64,000 nucleotides of DNA, taken from NCBI GenBank assembly GCA_963514005.1, contig OY740801.1, positions 23,560,001 through 23,624,000 of the forward strand. The letters are read 5' to 3'. Below, piece by piece: positions 1 through 64,000 of this stretch. The position numbers and the translations under genes were made by a program. Below the pieces are notes generated by a model. That model did not search any database, was not told the origin of the DNA, and saw only the letters and a list, made by a program, of their open reading frames with translations. The first letter of the stretch is position 1. Every line of letters begins with the position of its first letter. Source of the stretch: Raja brachyura. Its lineage: Eukaryota.

Positions 1-29
1 GATGCTACAGTCGAGTTAGAGGAAAGGAA

Positions 30-560
30 AGAGGGGGAATTACATTTTTGGGCTGAGGAATGGCAAATGGAGTTTAACTTAGATAAGTGCAACAAATGCA
101 TTTTGGGGAGTCAGAGGAGATCCACAGAGAATGGTTGGGCCCTGGGGAGTGTTATACAAGAGAGGGTCCTAGCAGGACAACTACATGGTTCCCTGAAAGT
201 GGCGCCATATGGAGGCATGGTGTTTAAGGCGGGTTTTGGCATGCTAGCCTTCATCAGTCAGGGCATTGTATAAAAGTTGGCATATCGTGCAACAATTGTA
301 ACATAAGGGGAAAGAGGTGCCTGATGGGCAACATTTTCACACAGAGGGTGGTTGGAAATGGTAAATGGAACAAGCTGATGGACAAAGTGGATGAGACAGA
401 TACAAAAACACCATTTAAAAGATATTTGGACACGTACATGGGTAAGAAAGGGATATGGATCAAATGCAGACAAAGGGGACTAATTTAGATGAGCATCTTT
501 GTAGGCACGGACGAGTTCGGCCGAAAGGCTTGTTTCCATGCTGAGTGATTCTATGACTTA
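30..560 (+). mobile_element. Old CR1-type LINE 3' fragment
   Basis: Degenerate 'WQMEFNLDKC', 'MLAFISQGI' and TTTTCACACAGAGGGTGG motifs plus CR1-like 3' UTR, similar to other CR1 copies in the window. Confidence 0.7.
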
Positions 561-913
561 ATGGAACAGCTCAAACTGTAATAAAAGTTATCCCTCTGAT
601 GAAGTGACATAAAAAGCTATTTCTCTGAAGCAGCAGCCAAAGATATTTCCTGTGGTAGACTTTATAATTCCGGACAGTCTGGCATTATTTCACTATTCCC
701 CAGAGGGCTCATTAGGATTGTCTCTGAGAGTCTTTTAGACTTTCTTACATTGCCACACACCTCCGACTATGCTATTTAGTATTGTGACTGCTAAATTGCC
801 AGAGACAGCAGAAGCAGATTATGCCAATGTTTAATTCAATAAACATGGCAATTAGAATACTTTAAACAATATAGTATATCTTGAGATAGTTAACTGTGTG
901 ATGATAGTTAAAG

Positions 914-1003
914 GTAAGTATTCTGTGAGTGTACATTGACATGTTAATATCAACTCCCTTATTCTCTCACATTAACAGTGCCACGTATATTTAGTCAATG
1001 TTT
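914..1003. repeat. Left copy of 90-bp direct duplication flanking the Gypsy element
   Basis: GTAAGTATT...GTCAATGTTT at 914-1003 matches 5505-5594 with 1 mismatch seen. Confidence 0.93.
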
Positions 1004-1026
1004 GGTTGCATATAAAACCATCTACA
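1002..1026 (-). repeat. Truncated 3' LTR (first 25 bp only)
   Basis: TGTAGATGGTTTTATATGCAACCAA is identical to the start of the 5' LTR (5504-5480) and directly follows the PPT. Confidence 0.9.
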
Positions 1027-1037
1027 TCCTTCCCCTT
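1027..1037 (-). promoter_or_regulatory. Polypurine tract (PPT)
   Basis: AAGGGGAAGGA on the minus strand immediately before the TG of the 3' LTR. Confidence 0.85.
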
Positions 1038-1084
1038 AGAAAATCAAAACAGACCGTTGTCACTACAAACAGAATTAAACAGAA

Positions 1085-2952
1085 TTAAACAAAATCGCCA
1101 TAACGAACAGGTGGCTTGCTGATCCGGCCCGAGCGCGTACGGATGTCTCCCCCTTCCCCCGGTGGAGCAGAAGAAACAGGAGGACCGAGACAGCAGGGGA
1201 ACCAGGGAAGGGCGGTGGGGTTGGAGGAACGGGGAGGGAGAACCGCGACCGGCAACAGGTGACCCGCGCAGAGGGGAACCGGGCGCTCGATATGGGGATC
1301 GAGGCATGCAGGGAATGCTGGCTGGGACAGCAGCTGGCTGCTGGTATGAGAGTGGCGGGGCGTAGGGCCCCGGGGGCTGCGGCTTCGGCTCATTAACCAC
1401 AAGCAGGTGTTGTCGGCTTCTACGGTAGATGGTTCCCTCATAGTCGACCAGATACGAACGAGGTGAGTCGGCCACCCCAACCACGGTAGCCAGATGGGAG
1501 TGACCACCGGCGGTCTGCAACCGAACAACCTGTCCAGGCAACAGAGGATCGAGTGGTCTGCATGACCGATCGTGGGAACGCCGCTGGCTGTCATGTTTCT
1601 CTTGAATGCGCAGAGGCAGGCTCCAGCACCCAAGGTTTCAGCTGGCGCTGGGCAATCGGGATGGTAGATCTGGTTGTTCTGGACATCAGACGCTGAGCAG
1701 GGGACCCCATGGCCGGATCCCTGGAAACATTCCTGAGGTTCAGGAGATCCAAATACAAATCAGAGTTAGACAGTCTCGCCTGTTCCATCAGAAGCTTGGC
1801 GCTGCGGACGGCCCGTTCAGCAAGGCCGTTGCTCTGTGGGTACTCCGGGCTGCTGGTGAAATGCACAAAATTCCATTTGTTGGCAAAACTCTTGAACTCT
1901 CGGCTGGTAAACTGCCTGTCATTGTCAGTCTGCAGCCTCACAGGGGACCCAAACGTGGAGAAGTGTTCACCATCTCCGACGTGAGGGATGTCAGCAAATC
2001 CACTTCAAACCAGTTCGAGTACGAGTCGACCAGGACAAGGTAGTGGTTACCACGCCACTCGAAGATGTCGGCAGCCAGCGAGGACCAGGCCAAGGCAGGG
2101 GCGGGCTGTTGCAGCAGGGGCTGTCGCTGCTGGTGTGGAGCAAGACTGTTGCACGTGGAGCAGGCAGAAACACGGTCTCGAATATATTTGGCCATTCCAG
2201 GCCAGTAGAATTGGCACTGAGCGTGGGCGAGTGTTGCATCAACCCCGGGGTGTCCGCTGTGGGCTGCGCAGTAGTAAGAATCGAACAGGGAGGACGGGCC
2301 CACCACTTTATGTCCCTTAACGATAACGCCATTCTGGAGCACTAGTTCGTCACGGACCAGGAAGAAAGGCTGTGTTTCAGGCGGCGCAGCGGAGCGCTTT
2401 GTTGGCCACCCTGATTTAATCACAGAGGCAAGCCGCTGCAAAACTGGATCGGCAGCGGTGTGTCGGCCAAAAGCTGCAGCTGCTTGGTGGGAATAAAATT
2501 AACGCCCAGTACGAGTAAGTCCTCTGTTTCGTAGGAGTGGCGAGCACAGGAGGTCCGCGGGGCGCGCGATAAGGTGCCGCAATGTGCATCTCAGTGCCTT
2601 TCTTGTAGATGACGTCAAAATCAAAGCTCTGGAGCTGCAGCATCATACGCTGCAGCCTGGCAGGGGCAGCGTGAATCGGCTTGTTCAGGATTGTCACCAG
2701 TGGCTGGTGGTCGGTTTCGACCGTAAATCTGCTGCCAAACAGGAAGTCTCTGAACTTGGAGCAGGCAAACACCACCGCGAGCAGCTCCTTCTCGATCTGA
2801 GCGTACCGCTGCTCGGTGTCCGTCATGGTGCGGGAGGCATAGGAGACAGGATGTAACGATCCATCGACAGACTGAAGGCAGGCCGCGCCCAGACCGAACT
2901 TAGAAGCGTCACAGGTGACGGTGATGGGGCGACTCGCATCAAAGAATCGCAA
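1085..2952 (-). pseudogene. Gypsy pol RNase H and integrase, split by frameshifts
   Basis: CDASKFGLGA/YAQIEKELLA/TDHQPL (RNase H); H..H..C..C zinc finger; QTDN...SNGLAERAV integrase core; C-terminal RTRSGR..KPPVRY; spread over ORFs 2416-2952, 1938-2441, 1591-1941 and 1085-1633. Confidence 0.9.
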
Positions 2953-2986
2953 CGTCGGAGTGTTAATCAGTTTCGACTTGAGACAG

Positions 2987-5209
2987 TCAAACGCCTGCTG
3001 GTAGTGTGGGAGCCAGACCCAGGCGATATCCTTTTTTTGTCAGCTGCCGCAGGGGAGCACTCAGCTCACTGAGATTTGGTACAAACTTCCCAAGGTAGTT
3101 CACCATGCCCAAGAATCGTTGTAGACCTGGCACGTCGGTGGGGGCTGCCATCTCGAAGATGGCAGCTGCCTTCAAAAGGTCGGGTTTTAGTCCGTTGGAG
3201 GTGAAAACGTGTCCAACATACGTGACTTCTGAGACACGAAACCGGCACTTCTTTGGATTCAGCTTCAGGTTGGCCTTTCGCGCCCGATCCAGGACGCGGT
3301 GGAGGTTCAGGTCGTGCTCGGCAATGTCCTTCCCATAAACTAGGATATCATCCACGATGATGGCACATGGCAAGTCCGAGAATATCTGCTCCATCGTTCG
3401 CTGGAACACCTCGCTAGCGGAATTGATGCCGAATGGCATTCGCAGAAACTTGAATCTGCCGAATGGTGTGGCGAAGGTTGTCAGGTCAGGAGATGCTTTG
3501 TCCAATGGGATCTGCCAAAACGAGTTCTTAGCGTCTAGGACCAAAAAGATGGTGGCTTGCCTGACCTGAGCCGCCACGTCCTCAACAGACCGCATGGGGT
3601 AGTGTGGTCGCCTGATGGCACGGTTTAAGTCCTTAGGGTTAATACACACACGTATTTCGTTCTTGTCTTTCTTTATCGTGGCAACCATGGTGGAGACCCA
3701 ATCGGTGGGCTCGCTAACCGCTTCTAGCACCCCCTTTTCGACCATGTTGTTAAGCATCGCCTCGACCCTGTCTTTCATGGCGTGGGACACCCTGTGAGGT
3801 GCGCGGACCACAGGTTGTACACTGGGGTCAATGGAAATATGGTATGTCAGTGGTAACTTTCCCAGGTCATCGTTGAACAGGTCCTGGTATTCTGCAATCG
3901 GGTTAAACGACAGTTGCACCTTGTGGACCGTGCGGTCGAAGGACACCAGGCCAAGATCTTGGCACGCACGGTTTCCCAGCAGGGTAACACAGTCAGAGTT
4001 CAAAACATAGAAAATCAGGTTTCTCGTGGCCTTTTGCAGCACGCAAGTTAAAGTGGCCCTCCCCACAGGCCTGAGAATTTCTCCACCATAGGCATGCAGA
4101 GTAGCATTGTCAGCGACCAGGGCCTCATCATTCCTTATCTTGTTGAAAAGATTTATTGACAAAACGTTGACCTTTTCCCCAGTATCTAACTTCGCAAGGA
4201 AGGTTACATTATTGACAGTCACAGATACGGAGGGATCAAGACGTTGGCCAGGTGCCTGGAGGAGGGTAAACACATTCGAATCCTCGGGAGAATTAATTGG
4301 ATCTGCATCATAGGATTCAGCAATGTCGGGCTGTGGGTCGTAACAGCTATCAGATTGTTTCAGCATGTTTAGACTGGGTCTGGAAATCTGTACCTGTCTC
4401 CCACAGGAACGGAAGGAACGACAGGCGGCAGAGAAGTGATTCAGTTTTTTACAAAAATTACAGGCCTTGCCATAGGCAGGGCACGTCGACAGTCTGTGGT
4501 GCATGAAGTTACAGTTTGGGCACCTTTTTGGGGGCACTTCATCAGGACCAGGGTTGGCACGCGGCAGAAAAGCATTGTTTCCCCTCCAAGGCTGTGGTCT
4601 CCTAAACCCAGCCAGGTTGACAGATTTATCGCCCGAGTCCCGGTGATCATCTGCCAATACAACGACCTCAGACAATCTGCAGGCATGCATGGCTTTTTCC
4701 AACGTTAGATCCGGATCCCTAAGAAGCTCACATCGCAGCTTCTGGTCACGCATGCCAGTTACTAAAATGTCTCTAGTGAGCTGGTCTGTCATGTCACCGA
4801 AACGGCACCGCTGGGCGAGATAACGCAAATCGTCAATAAAACATTCAACAGGTTCATCCGGCAGCTGTCTCCTTGTAAAGAACCGTGCCCTCTCTAGAAT
4901 GCGGTTCGAGGGCAGGTCACAAATCTCCCTGAACTTACGTAGCAGGCAAGCGGGGTCACTGGCAGATTCTGCAGGAGTAATCACCACGCTGTTGTCGTCT
5001 AGGACCGCTGGAGCGTAGACAAAAGTTCTGGCTCTCTTCATGGCATCAGGTCCGACAAGGTTGAGTAGGAGGGAGGCTTTGAGGGAATCAGGATCAGTGC
5101 GGTGTGCGACGTTGACAAAGTGGGTGAAGTCAAATTCAAACGTGGCCCAGTGCTCAGAGATATCAGCATCAAAGACAAGCTGCGCGTGCTTTCTGCAGGA
5201 GGACGCCAT
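2987..5209 (-). CDS. Gypsy Gag-protease-reverse transcriptase polyprotein, truncated by a frameshift near 3030
   Basis: CCHC knuckle CNFCKKLNHFSAAC, aspartic protease LDTG, RT motifs LDAKNSFWQ, RMPFG and IVDD; likely start MASSC at 5209. Confidence 0.88.
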   Translation of the reverse strand: MASSCRKHAQLVFDADISEHWATFEFDFTHFVNVAHRTDPDSLKASLLLNLVGPDAMKRARTFVYAPAVLDDNSVVITPAESASDPACLLRKFREICDLPSNRILERARFFTRRQLPDEPVECFIDDLRYLAQRCRFGDMTDQLTRDILVTGMRDQKLRCELLRDPDLTLEKAMHACRLSEVVVLADDHRDSGDKSVNLAGFRRPQPWRGNNAFLPRANPGPDEVPPKRCPNCNFMHHRLSTCPAYGKACNFCKKLNHFSAACRSFRSCGRQVQISRPSLNMLKQSDSCYDPQPDIAESYDADPINSPEDSNVFTLLQAPGQRLDPSVSVTVNNVTFLAKLDTGEKVNVLSINLFNKIRNDEALVADNATLHAYGGEILRPVGRATLTCVLQKATRNLIFYVLNSDCVTLLGNRACQDLGLVSFDRTVHKVQLSFNPIAEYQDLFNDDLGKLPLTYHISIDPSVQPVVRAPHRVSHAMKDRVEAMLNNMVEKGVLEAVSEPTDWVSTMVATIKKDKNEIRVCINPKDLNRAIRRPHYPMRSVEDVAAQVRQATIFLVLDAKNSFWQIPLDKASPDLTTFATPFGRFKFLRMPFGINSASEVFQRTMEQIFSDLPCAIIVDDILVYGKDIAEHDLNLHRVLDRARKANLKLNPKKCRFRVSEVTYVGHVFTSNGLKPDLLKAAAIFEMAAPTDVPGLQRFLGMVNYLGKFVPNLSELSAPLRQLTKKGYRLGLAPTLPAGV

Positions 5210-5285
5210 GGTCAGAGAGATAAAGCACAAAAGGCACAAATCAAAAAAAAAGAAAGAAAACCCGATAGACAGGCGATGCAGGTGT

Positions 5286-5303
5286 CTTCCAACTCCGACA
5301 CCA
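5286..5303 (-). promoter_or_regulatory. Primer binding site (tRNA-Leu-like)
   Basis: TGGTGTCGGAGTTGGAAG directly after the LTR terminal CA; tRNA identity inferred from memory of Leu-type PBS sequences. Confidence 0.75.
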
Positions 5304-5504
5304 TGTAAATAAGCAATTCACAAACTCTAAGAGTGTTCAACACCTTTTAATGATAGCACAGAGTATTACATACATCCTCAAGTACTGGCTACATTCTTCT
5401 ACCGAACTGTACCCAGGAAGGGGAAGGCGTTATGATTGATGTTAAGTAGGCGGGGTTAATGGTGCTGAGGTAACTATTATTGGTTGCATATAAAACCATC
5501 TACA
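5304..5504 (-). repeat. Complete 5' LTR (201 bp)
   Basis: TGTA...TACA termini, adjacent to the PBS. Confidence 0.88.
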
Positions 5505-5594
5505 GTAAGTATTGTGTGAGTGTACATTGACATGTTAATATCAACTCCCTTATTCTCTCACATTAACAGTGCCACGTATATTTAGTCAATGTTT
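5505..5594. repeat. Right copy of the 90-bp direct duplication
   Basis: Matches 914-1003. Confidence 0.93.
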
Positions 5595-5671
5595 TTACTG
5601 ATAAATTCTGGTTTAGGGATAAGTCAGTGCGAGCGACTTCAAAGACTGAGAAAATGTTAATAATTTAAGAA

Positions 5672-6264
5672 GTGGCCTGTCCCGCTTAGGCGACTTTTTA
5701 GGCGATAGCAGGAGACTATGTAGTCATCACATGGATGCCACATGTTCGCGGGTGGTTGCCGGGGAGTCGTCTTCATAGTTGTGAGAAGTTCCCGCATTCT
5801 GGGAACTAGTCGCGGCCTCATTATGGTCACCGCTAATTTTTCAACATGTTGAAAAATTAGCAGCGACTAGAATGAAGTAGACATGGAGAGAAGCGAGAAT
5901 TCTCGTGCCATAGGTGGGTCGCCAGGAGGTCCTAGTGGGTTGCCAGGAGGTCGAAGGTTCTCATAAATTCTCGTAGGTTGTAGTCGGTGTTGACCGGTGA
6001 ATTTCATTGGCTCATTGGGGAAAAAAACGTAAGCAGTAGTTTTCAGAACCAAGGATATCTGACCGGTAATGTAAAATGTCCGCCAAGCTTCACAGCCGTG
6101 TGTATCTCTGGCTTCTTAAAAGTTGTCTCCACTCCTTCTCCCTCCTTCTTAACCCTTTTCCCCCCTCTCTCTCCCTCTCTTTTAAAGGACTCGTACACTG
6201 TGCTTTAGCCGTCTTAACCTTCCTGTTCATCGCGGTGTGTGTCTGTATCAGCTTGGCCTTGCAC
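5672..6264. mobile_element. Non-autonomous DNA transposon (PIF/Harbinger-like MITE), left part; appears to resume at ~11821-11900 after the Tx1 insertion
   Basis: Terminus GGCCTGTCCCGCTTAGGCGAC resembles the TIR of 12940-13282 and shares the internal palindrome AATTTTTCAACATGTTGAAAAATT. Confidence 0.6.
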
Positions 6265-6266
6265 TT

Positions 6267-6314
6267 AACGCTTCTCGGCCTTTTGGCTAAGATCAAGTGT
6301 AGTATCTGTTCTTA
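6267..6314 (+). pseudogene. RNU2: U2 snRNA 5' fragment (nt 1-48) fused to the LINE 5' end
   Basis: AACGCTTCTCGGCCTTTTGGCTAAGATCAAGTGTAGTATCTGTTCTTA matches vertebrate U2 nt 1-48 except position 2, including the branch-site recognition GTAGTA; the rest of U2 is absent. Confidence 0.95.
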
Positions 6315-6476
6315 GGAGTGAAAGAGACTATCTGTTCTTTTTAGAACGGTTCTGGCGGTCCCTTGGGGACAAGGGCCGTGGATTGCGGAGCGAACTTGGA
6401 GACGAGGAGTTGTGGCTGCAGGTTTAGAGGTGGATCCATGCTGGTTGGGTAACCAACCTAACACCTTTTAGCCACT

Positions 6477-8141
6477 ATGTCAGCAGGAGCAGGAGGACAG
6501 GGTATTCGCAATACCCTGAGAATAAGCGTGAAGGACATCAGCGAGGGGACCCTCTTCTCACGAGACCTGTTCGTCAAGAAGGTCTTGCTAGGGGCCCTCA
6601 AATTTGAGGCTAAGGAGATCTACTGCCTCCAGGATTTCCCGGGTAACGGATATTTTGACGTTACCTTCAAGTATCCGACGGGATGGCAGAAGGTGATGGA
6701 GGATTTTCGGGAGAGGGGGAATGAAGCTCCGCTGTCGCTGCTCAAAGTGCAGCCGCTTTTCACCCTCCCCACCCAGAAGGAAAGGTTGATCACCGTGCAT
6801 ATGTTCAACCCACATGTGCCGGTAGTCGATGTCCTCACATTCCTTGCTCGCTACGTTGAGGGAACAGGGAACTGTGTGGACGTGAAGGACTTGCATGGAA
6901 TCTGGACGAGCAAGAGGCAAATCAAGGTCAAGCTGAGGGTGGACAAGGACGGAGAAATTGTCCACCCCCCCTCGGTTTTCGCCATCGGAGGGAACCGAGG
7001 CTACCTCAGCTACGTAGGGCAACCCAGGCTGTGCAGGAAATGCAACAAGCCTGGGCATGTGATGGCCCAATGCACTGCAGTTGTCTGCAAAAACTGCAAG
7101 ATGGAGGGCCACGAGACAAAGGACTGTCAGGCCAGTAAGAGCTGCAACCTGTGCGGGGAGGCAGGCCACCTTTACAGGGCTTGCCCTAAAAGAGCCTGCA
7201 CTTATGCACAGGCGACAAGAGGCGCTGCTGCCAGCACCCCCAAGGTGGGCGAAGCGCCCCCCACCACTACCAAGACCCCAGCAGAGAAAGGAAACGCCGA
7301 TGAGGACAGCCCAACCACCTTGAAGCCCCAAGTGCCAGAAGGAGACGCCCAGCATCTCGCCCAGGAGGGAGAATCGATGGAGGAGGAGGAACAAAAGGAG
7401 AAATGGACAACAGTGTCGTATAAGAAGCCGAGGGTTCAGCCCAAGGAGCCGAGGCCGCAAAGGACTGGTAAGTCTAAAAGCAAGCAAATAAAAAGATGTC
7501 TTTCTATTACAGAAGGCAGCAATCTCTCCTCTTCGTCGGAGGATGAGGCGACCGGGAAGTCCCAGCGAGGGAGACAGAGGAGGAAAACGGGGGAAGAGAA
7601 GAGAGAGGCCACGACGATCACGACCCGGCCCCAGGAGACCGAGAACAGAGAAGCGGCGGAAGGGCCCCAACCCCAGGACACCAGGAGCAGTGCAGCGGTC
7701 GAGGGGCCCCAGGCCCAGGACATCGGGAGCAGTGCAACGGTCGAGGGGCTCCAGCCCCTGGCGACAGGGATCATCACAGCGGCCAATGGGCCCCAGCTCC
7801 GGGCAACCGGGAGCAGCGCAACGGCCGATGGGCCCCAGCTCCGGGCAACCGGGAGCATTGCAGCGGCCAATGGGCCCCAGCTCCGGGTGACCGGGAGCAG
7901 CACAAAGGCCGTTGGGCCCCAGCTCCGGGCGACCGGGAGCAGTGAACCAGCCACCGTGACCCAGCTACAGGAGACGGAGGAAGCCGTGTGCCCGAAAGGG
8001 GGTGGAACGAGAAGGCCCCCCTCAACGACACCACTGGTTGCGCCACCAGAAACTCACCTCATCGCTGGATTCCTGAGCCCAGGAAAGCTGAGGCAATTCA
8101 CCGAAACGGTGGGAATGAGGGGACACGAAAACGGTCAGTGA
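6477..8141 (+). CDS. Tx1 ORF1, Gag-like nucleic-acid binding protein (ZCCHC3-like N-terminal part, 3 CCHC knuckles)
   Basis: 554-aa open frame; CRKCNKPGHVMAQC, CKNCKMEGHETKDC, CNLCGEAGHLYRAC; low-complexity C-terminus. Confidence 0.92.
   Translation: MSAGAGGQGIRNTLRISVKDISEGTLFSRDLFVKKVLLGALKFEAKEIYCLQDFPGNGYFDVTFKYPTGWQKVMEDFRERGNEAPLSLLKVQPLFTLPTQKERLITVHMFNPHVPVVDVLTFLARYVEGTGNCVDVKDLHGIWTSKRQIKVKLRVDKDGEIVHPPSVFAIGGNRGYLSYVGQPRLCRKCNKPGHVMAQCTAVVCKNCKMEGHETKDCQASKSCNLCGEAGHLYRACPKRACTYAQATRGAAASTPKVGEAPPTTTKTPAEKGNADEDSPTTLKPQVPEGDAQHLAQEGESMEEEEQKEKWTTVSYKKPRVQPKEPRPQRTGKSKSKQIKRCLSITEGSNLSSSSEDEATGKSQRGRQRRKTGEEKREATTITTRPQETENREAAEGPQPQDTRSSAAVEGPQAQDIGSSATVEGLQPLATGIITAANGPQLRATGSSATADGPQLRATGSIAAANGPQLRVTGSSTKAVGPQLRATGSSEPATVTQLQETEEAVCPKGGGTRRPPSTTPLVAPPETHLIAGFLSPGKLRQFTETVGMRGHENGQ
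7662..7942 (+). repeat. 42-bp in-frame tandem repeat (~7 units) in ORF1
   Basis: Unit GGGCCCCAGCTCCGGGCAACCGGGAGCAGCGCAACGGCCGAT encoding GPQLRATGSSATAD-like 14-mers. Confidence 0.9.
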
Positions 8142-8152
8142 CTCTAAAGACA

Positions 8153-11100
8153 ATGGAGCTCAAACTGGCATCTTTAAACGTGCGCAGTATAAAGAGCACT
8201 GCGCGATGTGTGAACGCCTTACAGTACCTGGCCAAGGTCAAGGCAGATGTGACTTTTCTTCAGGAGTGCGGGCTGCCACACCTCCGCTGCTATCGGAGGT
8301 GGTTGCGATGGTGGCCCCACGGACTGTCGGTGTGGTCGGGGGGCAATGACTGTCGTGCTTCCGGCCTGGGGATTTTGCTGCGGGGAGGGAACTTCGCCAT
8401 CAATGAGGTTAGGGCGGTGGTTGGGGGGCGTCTCCTTGTGGTGGATGTTATGTACCGTGGCTCTCCGCTCCGGCTGATTAATGTGTATGCCTCACCCATG
8501 CAGAGCGAGCGGCTGGCCGTTCTCCAGCAGCTCCCAGTGCTGCTGGCCACGTCCCGGCAGCTCGTTCTGGCCGGTGACTTCAACTGCATCATTGATGCGG
8601 CTGGACGATCCGGCAGTGCCGACAGCAGACTGGACAGCACGTCCAAGTTCCTGAGGGATATGGTAAAAGATGCAAAGCTGCGCGATGCCTTCAGCGACCC
8701 TGCAGGCGGGTCCCAGCCACGGTTCACCTGGTCGAGATCGGACGGTTTAGCCCGATCTCGGATAGACTTTGTCTTCACGACGAAGGCCGTCACGGTGAGA
8801 CACACTGACCTCACGCCGGTGTTCTTCTCCGACCACTGCCTCCTTCAGGCTTCCTGTCACCTACAGGAGGACCGGAAGGCAGGCAGAGGGACGTGGAAGT
8901 TAAACATGAAGCTGTTGACCCCAGAGAACATCGAGGAGCTAAAGAGGGACTACGCATGTTGGAGAACGGTGAAGCCCCTCTTTGACTCCCCCACACTCTG
9001 GTGGGAAGCAACCAAGGAGAACATTAAGAGGTTCTTCATAAGTAAAGGGGTTCAGAGAGCAAGACAGAGTCAGAGGGAATTGTGCCAACTCCAGACAGAT
9101 TTGCAACAATCTTCTGCAATCCTTCTGCAGTCGAGAGGGGTGGATGTGAAGGAGGAACTTAGAGACGTGAAGGACCGGCAAGCTCGGCTCTTTACCTCTG
9201 AATCCTCCAAGATCATCTTCCGATCCAGGGTCCGCCATGTGGAGCAGGATGAGACGTGCTCACGTTTCTTCTTCCATAAGGTTCACAGGGGGAGCTCTGT
9301 GATGAACAGCCTTAGGGAGGAGGACGGCTCGGTAGCATCCTCACACACAGACATGCTGAGGATCTGCAAATCCTTTTACACAGATTTGTATGACCAAAAG
9401 GCCATAGACAGCACCTCCTCCCAGAACTTCCTGTCCTCGATCACGGAGGTCTTGGAGGACAGCAAGCGGGAGAGTCTGGACCAACCACTGACCCTAGAGG
9501 AGCTGACTGGCTCCATCCGTTCCTTTGACTCGGGTAAAACTCCCGGAAGCGATGGCTTACCGGCCGAGTTGTATTCGGCTCTGTGGGACTGGATGGGCCC
9601 GGACCTGCTAGAAGTGTACAACGACATGCTTCTAGCTGGTAGCATGTCAGACTCCATGAGGAAGGGCAACATCACCCTAATCTACAAGCAGAAGGGGGAG
9701 ATGAAGGACATAAAGAATTGGAGACCCATAACGCTCTTGAATGTAGACTACAAGATCCTGTCTAAGGCCATCGCCAACCGGGTCAAGTCTGCTCTGGGAC
9801 AGGTGATCCACCCGGACCAAACTTGTGCTGTACCTGGCAAGAAAATCTCAGACAGCCTAGCGCTGCTGAGAGATACCATCGCCTACGTGCAGGACAGACG
9901 GGTGGATGCCTGCCTAGTCAGCTTGGACCAGGAGAAGGCCTTTGACAGGATTTCGCACACGTACATGAGGGACGTGCTCTCCAAAATGGGTTTTGGGGAG
10001 GGAATCAGGAATTGGATCAATCTGCTCTACACCGACATCCGTAGTGCAGTCCACATCAATGGGTGGGAATCAGACAGTTTCCCTGTAAGGTCTGGAGTCA
10101 GGCAGGGTTGCCCTCTCTCTCCTGTCTTGTTTGTCTGCTGTATTGAACCTTTTGCCGAATCCATCAGGAAGGATGCGAGCATTAGAGGAGTGACACTGCC
10201 CGGCAGTGGGGGCATTCAAGTAAAGACCTCCCTGTACATGGACGATGTCGCTGTCTTCTGCTCGGATCCAGGGTCGGTCCGCAGATTGATTAGTATCTGC
10301 GACCAGTTTGAGTCGGCCACGGGAGCCAGGGTGAACCGCAGGAAGAGCGAGGCCATGCTCTTTGGCAACTGGCCCGACAGATCTTCCGTCCCCTTCACCA
10401 TCAAGCCTGACTTCTTGAAGGTGCTGGGGATCTGGTTCGGGGGGGCTGAGGCGTGTAACAAGAATTGGCTGGAGCGGATAGCCAGGGTGGGGAAGAAGCT
10501 GGAGCTGTGGAGGCAACGCTCCCTCTCCATAACAGGAAAGAATTTGGTCATCAGGTGTGAGGTGCTCTCGGGCCTGCTGTACTTGGCACAGGTGTGGCCT
10601 GTCCCCCCTTCCTACGCCACAGGGATCACCCGGGCCGTCTTCCAGTTCATCTGGGGGTCGAGGATGGACCGGGTGCGACGGGCCACAATGTACAAGTCGG
10701 CAGACAACGGGGGTAAAAGCGTGCCCAACGTCGCCCTCATCCTGATGGCCACCTTCGTGTGTGGCTGCATCAGGCGGAGTGTAGAGCCAAGGCACGTGGG
10801 CACCAAGTGTCACTACCTGCTGAGGTTCTACCTGTCCCCGGTGTTGCGAAGGATGGGCCTGGCGCAGATGCCACGCAATGTGCCAGTCAGCTGGTCACTG
10901 CCGCCCCATCTGTCGTCTGTGGAAAGGTTCTTCCGGACCAACACCTTTGACCACATGTCCATTGGGCAGTGGTCAGCACAGAATGTCCTGCAGGCACTGC
11001 AGGGAAAGGACTCGATGGACCCGGTGGCGTGGTTCCCTGAGCAGACTGCCCAGCTTGTCTGGCAAAATGCCTCATCGCCAGAACTCACCAACAAGCACCA

Positions 11101-11566
11101 AGACCTGGCTTGGCTGGCGGTGAGGGGAGCCCTCCCAGTCAGATCCTTCCTGCACCATCGGAACCTCACTACCAGCGCACGCTGCCCTCGGGACGGCTGC
11201 TATGGAGTGGAGACGGTTGCCCACCTCTTTGCAGAGTGTGGATTTGCCCAAAGAGTCTGGAGAAAAATGCAAGGGTCCCTGGTACGCTTTATTCCAAACA
11301 GCTCTGTCACAGAGGACTCTGTGATTTACGGACTGTTCCCAGGGACACATTCAGAGACTGACATCAAGTGCTGCTGGAAGGTTATCAACTCGGTGAAAGA
11401 CGCTCTCTGGTCTGCCCGAGCTTTGTTCACCACCCAGCAGAGCGAGATGTCCGTCGGGGAATGTTGCCGACTGGCCCACTGCAGACTGCAGGAGTACGTA
11501 CTAAGGGACGCACTGAAGCTCGGTGCAGCCAACGCCAAGGCTCGGTGGGGGAGGGCCACAGTCTAA
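8153..11566 (+). CDS. Tx1 ORF2: apurinic-type endonuclease, reverse transcriptase and C-terminal zinc finger (1137 aa)
   Basis: SLNVR, FLQE, GDFN, RIDF, SDH (APE); PGSDG, WRPITLLN, QGCPLSP, YMDD (RT); CPRDGC..ETVAHLFAEC; uninterrupted frame, ATG at 8153. Confidence 0.95.
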   Translation: MELKLASLNVRSIKSTARCVNALQYLAKVKADVTFLQECGLPHLRCYRRWLRWWPHGLSVWSGGNDCRASGLGILLRGGNFAINEVRAVVGGRLLVVDVMYRGSPLRLINVYASPMQSERLAVLQQLPVLLATSRQLVLAGDFNCIIDAAGRSGSADSRLDSTSKFLRDMVKDAKLRDAFSDPAGGSQPRFTWSRSDGLARSRIDFVFTTKAVTVRHTDLTPVFFSDHCLLQASCHLQEDRKAGRGTWKLNMKLLTPENIEELKRDYACWRTVKPLFDSPTLWWEATKENIKRFFISKGVQRARQSQRELCQLQTDLQQSSAILLQSRGVDVKEELRDVKDRQARLFTSESSKIIFRSRVRHVEQDETCSRFFFHKVHRGSSVMNSLREEDGSVASSHTDMLRICKSFYTDLYDQKAIDSTSSQNFLSSITEVLEDSKRESLDQPLTLEELTGSIRSFDSGKTPGSDGLPAELYSALWDWMGPDLLEVYNDMLLAGSMSDSMRKGNITLIYKQKGEMKDIKNWRPITLLNVDYKILSKAIANRVKSALGQVIHPDQTCAVPGKKISDSLALLRDTIAYVQDRRVDACLVSLDQEKAFDRISHTYMRDVLSKMGFGEGIRNWINLLYTDIRSAVHINGWESDSFPVRSGVRQGCPLSPVLFVCCIEPFAESIRKDASIRGVTLPGSGGIQVKTSLYMDDVAVFCSDPGSVRRLISICDQFESATGARVNRRKSEAMLFGNWPDRSSVPFTIKPDFLKVLGIWFGGAEACNKNWLERIARVGKKLELWRQRSLSITGKNLVIRCEVLSGLLYLAQVWPVPPSYATGITRAVFQFIWGSRMDRVRRATMYKSADNGGKSVPNVALILMATFVCGCIRRSVEPRHVGTKCHYLLRFYLSPVLRRMGLAQMPRNVPVSWSLPPHLSSVERFFRTNTFDHMSIGQWSAQNVLQALQGKDSMDPVAWFPEQTAQLVWQNASSPELTNKHQDLAWLAVRGALPVRSFLHHRNLTTSARCPRDGCYGVETVAHLFAECGFAQRVWRKMQGSLVRFIPNSSVTEDSVIYGLFPGTHSETDIKCCWKVINSVKDALWSARALFTTQQSEMSVGECCRLAHCRLQEYVLRDALKLGAANAKARWGRATV

Positions 11567-12939
11567 GGTCCTTCCGCTGCTGGACATGGGGGGTACTGTA
11601 TGGTGGAGACGCCCCTCAAAATAAGGGAAGGTATCCCATGCCGGGGGGCCACATGAGTGGCACGGGTGGGGGATTAATTAGTAAAATTTGAAAAATGTAT
11701 ATAGACTGCATGGAAGAATTTGTATAGCCTCCGAAAATGTCGGATGGATTTTTCGCACGGTTGATGTATTGTAAATATTTATTACTTGAATAAAGTCTAT
11801 TTTGAAATATTAAAAAAAAATGTGAATTTCACTCAGACAGTGCTCCCCCTGCTTGCCCTGTCCCCCGCCTACATAACGGGCTGGTGAAGGAAGCGATGTA
11901 TGAGGAAGAGGAAAATGTAGGGGGTGTATCTTATAAATCTATAGAGTTTGGAATGAGGTCAAGAAATAAGATTGAAGTCTCCTAGCTTGAGGAGGAACTA
12001 GGGCCAGGTCCTGAGTTCTGGCTGCATGTACACCTCCAAATCATATCACAATGATCTGGGAATGAAGCGCCTTAATAGTTGTCTGATGTAATTTCCACAA
12101 ATAATCACTAGAAGCCAGAGACACTGATTAGCATGTTATTGTAGTGTAATGGAATCTGTAACCCAATTGTTTGCTTGCTCCATTCCTGTTCCACAAATCC
12201 AATGTGATTAAAGAATCTAAAAGGTTTCTAATTAATCTACTGAGAGTCATTTTCAATGTAAGTCCCATGGGAAGATTGTAAACACATTTAGAGTTATTGA
12301 TTTAACCTGAAGCACAAGTAGTATTGTGGAAGTGTAAAGGAGACAAAGGAAAGCAGGCAGCCAATAGAACATCATCTAAATGCCAGTGCAAATTGTCTTT
12401 GATGGAAGGAAATGTACTGAGGAATGGCAACCAACAAGCAAACAGATATTGTGACTACAGGTGACGCTGGGTTGACAATGACTATGGTGGCGGTGGCGGC
12501 TGTTTCAGGTATGACCCAGTGTCTCAGTCTTTCTCCAGCCCTGCAAGATGAGGATACAGCTAACAGTTTGCCTGCCCCTTCTGGCTTGACGAGTTTCAGG
12601 TTGGCCAATCCAATATCAGCTAATTGGACACAGCTGTTTCTTATTTGGCAGTGGTCTCAGCTCCATGGTGCTGAGGTTTGGTTTCTCCTTGCCTGTCTGC
12701 CAGTGATGGGGGTCAGAGCAACATCCAAGGGAATGAGCACTGTCACAAAGTGCATCATTCAGAGTTACAAACACACTGAATGGAGGAACAGTGCTCTAAG
12801 TAAGAGGTTTAAATTGAAGGTAGACACAAAATACTGGAGTAGCTCCGTGGGACAGGAAGTATCCCTGGAGAGAAGGAATGGGTGATGCTTCAATTACAAA
12901 TATTCCAAAAAATAAACCCTGAATGATACATATCCTAAT

Positions 12940-13282
12940 GGGCCTGCCCCACTTATGCGGCTTTTTCGGAGACTGCCGGCACTCGTCATAGGTCGTTGCA
13001 GGTCGCCGAAAATGTTCAACATATTGTCTTATATGCGACCAGAACACGGGATGACTCTTTGGGCGACTACTCACGACCATACAGGCTACAACCCATGACA
13101 TGACGCCAGGTTGTCGCTTGTATGGTCGTGAGTCGTCTCCTCAGTTGCCCAAAGAGTCGTAGTGTGTTTCTGGTCGCCGCTGAATTTTCAACATGTTGAA
13201 AAATTTTGCCGACCTATGTTGGGTGCCCGACCTATGTTGGGTGCCGGAAGTCGCCGCAAAAGTCGCGTAAGTGGGACAGATC
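12940..13282. mobile_element. MITE with imperfect terminal inverted repeats (PIF/Harbinger-like)
   Basis: GGGCCTGCCCCACTTATGCGGCTTTT ... AAAAGTCGCGTAAGTGGGACAGA; TA-rich flanks; no coding capacity. Confidence 0.75.
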
Positions 13283-13354
13283 TATAAATAAAGCACTTAT
13301 TAGTAAAATTTATGAGCTACAAAATGACAGGTAACAGATTCTCAGGGAAAGAAA

Positions 13355-14260
13355 AGGACTTGCATTTCTATACACCTTTCATGTCATTTTCGGAACATAG
13401 AAACATAGAAAACAGGTGCAGGAGGAGGCCATTCGGTCCTTCGAGCAAGCACCGCCATTCATTGTGATCATGACTGATCGTCTTCAATCAATAACCCGTG
13501 CTTGCCTTCTCCCCATGTACAATACAATACCGTTTATTGTCATGTTGAAAATCCCTTGATTCCACTAGCCCCTAGAGCTCTAACTCTCTCTTATATCCAT
13601 CCAGTGATTTGGCCTCCACTGCCCTCTGTGGCAGGGAATTCCACAACTTCACAACTCTCTGGGTGAAAACGTTTTTTCTCACGTCAGTCTTAAATGGCCT
13701 CCCCTTTATTCTAAGACTGTGGCCTCTGGTTCTGGACTCGCCCAACATAGGGAAACATTTTCCTGCATCTAGCTTGTCCAGTTCTTTTATAATTTTATAT
13801 GTTTCTATAAGATAACCCCTCATCCTTCTAAAGATAATCCCTCATCCTTCTAAACTCCAGTGAATACAAGCCTAGTCTTTTAAAATCTTTCCTTATATGA
13901 CAGTTCCGCCATCCCAGGGATCAATCTCGTGAACCTATGCTGCACTGCCTCAATCCCAAGGACGTCCTTCCTCAAATTAGGATGTCCGTCCTCAAATTAG
14001 GATGTCCTTCCTCAAATTCATCACAAAGCCGTTTGCATCTGAAGTACTTTGGAAATGTAGTCATTGCTGAAATGTAGAGAAAAGAGCAGCTAATTCGGCA
14101 TAGCATGCTCTCACAAACACCAATGTGAAAAGACCTTTAGGACAATCGATTGAGGGATAAATATTGGACAGGACACTTGGAGAAACCCCCTGCTTTTCTT
14201 TGAAATTGTGGTGTGGAATCTTTTACATCCACCTGAGAACGTAGACATACACAGAGGTTC
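13355..14260 (-). mobile_element. Deu-domain (SacSINE/AmnSINE-like) SINE remnant interrupted by a CR1
   Basis: TTGAGGGATAAATATTGGACAGGACAC...TCTTTTACATCCACCTGAGA at ~14170-14240 resembles DeuSINE sequence as recalled; its tail-like part lies at ~13355-13395. Confidence 0.55.
13395..14018 (-). mobile_element. 5'-truncated CR1 LINE
   Basis: LIETYKIIK..SRTRGHSL..FTQRVVKLWNSLP; (TTTCTATG)n tail at 13395-13411. Confidence 0.9.
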
Positions 14261-15264
14261 TCAACCCGTAGCCCAATCAGAATTATTTTAACAATTAACA
14301 TGCTGGGTATAGATCTAACAATGCAACAACAGGAGGGATTAAAGAATAAGACAATAAGAGCTGGAATAACTTGGCGGTCAGGGAGCCTTTAGCAAACTGT
14401 AATCACCTCAGATTATAGTCCAAATGTACTCCACGGGATTACAGAATAATTTGTTTGTATTGTATTACAGTCAAATAACAGGTACTATTTTTTTAAATGG
14501 ATGAATGCGAAACAGGTTGTGTAGGTTCATCCCACAAAATACATTGTAACAGCTGTCACACTGTGCAAAAATATAATGTGGAAAATTAGTGCAGCTCGCT
14601 TAGTATATCCATTGTGTTGTCAGACAGGAATTTGCTGTTCAAGTGACTGGAGTGAGACCATTGAGATGGCTTAATCATTCATGCAAAACACCACAGCCTT
14701 GTATTGTGAAGATGGCACCCAACATTAATTTGCTCTCATTCCAGGTAGGTGCAGTGGGGTACTGAATAGCAAATAGGAACCTTGGCTAATTGAACACAGC
14801 CCAATTAAATTCCAGCTGAGGACCAAAAGTTCACTGGCAGGAACCTACAGCAAACTTCCACTGCTTTGAGTGTCTTAGTTCCCGCTGGGTGCATTACAAT
14901 AATTATAAGCAATTCTGGGAACAATGATAAATTATTACTGAACTAACTGCACCAAACACAACTTAATGGTCATGATAATGAACTGAAGGGGCTGACCCAA
15001 ATGGCTTGGAAAGTATTGATCAGCTGACATTTTCGATCAATCTTAGTCTTAGATATTTTGTGATGTCTGATAACTCCTTGAAAAACAACTAGAGTCCAGT
15101 AACTGTTTATTGCGATTATGGAACTCAAACCGTATCCTTTGTAGAACAGCAGGGGAAAGGAAACAGCATGACACCTCTGAGTGTGACACCAGATCAAATC
15201 AAGAGCAAGCACAACTGTAATATGACAGCAGAATGTGAGCCAGCCTAATGAGCTGAACAATCTC

Positions 15265-15720
15265 AGAGTCAAGTGTGTTTATTTGTCATATGCACCAGAT
15301 GTGAACCAGAACAATGGAATTCTTACTTGCTGCAACTTCACAGGCACATCAGATGCAACAACAATAATAAATGTACAATAAATTATCAGTCTAAGTATAC
15401 TAGACCATGAGAGTGCTAAAGCTATAGTACATAAAGCAACCATAGTAGTGGAAATGCCCTTGCAGCTCAGTGTTGAGGTAGAATTATGCAGGATGGTTCA
15501 AGAACCTCGTGGTTGCCGGGAAGAGGCAGTTCCTTGAAACTGGAAGTAATGGTACCCAGGTCTGATTATCTTCTTCCCAATGGTAGTAGTGAGAAGCGAG
15601 CATGTCCCAGGTGGTGTGGTTGTTGATGAAATTAGCTGCCTTCTTGAGACAGTGCTTCCTGTATATCCTTTCGATGGTGGGGTGGTCAAAACCTGTAGCC
15701 CCTGGATTACAACACAAAAA
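15265..15720 (-). mobile_element. Rex1/L2-type LINE 3' remnant
   Basis: 'IYRKHCLKKAANFI..NCLFPATTRFLN' and GACAAATAAA tail. Confidence 0.6.
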
Positions 15721-16189
15721 TGCTCATCGAGGTAGTTTTTCTGGTTTCCTTTCAAAACCCATCTTACAAGCACTGTAACATTTTCAAAGATCTGTTCCGT
15801 CTTATTTTATCATTCTTATTAAAGTCCCAAGTGTAACCTATCCTTTCAGTATTTAGTCTAACATGCACACTTGTATTTTTCCTGATCTTTAGTTCAATTG
15901 TCCTAAAAGCTCCCAAGTGCTCAGCATATTTTACTTTGACAGAACCCTGATGTTTTGCAGTGATTTTACTTTGGCTTTAGTGCTGAAGTTTAGGGTGATG
16001 TCCATAGGGAGATGGATATTCTCAGCACTACACTCTGTGTATCAATAAAAAAAATGAGTTACATGAATATTTAATGTGCTTTGGCCGACAGAATCCTTTA
16101 TGTGTAATTTGAATTGCATTGGCTCAAATATTCAGGTGTATTTGTGTATTTATATTCATTTTCATTAATCTTCTTGAAATGAAGCTGAA

Positions 16190-18110
16190 CAGTTCTTGGT
16201 TCTTGGTTACTTGGTCCTCCAAAATATTCCAACTGGAATTTAAACTGGAGGTGGTGAAGGGAGGGGTTTAGCCAGAGAGGGTTATTGGGAAGAAAGTGCC
16301 ACTTTAAATTTAGTTGCATCTGGCTGGGCAACCGTGGCTTGGTGGAGATTATTCCATGCTTTAATAGTGTGTGGAAAGGACGAATTGCTGTACACATCTG
16401 TCTTTGAGGCTGGGACCACAAATTGGATCGAATGCCCTCGTCTGCTCCTAATTGGTTTGGGGTTGGTGTAGGTCTTGTGATCTATGTCTAGCTGACCATT
16501 TAACATTTTGTAAAAACAGGTCAAACAGTGAGCTTCACGTCTGTCTTGGAGAGGGTTCTACCCCAGAGAATTCAGAAGTTTGGTGACACTCGCTTCTCTC
16601 TCGTAGGTGTTAGTAACAAATCAAGCGGCCTGTCTTTGGACACGTTTGATGGATGAAATGTTTTTATCTGTGTATGGGTCCCAAGCTGCAACTGCGTAGT
16701 CCAGATGAGGTCTTATGTGGGTGAACTCCAGCTTCTCCTTGACAGAAGCTGAACAATGATGGAAGTTGCGCCTCAGGAAGTTTAGGACACCTGTTGCTTT
16801 CACTGTTACATGATGAGTCTGACCATTCCAACGTAGATCATTCTGCAATTTGATGCCAAGATACTTGGTTTTGTTTGGATTCTTCAAGGGTGACACCAAG
16901 TATGTTGTAAGATGTGACGCCTGGATTCCTCTTTCTGGTGACACGCATGGTTTCACATTTGGAAGGGTTGAACTGCATGCCCCATTGTTGTGACTGCTCG
17001 ACCATAGTATCGAGATCCTTTTGGAGAGCATCTTCATCATCAGCTGACTTAATTGGACCGTACAGCAAACAATCATCAGCGAATAGTCTGGTTGTACTTG
17101 TGACTTTTTCATGGATGTCATTGATGTAAAGCAAAAATAGGTGTAGGCCAAGTACTGTGCCCTGTGGTGTAATACTCAACACTGGGTGCCAATTGGAGCT
17201 CTTTCCGTTCACACACACGCGCTGAAGATGTTTTGTCAGGAAACTGGAAATCCATCGTTTCGTGTTGGAACGAATACTGTAGAAGTCAAGCTTCCGAAGC
17301 AGTCTCTGGTGTGGGATGACATCAAATGCTTTAGAAAAGTCCAGTACAACTAAATCCATGATGACGTTACTGTCAAGGTGCTTGGCCAGGTCATTTGTTG
17401 TCAGGATAAGCTGAGACTTGCATGATCTATGCCTCCTAAATGCATGTTGGTTGTCAGCAAGAATATTATGTTTGCTCACGTGACGCATCAGATTACTATC
17501 AATGATATGCTCCAGCAATTTACAGCAAGTACTTGTTAGTGAAACAGGACGATAATTCGCTGGGTTGCTGGTGAACCTTTCTTAAAGAGAGGAGTGATGT
17601 TGGCCTTCCTCCAATCCAGCGGTACATCGCCCGAGTCAAGCGATTGTTGAAAAATGAACTGTAAAACTGGAGCCAGTTCTTCAGCTGCGATCTTGAGGGC
17701 TTGATTTTGTATCTGATCTGGTCCAATTGCTTTTGTGGTATTAATGTTGAGCAATAACTTCTTGACACCTTCAACCTCAATTTTAATAGCAGGCATATCA
17801 GTATATGGGCTGGGCTGAAGGACTGCAAATGATGAAGGCTCCACATCTTCCCGGGTGAAAACATGTTGGAATTGGTTCGCAAGAGCTTCTGCTTTCGCCT
17901 GGTCCTCAGTGATCAGGCAGTTGTTCACTTTTAGCATCTGGACACCAGTGTTGTCTGTCCGTCTGGATTTCACATATCTCCAAAAAGCCTTGGGTTGTTC
18001 TCCCCCAAGAATAGAGGAAACAAGTTGTCTATGAGCACTCCTAATTGCATGATCGACTTGCTTTCGCACACTAGTAAAATTGTCTCAGTCCAATTTTGTA
18101 CCCCCTTTTT
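16190..18110 (-). mobile_element. CR1-group (non-canonical, Daphne/Crack-like) LINE remnant, RT pseudogene
   Basis: KAIGPDQI, LDFSKAFD, PQGTVLG, LFADD, YAVAAWDPY, FPHTIKAWNNL over frameshifted ORFs; (ACCAAGA)n tail near 16190-16215. Confidence 0.8.
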
Positions 18111-18734
18111 TGGCACAGATATAAAACTTCTCTTTCTTTCAGAGTTACCTGAACTAATTAAACATTTGTTACAAAAATCGTGAATGGCTAATTACTAACC
18201 ATAGAAGGAATGCAAAATTACTCCAAAGATAAAGAATGTGGCTGATTGATAAAAAATAAATTGCACAAGAAATATTTCAAATCAAATCTCCTGAGAAGCT
18301 AAATAATTTGGCCATCATTTACTTTAGATTTATGAAACAGTAAATAAGTTGAAAGTCAAAAGAAATCGGCAAATCATGGAAATAGGAAATGAAAACAGAA
18401 AATGATGGAAACAGAATTAATGTTTCATGTTGAAGAAATTGACTCTGTTTCTCTTTCCACAGAAGCTGCCTGTATTCCAGCACTTTGTGTCTATCATAAG
18501 TGATAAGCTGTTTTGCTTAAGATAAATACAAAATGCTGGAGTTACTCAACAGGTCATAGAGACATAGAAATATAGAAAATAGTTGGACTAAGGAATGGTT
18601 AATTGAGAAACAAGGATCTGCAGATGCTAGTTTACCAAGGAAAGACACAAAACGATGGAGTAACTCAGTGGTCAGGCAGTATCCCTGGAGAACATGGCTA
18701 GGTGATGTTTTGAGATGGGTCTGAATGGAGCTTA

Positions 18735-19697
18735 CAGAATTTAATAGAAAATAGGTGCAGTTGTAGGCCATTCAGCCCTTCGAGCCAGCACCGCTATTCA
18801 ATATCATCATGGCTGATCATCCAAAATCAGCACCCCGTTCCGTCTTTTTCCCCATGTCCCTTGATTCCTTTACCCCTAAGAGCAAAATCTCTCATGAAAA
18901 CATCCAGTGAATTGGCCTCCACTGCCTTCTGTGGCAGCGAATTCCACAGATTCACAACTCTCTGGGTGAAAATGTTTTTCCTCATCTCAGTCCTAATTGG
19001 TCTACCCCTTATTCTTAAACTGTGACCCCTGGTTCAGGACTCCCCCAATATCAGGAACATGTTTCCAGCCTCTAGCGTGTCCAATCCCTTAATAATCTTA
19101 TATGTTACTATAAGATTCCCCCTCATCCTTCTAAATTCCAGTGTTTGCAAGCCCAGTCGCTCCATCCTCTCAACATATGACAGTCCCGCCATCCTGGGAA
19201 TTAGCCTCGTGTACCTATGCTGCACTCCCTCAATAGCAAGAATGTCCTCAAATTTGGAGACCAAAACTGCACACAATACTCCAGGTGTGGTCTCACCAGG
19301 GCCCCGTACAACTGCAGAAGGACTTCTTTGCTCCTATACTCAACCCCTCGTGTTATGAGGGCCAACATCCCATTAGCTTTCTTCACTGCCTGCTGTACCT
19401 GCATGCTTACTTTCAGTGACTGATGAACTAGGACCCCCAGATCTCATTGTTCTTCCCCTTTTCCAAAGGATACCATTCAGATAATAATCTGCCTTCCTAT
19501 TCTTGCCACCAAAGTGGATAACCTGACATTTATCCACATTAAACTGTGGGCCATGCATCACCCAACCCGTCCAAGTCACCCTGCATCCTCATAGCATCCT
19601 CCGCACAGTTCACACTGCCACCCCGCTTTGTGTCATTTGCAAATTTCCTAATGTTGCTTTTAATCCCTTCATCTAAATCATTAATGTATATTGTAAA
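18735..19697 (-). mobile_element. 5'-truncated CR1 LINE
   Basis: KKANGMLA..LVRPHLEYCVQFWSP; CR1 3' UTR. Confidence 0.9.
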
Positions 19698-20569
19698 ACA
19701 TCCTTAAGATGAATATTAAGAGCACTAGCTATTGGTTGAATGACCAATCAGTTGTGGTAATTAGATAAGAGAGGATGTCCTTTGCATCAAGAGGTCCATT
19801 GGGTTGAAAATATATTGGACTTCAGAGAACGGAAAATACAATTAGTGATGTATTTGTATCCATTATTTATATGGAGAGCTCTCTGCATGCTATTACTTTC
19901 ATGATGTCATCAATACTTGGCCAGAATTATTGTCTTCAGTGTCCAACACAACCAATCCAGGATGCAAACTGAAGCTGAAGTTGTCGATATTAACTGGACA
20001 TTTTGTTGCAATAATAATTGACTTCCCATTAATTTTAAATAGCTTCAATTTACTGTAAACCTTGTTTGGTAAACTGATAAAGATGGCATAGACCAACGTG
20101 CCTCTTTAGATGTTGGATGTGTAAAATAGGTTGATAGAAATCTGTTAAATAGAGACTCTCACTGAGGGAAGGGTTGAGTTGCAACGTGAAATTGAGCTAT
20201 GCAGCGACATCGTTCTGCAAGTACAGAGAGATTTACGATTTTTATGCAGAAATAGAGGTTTGTGCCCCCACTCAAACCCCCACTCAACTATGGCCAATCT
20301 GAACCCAACTGGACCCACGTGCTCCTATTTCTTTCCATGTCCAACTCAATCTGACCCTTATCGGACATATAACAGTTTTAAATGTCCTATTGATTTGCTT
20401 GAGGTCAAATCAACAATTATTGATCAAACACAGAGGGACACTGGCAGTAAAACCAAACAAATCTTCCAGACGAGGATAAAGTATGGCCTGACTCATTCTG
20501 GATCCAAATGTTTTGTCAGAAAATCCATTCACCCTAATATGAACCTCATGTAGCAAGGTCATGTTGGAC

Positions 20570-20877
20570 TCGGTATAATATAAAATGATTATAATGTAAA
20601 ATGATTAAAATGTAAAATAAGTAAGGATTACAATTTGAAGTACATTTTATTTTTTTCTTTCCTTTGTAATGCTGATATTCTGGGTTATTTTATGGATTGC
20701 ATAGGATAGGCTAAAATAAGCTTTGTGGCTTCAGCCTAATCCTTTCTCAGTCATTGATTATGTGAATGTTATGTAAAATGGATACAGTGTTGGTTCATAT
20801 TCACACAGATTGTAAAGTGTTGTTCTATTTAATGTATGACCGAAATAAACTATTCTTATTCATATTCATATTCATAA
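20570..20877 (+). mobile_element. LINE 3'-UTR remnant with (TATTCA)n tail
   Basis: GAAATAAAC followed by TATTCTTATTCATATTCATATTCATA; hairpin GGATAGGCT..AGCCTAATCC. Confidence 0.45.
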
Positions 20878-21457
20878 TGAACTCAAAATTGTGCTTAACA
20901 GGGAAAGATATGAAACAGCTGCTACGATTCTAGATCTGGTACGGCTGATTGCAGCACAGTCAGGCAGAGATAGCTCACAACAAACGGGGAAATCTGATAA
21001 TAAGCAAAATGACACCAATGAGAGGAAAAGCTCCAAAAAAAGGATATATCTAATGTGGAACTAATTAGCACAATAAAGAAGAGAGTTCTGGCTGCCAAAA
21101 ATAATTCAACTATGGACGACTGACGAAGTAAGAGATCACACTACCCTTTTATATTTAAATGCTGATAGACCCAGTGTGTACAGTCAGACTTTCCAGCTTG
21201 ATTTCAGATTTTCAGGGATTATGTTCTTTTTTAAAATCTAGCTCACAGATACAGATAGCTCTTGTATCTTGTCGGGCTTTGTTGCCTCTATTGGAGCTTA
21301 TCATGAACAGGAGGTTGTTATGATTTGACAGTCGGGCCGATAGGTAAGTGTTTTTACCGTGGCCGTGAGTATTTTCTCTGTGGTCGGCTTTGTGTTCCAG
21401 GAAGAATGAGCAAGACCAGAGGAAATAAATGTGTAGCTCGCCCCCGTTTGTCTCCCG

Positions 21458-22719
21458 TTGAGGAGCATTCTTTGGAGGGGGGACAAGGGGCAGCAGGTGA
21501 CTAACGAGCCGAGCCCAGCACCGCTAGTGCAGCCTGAGCAGCGGGCTGGAGGTACCTGCAGCCAGAACCAGGCGGTAGTATCCGACGATTCGGATGAAGA
21601 TGCCTCACTGCTCGAGAGCGGCAAAGGCAGCCGCCTAAGCCAAATGGAATGGCTTATGGAGCAATTGCTCCAGCGAGATATGCTGAGAGAACAGCAGCAG
21701 ACTCGCCAAGGGAGCTCAGGCACTCCCGCAGTGCCCTTTACGGCACTGACCATTGCTCACCTTCTATTGAAGGCAGCATTGGCGAGAGGTCTGGGCTGGT
21801 TAAGAAGAGGGGTCGTTGGCTGAAGATGTCTGGAGTACACAGGGTGTACAGGATCAGGAAGAGCTGCTGGGTGTGGTCAACCGCTACGTGGCCATTCCAC
21901 GAGCGGGTCGGCCTTTAGAGCCGAAACTTGCTGCCAGCATTGACCACCTGTCCTCAAAACCCCTACAAGAACGGGTGGTCAATGAGGTTCTTGAATTATA
22001 TACAGCCCCAGAAAATAGTACATCATTGAATGTACCAGCTGTAAACAGCCACATTTGGGGACATTTGGGGCAGAACATCAGGAACCTGAAGTTGAAGCTC
22101 CAGAAAATCCTAAAACTCCTGACAGCAGGAACCTGGAGTTGAAGCTCCAGAAAACCCTAAAACTCCTGATAGCAGGAATAACATCATATGCTCGGTCCAT
22201 AGGTGGTGTGGACATCACCACAAATCAGCAAGATACATTAGCTCTGCTGTGCACCACTCAATATGAGATTAACAATTTACGGAAGAAAATCATCAAGCCT
22301 GCCCTCAACCCTAAGTTTGCAGGACTTTGCAAAACACCAGGTTCAGAACCTCCAATTCTGCTCTTTGGAAGGACCTTCCAAAAAAGGTGAAAGACGTGGA
22401 GGAAGAGTCCAAGACCTTTGGTCTCGTGAGGGCAGGTTTGGGACTGAGCAGACCTAACAAACCCAGGCAGCAGTACCCCACGGCGTCCACCAGTCGTCGA
22501 CTACCATATGGGACTGGTGAAAGCTCGGGGTCCGCAACCATTCCCCGTAAGCCTTTTTTAGGCCAGGGCCCAGAGCGGACCCCATGGAAAATGCGCCACC
22601 CCCAACATCAACATCAACAGCAACATCAACAGCAGCCCTCTACAGTCCAGCGAAGAGGCAGAAGAAGCACCAGTAACCATGGAGGTAGGTGGGTCTGGTT
22701 CCTCTCAGCGTATGAGTAG
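21458..22719 (+). pseudogene. DIRS gag-like ORF, frameshifted
   Basis: Fragments 21458-21823, 21816-22142, 22055-22390 and 22327-22719 (PENSTSLNVPAVNSHIW; IKPALNPKFAGLC), positioned upstream of RT. Confidence 0.6.
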
Positions 22720-22843
22720 TTGGGGCTCTATACTAACATGGGGGAGATTGCACTTGTTTATGGATACATAAGAGTCTATCACTAATGACAAATATATACT
22801 CAGCAGCATTTATGGCTATAAAATTGACTTTGTTCATGAAAAC

Positions 22844-24526
22844 ATGCCGCCAGTTCAGCATATACCCCAATGGGTATTCACCCTCTCAGTCAAAGAGAAA
22901 CAAGAGGGTCAAGCTGAACTGATGAGACTACTAGCAAAAGGTGTCATTGAAAGAACAAAACATGAACCTTTGGAATTTGTTTCTAATATTTTCACTAAAA
23001 CTAAAAAAGATGGTGGATGTCACATCATCATTGACTTAACTTCTTTAAACAAAACTGTTAAGTATATACATTTCAAGATAGAAACTTTTGAAACAGCCAG
23101 ACAATTGATTTCTAGAGGGTACTTTCTGTCAAGCATTGATTTAAAAGATGCCTACTACTCAGTACCCATACACAAGGAACATCGTAAATACCTAACGTTT
23201 ATCTGGATGAAACAGCTATGGCAATTTAAAGCCTTACCAAATGGGCTAACCTCAGCTCCAAGGTTGTTCACAAAAATCTTAAAACCTTTGGCATTATTGA
23301 GGAAACAAAAGCATATAGTCATGGCATACTTAGACGACATTTTAATAGTAGGGAAAACCTTGGAGACAGCCATTTTGGCAGAAGCAGCCACCAAACGTTT
23401 GTTTGAAACTTTGGGGTTTGTCATACATCCAGATAAATCCAATTTGACACCGTCCACAACCATGGACTATCTTGGATTTACGATTGACACTATTCGCATG
23501 ATTGTAACTCTGCCAAAGGGGAAAGCATCAGAGTTGGCACAATCATGCAACGAACTAATGGTTAATCATCAGCCAACCATACGGCAGGTAGCTAGTGTCA
23601 TTGGGAAAATGGTAGCAGCCTTTCCAGCTGTACAATTTGGGCCTTTGCACTATCAAAATTTACAAAGAGCAAAAGTGCACACACTAAAGAAAAACTCAGG
23701 TCACTTTGACCGAGCTATGAATTTAACTCCTGAATCCATTCCAGAATTACAATGGTGGACAAGGAACGTTAGGCTTAGTTCCAGTCCCATAATAATCACC
23801 AACCCAGTATTAACCATTCAAACGGATGCCAGTGCTTTGGGCTGGTATGCAACTAACATGCAATCCAGCACAGGGGGCAGATGGACTAATTTTAAATCAT
23901 CTTGCCTACAGACACGGGGTATTAACTACTTGGAAATGTTGGATGCGTTTTATGGTTTAAAAGCTTATTCATCTAATACGCATCACGCACATGTCCGGTT
24001 GCAATTAGATAATACGACGGTGGTGGCTTATATCAACCACATGGGTGGTGTAAAGTCGATATCATGTGACAATTTGGTCAACCTAATCTGGCAATGGTGT
24101 GTCGAAAGACATATTTGGTTATCAGCAACTTACCTACCAGGTAAGCAAAATACAGTGGCAGACACCAGGTCACGCAAATTTAACGATAACATCGAATGGA
24201 TGTTAAATCCCAAAGTATTTGCTGAAATTACAAAGCAATATGGCACACCAGATATCGATCTATTTGCATCTCGGCTGAATCACCAGGTACCAACGTATGT
24301 TGCTTGGGAACCAGACCCGGAGGCAGCAGCAGTTGATGCATTCACGCTGCATTGGGGTAAAATGTTCTTCTATGCTTTTCCTCCCTTCTGCCTCATCAGT
24401 TGGGTATTACGCAAGATTCAATTGGATTCCGCTTCAGGAATCTTGATAATACCCGACAGGCGTACAGCCATGGTTCCCAGTGGCCCTCGACATGGCTGTC
24501 GAAACACCATTGGAATTCCCCAGTAG
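22844..24526 (+). pseudogene. DIRS RT-RNase H-methyltransferase-like ORF
   Basis: IDLKDAY, LPNGL, YLDD (RT); TDAS, INYLE, DNTT, ADTRSR (RNase H); DLFASRLN and YAFPPF (MT-like); upstream stops and a terminal frameshift. Confidence 0.9.
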
Positions 24527-24573
24527 TCCAGTATTATTAATCCACCCAGTGTCAGGCATTAGTCACCCGTGCC

Positions 24574-25553
24574 ATGACAGAGTCAATCTCCTGGCTTGCA
24601 AATCTAAAAAGACCTCTACTGGGCCTGGGACTGTCTGAGGACGCCATCAACATGTTGACCGCATCCCACCGGGAGTCCACCAGGAGACAATACCTGACCA
24701 ACATAAGGAAGTGGGAACGGTATTGCTCCAAAACAGGAACTACCTACACAACAGCAACAGCTACCAGTGTTGTGGAGTTCCTCGTTGGATTACAACGGGA
24801 TGGACTCAGCTACAGCGCCATCAATACAGCCAGGAGTGCGTTTACAGCAGGACAACAGGCTTTGGGGTCCCATCCACTGGTGGTCAAACTCATGAGGGGT
24901 ATTTTTAACACTAATTCCCTCAGACTAAGGTACACTCAGATCTGGGATGTCAGCATTGTGCTGACGTACCTTAGGGGATGGCCACCACCCAGGTCACTCA
25001 CGCTGGAACAACTTACCCTGAAATCAGTCATGCTCATGGCACTAGTGTCAGCTCAAAGGGTACAGTTTCTCCACCTTCTGAGGCTGAACAGCATGACAGA
25101 GTCATTGGACTGTATCACATTCCATATTCAGGGTCTGGTCAAACAAACTTGACCAGGAACCACGCCTCCAGTCATTGAGTTCCGGGCATATTCATCTGAC
25201 CCACGGCTGTGTGCCATATACCCTCGCCATATACATAGACACAACATACAACTTAAGAGGGAGAGAAAAAGCCTTATGGATAAGCCACAAGAAGCCCGAT
25301 GGTCAGGTGACGAGCCAAACCATTTCAAGGTGGCTCAAGCAGGTGCTTAAGTCCACGGGAGTCAACACTAATGTTTACAAATCTCACTCCACCATCCACG
25401 TCGGCGGCTAGGCGAATGGACGTGCCTTTGGACCACATTCTGGCCAGAGCAGGATGGTCCTCGGAAAGAACTTTCCAAAGGTTTTATAATAAGCCGCTGG
25501 CAGAACCTGCTACGTTTGCAGACAGAATTTTAGAGTCTGCAGATAATATTTAA
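24574..25553 (+). pseudogene. DIRS tyrosine recombinase, broken
   Basis: STRRQY, SYSAINTARSA, ALVSAQRV, TISRWLK, YKSHST, AGWSSERTFQRFY over three frames. Confidence 0.88.
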
Positions 25554-25749
25554 TTTAAGCCCGGGGTAGCACTCTGTTTTTTGTTGTTATTAATAAACCT
25601 TTTTTGTTCACAAACAGGTTATTGTTGATTGTGATAACATACTTCCTCCCTCAAAGGTCTTCAGACAGTGAGTGAAGCATGAGCTGGTACACGGTTCGGA
25701 ATCACAGAGCTTTGAAGTCTTCATGAAGTCACTCACGTGACTCCGAAAT

Positions 25750-26060
25750 AAAATAGTAAGATTAAATGAAAACTTACCAGTTCGAAGCTTGATCTGTATT
25801 TTATGAGGAGTTACGATGAGGGACTACGTGCCCTCCGCTCCCACCCTCTATTATACAGATCAACTGGTAATTAAGTTCTTATTTTTTCTTTACTATATTT
25901 ATTTCAACCGTTGTGTTTTTTCTGTGAATCCACACCTCTGCTTTGAAGAATGTCGCGCATGCGTGCTGGACGGGGTCTTCACGTAGTCTCTCATCGTAAC
26001 TCATCATAAAATACAGATCAAACTTCGAACTGGTAAATTCTCATTTAATCTTACTATTTT
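25750..26060. repeat. 81-bp inverted repeat pair (25750-25830 / 25980-26060): DIRS ICR and right terminus
   Basis: AAAATAGTAAGATTAAATGA...GACTACGTG versus CACGTAGTC...TCATTTAATCTTACTATTTT. Confidence 0.9.
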
Positions 26061-29000
26061 AGGTTAATCCCACTTCTCAGTTCCTGGTCAATAACCCCGC
26101 AGTTCAAGACATTTCAAGTACGTACTCAAAGCACTTTCAAAATGATCCAACCACCCGTTTAGACAATGCTTTTCCAACCCTCACCACTCATTGAAGGATT
26201 TTTATTTCCCAGCTCCACTCAAATAGCTTTGCCAATTAACATAAACCTATGCTGCCTCCTTACTGAACTGATTACACTAATTTAGAATCTCATAATTTTA
26301 TACACCTCAATTAAGTTTATCACAGTTTTCCTTTTTCGGAGAAGAAAGGGTTCTGCAGTCATTGTAATTAACATTGTGAAGTGCTTGAAGGTTATCAGGA
26401 GGAAAATCAACAGCTAAAGCTTCTATCTACTTGTGTTCACCTCAGCACTCAGATCTTCCAAGGCCAGCTTTATCAGTCTGATGGGTTACTGTTGACGCTG
26501 AAACTGTTGGATTGCTGGGGTGTTGTTTTGTCTCGAAAGATAAAATGAGGGCAAGGGATATGGATCATTATATAATTTTGCCATTATGGAAATTGATGCC
26601 TGAAGAACATTATATGGGGTGGTTGCCGCTGAAATTACAGAGCTTGAATGAAAGGTCAGGCACAAATATAAGATCACATAACTGGAAATAACCCATTCTG
26701 TATAATGACATAGTTTTATTGAGATTCTTTTAAGAAGTGAAAAAGCAGAATGCAATAAAGGCACTGAGTGTGCAGTGACTGAGAGCCCATTTTACTGATT
26801 CTGACTATTTTTGTTTATTAATATGACTACGTGTGCCAGGAAGCAATGACAGCTTTGGCAACCTCCCTTTGTGGCACACACAGGTGCAGAGATTGATGCC
26901 TGAGACCTTACACACAATCAAGTTGCTGAGTGGAGTGTCAAAGTAATCACAGTGCATTAACTCACTATTTGAGTAATGATTGTGATTCCTGCCATTGGGA
27001 ATAAAGATGTCCTTTCAGATTAGTGTATGTGAAATGCACAAATACAGGGTGGGAAGCAATTGAGCGTAGGACATCAATTGTGCACTCAAAATGAGTTCAT
27101 TTATAGCCTTTTAACACAGCTGATGCTAATTCCCATTTGATGTGATAATCGTAGGTGACTTTAGCTCAATAAATTTATTGTTAATTAGAATTGGCTGCCA
27201 GCCAGGTTTTTCCTTCAGCATCACTCACATCCCTATTTGCCTCACTTTTCTTCCCAATAAATAGAGGCTACGCCCTCTCTGATTCCTAACTATGACAGAC
27301 TGCATTGATTAAAAAACAGAAATAATTGGTTTAACCCTGCAAGTCCCTCAATAGAAAGATATTCAGTTGATAGTTTTGTGTGGTACTCAGCTATCCATTT
27401 TTTTGTCTGATTCTTCATTTTATATGATCCATGGTACATTGTCGGAATTCCAATATTTGTGATCTTTCTTGTTGGGTTTTCTCGCTCTCAGCTTTAGATT
27501 GCTCTTCTGAAGGTTGCATTTGGAATGGAGACAGAAGAAACTCCATTAACCATGTCTCAGCCCAGTTGCCCAACTGATCAAGATCCCGCTGTCATTTTTC
27601 TAATCATCTTTGCTATCTATGATACCACCTTACAGGAAACCTTTCTTGAGGCACTAGCACATTCACCACAGAAAGCACAAGTGCTCCTTGGAGACAAATA
27701 CGGAAACAGTCAGTTCATATCTCTCAACTAAATCCATCGAATTTCAGACATCAGTGATTAGAATTTATCTCAAGGAACCGCCGGATGGCTTTCTCCCCAT
27801 TTTTGTGCAGTTGTTCCTCGTGCTACCTTTCCTGGTACCTACATTTCCCTCAATGCCAACAAATTGCCACCACTGCTGAATGTAGACCATAACAGCCTAA
27901 CGACCAGAAACATTGGCTTTCATCAAACAGGGCTTTGTGCACCAGGAGTTATAACTCACATTGCAGAAGCAAGGTTCATATTGATGGAACAAACTCATTA
28001 CATTTATTTTATTTATTATATTCAAGGACTTAATGTTAAATTCAATTTTCTCTGCTGGGATGGAACCTTGGCTGTGCCAATAAATATACACATCTTTCTT
28101 CTTAAGATCTTTAGAGTGAAGAAGTCCGTTTTTTTGTGAAGGCAGCTTTAATTGTACTTGCCAGCGTTCTTCCATGCAGCAGCTGGACAATATTTTGAGG
28201 CAATAAAAGGGAGGTGAGGACTTTGAGAGGCATTAGGCTAAAGGTATATTAGGCTGGTAACGAGCCACCAGATGATAACTTCAGCTAAATACACTGAACA
28301 TGAAAATTAAATCATCCATTAATATTAGAACAGATAAATAATGTTCAGGGAGCAAGTTAAACAGGATGTCAGTATTGACGGTAAAATATTTGAAAATAAA
28401 TGGTGGCTCAAGCTGACCCACACCTGACATCAGTAAGACGTTAAGTGAAGTATGTTCCAAATGCCAGGCTGGATGGACACATGTATATTAATAACCTTGT
28501 AAGGAACAGCCAATATGACAGTCAAGCACTGAGTTTATTCAAAGCAGAAATAAATAAACTCTGAATATTAAAGGAATCAAAGAATATGTGAAGGAAAATG
28601 GTGAAGGAAAATGGTGTTTGAGGTAGAAGATCAGCCATGATCTCATTGAATGGCCGAGTATGTTCAAGAGACTAAATTGCCTCCTCCAGGTCCTATTTTT
28701 CATGCAATATGTAATTAGTCGCTACAGTCTAACACATTTTAACATCCTTAACTCCATGGACCTCCCAATGAGATAGTTTTTTTTCATCTCAATGCCAAAG
28801 TTGTGAAGTAAAAGCAGGCTGAAAGTCACAGGAATCTAGAATAGAACTTAATAAAATAGGTTAAAAATAGAAAACAGATACTACTGTTGAAAGGTATAAT
28901 GTCAGCGCTGGGACAGGTGTTGAACAGAGTTCTGCATGAGATTAGCAGTGGGATCCATGTTATTTTTAACCTCCATATACAAACTTGGTTCTTAAACAGG

Positions 29001-29359
29001 TTTGTTGACAGTACGAAAACAAGAAACAGAAAAGGAGGAAGCAACAAAAGATTGTAAAAAAAAGGCTGCTTGTTCCTTTAGTTGAACATACAACGTATGA
29101 AATTTAACAGAGAATTGCTAAACGTTTTCTGTAGTTAACAATATGCTTCATAAGTATACAGTGAACGGAACTGAATTAAAGATGCAAGTCAGAAGCATCC
29201 AGGGTTATTTGTAGTCTAAAGAAGACACAAAATGCTGGTGTAATTCCGTGGGTCAGGCAGCAACTCTGGAGAACATGGAAAGACAATATTTCAGGACGTC
29301 CTGCCCCAAAACATTACCTACACATGCTCTGTAGAGATCATGGTAAAGTTTTTCCAGTT

Positions 29360-30250
29360 TCTTAGCTAATATTCCCTAATCCAGGCACCATTATGGTAAA
29401 CCTCTCCTGTACCCTCTCCAAACTGTCCTTGTCCTTCCTGTAATGGGGTGACCAGAACTGCACGCAGATACTCCAGTGATATAACCAAAGTCTTATTTGG
29501 TGGATTATGACTTCCTGACTCTTATACTCAATCCCCTGACTAATGAAGGTAAGCAGACTGCATGCCTCCTTTACCACTCAACACGCTTGTGTTGCCATTT
29601 TCAGGGAACTGTGGACTTGGACCCCAAAATCCCTTTATACATAAATGCTGTTAAGGGTCTTGTCATTAACTGTATACTTTCTCCTTACATTTGACCTCCC
29701 AAAGTGCAATACCTCGCACTTGCTTGGATTAAATTCCATCTGCCATTTCTCCTTTCATTTCTATATCTAATCTATATCCCACTGTATAGCAGGACCTGAT
29801 CATGTGTAACCTAGGACCTTGTAGGAAGCCAGAGAAGAAATTGCAGTGGCCACCAACCAACATATTTGTATCTTCTTAGTAGCAATGGGTGAGGTGCTGG
29901 AAGACTGGAGGATGACTAATGTTGTGCCTCTATGGAGAAAAAACTTATAACTACATAACGGTGAGCCTTACATCAGTGGTGGGAAACTGTCCAGAGCGGA
30001 TTCTGAGAGATAGGATCTACATGCATTTGGAAAGACCAGGACTGATTTGAGATAGGTAGCTTGCGCATGGGAAATCGTCTCACCAATTTGCTGAGATTAT
30101 TTGAAGAGATGATCAAGAAGATTGATGAATGGATTTCATCAAAGCATTTGACAAGGTTCTACATGGTAGCCTAGGGTAGAATCACATGAGATCCAGGGTG
30201 AGCTCACCAATAGGATACAAAATTGGCCAGAAGGTGGGAAACAGAGATCT
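29360..30250. mobile_element. Old CR1 fragments in opposite orientations (- to ~29790, + thereafter)
   Basis: FISQGIEYKS..CVQFWSPHYRKD on the minus strand; degenerate RT N-terminal CR1 motifs on the plus strand. Confidence 0.7.
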
Positions 30251-30869
30251 CAGAAATCTATGGGGAGTTTAAATTTCCTGTCTGTCCTAGAAGTAGAAAA
30301 CATGATAATTCTCAATGACTGTAGGTGATGAACTATGAAGAAACTTTATATTACCTTTTCTCCAGTAATATTATATTTTGAGTTGATGTTGGATCTCTGC
30401 AGCCTCTTGCACTTATACCTGTCACTATTTCCATTTTAGTTGCACCAGCGCCCATTTCTTACATTTGGGCTTCATCCCCTCTGCTAAGAAGCTTTGCATG
30501 AAGCAGTCTTGGTGTGAATGAATACCTGCCGGGTCTTACTCCTGGAGAGGAGCACTAAATTGGAAGAAAAACACAGTGAAAAGCACAGATGACAAGCTGT
30601 CAGAGACCAACCTGTCTGTGATAGATGCAATAATTGTGCTTCATTGATTGCTGGATCTGTGGGTGAGGGACTGTGGATTGAGGTGAAAAAGCCACTCTGC
30701 TGAAAACCAATTGACTCAATCAAGGCAGAGCGTTTCGTTTTCCTAAGTACTGATTCCAGTTTTGAAGAATATTCATCTGCTCGCTCTAAAAAACAGGTGA
30801 CCTATTTACAGTAACATACTGCAAATCCAACAAGAAATTCATATCACCTTTAAACATCCGTTGATGATT

Positions 30870-32420
30870 TCTTCTAGACTTCTTGACCGGCAGACTTCGG
30901 TCATTTAGAATTGATCAGAACATTTTCTCCATCTTGATCTTCAATGCTGGCGCCCCTCAGGGTTGTATGTTCGGTCCCTTGCTGTCTCCCTGTACACCTG
31001 TGACTGTGTGGCCAAGTACAATGTCAACTCGAATTTTAAGACAGCCGTGTACAGGAGAGTGATCAAGAACTTTGTGTCATTGTGTCGGGACGTCAACATA
31101 GCCATTATTGTCAGCAAGATGAACGTTTGGTTGTTCACCCAAGGAGCCAAGGGAGTGAATACAACCTTGTCACATTAACAGAGGTGTTGCATGACGGTGG
31201 ATATCTTCAAGTTCATGGGCATCCAGATCACCAGCAACCTAACATGATCCCTTCACACAAGTGAAGATCAAGAAATCGCATCAGTTCATTTACTTTCTTA
31301 GGTTTCTGAAAAGATTCAGGATATAAACCATAGCCCAGTACAGCAAGGGAACAGGCCCTTCGGTCCACAACGTTTGTGCCAAACATGATGACTAGTTAAA
31401 TTGATCTCATCTGCCTGTGCATGATCCATATCGCTCTATCCCCAACACTTCCACGTGTTGGGAACTGAAGTGCCCATTCCAAAAGCCTCTAAAACACCAC
31501 TATCATATCTCTCCACCACCATCCCCGGCAATGTGTTCCAAGCCCAATCTCTGTGAAAAAAACATGCCCAGCACTCCTCCATTAAACTTTCCCCCTCTCA
31601 CTTTATAATGGCTTCTAGTGTTGGACATTCCTGCCCTGAGAAAAAGGTTCTGACTGTCTATCCTATTTATGCCTCTCATAATTTTCTATACTTCTATTTA
31701 GGCTCCCATCAACCTCTGACATTCCTGAGAAAATAATCCAAGTCTATCCAAACACAATAGGCTAAAACCCTCTAATTCATGCAGCATTCAGGTAAACCTC
31801 CTCAGCACCCTGATATCTATGAGTATTCTCTCCAACCTCTGCAGATGTGCTATAGAAAGTATTCTAACAGGATGCATCTCAGCCTGGTATGGTAACGGCT
31901 CTGCTCTTGACAGCCTGAACTTGCAGAGAATGATTGACGCAGCCTAGTGCACCTCAGGTTCTTCACTTCCTTCCTTCCAGTCCATCTTCCCGGTGCATTG
32001 CATCAGAAAGGCTGGAATTTTCATTAACGATACGTGCTACCCTAGCCGTTCCCTTTTCTTTTCTCTATTTTCTGGGAGAAGATACATAATCTTGAAAGCT
32101 TGGACATCCAGACTTAAGAACAGTTTCTTCCCCATTGCTATTTGACTCTTGAACCTATCACCTGTTTCGCACCCCCTACCGAGAAGTGGTGGCGCATACT
32201 CCTAATCTTAACTATATTATTGGTTAATCTGTTACTGTGCTTTAATATTCTTTTGCACTACTCTTGTTTTTACACTACAATTATGAACTGTTCTGGTGTT
32301 CTACAATCGTCATATTGTGTTTTTTATTACTGCATTTATACTCTTTAATGGTTTCACGTGAACAAGGAATTTTGTTGCACTCTAGTGTATATGATAAGAA
32401 ACTAATCTGATCTGATCTTC
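30870..32420 (+). mobile_element. Old Rex1-like LINE remnant interrupted by a minus-strand CR1 3' fragment (~31325-31810)
   Basis: GGCGCCCCTCAGGGTTGT..CTGTACACCTGTGACTGTGTGGCC (GAPQGC..LYT.DC) and AAGAACAGTTTCTTCCC; tail (ATCTG)n near 32405. Confidence 0.65.
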
Positions 32421-33484
32421 GTATCAGATCTCATCTTTGACTGTACATCTGTGACTTTGAATAAAAACTCTAACATACAGTGGCAGCTTTACCAAGTGTA
32501 GAAGAAAAAAATAAATCTCCAGATACTTAATTATGGTTGGAATTCAATAAGGTAACGAAAAGGTGTGGGTGGATGTGGCAATTGGCATCTAGTTGACCAG
32601 CTGCAGAGATGATCATGAGAATCATGCAAAACAAGTTTCAGACATGTTTATCTCCCAGAATGTGTTTATTGTCTGAGAATGCGTAGCGTTGGTGAACAAA
32701 ACACAACAGCAATAGTTGGGTAGACCACCTGCGCCCCTGCAGAAACATTGCAGACCATGGGGGCTTATGATTGGCTCGGGGAGGGGACAGCAGCGCGTTC
32801 TGCTTGCAAGATGAAACAGAATAATGTCATGATGTCCTTGTATTACGTTTGACTTGTATTAACCATCCCTTGTTGAATAAGATTAACATAAACAAAAAGT
32901 ATATTATGACTAATGAAATAATTAATGCCCACGTAGTAGATAGTAATAACAGGAAAACATATAGCCAAGGACGAAGTATATTTTCGTATAATTATATCTA
33001 ACAGAAAAAAAAAGTTACAGCACTGTATAACTGCCGGCTAATTCTGCTGCAAAGACAGAGAACTGGTGAACAGTTAACTGCCGCCATCTCTCCATGATAT
33101 CATGCAATAAGGCCTCTTCAAGCCTCTTGAAGCAAAACTCAAAGTCTCAATTTTTCCTTTAATTTTCCTCTGTCAATTTCCTTGATACCAATGGCCTGGG
33201 ACATCAGTATTGTTGCTCTCTGGTGCCTTTCACATGCAGCCTGGAGACACTATTGAGCATTCTTTAAATTGCATGCTGATATTGTCACAGACATTTATTG
33301 AATCTTAACCTGAGCTATTTGAAATTGCTCACCCATTGGAAACTGCTCTATAGTGCTCTCACAGTCAGGCTCTTTTGTGCTTTGCCCTGGCTCAAATTCC
33401 CATGTAATAGTCTGTTTTGAGTGGCTAATATTAAGATGATACATAATGATTAGGTAAAACAGTAGTGGACGAGTACAGAACTTT

Positions 33485-33579
33485 GGGTACACAAAATGCT
33501 GGAGAAACTCAGCGGGTGCAGCAGCATCTATGGAGCTAAGGAGATAGGTAACATTTCGGGCCGAAACCCTTCTTCAGAC
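33485..33579 (-). mobile_element. Penelope-related mini-element with hammerhead-like core, TSD-flanked
   Basis: Minus strand begins GTCTGAAGAAGGGTTTCGGCCCGAAATGTTAC; AGTACAGAAC direct repeats at 33472-33481 and 33580-33589. Confidence 0.65.
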
Positions 33580-34944
33580 AGTACAGAACCTTGTTTTATT
33601 CAATTTGGAATTTAAATATGTCAGAAAAGGACATTGTGCCTTGGAGAAATTATGTTGTTATCCCTTTGTAGAAACAAAGAACTGCAGATGCTGGTTTACA
33701 AAAAGGTCACATAGTGCTGGAGTAACTCAGCAGGTCAGGCAGCATCACTGTAGTACATGGATTTGTGACATTTGGGTCAGGCCTCTTCTTCAGACTGATA
33801 ACCCTCTGTTGGATACTGAGGGTGTAGTTCATATTGTTAGTAGTACCTTTTTGTGCCTTCTCTTTTCTGACACCCACCCCACATTTTCATTTTCACATCC
33901 CTCTGATCCATTTACTTCCCTCCTCCACTCATTTTATTTTCCCATCTAGATCTTTCATTTCCCTCTCCCTGTGTCGCTCTCCATTCTTTATTCCTTTTCT
34001 CCTTCCGCTAATCTGCTCAGTTGTCAGGGATGCATTTTGCAAACCAAGGACTCTTCTGTTTATCTAGGACTGTCCCTGAGAGACAGTGATGTGTGGCCAC
34101 AGTTCAATAGGGATGCAAATGAACATAACTGGAACAGTATCAAATTCTTGCATTGAATATGATTTAAAAGCACCTGGGTTGTGTCTTGGAATGTTTACAG
34201 CGATTTTCTTAAAGCCATGTTGTACCTACGCCATATTCTAGGGCCTTTTATTGAGAAATGTATGTTTAACTATGACAGGGGCTGGAATATCACGAGGTGA
34301 GATCAGAATACGTAGGTTCCAGAGAGCAGGCATGCATAGTTTGCATCAAGGTGTCGTTTGCAGTGAGGTGGTGTGCACATTTCTCCTTGTCGGTCCACCT
34401 TCAGTAGAGGTGAAAAGGCCGGTGAACATATTTATTTCTGATGTTAATAGGATTTTTATTTCAGGTTGCCAGTGTCCGATGCAGTGCCCACAGGGATGGC
34501 AGAAGTGTGGGCAGTGCAGGTTTCACTGCGACACATAGACAGTGACAAACTACCTCGAGAAGCCACAAAGCTGCGGAGAAATGCAGCCCAAAAGAAACAG
34601 CAGGGAGCTGGCACAGGAACAGTAACTGCTCTTTCCAGTAGTAATCTCCTCATAAATAATTATAAGGTATGCTGATTATGAGCTGCGATTCCACGGGACA
34701 GGTGGGAGAGTAAAAACCTTTACCCACTCACACTCAAACACACCGCACTAATACGTCTTCAATTAAGCATGTTTGAAACTGGTATAATCTTTAATGAGCT
34801 GTTCGTTTGACAAGAATAAATTGAATGAGTGCATTGTTTATCAGGAAGTCTTGGAAGCAGTATGCATGTGTGAGCCATGTGTCCAAGTTTCTGCTTGTTG
34901 TGTGCTCCTTCCAAGACCGCAAGAAATTGCAGAGTTGTCGACAT

Positions 34945-37620
34945 AGATCAGACCATCTATATTGGGACTTAATCTTGCACTAAATGTTGTACCCTTTATC
35001 CTGTATCTGTACACTGTGGGCGGCTTCATTGTAATCATGCACAGTCTTTTCATTGACTGGATAGCACGCAAATAAACGTTTTTCACTGTACCTTGGTACA
35101 TGTGATGATAATAAACTAAACTAAACTGGTGCAGTGGCATTGGTGATACATATATAAATATATCCTCACATGGTTTGTGTGTGTGTTTCCCTGCATATGT
35201 GTTTGTATGCATGTATCATTTGGAGTTATGACCCATTATGTGTGCCTTGGAAGATTTGTGTGTTCATTATTGTATTTCTGTCTGAGTGTGTAGCCTTTGG
35301 TTTATTATTGTCACATGTACCGCGGTACAGTGAAAAGCTTTGTATTGCATGGTATTTCATCAGATCAGATAATGCTATAAATAAATGAAATCAAGTTAAA
35401 TTCAAGTACAATAGGTAGAGAGGAGGGGAAGATGCAGAGTGCAGAATATAGTGTTCGGCGTTGCAACGCATCAGTTCCAGAGACGATCTCTGCAATGCGG
35501 TTGAGGTGACAGTACACTAGCTTATGGAAGGACCATTCAGAGACTTGATTAATAGAGGGGAAGAGGCTGTTCCTGAATCTGATGGTGCACACTTCTGTAC
35601 CTATCAGTACATATGGGGGTTATTGTTTGAAATATAATCAGTAAGGAATATTGTTGTGAGTACTCAGCTCCTATTTTTTATGTTATTATATGGACAATTT
35701 AAAAAAATAGCTTGGATGGTCTGAGGAAGGGACCCGACATTGCCTATCTGTGTCCTCCAGAGATGCTGCTTGATCTGCTGAGTTACTCCCACACTTTGTG
35801 TTCTATGTATTAAAACCACATCTTCTGCCTCCCCTCCATGCCAGGCATTTCTAGCATTCTCTTTTTGGTATCAAGTTTCTGCAGCCACTCTGAACTTCAT
35901 TTCACAAATTTAACAAGCCCCTTTGCTTATTTCTCTCAGTAACAGTCCTCGTTAATCAATATACATCAGGATCATTTGGGCAAACCTGATTTCATGAGAG
36001 ATATTCCCTTTGTCCTACCCATCCTTCCCCCATTCTCTCTCCAATTTGCAGCTAACTTGTTTTCTTACTTTTTCAGTGCTAATGAAGGGACTTCAACCTG
36101 AACTGTTAACTCTATACTTTTTCCGTCGATATTACCTGACCCTGTGACTATTTTGGTTTTGTTCAAATTTTCAGCATCTAGTCTTTTGATTTTTTTATCT
36201 GTGCCTACTATTTACTTGTTCCCATCCCCTTTCACATTGGTGACCTTCTTTATACATTGTCCATTCAATCTTATGGTCATGATATCAAACTCACTGAATT
36301 TGTTTCAGATCACACACCCTCAGAGCCTGCAACCTCAAACCTTTGCTCAGTGCCAAGTTGGCTTTGAGTTTGAAGTTAGTTTGACTTTAGTTTATTGTCA
36401 TGTGTACCAAGGTTCAGTGAAAAGCTTTTGTTGCGTGCTAACGAGTCAGCGGAAAGACAATACATGATTCCAATCGAGCCATCCACAGTGTACAGATACA
36501 TGATAAAGAGAATAATGTAAATAACATTTAGTGCAAAAGAAAACCAGTAAAGTTCAATCAAAGATTGTCTGAGGTTCTCCAATGAGGTAGATAGTAATTC
36601 AGGACTGCTCTCTAGTTGTTGGTAGGATGGTTCAGTTGCCTGATAACAGCTGGGAATAAACTGTCCCTGAATCTGAATTTCTCAACAACCTGCAACAATC
36701 TTGTTTATTTATATATTTTCCAGATCCCTTTCCCCTCCATTCTGAATCCATTATTATCTGTTTTTATTCACGACTTTATTATTTCCTGTAAATTATGACA
36801 AGTAAGCTGTTTTGTTCCGGATGGTATTGAGCTTCTTGGGTGTTATTGGAACTGCACTCATCCAAGCAAATGGTGAGTATTACTTTGTCATGCCTTCTAG
36901 AGGGTGGAAAAGCTTTAGAATTTCAACGTGAATCATTCAAAGCAGAATATCCAACCTCTCAATTGCTTCTGTAACCACATTATTAATAAAGGTGTTCTAG
37001 ATGAGTTTCTGGCCACTGGTGACTCCCAGAATGCTTATGACAAGATGGCCATCATGGACACAGCCTTCCCCCACCATCAAAAGCATCCACATGAGGCACT
37101 GCCTCAAGAAGGCATCTATCATCAGGGATCACCACCCTCAGGGCTATGCTCTCTTCTCACTGCTAACCATTGGGCAGGAGGTACGAAACCCTGAATTCAC
37201 TTCCCATCTGGTTCAGGAAAAGCTACTTTCTAATAGCTATCAGGCTCTGTTAAGTATTCTATTACGATACTGTTTGGTACCTTAATCCTACCTCGCCAAC
37301 AGAACACTCTGACTGCCTTTTGCACTACCAATGACTCGTTTTTTTTCTAATTTTGTTTTGCACTATTTTTTTGGGGGGTTTTGCAGTTGTTTTTCTTTTT
37401 GCTGTCTTGCAAAATCATATATATAATTTATGTACATTTGTTGCACCATCTTCTATATTTTAGAAATGGTATGTGTAATTTATGTATAATTGATGCGTAA
37501 ACATTTTTGTGTTGTCTGAGTCTATGTGCCTGTGATGCTGTTGCAAGCAAAATCTCGTCACCGTACCTCACCGTATATGGCAATAATCTCGACTCTTGGA
37601 TGGCATTAGACCTGTTGTGA
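34945..37620. mobile_element. Cluster of Rex1/L2-type 3'-tail fragments and Penelope-related repeats
   Basis: Repeated TTTCACTGTACCTTGGTACATGTGA..AATAAAC module at ~35080-35125 (+), ~35300-35340 (-) and ~36385-36430 (-); degenerate 3' ORF at 37040-37250. Confidence 0.6.
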
Positions 37621-40544
37621 ATCTCCATATTTTCTTTCTTGTGTTCTACCTTACCTGGTAACAGGTGCTGAGTGAGGGATGCTAAGAGGCTGCCCTAATT
37701 GGATGGCAGCAGGAGGCCCCATGGGATAATTCTGTGTCCTCATTCCGATAATAGCACCTGAGCCAGGCGCTGGAACAGATCGCAAACAACTGAGGACTTG
37801 GCATATTCATCTCTGTCAGAGTCCAAAAATAAACCACACGCAAAGTGAATGATTATGGGCAGTACATAACTTCCAAGAAATGAAAGCTGCTGAGTGGAGA
37901 AGCCAAAGTCCAAATGTATTAGGGCTGCTCATAATGTCTGGGCTTCCATCCACATTCAGTCAAGGCAGCATTTCCCTTTCAGCTTTGCTGCCTTGTGCCC
38001 CCGACCCAAAATTATCAGAGTTGTGTGGCATCACAGATACTTCAATACCCAGTTTGTGCCTCCTTAGGAATTACTTCATTGTATTACCACCAGGGCAGAA
38101 GAGCAAAAACAAACCCAGCCCCTTTTAGAGCCTTGGTACAAATCCTTCTCAACTCTACGCACTACCTCTCCTCCTCTACCTTTGCCCTGTCTATCTGGTT
38201 TATTGGCTACACCACTTGCATGCCTTGCATAAGAGTTCAAATGACTGAAAGCTCATGCATTAGAGCAGTGATGCCATGGAACCCTTCAGTGAGAGGTTTG
38301 TGTGACTTCATTAAATTGTTGGAGAGCTGCTTGTTTATGTATTAGAATGCCTTTCAGACAGTCTCGTTACTTTCCTTGTGCTCATAAGTTGGTGCTCACT
38401 TGTGCTGTGATACGGTTTCACAGACAATCATTGGTTACCTTGCATTATCTGTCCCATGGTCATCGTTTGTAAGTCTAGACCGTGAGTTACCATTCAAACA
38501 GTATTTTCACAACGAAGCATGGTCATGTTTAGATTCAAATAATATTCAAATGATAAGTAGAAGGTGTCTAGTCTTCCAGTGTCTTGCTTTCTTAATGTTT
38601 GCATCTTCATAAATATGGGAACTATCAACGGCAGCAGTTTGAGAGGAGGGCATCACCACTTGAAGGCAATTACAAGTGAACAAAAAACATCAATAACTCC
38701 CATAACCCACAGAAAAATAAAATAACTTCCTGACCTGGTTGGAAACATTGTGTCTCTCAGAACAAGGCCCATTATTATAATGTATTAATAACCTAGCCCA
38801 ATAGGTGAGCATTATTAATACAGTGTATGGTGTATAGTCCAAGTACATCTATGTATGCTTAGAGTACGTGTGTGCGATGTGAGTGCACATGTGTATGCAT
38901 CCCTGCTCCCTAAGTCTGTACATCAGAGTCTAGTAAACATACAAAATTGTTTTGAGGCTTGCCAGTGTAGATACAAGGAGGTTGTTTCCCTTGGCTGACA
39001 TGTCTAGAAACAGGAATCACAGTCTGAAAATAAATGATCAAACATTAGGGAAAGAGATGGAAATACATTTCAACTGAAAGCTTAGTGAATCTTTAGAACT
39101 CTTTACCCAAAGGATCTCTGAAGGCTCCATTGCAGAGTATTGACTAAAGAAATATCAAGGGAAGTAAGCAGTATGGAGTTAGTGCAGGAAAATAGTGTTG
39201 AAGTAAAAGGTTAGTCAATATCTTATTGAAAGACAGGGCAGATGTTAGGGTCGAAATGACTGACTGCTTCCGGTTCATACATTCCTACCATTGGACTAGG
39301 ACCTCGTGTTGTTAAGTCCTGTGGTGGTTGATATGTGACAACTACTCCCAGAAAGTAAATCACAAGCATTTTCCACTCCTCAGAACTGGAGGCTGTGCTG
39401 TTCAACCTAACAACTTGCCATGCTGGTAAATTATAAGCTGTCACCACACTCTAGGTGAAGAATCTTCCCCTGGATTCTCCATTGAATATGTTTGTAACTA
39501 TTATATATTTGTGCTTCCTATTTCTGAATGATCATCCCCATATCTATCCTTTCAGACTCTGCCATCAGTTGGAAAGCTCAACCTTTTTTATGAAGAAAAG
39601 AGCCACAGTCTGTTCCTTCTTACCTGATATTTTACTGACGGAAGCATCCCAACATATGACCTGGCACAGTCGCTGAGCTGGGAGGCAATTGGGATTTGGT
39701 CATTGTGCTATTACCTTGGTGATTGCTGGCAATTTGTGTGATCCAAATTGTGCCTTGGCCATCATGGCTGTCGCACAATGTATCTCAGTCCCAAACTGCA
39801 GACCAAGAGCCAGAGAAAGGTTGGAAAATTAGATCTGTGTCTATGCCAGTTTAAGAAATAAGCTCTGTTACACATTATACTCATTTAATGGCCATCGGGG
39901 TGAATATGACTATGACTGTTCTCATTGTTCATTTTAATGCCAATCATATATTCACATATTGAGATAAGGGGTTCCTATAATTGTCATATATTTCAATTGA
40001 ATCGCATGTATAATATGTATGAGCTGGGCAGGAAGAGGTCAGTCCACAGGGAGAGCTGCGCCAGTTAGCTGAATGGTCTGTGCCCTTCAGTGAAGGACAA
40101 AACTGAACCATGGAAATATTCAAAAACAATCACTTTGACTGAACTAGGCCACGGGCACTGACCGAGGAACATTCATAGAACACAAATTCACTGTGTTAGA
40201 GTCTGTGCTGATTTCACAGCACAATATTAGGGTATCAAAAATTGTACCTACCTCAAATCAGAGCCCATGGGTATCAGGGATCGTCCTAGTTACAATCACC
40301 ACAGCCAGTTTTCAGAGATTGTCCCAATTCACTACCCTACTGTAAAATTGTTACAGCACAGAAAGGATTATTTGGCCCATTGGATTTGTGGTTGTTCTTT
40401 ATGGAGCAATTTCTTCAATCTTATTTTGCAGGTCATTCCCCATATCACAAAGAATTATTACCCTCTAGTTCTTTTCCCTTTTTACAATTCTATTTGTAGG
40501 GGACACGACTTTTCTTGTAGTATCCCCCATCTCCGTCTCCGTCT

Positions 40545-41158
40545 GCACTGAGGCCTAATGGCGGAGCTGACAGCCTCCAACTGCGACCGACCTCAAGGCT
40601 CCGGAGGCAGAGCCAGCCTGGACTTACCAGCGCGGGTTCAGGCATTCCGGCGTTCCGGCAGCCCGACTCGGAGTTGTGGCGGCTTTCCGGTGGCGGTGGC
40701 AGCGGCAGCGACTTCGGAGGTTCGGCCGCGGGCCCAGTGGACGGCATTGTCTGGAGCTCGCAGGTCACAGGTTGGTGACCTGTTTTTCCGGAGCTCCCGC
40801 GGCAACAGCTGCGTCTGCTGGACTGGAGGGTGGCAGCTTCGGCAGCTTCGGCAGCTTCGACCGGCCCGGGCCGCGGAGTTGAACCGGCCCGTTCGCGGTT
40901 CAGCTGCGGGACTTATCACCCGGTGCGGTCACAACATCAGAGGCCTGGGTCGCCTCAGCGCAGAGGAAGAGGAAGAACAAGAAGGGAAGAGACAAAGACA
41001 AGATTTTTGCATTCCATCACAGTGAGGAGGTGTCTGGTGAACTCACTGTGGTGGATGTTAAATATGTGTTTATTGTGTGTTTTGTTATTTACTATATGTA
41101 TGACTGCAAGGCAACGAAATTTCGTTCAGACCCCAAGGTCTGAATGACAATAAAGTTT
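40545..41158 (+). mobile_element. GC/CpG-rich non-autonomous retroposon with LINE-type 3' tail
   Basis: CpG-rich body followed by hairpin CCATCACAGTGAG..CTCACTGTGGTGG and tail GAAATTTCGTTCAGAC..GTCTGAATGACAATAAAG. Confidence 0.6.
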
Positions 41159-41694
41159 TCCATGAAAGTCCTGAATGTCTCTTCCGCCACCACTGAAGAC
41201 AGTGATTCCACATCAAAACGAATCCATCTAAAATATTTTCCCCCACAATCACACTGTAATTCTTGATCATCACTTTACACCAGTGTACTCCTTTCCTTGA
41301 ACCTTAGTTCCTTGTACACGGCTCAACTAGAATTTTATAAATGTTCGATACAACCTCCCAGCTTTTGTGCTTAATTGACTTTTTTTAAAGTTTGGATCCA
41401 TCTGCTTTATTAACCATTGTTTCAATGTACCCTACCACTATCAAGGATATATGCATCCATATATATGCATCCATATATCTAGGTACCTTTCCTCCAGCAC
41501 AGCCTTTAGAACGGTGCCATATAGATTACATTGGTGGTCTTCAACCTTTATGTCAAAATATGTCAGTACACACTTCTCTGCATTAAACATAAAGTTCCAC
41601 ATGTCTGTCCAACCTTTCATTGTGCTTTACATTCTGACACCAACCTCTTGCTGTTTACCACAACTCTGAGTTTTTAGTTTATTGCCATGTGTAT

Positions 41695-41760
41695 AGAGAT
41701 TTAGTGCTATGCATAGAGATATATGTATAGATGTATAGATAGATGTATAGAGATATAGAA
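41695..41760. repeat. (ATAGAT)n-like microsatellite
   Basis: ATAGAGATATATGTATAGATGTATAGATAGATGTATAGAGATATAGA. Confidence 0.7.
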
Positions 41761-42939
41761 TAGCACATTAGTACAATACCTACCAACCTCCAGTCGCAAA
41801 AACAACTGCTTACCATCACCCACTGATGTCTGTCCTTATCAGAGTATGAGATTGGACCAACAGGGTATGGGTGTTCAAAAATCACTGTCCATTCCCTGGC
41901 ATGTTATCTGAATGTGTTGCTGCACTGAAGTATGTGTACAAGTTTATAACTGCATTTGATTGTATAGTAATGAACATAGTAATGGTGCCATATACCAGTC
42001 TCCACTGTCAGCTCATTATTAAGAGAACGCTTATCTAATATCACTCCTTATTCTGCTGCACTTAATTGTAGTCTGCTTCCAAAAAGCAATCCAATACTCA
42101 CTATTCTTTCTGGGCATTGAAACAAGTAGGAAGTGTAAAATTGAATGCCCATGATGAATTGCAGTAACGAGCACTTGATACATCCGGGAAGTAAATCGTA
42201 AAGAAAAAAAGCTGAGAACTTTCCTGTGCTCAACAAATCATCCTTTGAAAATCTGTTCCTTTCTCTACTTCTCACAGGGTATCATCTGCTTCTACGGTGC
42301 CCATAGCTGATCCATCGCGAACAGCAGATCCATTTGGCGGCAAGCAGCTGAATGTTATCTTGAGTTTTTTACTTTTGACTTAATTTCCTTGTAGTGTCTT
42401 CCTTTCCTCTGCTGAAGGCTTCAGCCCACATTTCTTCTTCTACATGGTGCCATCCCCTGAAGCGTCACTATGATTCTGTCCTCACCACGTGTATAATGGG
42501 AGTCACTGGACTGAAAACACAAATCCTCCAGCAATTTTTCCATCTTAATTCAAGGGCGCAAAATCAAAACGTTTTACTTCTACCATCGCTGTTGAGGCCC
42601 GCTGATCATGGTAGAAAGGGGATTGTACATGGATCTTCTGTATCCAAATAACTTAGTAACTCAATGGATGATGCTCTGAAACAGGAAAAGCCGTAAAGCT
42701 CTCCCAGATGCAAGAGTTTTGGTGATTAAACTATTTCAGTGAGTAATAAAGTGTGAATGTTTGTAAGTTCAATGATTAGACTTTCCTTACTGTCTGGTTT
42801 GGAGGGTTGATGTGTGCAGGAAAGTGCTGGGGTGGGTTGATCCATTATGAATAAAAAATGTTCATTCATAATGCACTGAATATTATTTGAGATTAAATAA
42901 GATGACTGAGGGCGACACTGTATGAAATCTCCAAACTGC

Positions 42940-44400
42940 ATCAAAGGTTATTGTAAGAAATAAAAGTTCATGGTGTAGGAGGTAGCATATTGGATAGAAT
43001 ATTGACTGGCTAAGAGGAAACTGAGAGTAGGCATCAATAGTTTTTTGTCTGTCTGGAAAAATATAACAGGTCATGTGCCACAGGAATCGGTGCGGGGGCC
43101 GAACTAACTTGAATCAAGGCACCAAAGGCATTGTAGCAAAATCTGCGGATGAAATTTGGACAGGTAAAGCAGTAACAGTAAAGGAGACATAAGGAGCCTA
43201 GGAATAGATACAGATAGGTTAGAATGAGTGAGTAAATCTGGAGTTTAAATGGGAAACTATCATTTTGGCAGGAAAAATTAAAAAAGGAGCATCTAATCTA
43301 AAAATGTAGATTGCACAGCTCTGAGAAGCAGAGTAGCTTGCATTTCGTAGAGCATGATATTTGTAGATATGTGGAAACAGTTGCCAGAGGAAATGGTAGA
43401 GGCGGGCACAATTACAATGTTTAAAAGAAATGTGAGCAGGTACGCGGAAAGGAACGGCAGAGGGATATGGGCCAAATGTAGACAAATGAGACTAGCTCAG
43501 ATAGGCAACTTGATCGGCAAGGATAGGTTGGGCCAAAGGGTATATGCTATATACCTCTATCATTTTAAAGGCTAATATGTAAGTGAATTAAGTAATTAGG
43601 AATGCTGACAAAATGTCTTTGTTAGAGGAATTAAACACAGCTACCTTGGTGGGATTTGAGTTTGGATCTCTGAAGAATTAGTCTTTGCCTCTGCGTTATA
43701 AGCCTGATAACCGCAGCATCATCATAGTATGCTGGTGTGTTTCTTGTAGAATGAATCAGAGGTAATTTTATGGGGAGTGAAAAAATGGCAGAGAAATTAA
43801 ACAATATGTTGTGTCCGTTTCACAGAAGAAGGCATAGAAATCCTGCGTTAGTGGACAACTACGAGTTTAGGACGAACGAGGAACTCAAAATATGTAAAAA
43901 ACTTTAATTGGAGAATAAAATGGGGCTCAAATGTAATAAATATCAAAGACCTGATGATCAGCATCTTTTATTTTGATGGAAGTAATTAATGATACAATAA
44001 ATGCATTGACTGTCATCTTCCTAAATTTCATAGATTCAAGATTGGGTCCTCATAAATGGTGAGACTGAAAGGTATTGATGTTCAGAGAGAACTCCATATC
44101 CACACACGTTAATTCCTGAAAGTAAACCTGCAGATACAGCATACTGCTGTCCTGCTCCAATCATGAGTCTCATATGCAGATTAGGTCTCTCTATCAAAGA
44201 AGGATATGCTTGCAATGGAGGGAGTAGAGCAGAGGGTCCCAGAATGATGGATTATGAGTTTGTTGTATGAGGATAATTGACAGGATCTATATGATCTTGA
44301 AAAGAAAAACAGGTTATCTAATTGAAATGAACAAAATTCTGATGGAGCTGAATAGTGTAGATGTAGAGCTGATATTTCCTCTGCCTAGGGTATGTGGAAC
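42940..44400 (+). mobile_element. Highly decayed CR1 fragments
   Basis: WKQLPEEMVEAGTITMFKR, LIEMNKILMELNSVDVE and other CR1 ORF2 remnants. Confidence 0.65.
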
Positions 44401-44404
44401 CTCA

Positions 44405-45130
44405 GATCCCCTGACAGAACAGGAGCAGAGTTCCCTGAGTTTTTACCTTTCACACAACCATCCTCCACACCCAGTGCAGCATCTGCCAACTCCAACATAC
44501 AACTGAAACCACCATCAGTCACATCTTCCACTCACTATCCCTTGTAGCTTCCTCCACTCTGTGACTCCATGGTTCGCTCATGCCTCCTCATCTATCCCTA
44601 ACCCTCCCGAGGCATTTTCCCCTGCAATGTTGGGAGTCGTGACACCTGTTTCTACAACTCCTCCCTCATCCAAGGACCTAAACAGTCCTCTACGTGATAT
44701 GGAGATTCACTTGCACCTCCTCCAACTTCTGTCTATTGCATTCAGTGCTCTCAATGTGATCCAATGCAGACCAAGCGACTACTTTTCCAAGCATCCCCTT
44801 CTTCCCACCTCCCTCCTCAAACCTCCTACCACCCTGTTTCTCTCTTCCTGTCCCCTACATACTCCTGCCACTGGATCTCCTCTCCCCATACTGCTCATCC
44901 CTCCCCACCCTCTGTTCCCATCTGTCACCACCCCTCATTCATTTCCACTCTTCACCTTTCATTCCCAACAGATTCCAGAATCTGCAGCTGTTGTTCTCCA
45001 CCTGTCACCACCAAACAGTTTATGTTCCTATCTCCAGCTTTCCCATCTAAATAAAGGGTCCTAACCCCATATGTCACCAGTCCATTCCCTCCACAGATGC
45101 TGCCGACCTGCTTAGCTCCTCGAGCTCCTC
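44405..45130 (+). mobile_element. Penelope-like element remnant (GIY-YIG region and terminal repeat)
   Basis: TTCACTTGCACCTCCTCCAAC..TATTGCATTCAGTGCTCTCAATGT resembles FTCTSSN.YCI.C..C; ends with the CCCTCCACAGATGCTGCC module shared with the mini-elements. Confidence 0.6.
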
Positions 45131-45141
45131 CCCCTTTTTTT

Positions 45142-47636
45142 GGTACAGGGACTGAATGGCCAATTTCCACTTCCACAGTTATCATGGGTGACTTTAATCT
45201 ACATATAGATTAGGCCAACCAAATTGGTAACAGTGCTGAGGAGGAGGATTTCCTGGAATGTATACGGGATGGATTTTTAAACCAATATGTGGAGGAACCG
45301 ACTAGAGGGCAGGTCATCCTAGACTGAGTATTGTGCAATGAGGAAGGATTAGTTAGCAATCTTGTTGTGCAAGGCCTCTTGGGTAACAGTGACCAGAATA
45401 TGGTGGAATTCTGCATTAGCATGGAGAGTGACACAGTTAATTCAGAGACTAGTGTCCTGAACTTGTATAAAGGAGACTTTGAAGGTATGAGACGAGAATT
45501 GGCTAGGATAGACCGGCAAATGATACTTAAAGGGTTGACAGTGGAGATGCAATGGAAAAGATTTAAAGACCGCATGGATGAACTCCAGAAATTGTTCATC
45601 CCTGTCTGGCGAAAAAATAATACTGGGAAGGCGGCTCAACTGTGCCTGACCAGGGAAGTCAAGGATAGTGACAAATCCGAGGATGAGGCATATAAATCGG
45701 CCAGAAGAAGCGGCAAACCTGAGGACTGGAAGAAATTTAGAACTCAACGGAGGAGGTCAAAGGGGATAATTAAGAGAGGAGGAAAAGGGTATGAAAGAAA
45801 GCTTGCGGGGAATATAAAAACTGACTGTAAAAGTTCCTTTAGGTATGTAAAAATGAAAAGATTAGTGAATACAAATGTTGGTCCCTTACAGTCAAAGTCA
45901 GGTGAATTTATAATGGGAACCAAGGAAATGGCAGAACAGTTAAACAAGTACCTTGGTTCTGTCTACACTAAGGAAGGCACAAACAATCTCCCAGAAATAC
46001 TAGGGGACCGAGGATCTAGTGGGAGGGAGGAACTGAAGGAAATCCACATTAGTCAGAAAATGGTTTTAGGTAAACTGGTGGGACTGAAGGCAGATAAATC
46101 CCCAGGGCCTGATGGTCTGCATCCCAGAGTACTCAAGGAGGTGGCCCTTGAAATCATGAATGCATTGGTGATCATTTTCCAATGTTATCTCGACTGGATC
46201 AGTTCCTGTGGACTGGAGGGTACCCAATTTTTAAGGAAGGAGGGAGAGAGAAAACGGGGAATTATAGACCTGTTAGCCTTACATCGGTCGTGGGGAAAAT
46301 GCTGGAGTCAATTATTAAAGATGTTACAGCAACGCATTTGGAAAGCAGTGACGGAATCGGTCAAAGTCAACATGGATTTATGAAAGGGAAATCATGCTTG
46401 ACTAATCTTCTGGAATTTTTTGAGGATGTAACAAGTAGAATGGATAAGGGTGAGCCAGTGGATGTGGTGTATCTGGACTTTTAAAAAGCCCACACACGAG
46501 ATTAGTGTTCAAAATTAAAGCACGTGGTATTGGGGGTAGGGTATTGACATGGAGAGCGAACTGGTTGGCAGACAGGAAGCAAAGAGTAGGAATTAACAGG
46601 TCCTTTTCAGAATGGCAGGCAGTGACTAGTGGGGTGCTGCAAGGCTTGATGCTGGGACCCCAGTTTTTTATAATATATATTAACAATTTAGACGAGGGAA
46701 TTAAATGTAAAATCACTAAATTTGCAGATGACACAAAGCTGGGAGGCAGTGTGACCTTTGAGGAGGATGCTCTGAGTCTGCAGGGTGACTTGGATAGGTT
46801 GGGTGAGTGGGCATAAGCATGGCAGATGCAGTATAATGTGGATAAATGTGAGGTTATCTACTCTGGTGGCTGAACAGGAAGGCAGATTATCTGAATGGCG
46901 TCAGATTAGGATAATGGGAGGTGCAACGAGACCTGGGTGTGCTTGTACATGAGTCACTGAAAGCAAGCATGCAGGTATAGCAGGCAATAAAGAAAGCTAA
47001 TGGCATGTTGGCCTTCATTGCGAGAGGATTTGAGTTTCGGAGCAAGGAGGTCCTACTGCAGTTGTACAGGGCCCTGGTGAGACTGCACCTGGAGTATTGT
47101 GTGCAATTGTGGTCTCCTAATTTTAGGAAGGACATTATTGCTATTGAGGGAGTGCGGCGTAGGTTCACCAGGTTAATTTCCGGGATGGCGAGACTGACAC
47201 ATGATGAAAGAATGGGTCGACTGGGCTTGTATTCACTGGAATTTAGGTTGAGAGTGGATCTTATAGAAACATATAAAATTCTTGGAGGATTGTACAGGGT
47301 AGATACTGGAAAAATGTTCCTGGAGGAGTTGGGGGAGTCCAGAACCAGGGGTCACAGTTTAAGAATAAGGGGTAGGCCATTTAGGACTGAGATGAGAAAA
47401 AACTTTCTCACCCAGAGAGTTGTGAATCTGTGGAATTCTCTACCACAGAAGGCAGTGGATGCCAAATCAAGAGAGAGTTAGATTTACCTCTTAGGGCTAA
47501 TGGAATCAAGGGACATGGGTGAAAAAGCCAGAACGGGGTATTGATTTTTCATGATCAGCCATGATCATATTGAATGCAGTGCTGGCTCGAAGGGCCGAAT
47601 GGCCTACTGCAGCACCTATTTTCTATGTTTCTATAT
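45142..47636 (+). mobile_element. CR1 LINE, 5'-truncated ORF2 pseudogene
   Basis: MGDFN, KSPGPDGLHPRVLKE, QHGFMKGKSCLTNL, KFADD, HLEYCVQ, NLWNSLP with stops and frameshifts; (TTTCTATG) tail. Confidence 0.93.
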
Positions 47637-48163
47637 TTCTTTTCTTATGTACTAATGTCCCAAACAGAGATGGTGAGTACAATCCATTGAGATTTGTTTT
47701 TAAAATATGGATTATTATTATTCTCAGGAGTATTCTTAAATGCTTCAGACATACAATTAATGAGCAATGGAATGTCTGCTGTGATGTCAGTGAACACAGC
47801 TGTCATTTTTCAAATTGTTGCCTTTTGTGGAAATCTGCCGCCTTGCCATTCTGACAATGGAATGTGGAAGTGAAGTCTATCGTTTGCAAGGTAATGACTT
47901 CTCCTTTAGATTTAAACCACTGGTCCACAGCTGAGGTTCACTGTGCAGGATTATGTCTCATTTATTCATTTGTTGCAATTCCACACAATTTTTTATCAAT
48001 TCTATTTTATTTTCATTGTTGTATCGCACTAATTTGATTGAGGTTTTTGAAGACGTGACTAAGAAGATTGATGAGGGCGCTGTGGTCAAGATGAAGTCTC
48101 GACCACAGTTTGACAAGATACCGCATGGTAGGCTGGTCCGGAAGGTCACGTGGGATCTAGTTA

Positions 48164-48453
48164 GGGGCGGCACAGTGGAGCAGCAGTAGAGTTGCTACCT
48201 CACAGCGCCAGAGACTTGGGTTTGATCCTGACTATGGGCACCGTCTGTATGGAGTTTGTTCCTTCTCCGTGACCTGCGTGTATTTTCTCTGGGTGCTCCG
48301 GTTTCCACCCTCATTCCAAAGACGTACAGGTTTGTAGGTTAATTGCCTTTGGTAAAATGGTAAATTGTCCCTAGTGTGTAGGATAATGTTAGTGTGAGAG
48401 AATCGCCGGTGGGCCTAAGGCCCTGTTTTCCCACTGTGTTTCTAAAACTAAAA
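48164..48453 (+). mobile_element. tRNA-derived V-SINE (HE1-like)
   Basis: GGGGCGGCACAGTGGAGCAGCAG (A-box-like), GGGTTTGATCC (B-box-like), V-domain-like TGGAGTTTG..GGGTGCTCCGGTTTCC, CTAAAA tail. Confidence 0.85.
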
Positions 48454-48624
48454 CCAGCCAATTGGATACAAAATTGGTTTGAAGGTAGGAGGCAGCAGGT
48501 GGTGGAAGAGGGTTGTCTTTCAGACTGGTGGTCTGTAGCAAGTGGTGTACATCAGGGTTTGGTGTCCACTGTTGTTCATTATAAATATTGACAGTTTGGA
48601 TGTGAATAGGAAATAGGAATTCGA

Positions 48625-49333
48625 GTCATCGGGTGGTGCCACAAGCGGCAGCCTCACCAGCAGCGTGTTCGTTCTTTATTTTTTCACTTTTTTTTTGTTT
48701 TTTAGTATGTCTAAATGTATGTTTTAGTGTAGGGGGTGGTGGGGGGGAATTGGGGGAAACCGTTTTCAGTCACTTACCTTGACGGAGATGCGACTTTTCT
48801 CTGTCGCATCTTTGCCCCCCTCGCGGCCTAACAACTGGATTGGTGCGGCCTTTCTCGGAGACCAGCCCAGAGCTTCAGTGGCAGACGCAGCGTGGACATT
48901 AACATCGCGGAGCGGGGCGATCCCTTGTCGGGGCTCGCCAGAAGAAGTGCTCCGACCGCTGCCCTGTGGCCTATCGTGAAGCCGCGATCTCTGGTAAGAG
49001 TGGCCAATTCGGGAACTCCAAGCCACGGGGTGTGTGTTCCGATCCGTCCCGACATCGGAGTTTTGATCATCCCAACAAGAGGGCTTGTACATCGGGCCGT
49101 CCGTAGCGGTGACTACGGAAGGTTCATGGTCCCAACCACGGGTGAGCACAGGAGGAAGATTGACTGAACGCTATTGCCTTCCATCACAGTGAAGAATGTT
49201 GATTCCACTGTGGCAGATGTTTATGTTAAATTCCATTGTGTATGGTGTTCTTTTTGATTGTATGGCTGCATGGAAACTCAAATGTCGCTGTACCTTAATT
49301 GGTGCATGTGACAATAAATTTGAACTTGAACTT
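48625..49333 (+). mobile_element. GC-rich non-autonomous retroposon with LINE-type tail
   Basis: Interrupts CR1; CCATCACAGTG..CCACTGTGG module; ends TGTGACAATAAATTTGAACTTGAACTT. Confidence 0.65.
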
Positions 49334-49734
49334 AAATATGGGTGGCATGGTTAGTATGGTTGCAGATGACAGTTGATAGTGGACAGTGAAGAAGGTTATC
49401 TACAATTACAATGGGATCTTGATCAACTGAGCAATGGGCTGGGGAATGGCAGATTCAGGTAAATACAAGTTTCATTTTGATAGAACAAACCAGAGCAGAA
49501 CTTACTCATTAAATAATAGGCCCTGAAGAGTGTTGCAGAACAAAGAAACATGAGTACATAGTTCCATAAAAGCAGGTGACACAGGTGGAAAGGGTGGTGA
49601 AGAGGGCTTTTAACATGCTTGACTTCTTTGGTCAGGGTGTGAGTACAGGAGTTAGGATGTCATGTTGCAGCTGTATTTGGTAAGGCCACATCTGGCAAGC
49701 TGTGCACAGTTCTGGTTGCCCTGCCATAAGAAGG

Positions 49735-51572
49735 GGGATGGGAGCATGAGCAGAGAGACAGAGGGGTGTAAAATGAGGGTAGAAGTAATAGGTAGCAAGG
49801 TGAAAAGTAAAAGTGGCAGGCAGAAAAATCCAGGGCAAAAATCAAAAAGGGCCACTTTTCAACATAATTGTATAAGGGACAAGAGTGTTGTAAAAACAAG
49901 CCTGAAGGCTTTGTGTCTCAATGCAAGGAGCATTCGTAATAAGATAGATTAGTTGAATGTGCAGATAGTTATTAATGAATATGATATAGTTGGGATCACA
50001 GAGACATGGCTCCAGGGTGACCAAGGCAGGGATATACAATATTCAGGAGGGATAGACAGAAAGGAAAGGGGATGGAGTAGCATTGCTGGTTAGAGAGGAG
50101 ATTAACGCAATAGAAAGGACGGACATTAGCTTGGAGGATGTGAAATCGATATGGGTAGAGCTGCGAAACACTAAGGGGCAGAAAACGCTAGTGGGAGTTG
50201 TGTACAGGCCACCTAACAGTAGTAGTGGAGTTGGGGATGGCATCAAACATGAAAAAAGAAATAACTTTGTGGGTATGGGATGTGAATTGGCCAAGTGATT
50301 TAAGTGATTCTTAAAGGGTTGACGGTGGATATGCAATGGAAGGCATTTAAAGACTGCATGGATGAACTACAACAATTGTTCATCCCAGTTTGGCAAAAGA
50401 ATAAATCAGGGAAGAGGGAGAGAGAAAACTGGGAATTACAGACGAGTTAGTCTAACATCGGTAGTGGGGAAAATGCTAGAGTCAGTTATTAAAGATGGGA
50501 TTGCAGCACATTTGGAAAGTGGTGAAATCATTGGACAAAGTCAGCATGGATTTATGAAAGGTAAATCATGTCTGACGAATCTTATAGAATTTTTCGAGGA
50601 TGTAACTAGTAGAGTGGATAAGGGAGATCCAGTGGATGTGTTATATCTGGACTTTCAGAAGGCTTTCGAAAAAGTCCCACATAAGAGATTAGTATACAAA
50701 CTTAAAGCACACGGTATTGGGGGTTCAGTGTTGATGTGGATAGAGAACTGGCTGGCAGACAGGAACAAAGAGTAGGAGTAAACGGGTCCTTTTCAGAATG
50801 GCAGGCAGTGACTAGTGGGGTACCGCAGGCTCAGTGCTGGGACCCCAGCTATTTACAATATATATTAATGATCTGGATGAGGGAATTGAATGCAACATCT
50901 CCAAGTTTGCGGATGACATGAAGCTGGGGGGCAGTGTTAGCTGTGAGGAGGATGCTAGGAGGCTGCAAGGTGACTTGGATAGGTTGGGTGAGTGGGCAAA
51001 TGCATGGCAGGTGCAGTATATTGTGGATAAATGTGAGGTTATCCAATTTGGTGCCAAAAACAGGAAAGTAGACTATTATCTGAATGGTGGCCGATTAGGA
51101 AAAGTGGAGATGCAACGAGACCTGGGTGTCATGGTACACCAGTCATTAAAAGTAGGCATGCAGGTGCAGCAGGCAATGAAGAAAGCGAATGGTATGTTAG
51201 CATTCATAGCAAAAGGATTTGAGTATAAGAGCAGGGCGGTTCTACTGCAGTTGTACAGGGTCTTGGTGAGGTCACACCTGGAGTATTGCGTACAGTTTTG
51301 GTGTCCAAATCTGAGGAAAGACATTCTTGCCATAGAGTGAGTACAGAGAAGGTTCACCAAACTGATTCCTGCCACAGAAGGTAGTTGAGGCCAGTTCATT
51401 GGCTATATTTAAGAGGGAGTTAGATGTGGCTCTTGTGGCTAAAGGGATCGGGGGGTATGGAGAGAAGGCAGGTACAGGATACTGAGTTGGATGATCAGCC
51501 ATGATCATATTGAATGGCAGTGCAGGCTCAAAGGGCCGAATGGCCTACACCTGCACCTATTTTCTATGTTTC
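49735..51572 (+). mobile_element. Younger CR1 with several internal deletions and an 8-bp TSD
   Basis: LCLNARSIRNK, VYRPPN, KFADD, HLEYCVQF; TAAGAAGG at 49727-49734 and 51573-51580. Confidence 0.9.
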
Positions 51573-54500
51573 TAAGAAGGATGTCATTCAACTGGAAAGG
51601 GTGCAAAAAAGATTTACAAGGATGTTACCAGGCCTGGAGGGAAATGGTGGAAGCAGAATGATTTAAAAGATACTTAGACAGGTATGTGAATAGGCAACGT
51701 TTTGTGGGATATGGAGTTGGCATAGGCTTGTGATTAGCTTGACTAAGCAACTTGGTTGGCATGGACAAGGTGGGCCGAAGAGCCTGTTGCAATGCTGCAT
51801 AGCTCCATGGATCCATTGGTCATGCATTAAGTTCATTTTGATTTATGCACCTTAATTACAAAATATCAGAGCCTATTTTTACTTGTAATCACTGACACTA
51901 ATAATATGTTTCTTCGATGATCATCCTTAAGGCTTTGCGTTGTTTACTTTATTTTCCTTAAATCGGATTCTCTATTTTATCTCTCTACATCCCAACAAAG
52001 TGAGCTGACAGGTCCAAAGCTCTATTATAAAACCATTCTAAACTCTAGAGTATTTGAGTCAGCCTTGGGAGATATGCAGACCAGCACCAGCCAGATCACC
52101 ACCATGTGGAAAATGCTTTCCCCTCTATTGATCCTCAAGGTGAGGACTGGCTGCCGTGAAACAAAATCTATCAATGTCATTTCAACTCATCTTCTAGCAA
52201 TGATTTCTGTTCCTCTCGAAAGTTAAAGTCCCTTTAGCAGATTCCAGGACAATCAATTCTTGAGATAAATGCTTCTCCAAGCTTTACTGGAAAGTTCCCC
52301 GGGGAGGCTATTTGATTAACCTACTTCCATGGGGAAATATGTCAGTAATCAGCAATTTGTCTCAACCATGTCCGATTATTCAACAATGGGAATCTGTTCA
52401 CGGTTGGAATTTTGGCGAGCATTTGAACAAGAGACTTCAGAATGTTTCTAGATAGACAGGCTTTTACTTGAAACAACTTTCAGAATTTGACCTTTAAAAG
52501 CATTATAAATCAGATGACAACAAACAGAATGCATCTGACACCCACAGATAGAGATGAGTGCACCTGATGGTAAAATGGAGATCAAACTATGTAACTGAGA
52601 TTATCGACATTAATAACCTAGCAAATCAGTCATAGACAGAAGAGATACATTGTTACTGATCAAACATCTTGAGTGTCAGCAACTGATACTCCAAAAAGAT
52701 TTGACTAAGTTTTATATGAAAAGTTATTAATCAGTGAGAGAGAATTGTGGAGATTTAGCTGAGGTTCACATCCAAACATTCCAATGGAAGGTTATTGACC
52801 TGAAATGTTGAATGTTTCTCTTTCTGCGCAGCATTTCCAGCATGTCCTGTTTTTTATTTCTGATTGAAGAAGGGTCCTGACCCCAAATGCCATCTGTCCA
52901 TTTCCCTCCACAGATGCTGCCGGACCTCCTGAGTTCCTCCAGCATAGTTTTTTTGCAAAAGCAGACTTTCCTTGCAAATTATAGAAATCTGCCTGTAAAT
53001 ATGCAAATATGTGCATGTTTGAGAACCAACTGAGTTAAAAAAGTATTTATGAAAGAGTCTGAATAAGGATCCTGAGCTGAAAAATCATCTGTGAATTTAA
53101 GAAGGAACATTGCCTCCCCAGAGGCTGTCTGACCCGCTGAGTTCCTCCAGTACTTTGCTGCTCAAGATGCCAGCAATTGCTGTTGTTTTGTCTCTTATCT
53201 TTATGAAACTGTTTAAAATTATAATACTCTAATTTTGAAACCTCAAAAAAATATAGGTCCATCAATTTGAAATGTGATCCTACCAAGAAAACTGAAAACA
53301 AAATTAAACCAGTGAATATGAAGATTATTCAATAATGTTAAATGTCAGAACTAAAGTATTATCCAGTCATACTGGACTTCAGTTAATATGCGATCAGGTT
53401 ACAAAGGTTGTACGTTTTATTATAATGAAAGTTAACTGGTGGAGAGATACCAATAGTTGAGTATTGCATCATTAGACTGCTAATGGTGGTAATAGATTGT
53501 TTTATGAAATAATCATTCCATATATATTAAAATATTGATCATAGCAAAATTGCATTGCTTTAATTGAGATGGTGAAGCATGTTATAAAAGCTGCTGGTGG
53601 TGACATACAAATATTTGTAATGGGCTATTTGATCATTTCCTGTTGAAAATCCTGATTAATACAAATGTGCTGTTTTTAAATCAAAGTGAGTTCACAGTTT
53701 TAAATTTACCAACATTATAACCATCATCATTTAATGTGTTTCCTTACCTTTTTCCTTCTTTCATATATTCTTTTTTCAACCATTTTCATTATTTTTCTTG
53801 TGCTTAACTTTACTGTCAAAATACATTTCTTGACATGGTTCAAAATTAACTGGGGTTTCTACCTCGACCTGATGCACTAAAGTGACTGCTCTGGGTAGAG
53901 AACTGTGGCTTACAGAACTGTGGCTCACCTGAACCATTTACAGATATCCTCTAACGACTGGTTGTTTTACTGACAGCTTTACAACAGACTTGGTATTGAG
54001 CAAAATAGATTTACCAGAATCCATTAGTGGCGAAAGAGAGACTGGGCAAGGTGTCATGGAAAGAAAGGGAATCAGCCAGAGATTTTGTTTCTTTAATATC
54101 CATTGACCCATGCTGGAAGTGTATATTCAATGAAAATGGGGAAATAACTGGATTGTGGTTTATCCGGGATGTCTTTTTGATAGCTTTTATGGACAGCAGG
54201 GAATGGGGAATAAGAACAAGACGTGTAGATGCCTTTGCACTTACATTTATTTTGCCATTTTAAGTTTGATTAAAATGGTAAATTTGATTACCTTTGCCTT
54301 GTCTTGACATTGAACCAAGGTTGCCAGTCAGCAATCAGGATTGGAAACTGAAACTGATTTAGACATGAAGAGAATTGTAATCAATAATAAAGTCAGTATG
54401 GAAGACTTTTTCCTGATCACCACAGCCTGTGCGAAGAAATCCTAATCTTATTTTTGATATAATGCAAGCATAATTTCAATATTGTTTATAGTTTAATTCC

Positions 54501-54654
54501 AATATCAAATAGAAAACATTAAACAAATAACTTCTGTACTTCCTGCCGTTCCTGTCACATTATTTTGCATTCTTGTTCACAACTGTATAATATAAGCGAG
54601 TACTGGATAAATGACTGTCTATTGGAAAGGTCTGTTCCTCTTATAACACATCCT

Positions 54655-57600
54655 TAAGTTAGGCCACATTTGGAGTATTATCTGCAGTTCTAGCTGTCCT
54701 ATTACATGAAGGATGCAGAGGCTTTGGAGAGGGTGCAGAAGGTGTTTACCAAAATGCTGGCTGGTTTAGAAGGTATTAGCTGGAAGGAAAAGTTGCTTTT
54801 TCTCTGGAGCATCAGAGATTGTAGGAATACCTGATAGGAGTATATAGGATTATATAAAATGATGAGAGGCATAGATAGGATAGACAGTCAGAACCTTTTT
54901 CCCAGGATGGAAATGTCAATGACTAGAGGACATAGCTTTAAAGTGAGAGGGGAGAAGTTTAAAGAAGTACAGGGTACGTTTTTTTACACAGAGAGTGGTG
55001 GGTATTCAGTATTCAGTATTTACTTTAATGTCATTTTAACTGAGTACCTACATACACAGAAGAAATGAAAATTTGTTTCTCAATCAGTTCCCATCAGTGC
55101 AGTTAATAAAAACAGAATAAATACATACAACTTAAAAACATTAAAATGAACATATCTAAAAGTAGGCCTAAAATTTGAACTAAAAACAGACATTCAGACC
55201 GAACGGTAGCATGCTTTGGCAGGTGAGTAGCTGTCAAAGTATGGGCGAGGTTAGATGATTTGGGGTGTGATGTATGGGGAGGGGACACAGTCCGTTAACC
55301 AGTCTTATTGCCTGTGGGAAGAGGCTGTGTAGCATCCTGCTGGTTTTGCAACTGATGCTCCTGTACCTCTTCCCTGATGGCAGAATGGAGAAGATGTTAC
55401 GTGATGGATGATGTGGGTCCTTAATAATGGAGATGGCTTTACGGATGCTACGCTTCTGATAGATCTCCAACAGGAAAGGGAGTGGAGCACCGATGATCCT
55501 ACTGGCTGTCTGCACTATCCTGTTAAGTTGTTTTTCTTCATAAGCCTTGCAGCTCCCAAACCAGGAAGTGATGCCGTGGGTCAATATGCTCTCGATGGTG
55601 CCCCTGTAGAAGGTCGTTAGGTGAACAGTAGGGAGACCTGCTTTTCTTAGTCTCAGGAGAGGGTGGAGCCGCTACTGTGCTCTTTTGATGACTGCTGTGG
55701 TGTTGGTCGTAGAGGTCAGATCATCCGCCAGGTGAAGTCCCAAGAACTTCACACTGCTGACCCTCTCCACAGCAGCACCATCAATATGCAGCGGTGTGTG
55801 ATGGTGTTTTCCAGCCCTCCTGAAATCGATCACCATCTCCTTTGTTTTTTCCGCGTTGAGGATGCGATTATGAGATCTGCACCACTCTGTAAGCAGCTCC
55901 ACCTCCATCCTGTATGCCGACTCATTGTTGTCACTGATGAGACCTACCACTGTTGTATCATCAGCGAACTTGTTGATGTAATTATTGCTGAATCTGGCAG
56001 TACAGTCGTGAATAAGCAGACTGAACAGCAGGGGGCTTAGGAAACAGCCTTGGGGTGAGCCAGTGCTGACTGCGATGGTTCTTAATGTCCAACTGCCCAC
56101 CTTGACTGTCAGCCGCTGCATCAGAAAATTAAGGACCCAGTTACAAATGCCAGTGTCCACCTTCAACAGCTTCAGTTTTTCCTCCAGCTGCTGTGGGATG
56201 ATTGTGTTAAAAGCCGAGCTGAAGTCTATGAAGAGGATCCTGGCATAGATGTTCTTCCGGTCAAGATGTGATAGTGCGAGGTTAAGTGTTGTGGAGACTG
56301 CGTCCTCTGTGGACCGGTTGGCTCTGTAAGCGAACTGCAGTGGGTCCAGGTTGGCAGGGAGACAGTTTTTGATGTGCTGCATGACTGGCCGCTCAAAACA
56401 CTTCATTTATATGGGTGTGAGAGCCACTGGACGAAAGTCATTGAGACAGGCTGAGTTGGGCTTCTTTGGGACGGGAATGATGATGGCACTTTTGAGGCAG
56501 TTGGGCACCACTGCCTGGCTGAGTGAGATGTTAAAAATGTCAGCAAAGACATCTTTTAGTTGCTCTGCGCAGTCCTTTAAAACGTGTCCAGGGATGTTGT
56601 CCGGCCCTGCAGCTTTGCGTGGATCGACGCTGGCCAAGGCCTTTTTAACTCCGGCTGTGGACAGCCTGAGTGACTGGTCGCTGGGTGATGGCAGGAGTGC
56701 TTGTATCTGGGTGGTATTTTTTGCCTCAAAACGTGCGTAGAACTCATTTAGTTCGTCTGGTAGAGAGGGGTCATTTGGGCATATCCGCAGTGGGGGGGGG
56801 GGGGGGCTTGTAGTCAGTGATGGTATGGAATCCCTGCCACAAGCGACGTGTGTCTTTGTCGTCTGCGGAGTGGCTGTTTTGTTTTTGTACATACCGCCTC
56901 TTCTCTTCCCTGATCCCCCGGGACAGGTTACTCCGTGCCAATTTGTATGCTGCATTGTCCCCAGATTTGAATGCAGCATTCCAGACTCTCAGTAAAGAAC
57001 AAACTTCCCCAGTTAGCCAAGGTTTCTGATTGGCACGGTTTTAACCACATTCACATCATCAATACATTTCTTAATGTATCCGATGATGGACTCTGTATAT
57101 TCTTGGAGGTCAGTGCCGCTGTCAAATGTTGCTGCCTCTCTGAAGATGGCCCACTGTGTGGTTTCAAAGCAGTCTTGCAACGCTGCGGTAGCTCCCTGCG
57201 GCCATTTTCTGACTTCTCTGACCATTGGCCTGTCCTGTTTCACCCTAGGTCTGTATGCAGGTGTGAGCATAACCGTCAGCTGGTCAGAGTTGCCAAAATG
57301 GGGGAGGGGGGCTGCTCTATATGAATCTTTGATGTTTGTGTACACCAGGTTGCAATATTCACATGCTGGTAGAATTTAGGCAGAACAGATGCAAGACTTG
57401 CCTGGTTGAAATCCCCAGCTACCATGAAGAAAGCATCGGGATGTTCCTCTGCTGCTCACCGATATTGTGGTAGAGCTCGGTCATAGCGTCCTTCACGTCC
57501 GCACTCGGTGGTACATAGACGGCCGTTATGAGGACTGCCGTCAGCTCCCTCGGTAAGTAGAAGGGTCGGCATTTCACAGCCATTAGCTCTACGTGGGGTG

Positions 57601-58425
57601 AGCAGTAAGTGGAAACCACCACGGCATCCTGATACCACGATCTGTTAACATACACAGCCAGGCCGCCTCCCCTTGACTTGCCGGCTAGCGAAGCTACTCT
57701 GTCAGCTCTGTGTAGCATTAGCCCCTCCAGCTGGATCGCCGCGTCCATGATGTTCTGGTTCAGCCAGGTCTCCGTAAGGACGTAGACACAGCAGTTCCTC
57801 ACGCTCCGTTGAGAGGCTCTCCACACTCTGATATAGTCCATCTTGTTGTCGGGGGAGCGGACATTTGCCAGCATCAGTGTAGGCACTGCTGGTTTGTATG
57901 GATAAGCAATTAGCCTAGCGTAGACTCCTCTGCGCTTCCCCCGCTTCCGCATCCTGCTACACCGCTTACGATGATTCCTCACCAGTGTTGCTCCGGGTGC
58001 ATACAACGCAGAAGTCCAAGCTCTCCTAATACGCTCAGTAAGTGTTTGTTGTAAGCTTGTTGCGAGTGTCCAACAGAAACTGCCGCTCATACTGTCGCAC
58101 ATACATACACTCTCCTTCCACACATCTTGCACTCACACCACTCGCTCCAATAACGCACGAAAGCACTGAATTTTCACTGAGAGAGGCCGCCGCAAACAAC
58201 AGTCGCGCAGCCATCTTGTCAACCACAGAATTACAGTACAGAAGTATCTGGAATGCACTGCCAGGGGTGTTGGAGGAAGCAGATACAATAATAGCTTTTT
58301 AGAGGGCTATAGATGGGCACATGGATATGCAGGGAATAGAGGGATGTGGATCACATGCAGGCTGAGAAGAATAATTTGGCATCATGTGTGGCCCAGACGT
58401 TATGGCTGGAAGGGCCTGTTTGGAT
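54655..58425 (+). mobile_element. Old CR1 3' fragment split by the Rex1 insertion
   Basis: ...ACACAGAGAGTGGTGGG (to ~55002) resumes as TATCTGGAATGCACTGCCAGGG at ~58245. Confidence 0.75.
55004..58228 (-). mobile_element. Rex1/Babar LINE, near full length, decayed (APE and RT)
   Basis: [73 protein letters not shown]; (ACTGAAT)n tail at ~55004-55018. Confidence 0.92.
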
Positions 58426-58771
58426 ACACAAAAATGGGTCTCCTTGCTTATTGTGTTGTGTGGTTGAATATACATTCCACCATATTACACATGTATATTT
58501 CTATTTTGGAAAACCAAAGTCAACTTCATTCTTTTACACTGCAATAATCCATCCTTATTTCTCAGTGCAAGAGTATTTTCATGCTCTGTGGCCGAGGTGC
58601 AAGAGTAATTCCATCTGCAGAGTTTGCAACTTCTCGTCCTGTTGTGGCTGTGGGGGAATTCCGTCAGTGCTGCAGAACATGCTCATGCTCCACCAACAAG
58701 GCACCTATTGGCATCTCATGCCATCACAGCATTTTGGTGGGTTCCACCCTGTTTATACAGATAAGATAGTT

Positions 58772-58825
58772 GGGGTGGAAGATTACAACCTTCACGTGGT
58801 CCGCCCTGTTTCGACGAATGCAATT
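58772..58825 (+). ncRNA. Predicted HDV/CPEB3-like self-cleaving ribozyme (minimal P4)
   Basis: P1 GGGGUGG/CCGCCCU, P2 GAUUACA/UGCAAUU, P3 ACC/GGU, L3 UUCACGU, J4/2 CGAA (catalytic C at 58815); folded by eye. Confidence 0.8.
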
Positions 58826-58911
58826 AACCCGGCATGCACAATCAAATAAGATCAAATAGAACAAGTTGTCCTACAACTTTAGGCTGTGCACGCCATACGC
58901 AAGAAGAGAAG
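58772..58911 (+). mobile_element. ~140-bp SINE-like element with (GAA)n tail, copy 1
   Basis: TSD AAGATAGTT at 58763-58771 and 58912-58920; highly similar to the reverse complement of 61641-61791. Confidence 0.9.
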
Positions 58912-61640
58912 AAGATAGTTCATTGTGTTATCCTATATTACAGAAGTACAATTATTGGAGAGGTGGATCATTGTGTATTATAACAGTTCATTGATATATT
59001 GAAGAGTTCTAAACTGATTTCACTACATTGGGAAACAACAACTCTTACCTCAAACAATATGACATATCACCAGAGTTGAGATATTGAGCCTTATTCCAAT
59101 TATCTAGTAAACTATATCCTTATTACAAATTATTGATATAGCGATAACCAATTAGATAGTTCAAACTTCTTTCAACAAACAACATTCCAAAAATAGTGCA
59201 CGGAATAGTCCTATCTCTGATGTAGTTTACTCTAATATTTCTTCCGTTGAAGAGCTCTGAAACACATATCACCTATCTGCTACAAAGGATCTTAAGTTCT
59301 GAGACTGCTGAGTGTTTCCAGCAATTTCTGTTTTTATTTCAAATTTCCAACATCTGTATTTTAACTTTGTCCCCAGCACCCATCTGCGCACACAATATAT
59401 TATGCTGAGGCAGCATTGGATCGCCATTATCCAATATGAAGAGTATTAATATATGAAGAAATTCCATTTTTGATGCACAGTTCTCTGCACAATTGCCGTA
59501 CTGGTGCTAAGTATCCCACAGTCAAGCACAGATATGTCCATTGGCATGAGTGCTGTGAGTCACTGATACAGAGCAGGCTTTTGATACTGTGAAGCACCAT
59601 TCTCTCTGACTGAAAGAGTCCGGGGATCAGTTCAGGCAAGCCCCTCTAAATCACACGTAATGATTCTCTGTAATGGTGTGGTGGAACACTGTGAACTTGA
59701 TCCGAGCCACTTTAAGGTAGCTACAAAGCTCTCTTTTCATCACACCCTGACGTCAGCCCATCCTTCAAACCACCATATCTACCATTCCATGTCAAATTGT
59801 CTCCCCCTCCATCATTATCACACCTGACCTGACTGTTCACACTACTGACCAGTGAACACTTGTTCCCAGTATCTCCAACCACCAAACCTCCCTTCCGCTA
59901 ACTGCTACTTGCATTCCCAGATTACCAATTTTATACAGCTGACTACAAAATCATCCCCTTATTGCCAGCTTCCTTTCCATCAACCTTGACTACTAAATTA
60001 ATTACCAAGGTCTAATCCTTGCCCCTTGTTTACTAAAACCTACCAGGCCTGACTTACCCCCTCACTAACATGGAATATACCTTCTACAAAACTATCAATC
60101 CAACGTGCAATAAAATCCTTTCTGGTTTCCATACCATTTATCCATGCTGAATCTACCTGCATCATAGGCAGAGAGAACCAGGCCTGTCACTGGCACACAA
60201 TATCTGTGTCCTCGTGAAAAACTATATTTCCCAGCAACAGGCTAGGAAATAAAACCTTCAAGGGCATGCCTTGAACCATCTGACTGATGTACCAATCAAG
60301 TTCCAGTCCACTGAGTCCTAATGGGACACATTATATGCTTCATTGCTATGATATTGGAATCAAGCATTAATTCATTGGTGTTCAATATTACAGTTATTGA
60401 TATGCCCCATCTCATTTTGTAACATTTGACAAGTGACTCCCTATTATTATGCTTCAGTCCGAATATTGCTGCTTGGTGTATAGAATAATGATTCTCTGTT
60501 ATGGCATGGAAGAGTATAATGCATCATTAAAATCCTCAATAAATGCAACTTGGCTGAGCAACTGGAGCCTTCAGAGGGAACTCCAGAGGTTAATAAAACT
60601 GCCAATGAAATGTTTCCCCCATTTGAGTACAATGTCTTGAGACCTTGCCTGAGTTCCAGAATCTCCAGGCTGTTGGAACAACCATTCAGCATCTACCCGT
60701 TAATACCACTGGGAATGTTGTATTCTTCAAGGACTTCATCTCTCTTTCTACCAAACTGCATTGGGTATAGGCCCAATCTTAGTCTGGAACAAGCTCCTCA
60801 TTCCACGAATCTATCAAATGAATGTTCACTACAGAATCCTGAGCTCGTCTATCACTACTTAAGTACTAAGACCGAAACAGTTCCATACACCAAAGGAAAT
60901 CACAGTACAATATCAACAATCCCTTGTGAAAAGGCCATTTGCGTTCTGAATTACTCGCAGTATCTACACGTTTACTTTGTTCATGAAGAATAATCTGTGC
61001 ATTCTGTGCATTAGCATTGACTATTGGTTTCTTCCCAACAAAAAAACCCCAATTACCTAGATATTTAATTGTGTAACCCATTTTCACTCACATGCCCTTT
61101 AACTCCAACTGATTCTCCTACCATCTACTCTAGAGGTAATTTAACCAGACAGCACATGTTTGGGGTATGGTAGGAAATTGGAACATTGGGGAGAATCCCA
61201 TAGTGAAATACCTATACTCCATATAGGCAACACCAGAGCTGAAGGTTGAACCTGGGTCGCTGGGTAAGAGACAGATTTAATCTCTTGTATTGATAGCCAT
61301 TCAGCATATTGACTTCATACGAGTAACAACAGGCTTTAATCCTACCGTCCATTCTTTATCTGTAACTTTCCAAATAATGGTTGCTCACGTGATATTTGGA
61401 GCAAGTGGGTAACTGGGGAAAGGGTAGTTCCACTCAAAGACAAGGGAGGGAGTTTATGTGTAGAGCCAGAGGAAGTGGACAAGGTTTATATTGAGCACTT
61501 TGCATTTGGTAGTCGCCAGGGAGAAGGACAAGGATGATGGTGAGATTTGGGAGCGGTGTGTTGATATTTTACGGCAAGTTGATATTAAGAAGGAGGAGGT
61601 TCATTAGTTCATATTTGAATATTTGGATGGAGAAGTAGCT

Positions 61641-61791
61641 TGTTGTTCTTCTTCTTCTTCTTGCGTATGGCGTGCACCGCCTAAAGTTGTCGGACAACTT
61701 GTTCTATTTGATCTTATTTGATTGTGCATGCCGGGTTGTTTGCATTTGTCGAAACAGGGCGGACCATGTGAAGGTTGCAATCTCCCACCCC
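61641..61791 (-). mobile_element. SINE-like element with (GAA)n tail, copy 2
   Basis: TSD GAGAAGTAG(CT) at 61630-61640 and 61792-61802; same sequence family as 58772-58911. Confidence 0.9.
61738..61791 (-). ncRNA. Predicted HDV/CPEB3-like ribozyme, copy 2
   Basis: GGGGUGG GA GAUUGCA ACC UUCACAU GGU CCGCCCU GU UUCGA CAAA UGCAAAC; two CpG-type G>A changes relative to copy 1. Confidence 0.72.
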
Positions 61792-61860
61792 GAGAAGTAG
61801 CTGTTGAAGTTTAATCCAGACATGTGTGAGCTGTTGTCTATTGGAGGGTTAAATACAAGA

Positions 61861-61884
61861 GGGTTAGGGTTAGGGTTAGGGTTA
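61861..61884 (+). repeat. Interstitial telomeric repeat (GGGTTA)4
   Basis: GGGTTAGGGTTAGGGTTAGGGTTA. Confidence 0.95.
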
Positions 61885-62270
61885 CCAGCAGAGCGAGATG
61901 TCCGTCGGGGAATGTTGCCGACTGGCCCACTGCAGACTGCAGGAGTACGTACTGAGGGACGCACTGAAGCTCGGTGCAGCCAACGCCAAGGCTCGGTGGG
62001 GGAGGGCCACAGTCTAAGGTCCTTCCGCTGCTGGACATGGGGGGCACTGTATGGTGGAGACGCCCCTCAAAACAAGGGAAGGTATCCCATGCCGGGGGGC
62101 CACATGAGTGGCACGGGTGGGGGATCGATTCGTGAAATTTGAAAAATATATATAGACTGTATGGAGACATTTGTATAGCCTCCGAAAATGTTGGATGGAT
62201 TTTTTTCGCACGGTTGATGTATTGTATATATTTATTACTCGAATAAAGTCTATTTTGAAATTAAAAAAAA
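61885..62270 (+). mobile_element. 5'-truncated copy of the Tx1/Keno-like element
   Basis: Closely matches 11434-11820; poly(A); 16-bp TSD GGTTAAATACAAGAGG at 61847-61862 and 62271-62286. Confidence 0.95.
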
Positions 62271-63751
62271 GGTTAAATACAAGAGGAAAGAATCCCATAA
62301 ATACCAGGACCCTTGGGGGCACTGATGTACAGAGAGATTTTGGGAAGCAAGTCCATGGCTCCCTAGTAGTTGAAACACTAATTTGTGACTTTTTTCCCCA
62401 GGGTGGAAATGTCAAATACTAGAGGGCACAGCTTTAAGATGATAGGTAGATAGTTTAAAGAAGCTTTGCGAGTCAAGTTTTTTTTTACACAGGGAATGGT
62501 GGATTCCTGGTGGTAGAACTATGTGATAGCAACATTTATACAGGCCTTTATGCAGACACATGAATTGGCAAAGAATGGTAGAAAATGGATCTTGTGCAGG
62601 CAGCTGGGATTATTTTCATTGGGCATCATGATCAGTGCAGACATGATGGCCAGAAGAACATCTTCCTCTGCTGCACTGCTCTACGTTCTCAATTTTCCCT
62701 GCTATTTTTCAGATCTCTGTTGTTGTATTCCTTTTGGAATTCTGCCCTCCGGCTTACATTAACTTCTCTTTTTACTTCCTGCAGAAAAGTTTATAATTAT
62801 TTTGTTAAATTTCCTCTCCTATGCATTTGGCTGTTGCACTGGCCTATCAATACTGTCATGAACTCTCCTCCTCACAGTTAATTACGCTTCCTACATTTCA
62901 AACTTTGCTTTCTTATCCACTACACCAGACCAATCCTCATTATCCATTGGCCTTTATAAGATGGAGTTATCATGGTGTACTGTTTGTGCTGCTCCTCAGT
63001 AAAATACCTTTTTTTGGAATGAGTTATGCATTGTCTGCAATAAGTTTTGCATTGTCTGCAAATTTGGAAATTGTCCTCCACACTCTCAAGTCAAAGCGTG
63101 AATATATATTACGAAAAGCAGTGGACCAAGTAGCGGCCCCTAGGGAACACTGCCCTCCATTCCAAGAAACAATCTTTCATTGTTACTCTCCACAAAATGA
63201 AAAATGATTTTGTAAATTCAAATGTTGTTGTTTTCAAAGTAGATTTTTTCAAGGGTACATCTCAAATGTACTGACATCAATGTGTTCGAGGTGCCATATT
63301 TTCCATGGTGCCAGGTGTTCAAGTAAGTATACAACATTCCTCCTTAGTCCACCTTGTTAATTGAAAGCAAGAAGTTATTTGGCTGAATTAAAACCAGAAA
63401 ATGCTGAAATATACTGACATCAGATAGTATCCGTGGAAAATGAATTAATTTAACTTTCCCACCACTGTGGAAGACTCACCAACCTGTAGTTCCCTAGGTT
63501 ATACTTATTGCCCTTCTTAAATCAAGGCAGATTATTGACTTTATCTTCAATCTTCTGCTACCTCAACCATGGCTAATGAAGTTACAAAATCCCTGCTAGG
63601 GCCCCAGCAAGTTTCCTTGTGTTTCTCACAACAAGCCATGGGAGAGTGGGGGCTGTCCCGAGGAATGCACACCTTCGGCCGCATTCAATTTGGTGCTTGG
63701 GTTCAGATTGTCCAGTCACCTATGGCTTGTGTGGGAAAATGAACCCCATGA

Positions 63752-63860
63752 TCCCGCCTCTCCCCCCCTTCTCTCCCTTCTCTCTCCCCTCTTCTCTCTC
63801 TCCTCCTCTCTCTCCCCCTCCCTTCTCTCTTCCCCCCCCCGCTCTCTCCCCCCCCCCCCG
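63752..63860. repeat. Polypyrimidine (CT-rich) low-complexity tract
   Basis: Almost pure C/T run. Confidence 0.85.
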
Positions 63861-64000
63861 CGGTAGCATCCCATAGTCACTGACTGCTATGACCAACATC
63901 AGACCCCAACCTCCACACCAGGGTGACCCCCTCCCCCCCCCTCCGGCAACGGCAAGTCCGTTATTGGACTTTTCTGTTTAGCGGGAGTCGGTCTGTTGGC

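Follow-up and report, generated by a model that had tools for sequence, protein, structure and literature searches.

Short interstitial telomeric repeats of primates, rodents and horse (short ITS and TERC-ITS) have been ascribed to telomerase acting at germ-line breaks, according to the parts of two papers available to us (PMC2246262, PMC7215372). They are short, perfect TTAGGG runs that are missing from the orthologous empty site and stand in register with the broken end, and some loci are preceded by the complement of the bases adjacent to the telomerase RNA template; they arise at ordinary double-strand breaks, and TERC or random sequence may accompany the repeat in the insert (same sources, likewise in part). 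TTAGGG inserts at induced breaks have been described as well (PMC5110952, available sections). Telomerase at internal breaks is known mainly through such interstitial repeats at ordinary breaks. Extra nucleotides between the target and the truncated 5' end of LINEs, in zebrafish ZfL2-2 among others, depend on the host and have been linked to the 3' overhang that second-strand cleavage exposes (PMC4245944, available sections). Athena, an endonuclease-deficient Penelope-like element, carries telomeric repeats on its truncated 5' end, sits at chromosome ends and starts a new telomere there (PMC3846280, available sections), and Tx1 families with U1 or U2 snRNA heads, as well as Keno, are on record (PMC4494074, available sections). 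Telomerase-made interstitial repeats, LINE 5' extra bases and chromosome-end Penelope elements that lack an endonuclease and are capped by telomeres are thus already known; the 5' joining of non-LTR and Penelope insertions is still an open question. Endonuclease-independent L1 insertion at telomeres, reportedly described in 2007 by Morrish, is said to let the telomeric repeat prime reverse transcription, with the repeat adjoining the 3' end of the element and no target-site duplication.

Here we analyse a 5'-truncated Tx1 copy whose target-site duplication (TSD) encloses a telomeric repeat at the 5' junction, in a 64-kb window (the whole stretch of DNA analysed) on C21 of a 2.7-Gb genome, where the insert is internal and TSD-flanked. 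The run shares the hallmarks of ITS, being 25 nt long at 100% with AGG, 3 nt, in register, and with an empty site that lacks the repeat (by length). Unlike ITS, the repeat marks a break that is an intermediate of retrotransposon integration; it is enclosed by the TSD and joined to truncated cDNA, and at the level of the class described below it can grow from either the target or the cDNA end. As with the ZfL2-2 extra nucleotides, bases have been added between the target and the truncated 5' end, but here they are telomeric and, at class level, come with a telomerase RNA signature; in the available text of PMC4245944 the word TTAGGG is missing and 'telomer' is confined to the reference list. 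Unlike Athena, the insertions considered here are internal, TSD-flanked, made by endonuclease-bearing elements and rejoined to the chromosome, and the focal ORF2 family encodes an endonuclease, which sets the site on C21 apart from the endonuclease-deficient, telomere-capped type. The L1 case likewise has a LINE next to TTAGGG, but here the repeat occupies the 5' junction, the poly(A) is next to ordinary DNA and the TSD measures 16 bp, a geometry that rules out telomere-primed, endonuclease-independent insertion. The focal family is like the snRNA-headed Tx1 families (PMC4494074, available sections) in its CCHC ORF1, APE-RT ORF2, poly(A) and, in full-length copies, U2-derived head; unlike Keno, the copies examined lie outside U2 genes and have no common flanking target.

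In our literature search, telomeric repeats enclosed by a TSD at the 5' junction of an endonuclease-bearing retrotransposon were nowhere described; subscription papers lay largely, and supplements wholly, outside it, and single cases may exist there. A term look-up in the available parts of PMC4003774, PMC2912911 and PMC4245944 gave no passage on such repeats. The focal feature is real and most likely records telomerase activity in the course of integration. As a single site it is a repair scar with no evident function, and its interest lies less in itself than in a recurrent class of junctions with telomeric repeats in both orientations.

Anatomy of the focal insertion and its Tx1 family

Table 1. 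Features of the window that bear on the focal insertion.
Feature	Position	Strand	Basis or remark
Full-length Tx1 member: U2 snRNA-derived head, ORF1, ORF2	6267..11820	+	Pfam and sequence comparison
GAA-tailed short retro-repeat with its own 11-bp TSD, separate from the event	61630..61802	-	contig comparison; missing in organism A too
Telomere-like 7-mer AGGGTTA, already in the target	61845..61851	+	inferred first-strand nick 61846|61847 cuts through the motif
Left TSD, 16 bp, terminal AGG in register with TTAGGG	61847..61862	+	sequence comparison
Inserted telomeric repeat, 22 nt, perfect, G-rich strand 5'->3' from the TSD end	61863..61884	+	missing in other copies and (by length) in the relative's empty site
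5'-truncated Tx1 copy: end of ORF2, 3' UTR, A8 tail	61885..62270	+	95.4% identity to window 11434-11819 of the full-length copy; 99.2% to the closest copies
Right TSD	62271..62286	+	sequence comparison

The insert is bounded by two copies of GGTTAAATACAAGAGG, a duplication of exactly 16 bp beyond which the bases differ on either side, and its Tx1 part measures 386 bp including the tail. Together with the last AGG of the TSD, the inserted repeat forms a 25-nt perfect hexamer run (TRF: period 6, 4.2 copies, 100%), and nowhere else in the window is there a TTAGGGTTAGGG site; allowing one mismatch, there were 2 overlapping matches where shuffled sequence averaged 0.28. No exact microhomology was found at the joint of the telomeric repeat with the truncated Tx1 piece. 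Because the closest copies elsewhere in the genome are 99.2% identical, the insertion can be taken as young. The motif AGGGTTA straddles the start of the left TSD, within 24 nt of the junction; it is present in 0.5% of background 24-nt windows (n=27,356). An earlier note on this DNA had described the same order of TSD, telomeric repeat, 386-bp Tx1 3' end with poly(A) and TSD, with the terminal AGG in the TTAGGG register and the G-rich strand running 5'->3' from the target end, and had stated that the repeat is missing at the matching position of the full-length element. Each of these observations was borne out; the AGGGTTA motif had escaped the note.

The full-length member carries ORF1 (6477-8141) with CCHC knuckles (Pfam zf-CCHC) and ORF2 (8153-11566) with endonuclease, RT and zf-RVT domains (Pfam Exo_endo_phos, RVT_1, zf-RVT), and copies of the family show poly(A) ends, 5' truncation and TSDs alike. 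We take the element to belong to the Tx1 clade, going by architecture rather than by a tree. Full-length copies (window 6267-6315; L091, L096, L099) begin, inside the TSD, with the 5' part of U2 snRNA. Because in L096 the U2 piece is enclosed by the TSD, it reads as the head of the element and not as its target; with 3' flanks that are not U2 either, U2 targeting of the Keno type is ruled out. Further snRNA-like pieces stand ahead of the U2 head in 3 of 29 Tx1 copies (L095, L101, L099). Two of these have U1-like fragments of ~45-50 nt with different joints, the one in L095 with a weak Rfam match under the gathering score (E=0.0014) and the one in L101 U1-like by eye, and the 5' piece of the third, L099, is presumably U5-like, again by eye. 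The family captures cellular RNA at its 5' junction, as these pieces indicate. Local duplications occur at two other Tx1 junctions (L018, L100). Within ORF1 of the window's full-length member (7624-7944) there is a 42-bp tandem repeat, whose copy number differs among members (L101, L102).

The telomeric repeat is specific to the focal copy. The corresponding position of the element was read 43 times (some loci twice), and 42 readings had TTCACCACC or TTTACCACC upstream, leaving the repeat at the focal copy only; the focal junction 20-mer has 1 occurrence in the genome (G000). The repeat as an internal feature of a subfamily, which the earlier note had named as a possible refutation, is thereby ruled out. 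Four 61-base pattern windows on Tx1, covering a small part of the 5.5-kb element, returned the focal site, one further locus (L308), nothing, and, in the C-rich orientation, again nothing. In L308 (C32:29636888-29636992, minus strand), an older Tx1 copy whose TSD measures 11 bp, ~6 TTAGGG repeats lie in the 3' UTR between a short duplication; as the run is internal to the element, the locus was left out of the 5'-junction count.

The empty site gave a concordant result. In a relative (organism A, run X1), a 658-nt contig spans 61500-61629 and 62271-62421 with exactly 55 letters between them, which is the length of 61792-61846 and leaves no space for the repeats or for either insert; going by these lengths rather than by read letters, the contig represents an empty site without the telomeric repeat. 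In another run (X17), a 210-nt contig matches exactly from 62271 onwards and its preceding 78 letters do not align to the Tx1 tail, which fits an empty site; a joint of 61830 with 62270 carrying 15 unlike letters was also seen in this run and may come from a paralogous repeat. The comparison with read runs, in which 61854-61891 is masked, covers the flanks of the telomeric junction. A repeat already present in the target, the second possible refutation named in the earlier note, is ruled out, the right TSD continuing with AAAG and the empty site having, by length, no room for it.

Telomeric junctions of a Penelope-like element

We sampled 96 telomeric-run sites from pattern listings, mostly on C1-C8. 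Tx1 adjoined the run at none of them beyond the focal site, and seven lay next to a second repeat (L065, L066, L176, L180, L200, L211, L217; a TSD was not confirmed at L200). This second repeat is probably an endonuclease-bearing Penelope-like element, because a longer copy ends in a frame with YIDD and a domain resembling GIY-YIG, and because inverted arms are seen in some copies. The frame of L268 contains YIDD and a GIY-YIG match (Pfam, E=2e-4, scoring 22.0 bits where the cut-off is 22.6), no RT family match being found in this partial frame, and copies with an inverted terminal arm on the 5' side plus a TSD were seen at L236/L244, L240 and L241. The tail of the element looks hammerhead-like to us; Rfam found no hammerhead in it.

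An 18-nt anchor at the 3' end of this element occurs 94,830 times in the genome. G-rich runs lie at most 20 nt upstream of the anchor at 12 distinct loci (17 rows) and C-rich runs do so at 5, one locus being common to both, which brings the Penelope-junction telomeric loci to 16. A reversed-hexamer control with the same anchor, comprising one hexamer only, gave 0 matches; it was run separately because the pattern tool's built-in reversed control reverses the anchor too and is empty by construction. The chance of adjacency is 3.7e-4 per run, so that fewer than one chance case is expected given a few hundred isolated runs (a rough estimate from listings), and a telomeric 13-mer had 0 occurrences in 329 kb of unselected loci. 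The scan for further cases that the earlier note had proposed was therefore empty for Tx1 5' junctions (0 of 28 other copies) and productive at Penelope-like 5' junctions; the recurrent telomeric junctions belong to a different retroelement class than the focal Tx1.

A TSD of 7-15 bp surrounds both run and element at 9 of the 12 G-rich loci, 7 identified by script and 2 by eye. The automatic TSD finder picked spurious matches at L224, L230, L234, L240, L241, L243, L275 and L200, of which L224 and L234 were read by eye. Because their junction points differ, the G-rich cases are separate events. In none of the 8 script-confirmed G-rich cases (the 7 above and L281) does the empty site contain a telomeric 7-mer. 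By hand count of 10 direct cases, including the focal site and L281, the target end shares at least 1 nt in register with the run in 8 and at least 2 nt in 6 (binomial 4e-4 and 1e-5, respectively); L238 with its 35-nt AT filler, the hairpin loci L231 and L236 and the mixed locus L230 were excluded from this count. Cases that are C-rich on the sense strand of the element comprise L240-L243, L065 and L211, with TSDs of 12-15 bp in L065, L242 and L211.

Several of these loci have further structure. In the inverted-arm copies L236/L244, L240, L241 and L231 the spacer is a telomeric repeat, and at L240 run and element overlap by 5 nt where the run meets the second arm. At L230 and L242, C-rich and G-rich runs stand back to back within a single junction flanked by a TSD, which would fit extension of both ends.

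Telomerase RNA signature and origin of the focal repeat

The genome has a single telomerase RNA gene (L062, G000:C14:14467878-14468354, minus strand; RF00024, 157.9 bits), whose template region CTAACCCTAA is followed by TGCACGG, and DNA copied from the edge of this template would read CCGTGCA-TTAGGG. Such bases were found at Penelope junctions: at L239, TGCA is the end of the TSD directly before the run; at L281 the order is TSD, GTGCA, run; at L230, CCGTGCA precedes the run; and at L243, CCCTAATGCA stands at the cDNA-side junction. Genome-wide, the 17-mer made of GTGCA and TTAGGGTTAGGG occurs 193 times against 1 for a control with a shuffled 5-mer, many of the 193 matches being clustered and hence not independent. 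In 5 of the 25 loci examined (25 of 30) the match to telomerase RNA is 7-11 nt long, and two of these five look related. Among loci L275-L299, the 17-mer also turned up inside telomeric arrays at L277 and L296 and at what look like subtelomeric joints at L294 and L299. Adjacent bases followed by several repeats require template translocation, which is a property of telomerase. The same telomerase RNA-adjacent signature has been used for mouse interstitial repeats (PMC2246262, available sections). At the focal site, where the template pairs with the terminal AGG of the TSD, no telomerase RNA-adjacent bases are present, nor are they expected when AGG pairs inside the template.

It is likely that telomerase extended the free 3' overhang of the target during Tx1 integration, adding the 22 nt. 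In such a course of events, the Tx1 endonuclease would nick the bottom strand at 61846|61847 and its RT would copy 386 nt starting at the poly(A), and a second, top-strand nick after 61862 would leave a 16-nt single-stranded 3' overhang ending in AGG. The AGG would pair with the telomerase RNA template and be extended by ~3.7 repeats, with the telomere-like bases at the far end of the overhang possibly aiding the binding of telomerase, as telomere-like bases upstream in a 3' end may do. The extended end would then be joined to the truncated cDNA by host end joining, with no exact microhomology between them, and fill-in would leave the repeat permanently within the TSD. In the class as a whole, telomerase would take either free 3' end, giving G-rich repeats when the target end is extended and repeats that are C-rich on the sense strand of the element when the cDNA end is.

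The focal site by itself cannot decide the mechanism, and its assignment to telomerase goes by analogy with the other loci. Against telomerase at this site it counts that the register would equally follow from any microhomology joining. On the same side stand the want of a second Tx1 case (0 of 28 other copies, and none in the four pattern windows), the membership of the recurrent cases in another retroelement class and the capture of cellular RNA by this Tx1 family. The proposal of the earlier note that telomerase extended the upstream 3'-OH stands as the most likely reading, with genome-level support from the 16 Penelope loci, the telomerase RNA-adjacent bases and the two orientations; its own arguments of strand and register do not discriminate, because a switch of the RT to G-rich telomeric RNA followed by microhomology joining gives the same strand and the same AGG register.

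Such a switch is the first alternative to be weighed, and we regard it as unlikely. Here the Tx1 RT would have left its own RNA for a second template, either G-rich telomeric RNA (TERRA) or single-stranded telomeric DNA, and copied 22-25 nt of it, after which the cDNA end annealed to the AGG overhang. Besides predicting the observed strand and register, a jump would suit a family that bears snRNA fragments at 5' junctions and whose own head is U2-derived, and TERRA has been suggested as the source of some interstitial repeats (PMC7215372, available sections). However, the focal run is short, perfect and without a variant repeat. A jump moreover accounts neither for the telomerase RNA-adjacent bases at Penelope junctions nor for the cases that are C-rich on the sense strand, since in these the G-strand has to grow from the end of the cDNA, and copying a G-rich RNA cannot produce such a strand; a second mechanism beside telomerase would be needed, whereas one enzyme extending any free 3' end accounts for both orientations.

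The earlier note had considered the site a clean footprint of telomere machinery whichever of these two readings held, and this was too strong, because AGGGTTA at the start of the TSD admits local templated synthesis as a third rival. Without any telomere machinery, the GAGG end would re-anneal to GAGG 15 nt upstream and copy GTTA, and a Pol theta-like polymerase or the RT would repeat the copying 3 more times from AGGGTTA. The low background frequency of the motif, the local duplications at the two other Tx1 junctions and the frequency of extra nucleotides at fish LINE 5' junctions (PMC4245944, available sections) speak for such copying, as does the end of the run in TTA, the same as in the local motif. 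Among 44 clean interstitial runs, TTA ends were counted in 6 and TAG ends in 12, and since TTA ends are common among such runs, this end says little either way. Local templating is nonetheless improbable: the nick implied by the TSD splits the motif as AG|GGTTA, so that the remaining template would presumably give AGGTTA and not AGGGTTA; three re-primings of 1 nt would be needed, each halting at the same base though the template continues with AAATAC; and a local template is missing from all 8 G-rich Penelope cases confirmed by script. An artefact of assembly or polishing, or a later independent break exactly at the junction, is most doubtful of all, for although the read comparison masks the junction and L308 shows a telomeric run inside Tx1 away from a 5' junction, a run of 25 nt poses little difficulty to assembly when its flanks are unique, neither TSD copy is damaged, at least 9 other loci have this anatomy and a later break at exactly this base is improbable.

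Taking the telomerase reading beyond the focal site, the balance of the evidence leans towards telomerase as a regular but rare actor (~1-2 in 10,000 insertions) at integration intermediates in the germ line of this vertebrate, which extends the free target or cDNA 3' end in two unrelated endonuclease-bearing classes, Tx1 and Penelope, with the end being rejoined and no new telomere formed. Since the TSD fixes both nicks, the geometry of the break is known, and from the repeat it follows that another polymerase had time to act on a 3' overhang while it was free. The two orientations and the species-specific telomerase RNA signature make strand exposure during integration testable by sequence alone, and retrotransposition becomes an added source of short interstitial telomeric repeats. 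If true, orientation and telomerase RNA-adjacent bases would form a fossil record of the strand ends exposed in 5' joining, including those of the unresolved Penelope cycle and its inverted arms.

Other repeats of the window and genome

The GAA-tailed short retro-repeat of Table 1 has a second copy in the window at 58772-58915; its copies have a fixed 5' end and TSDs, and its exact anchor occurs 6,401 times in the genome. A telomeric run in the G-rich orientation was found at none of these 6,401 anchors, which is uninformative as ~0.8 would be expected. Elsewhere in the window, 90-bp direct repeats (914-1003 and 5505-5594) bound a segment (914-5594) that we take to be an LTR-retrotransposon-like element with a gag-pol-like ORF on the minus strand, and 22844-25152 is presumably a DIRS-like element with RT-like and recombinase-like ORFs.

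Telomeric runs were also met in two other settings. A dispersed repeat family has a short, partly degenerate telomeric run at a fixed internal position in many copies (L052, L079, L183, L184, L188, L199, L204, L207, L208). At L196, L217 and L222, telomeric runs lie between direct duplications of 8-21 bp with no retroelement piece, and these resemble TSD-flanked inserts of the repeat only.
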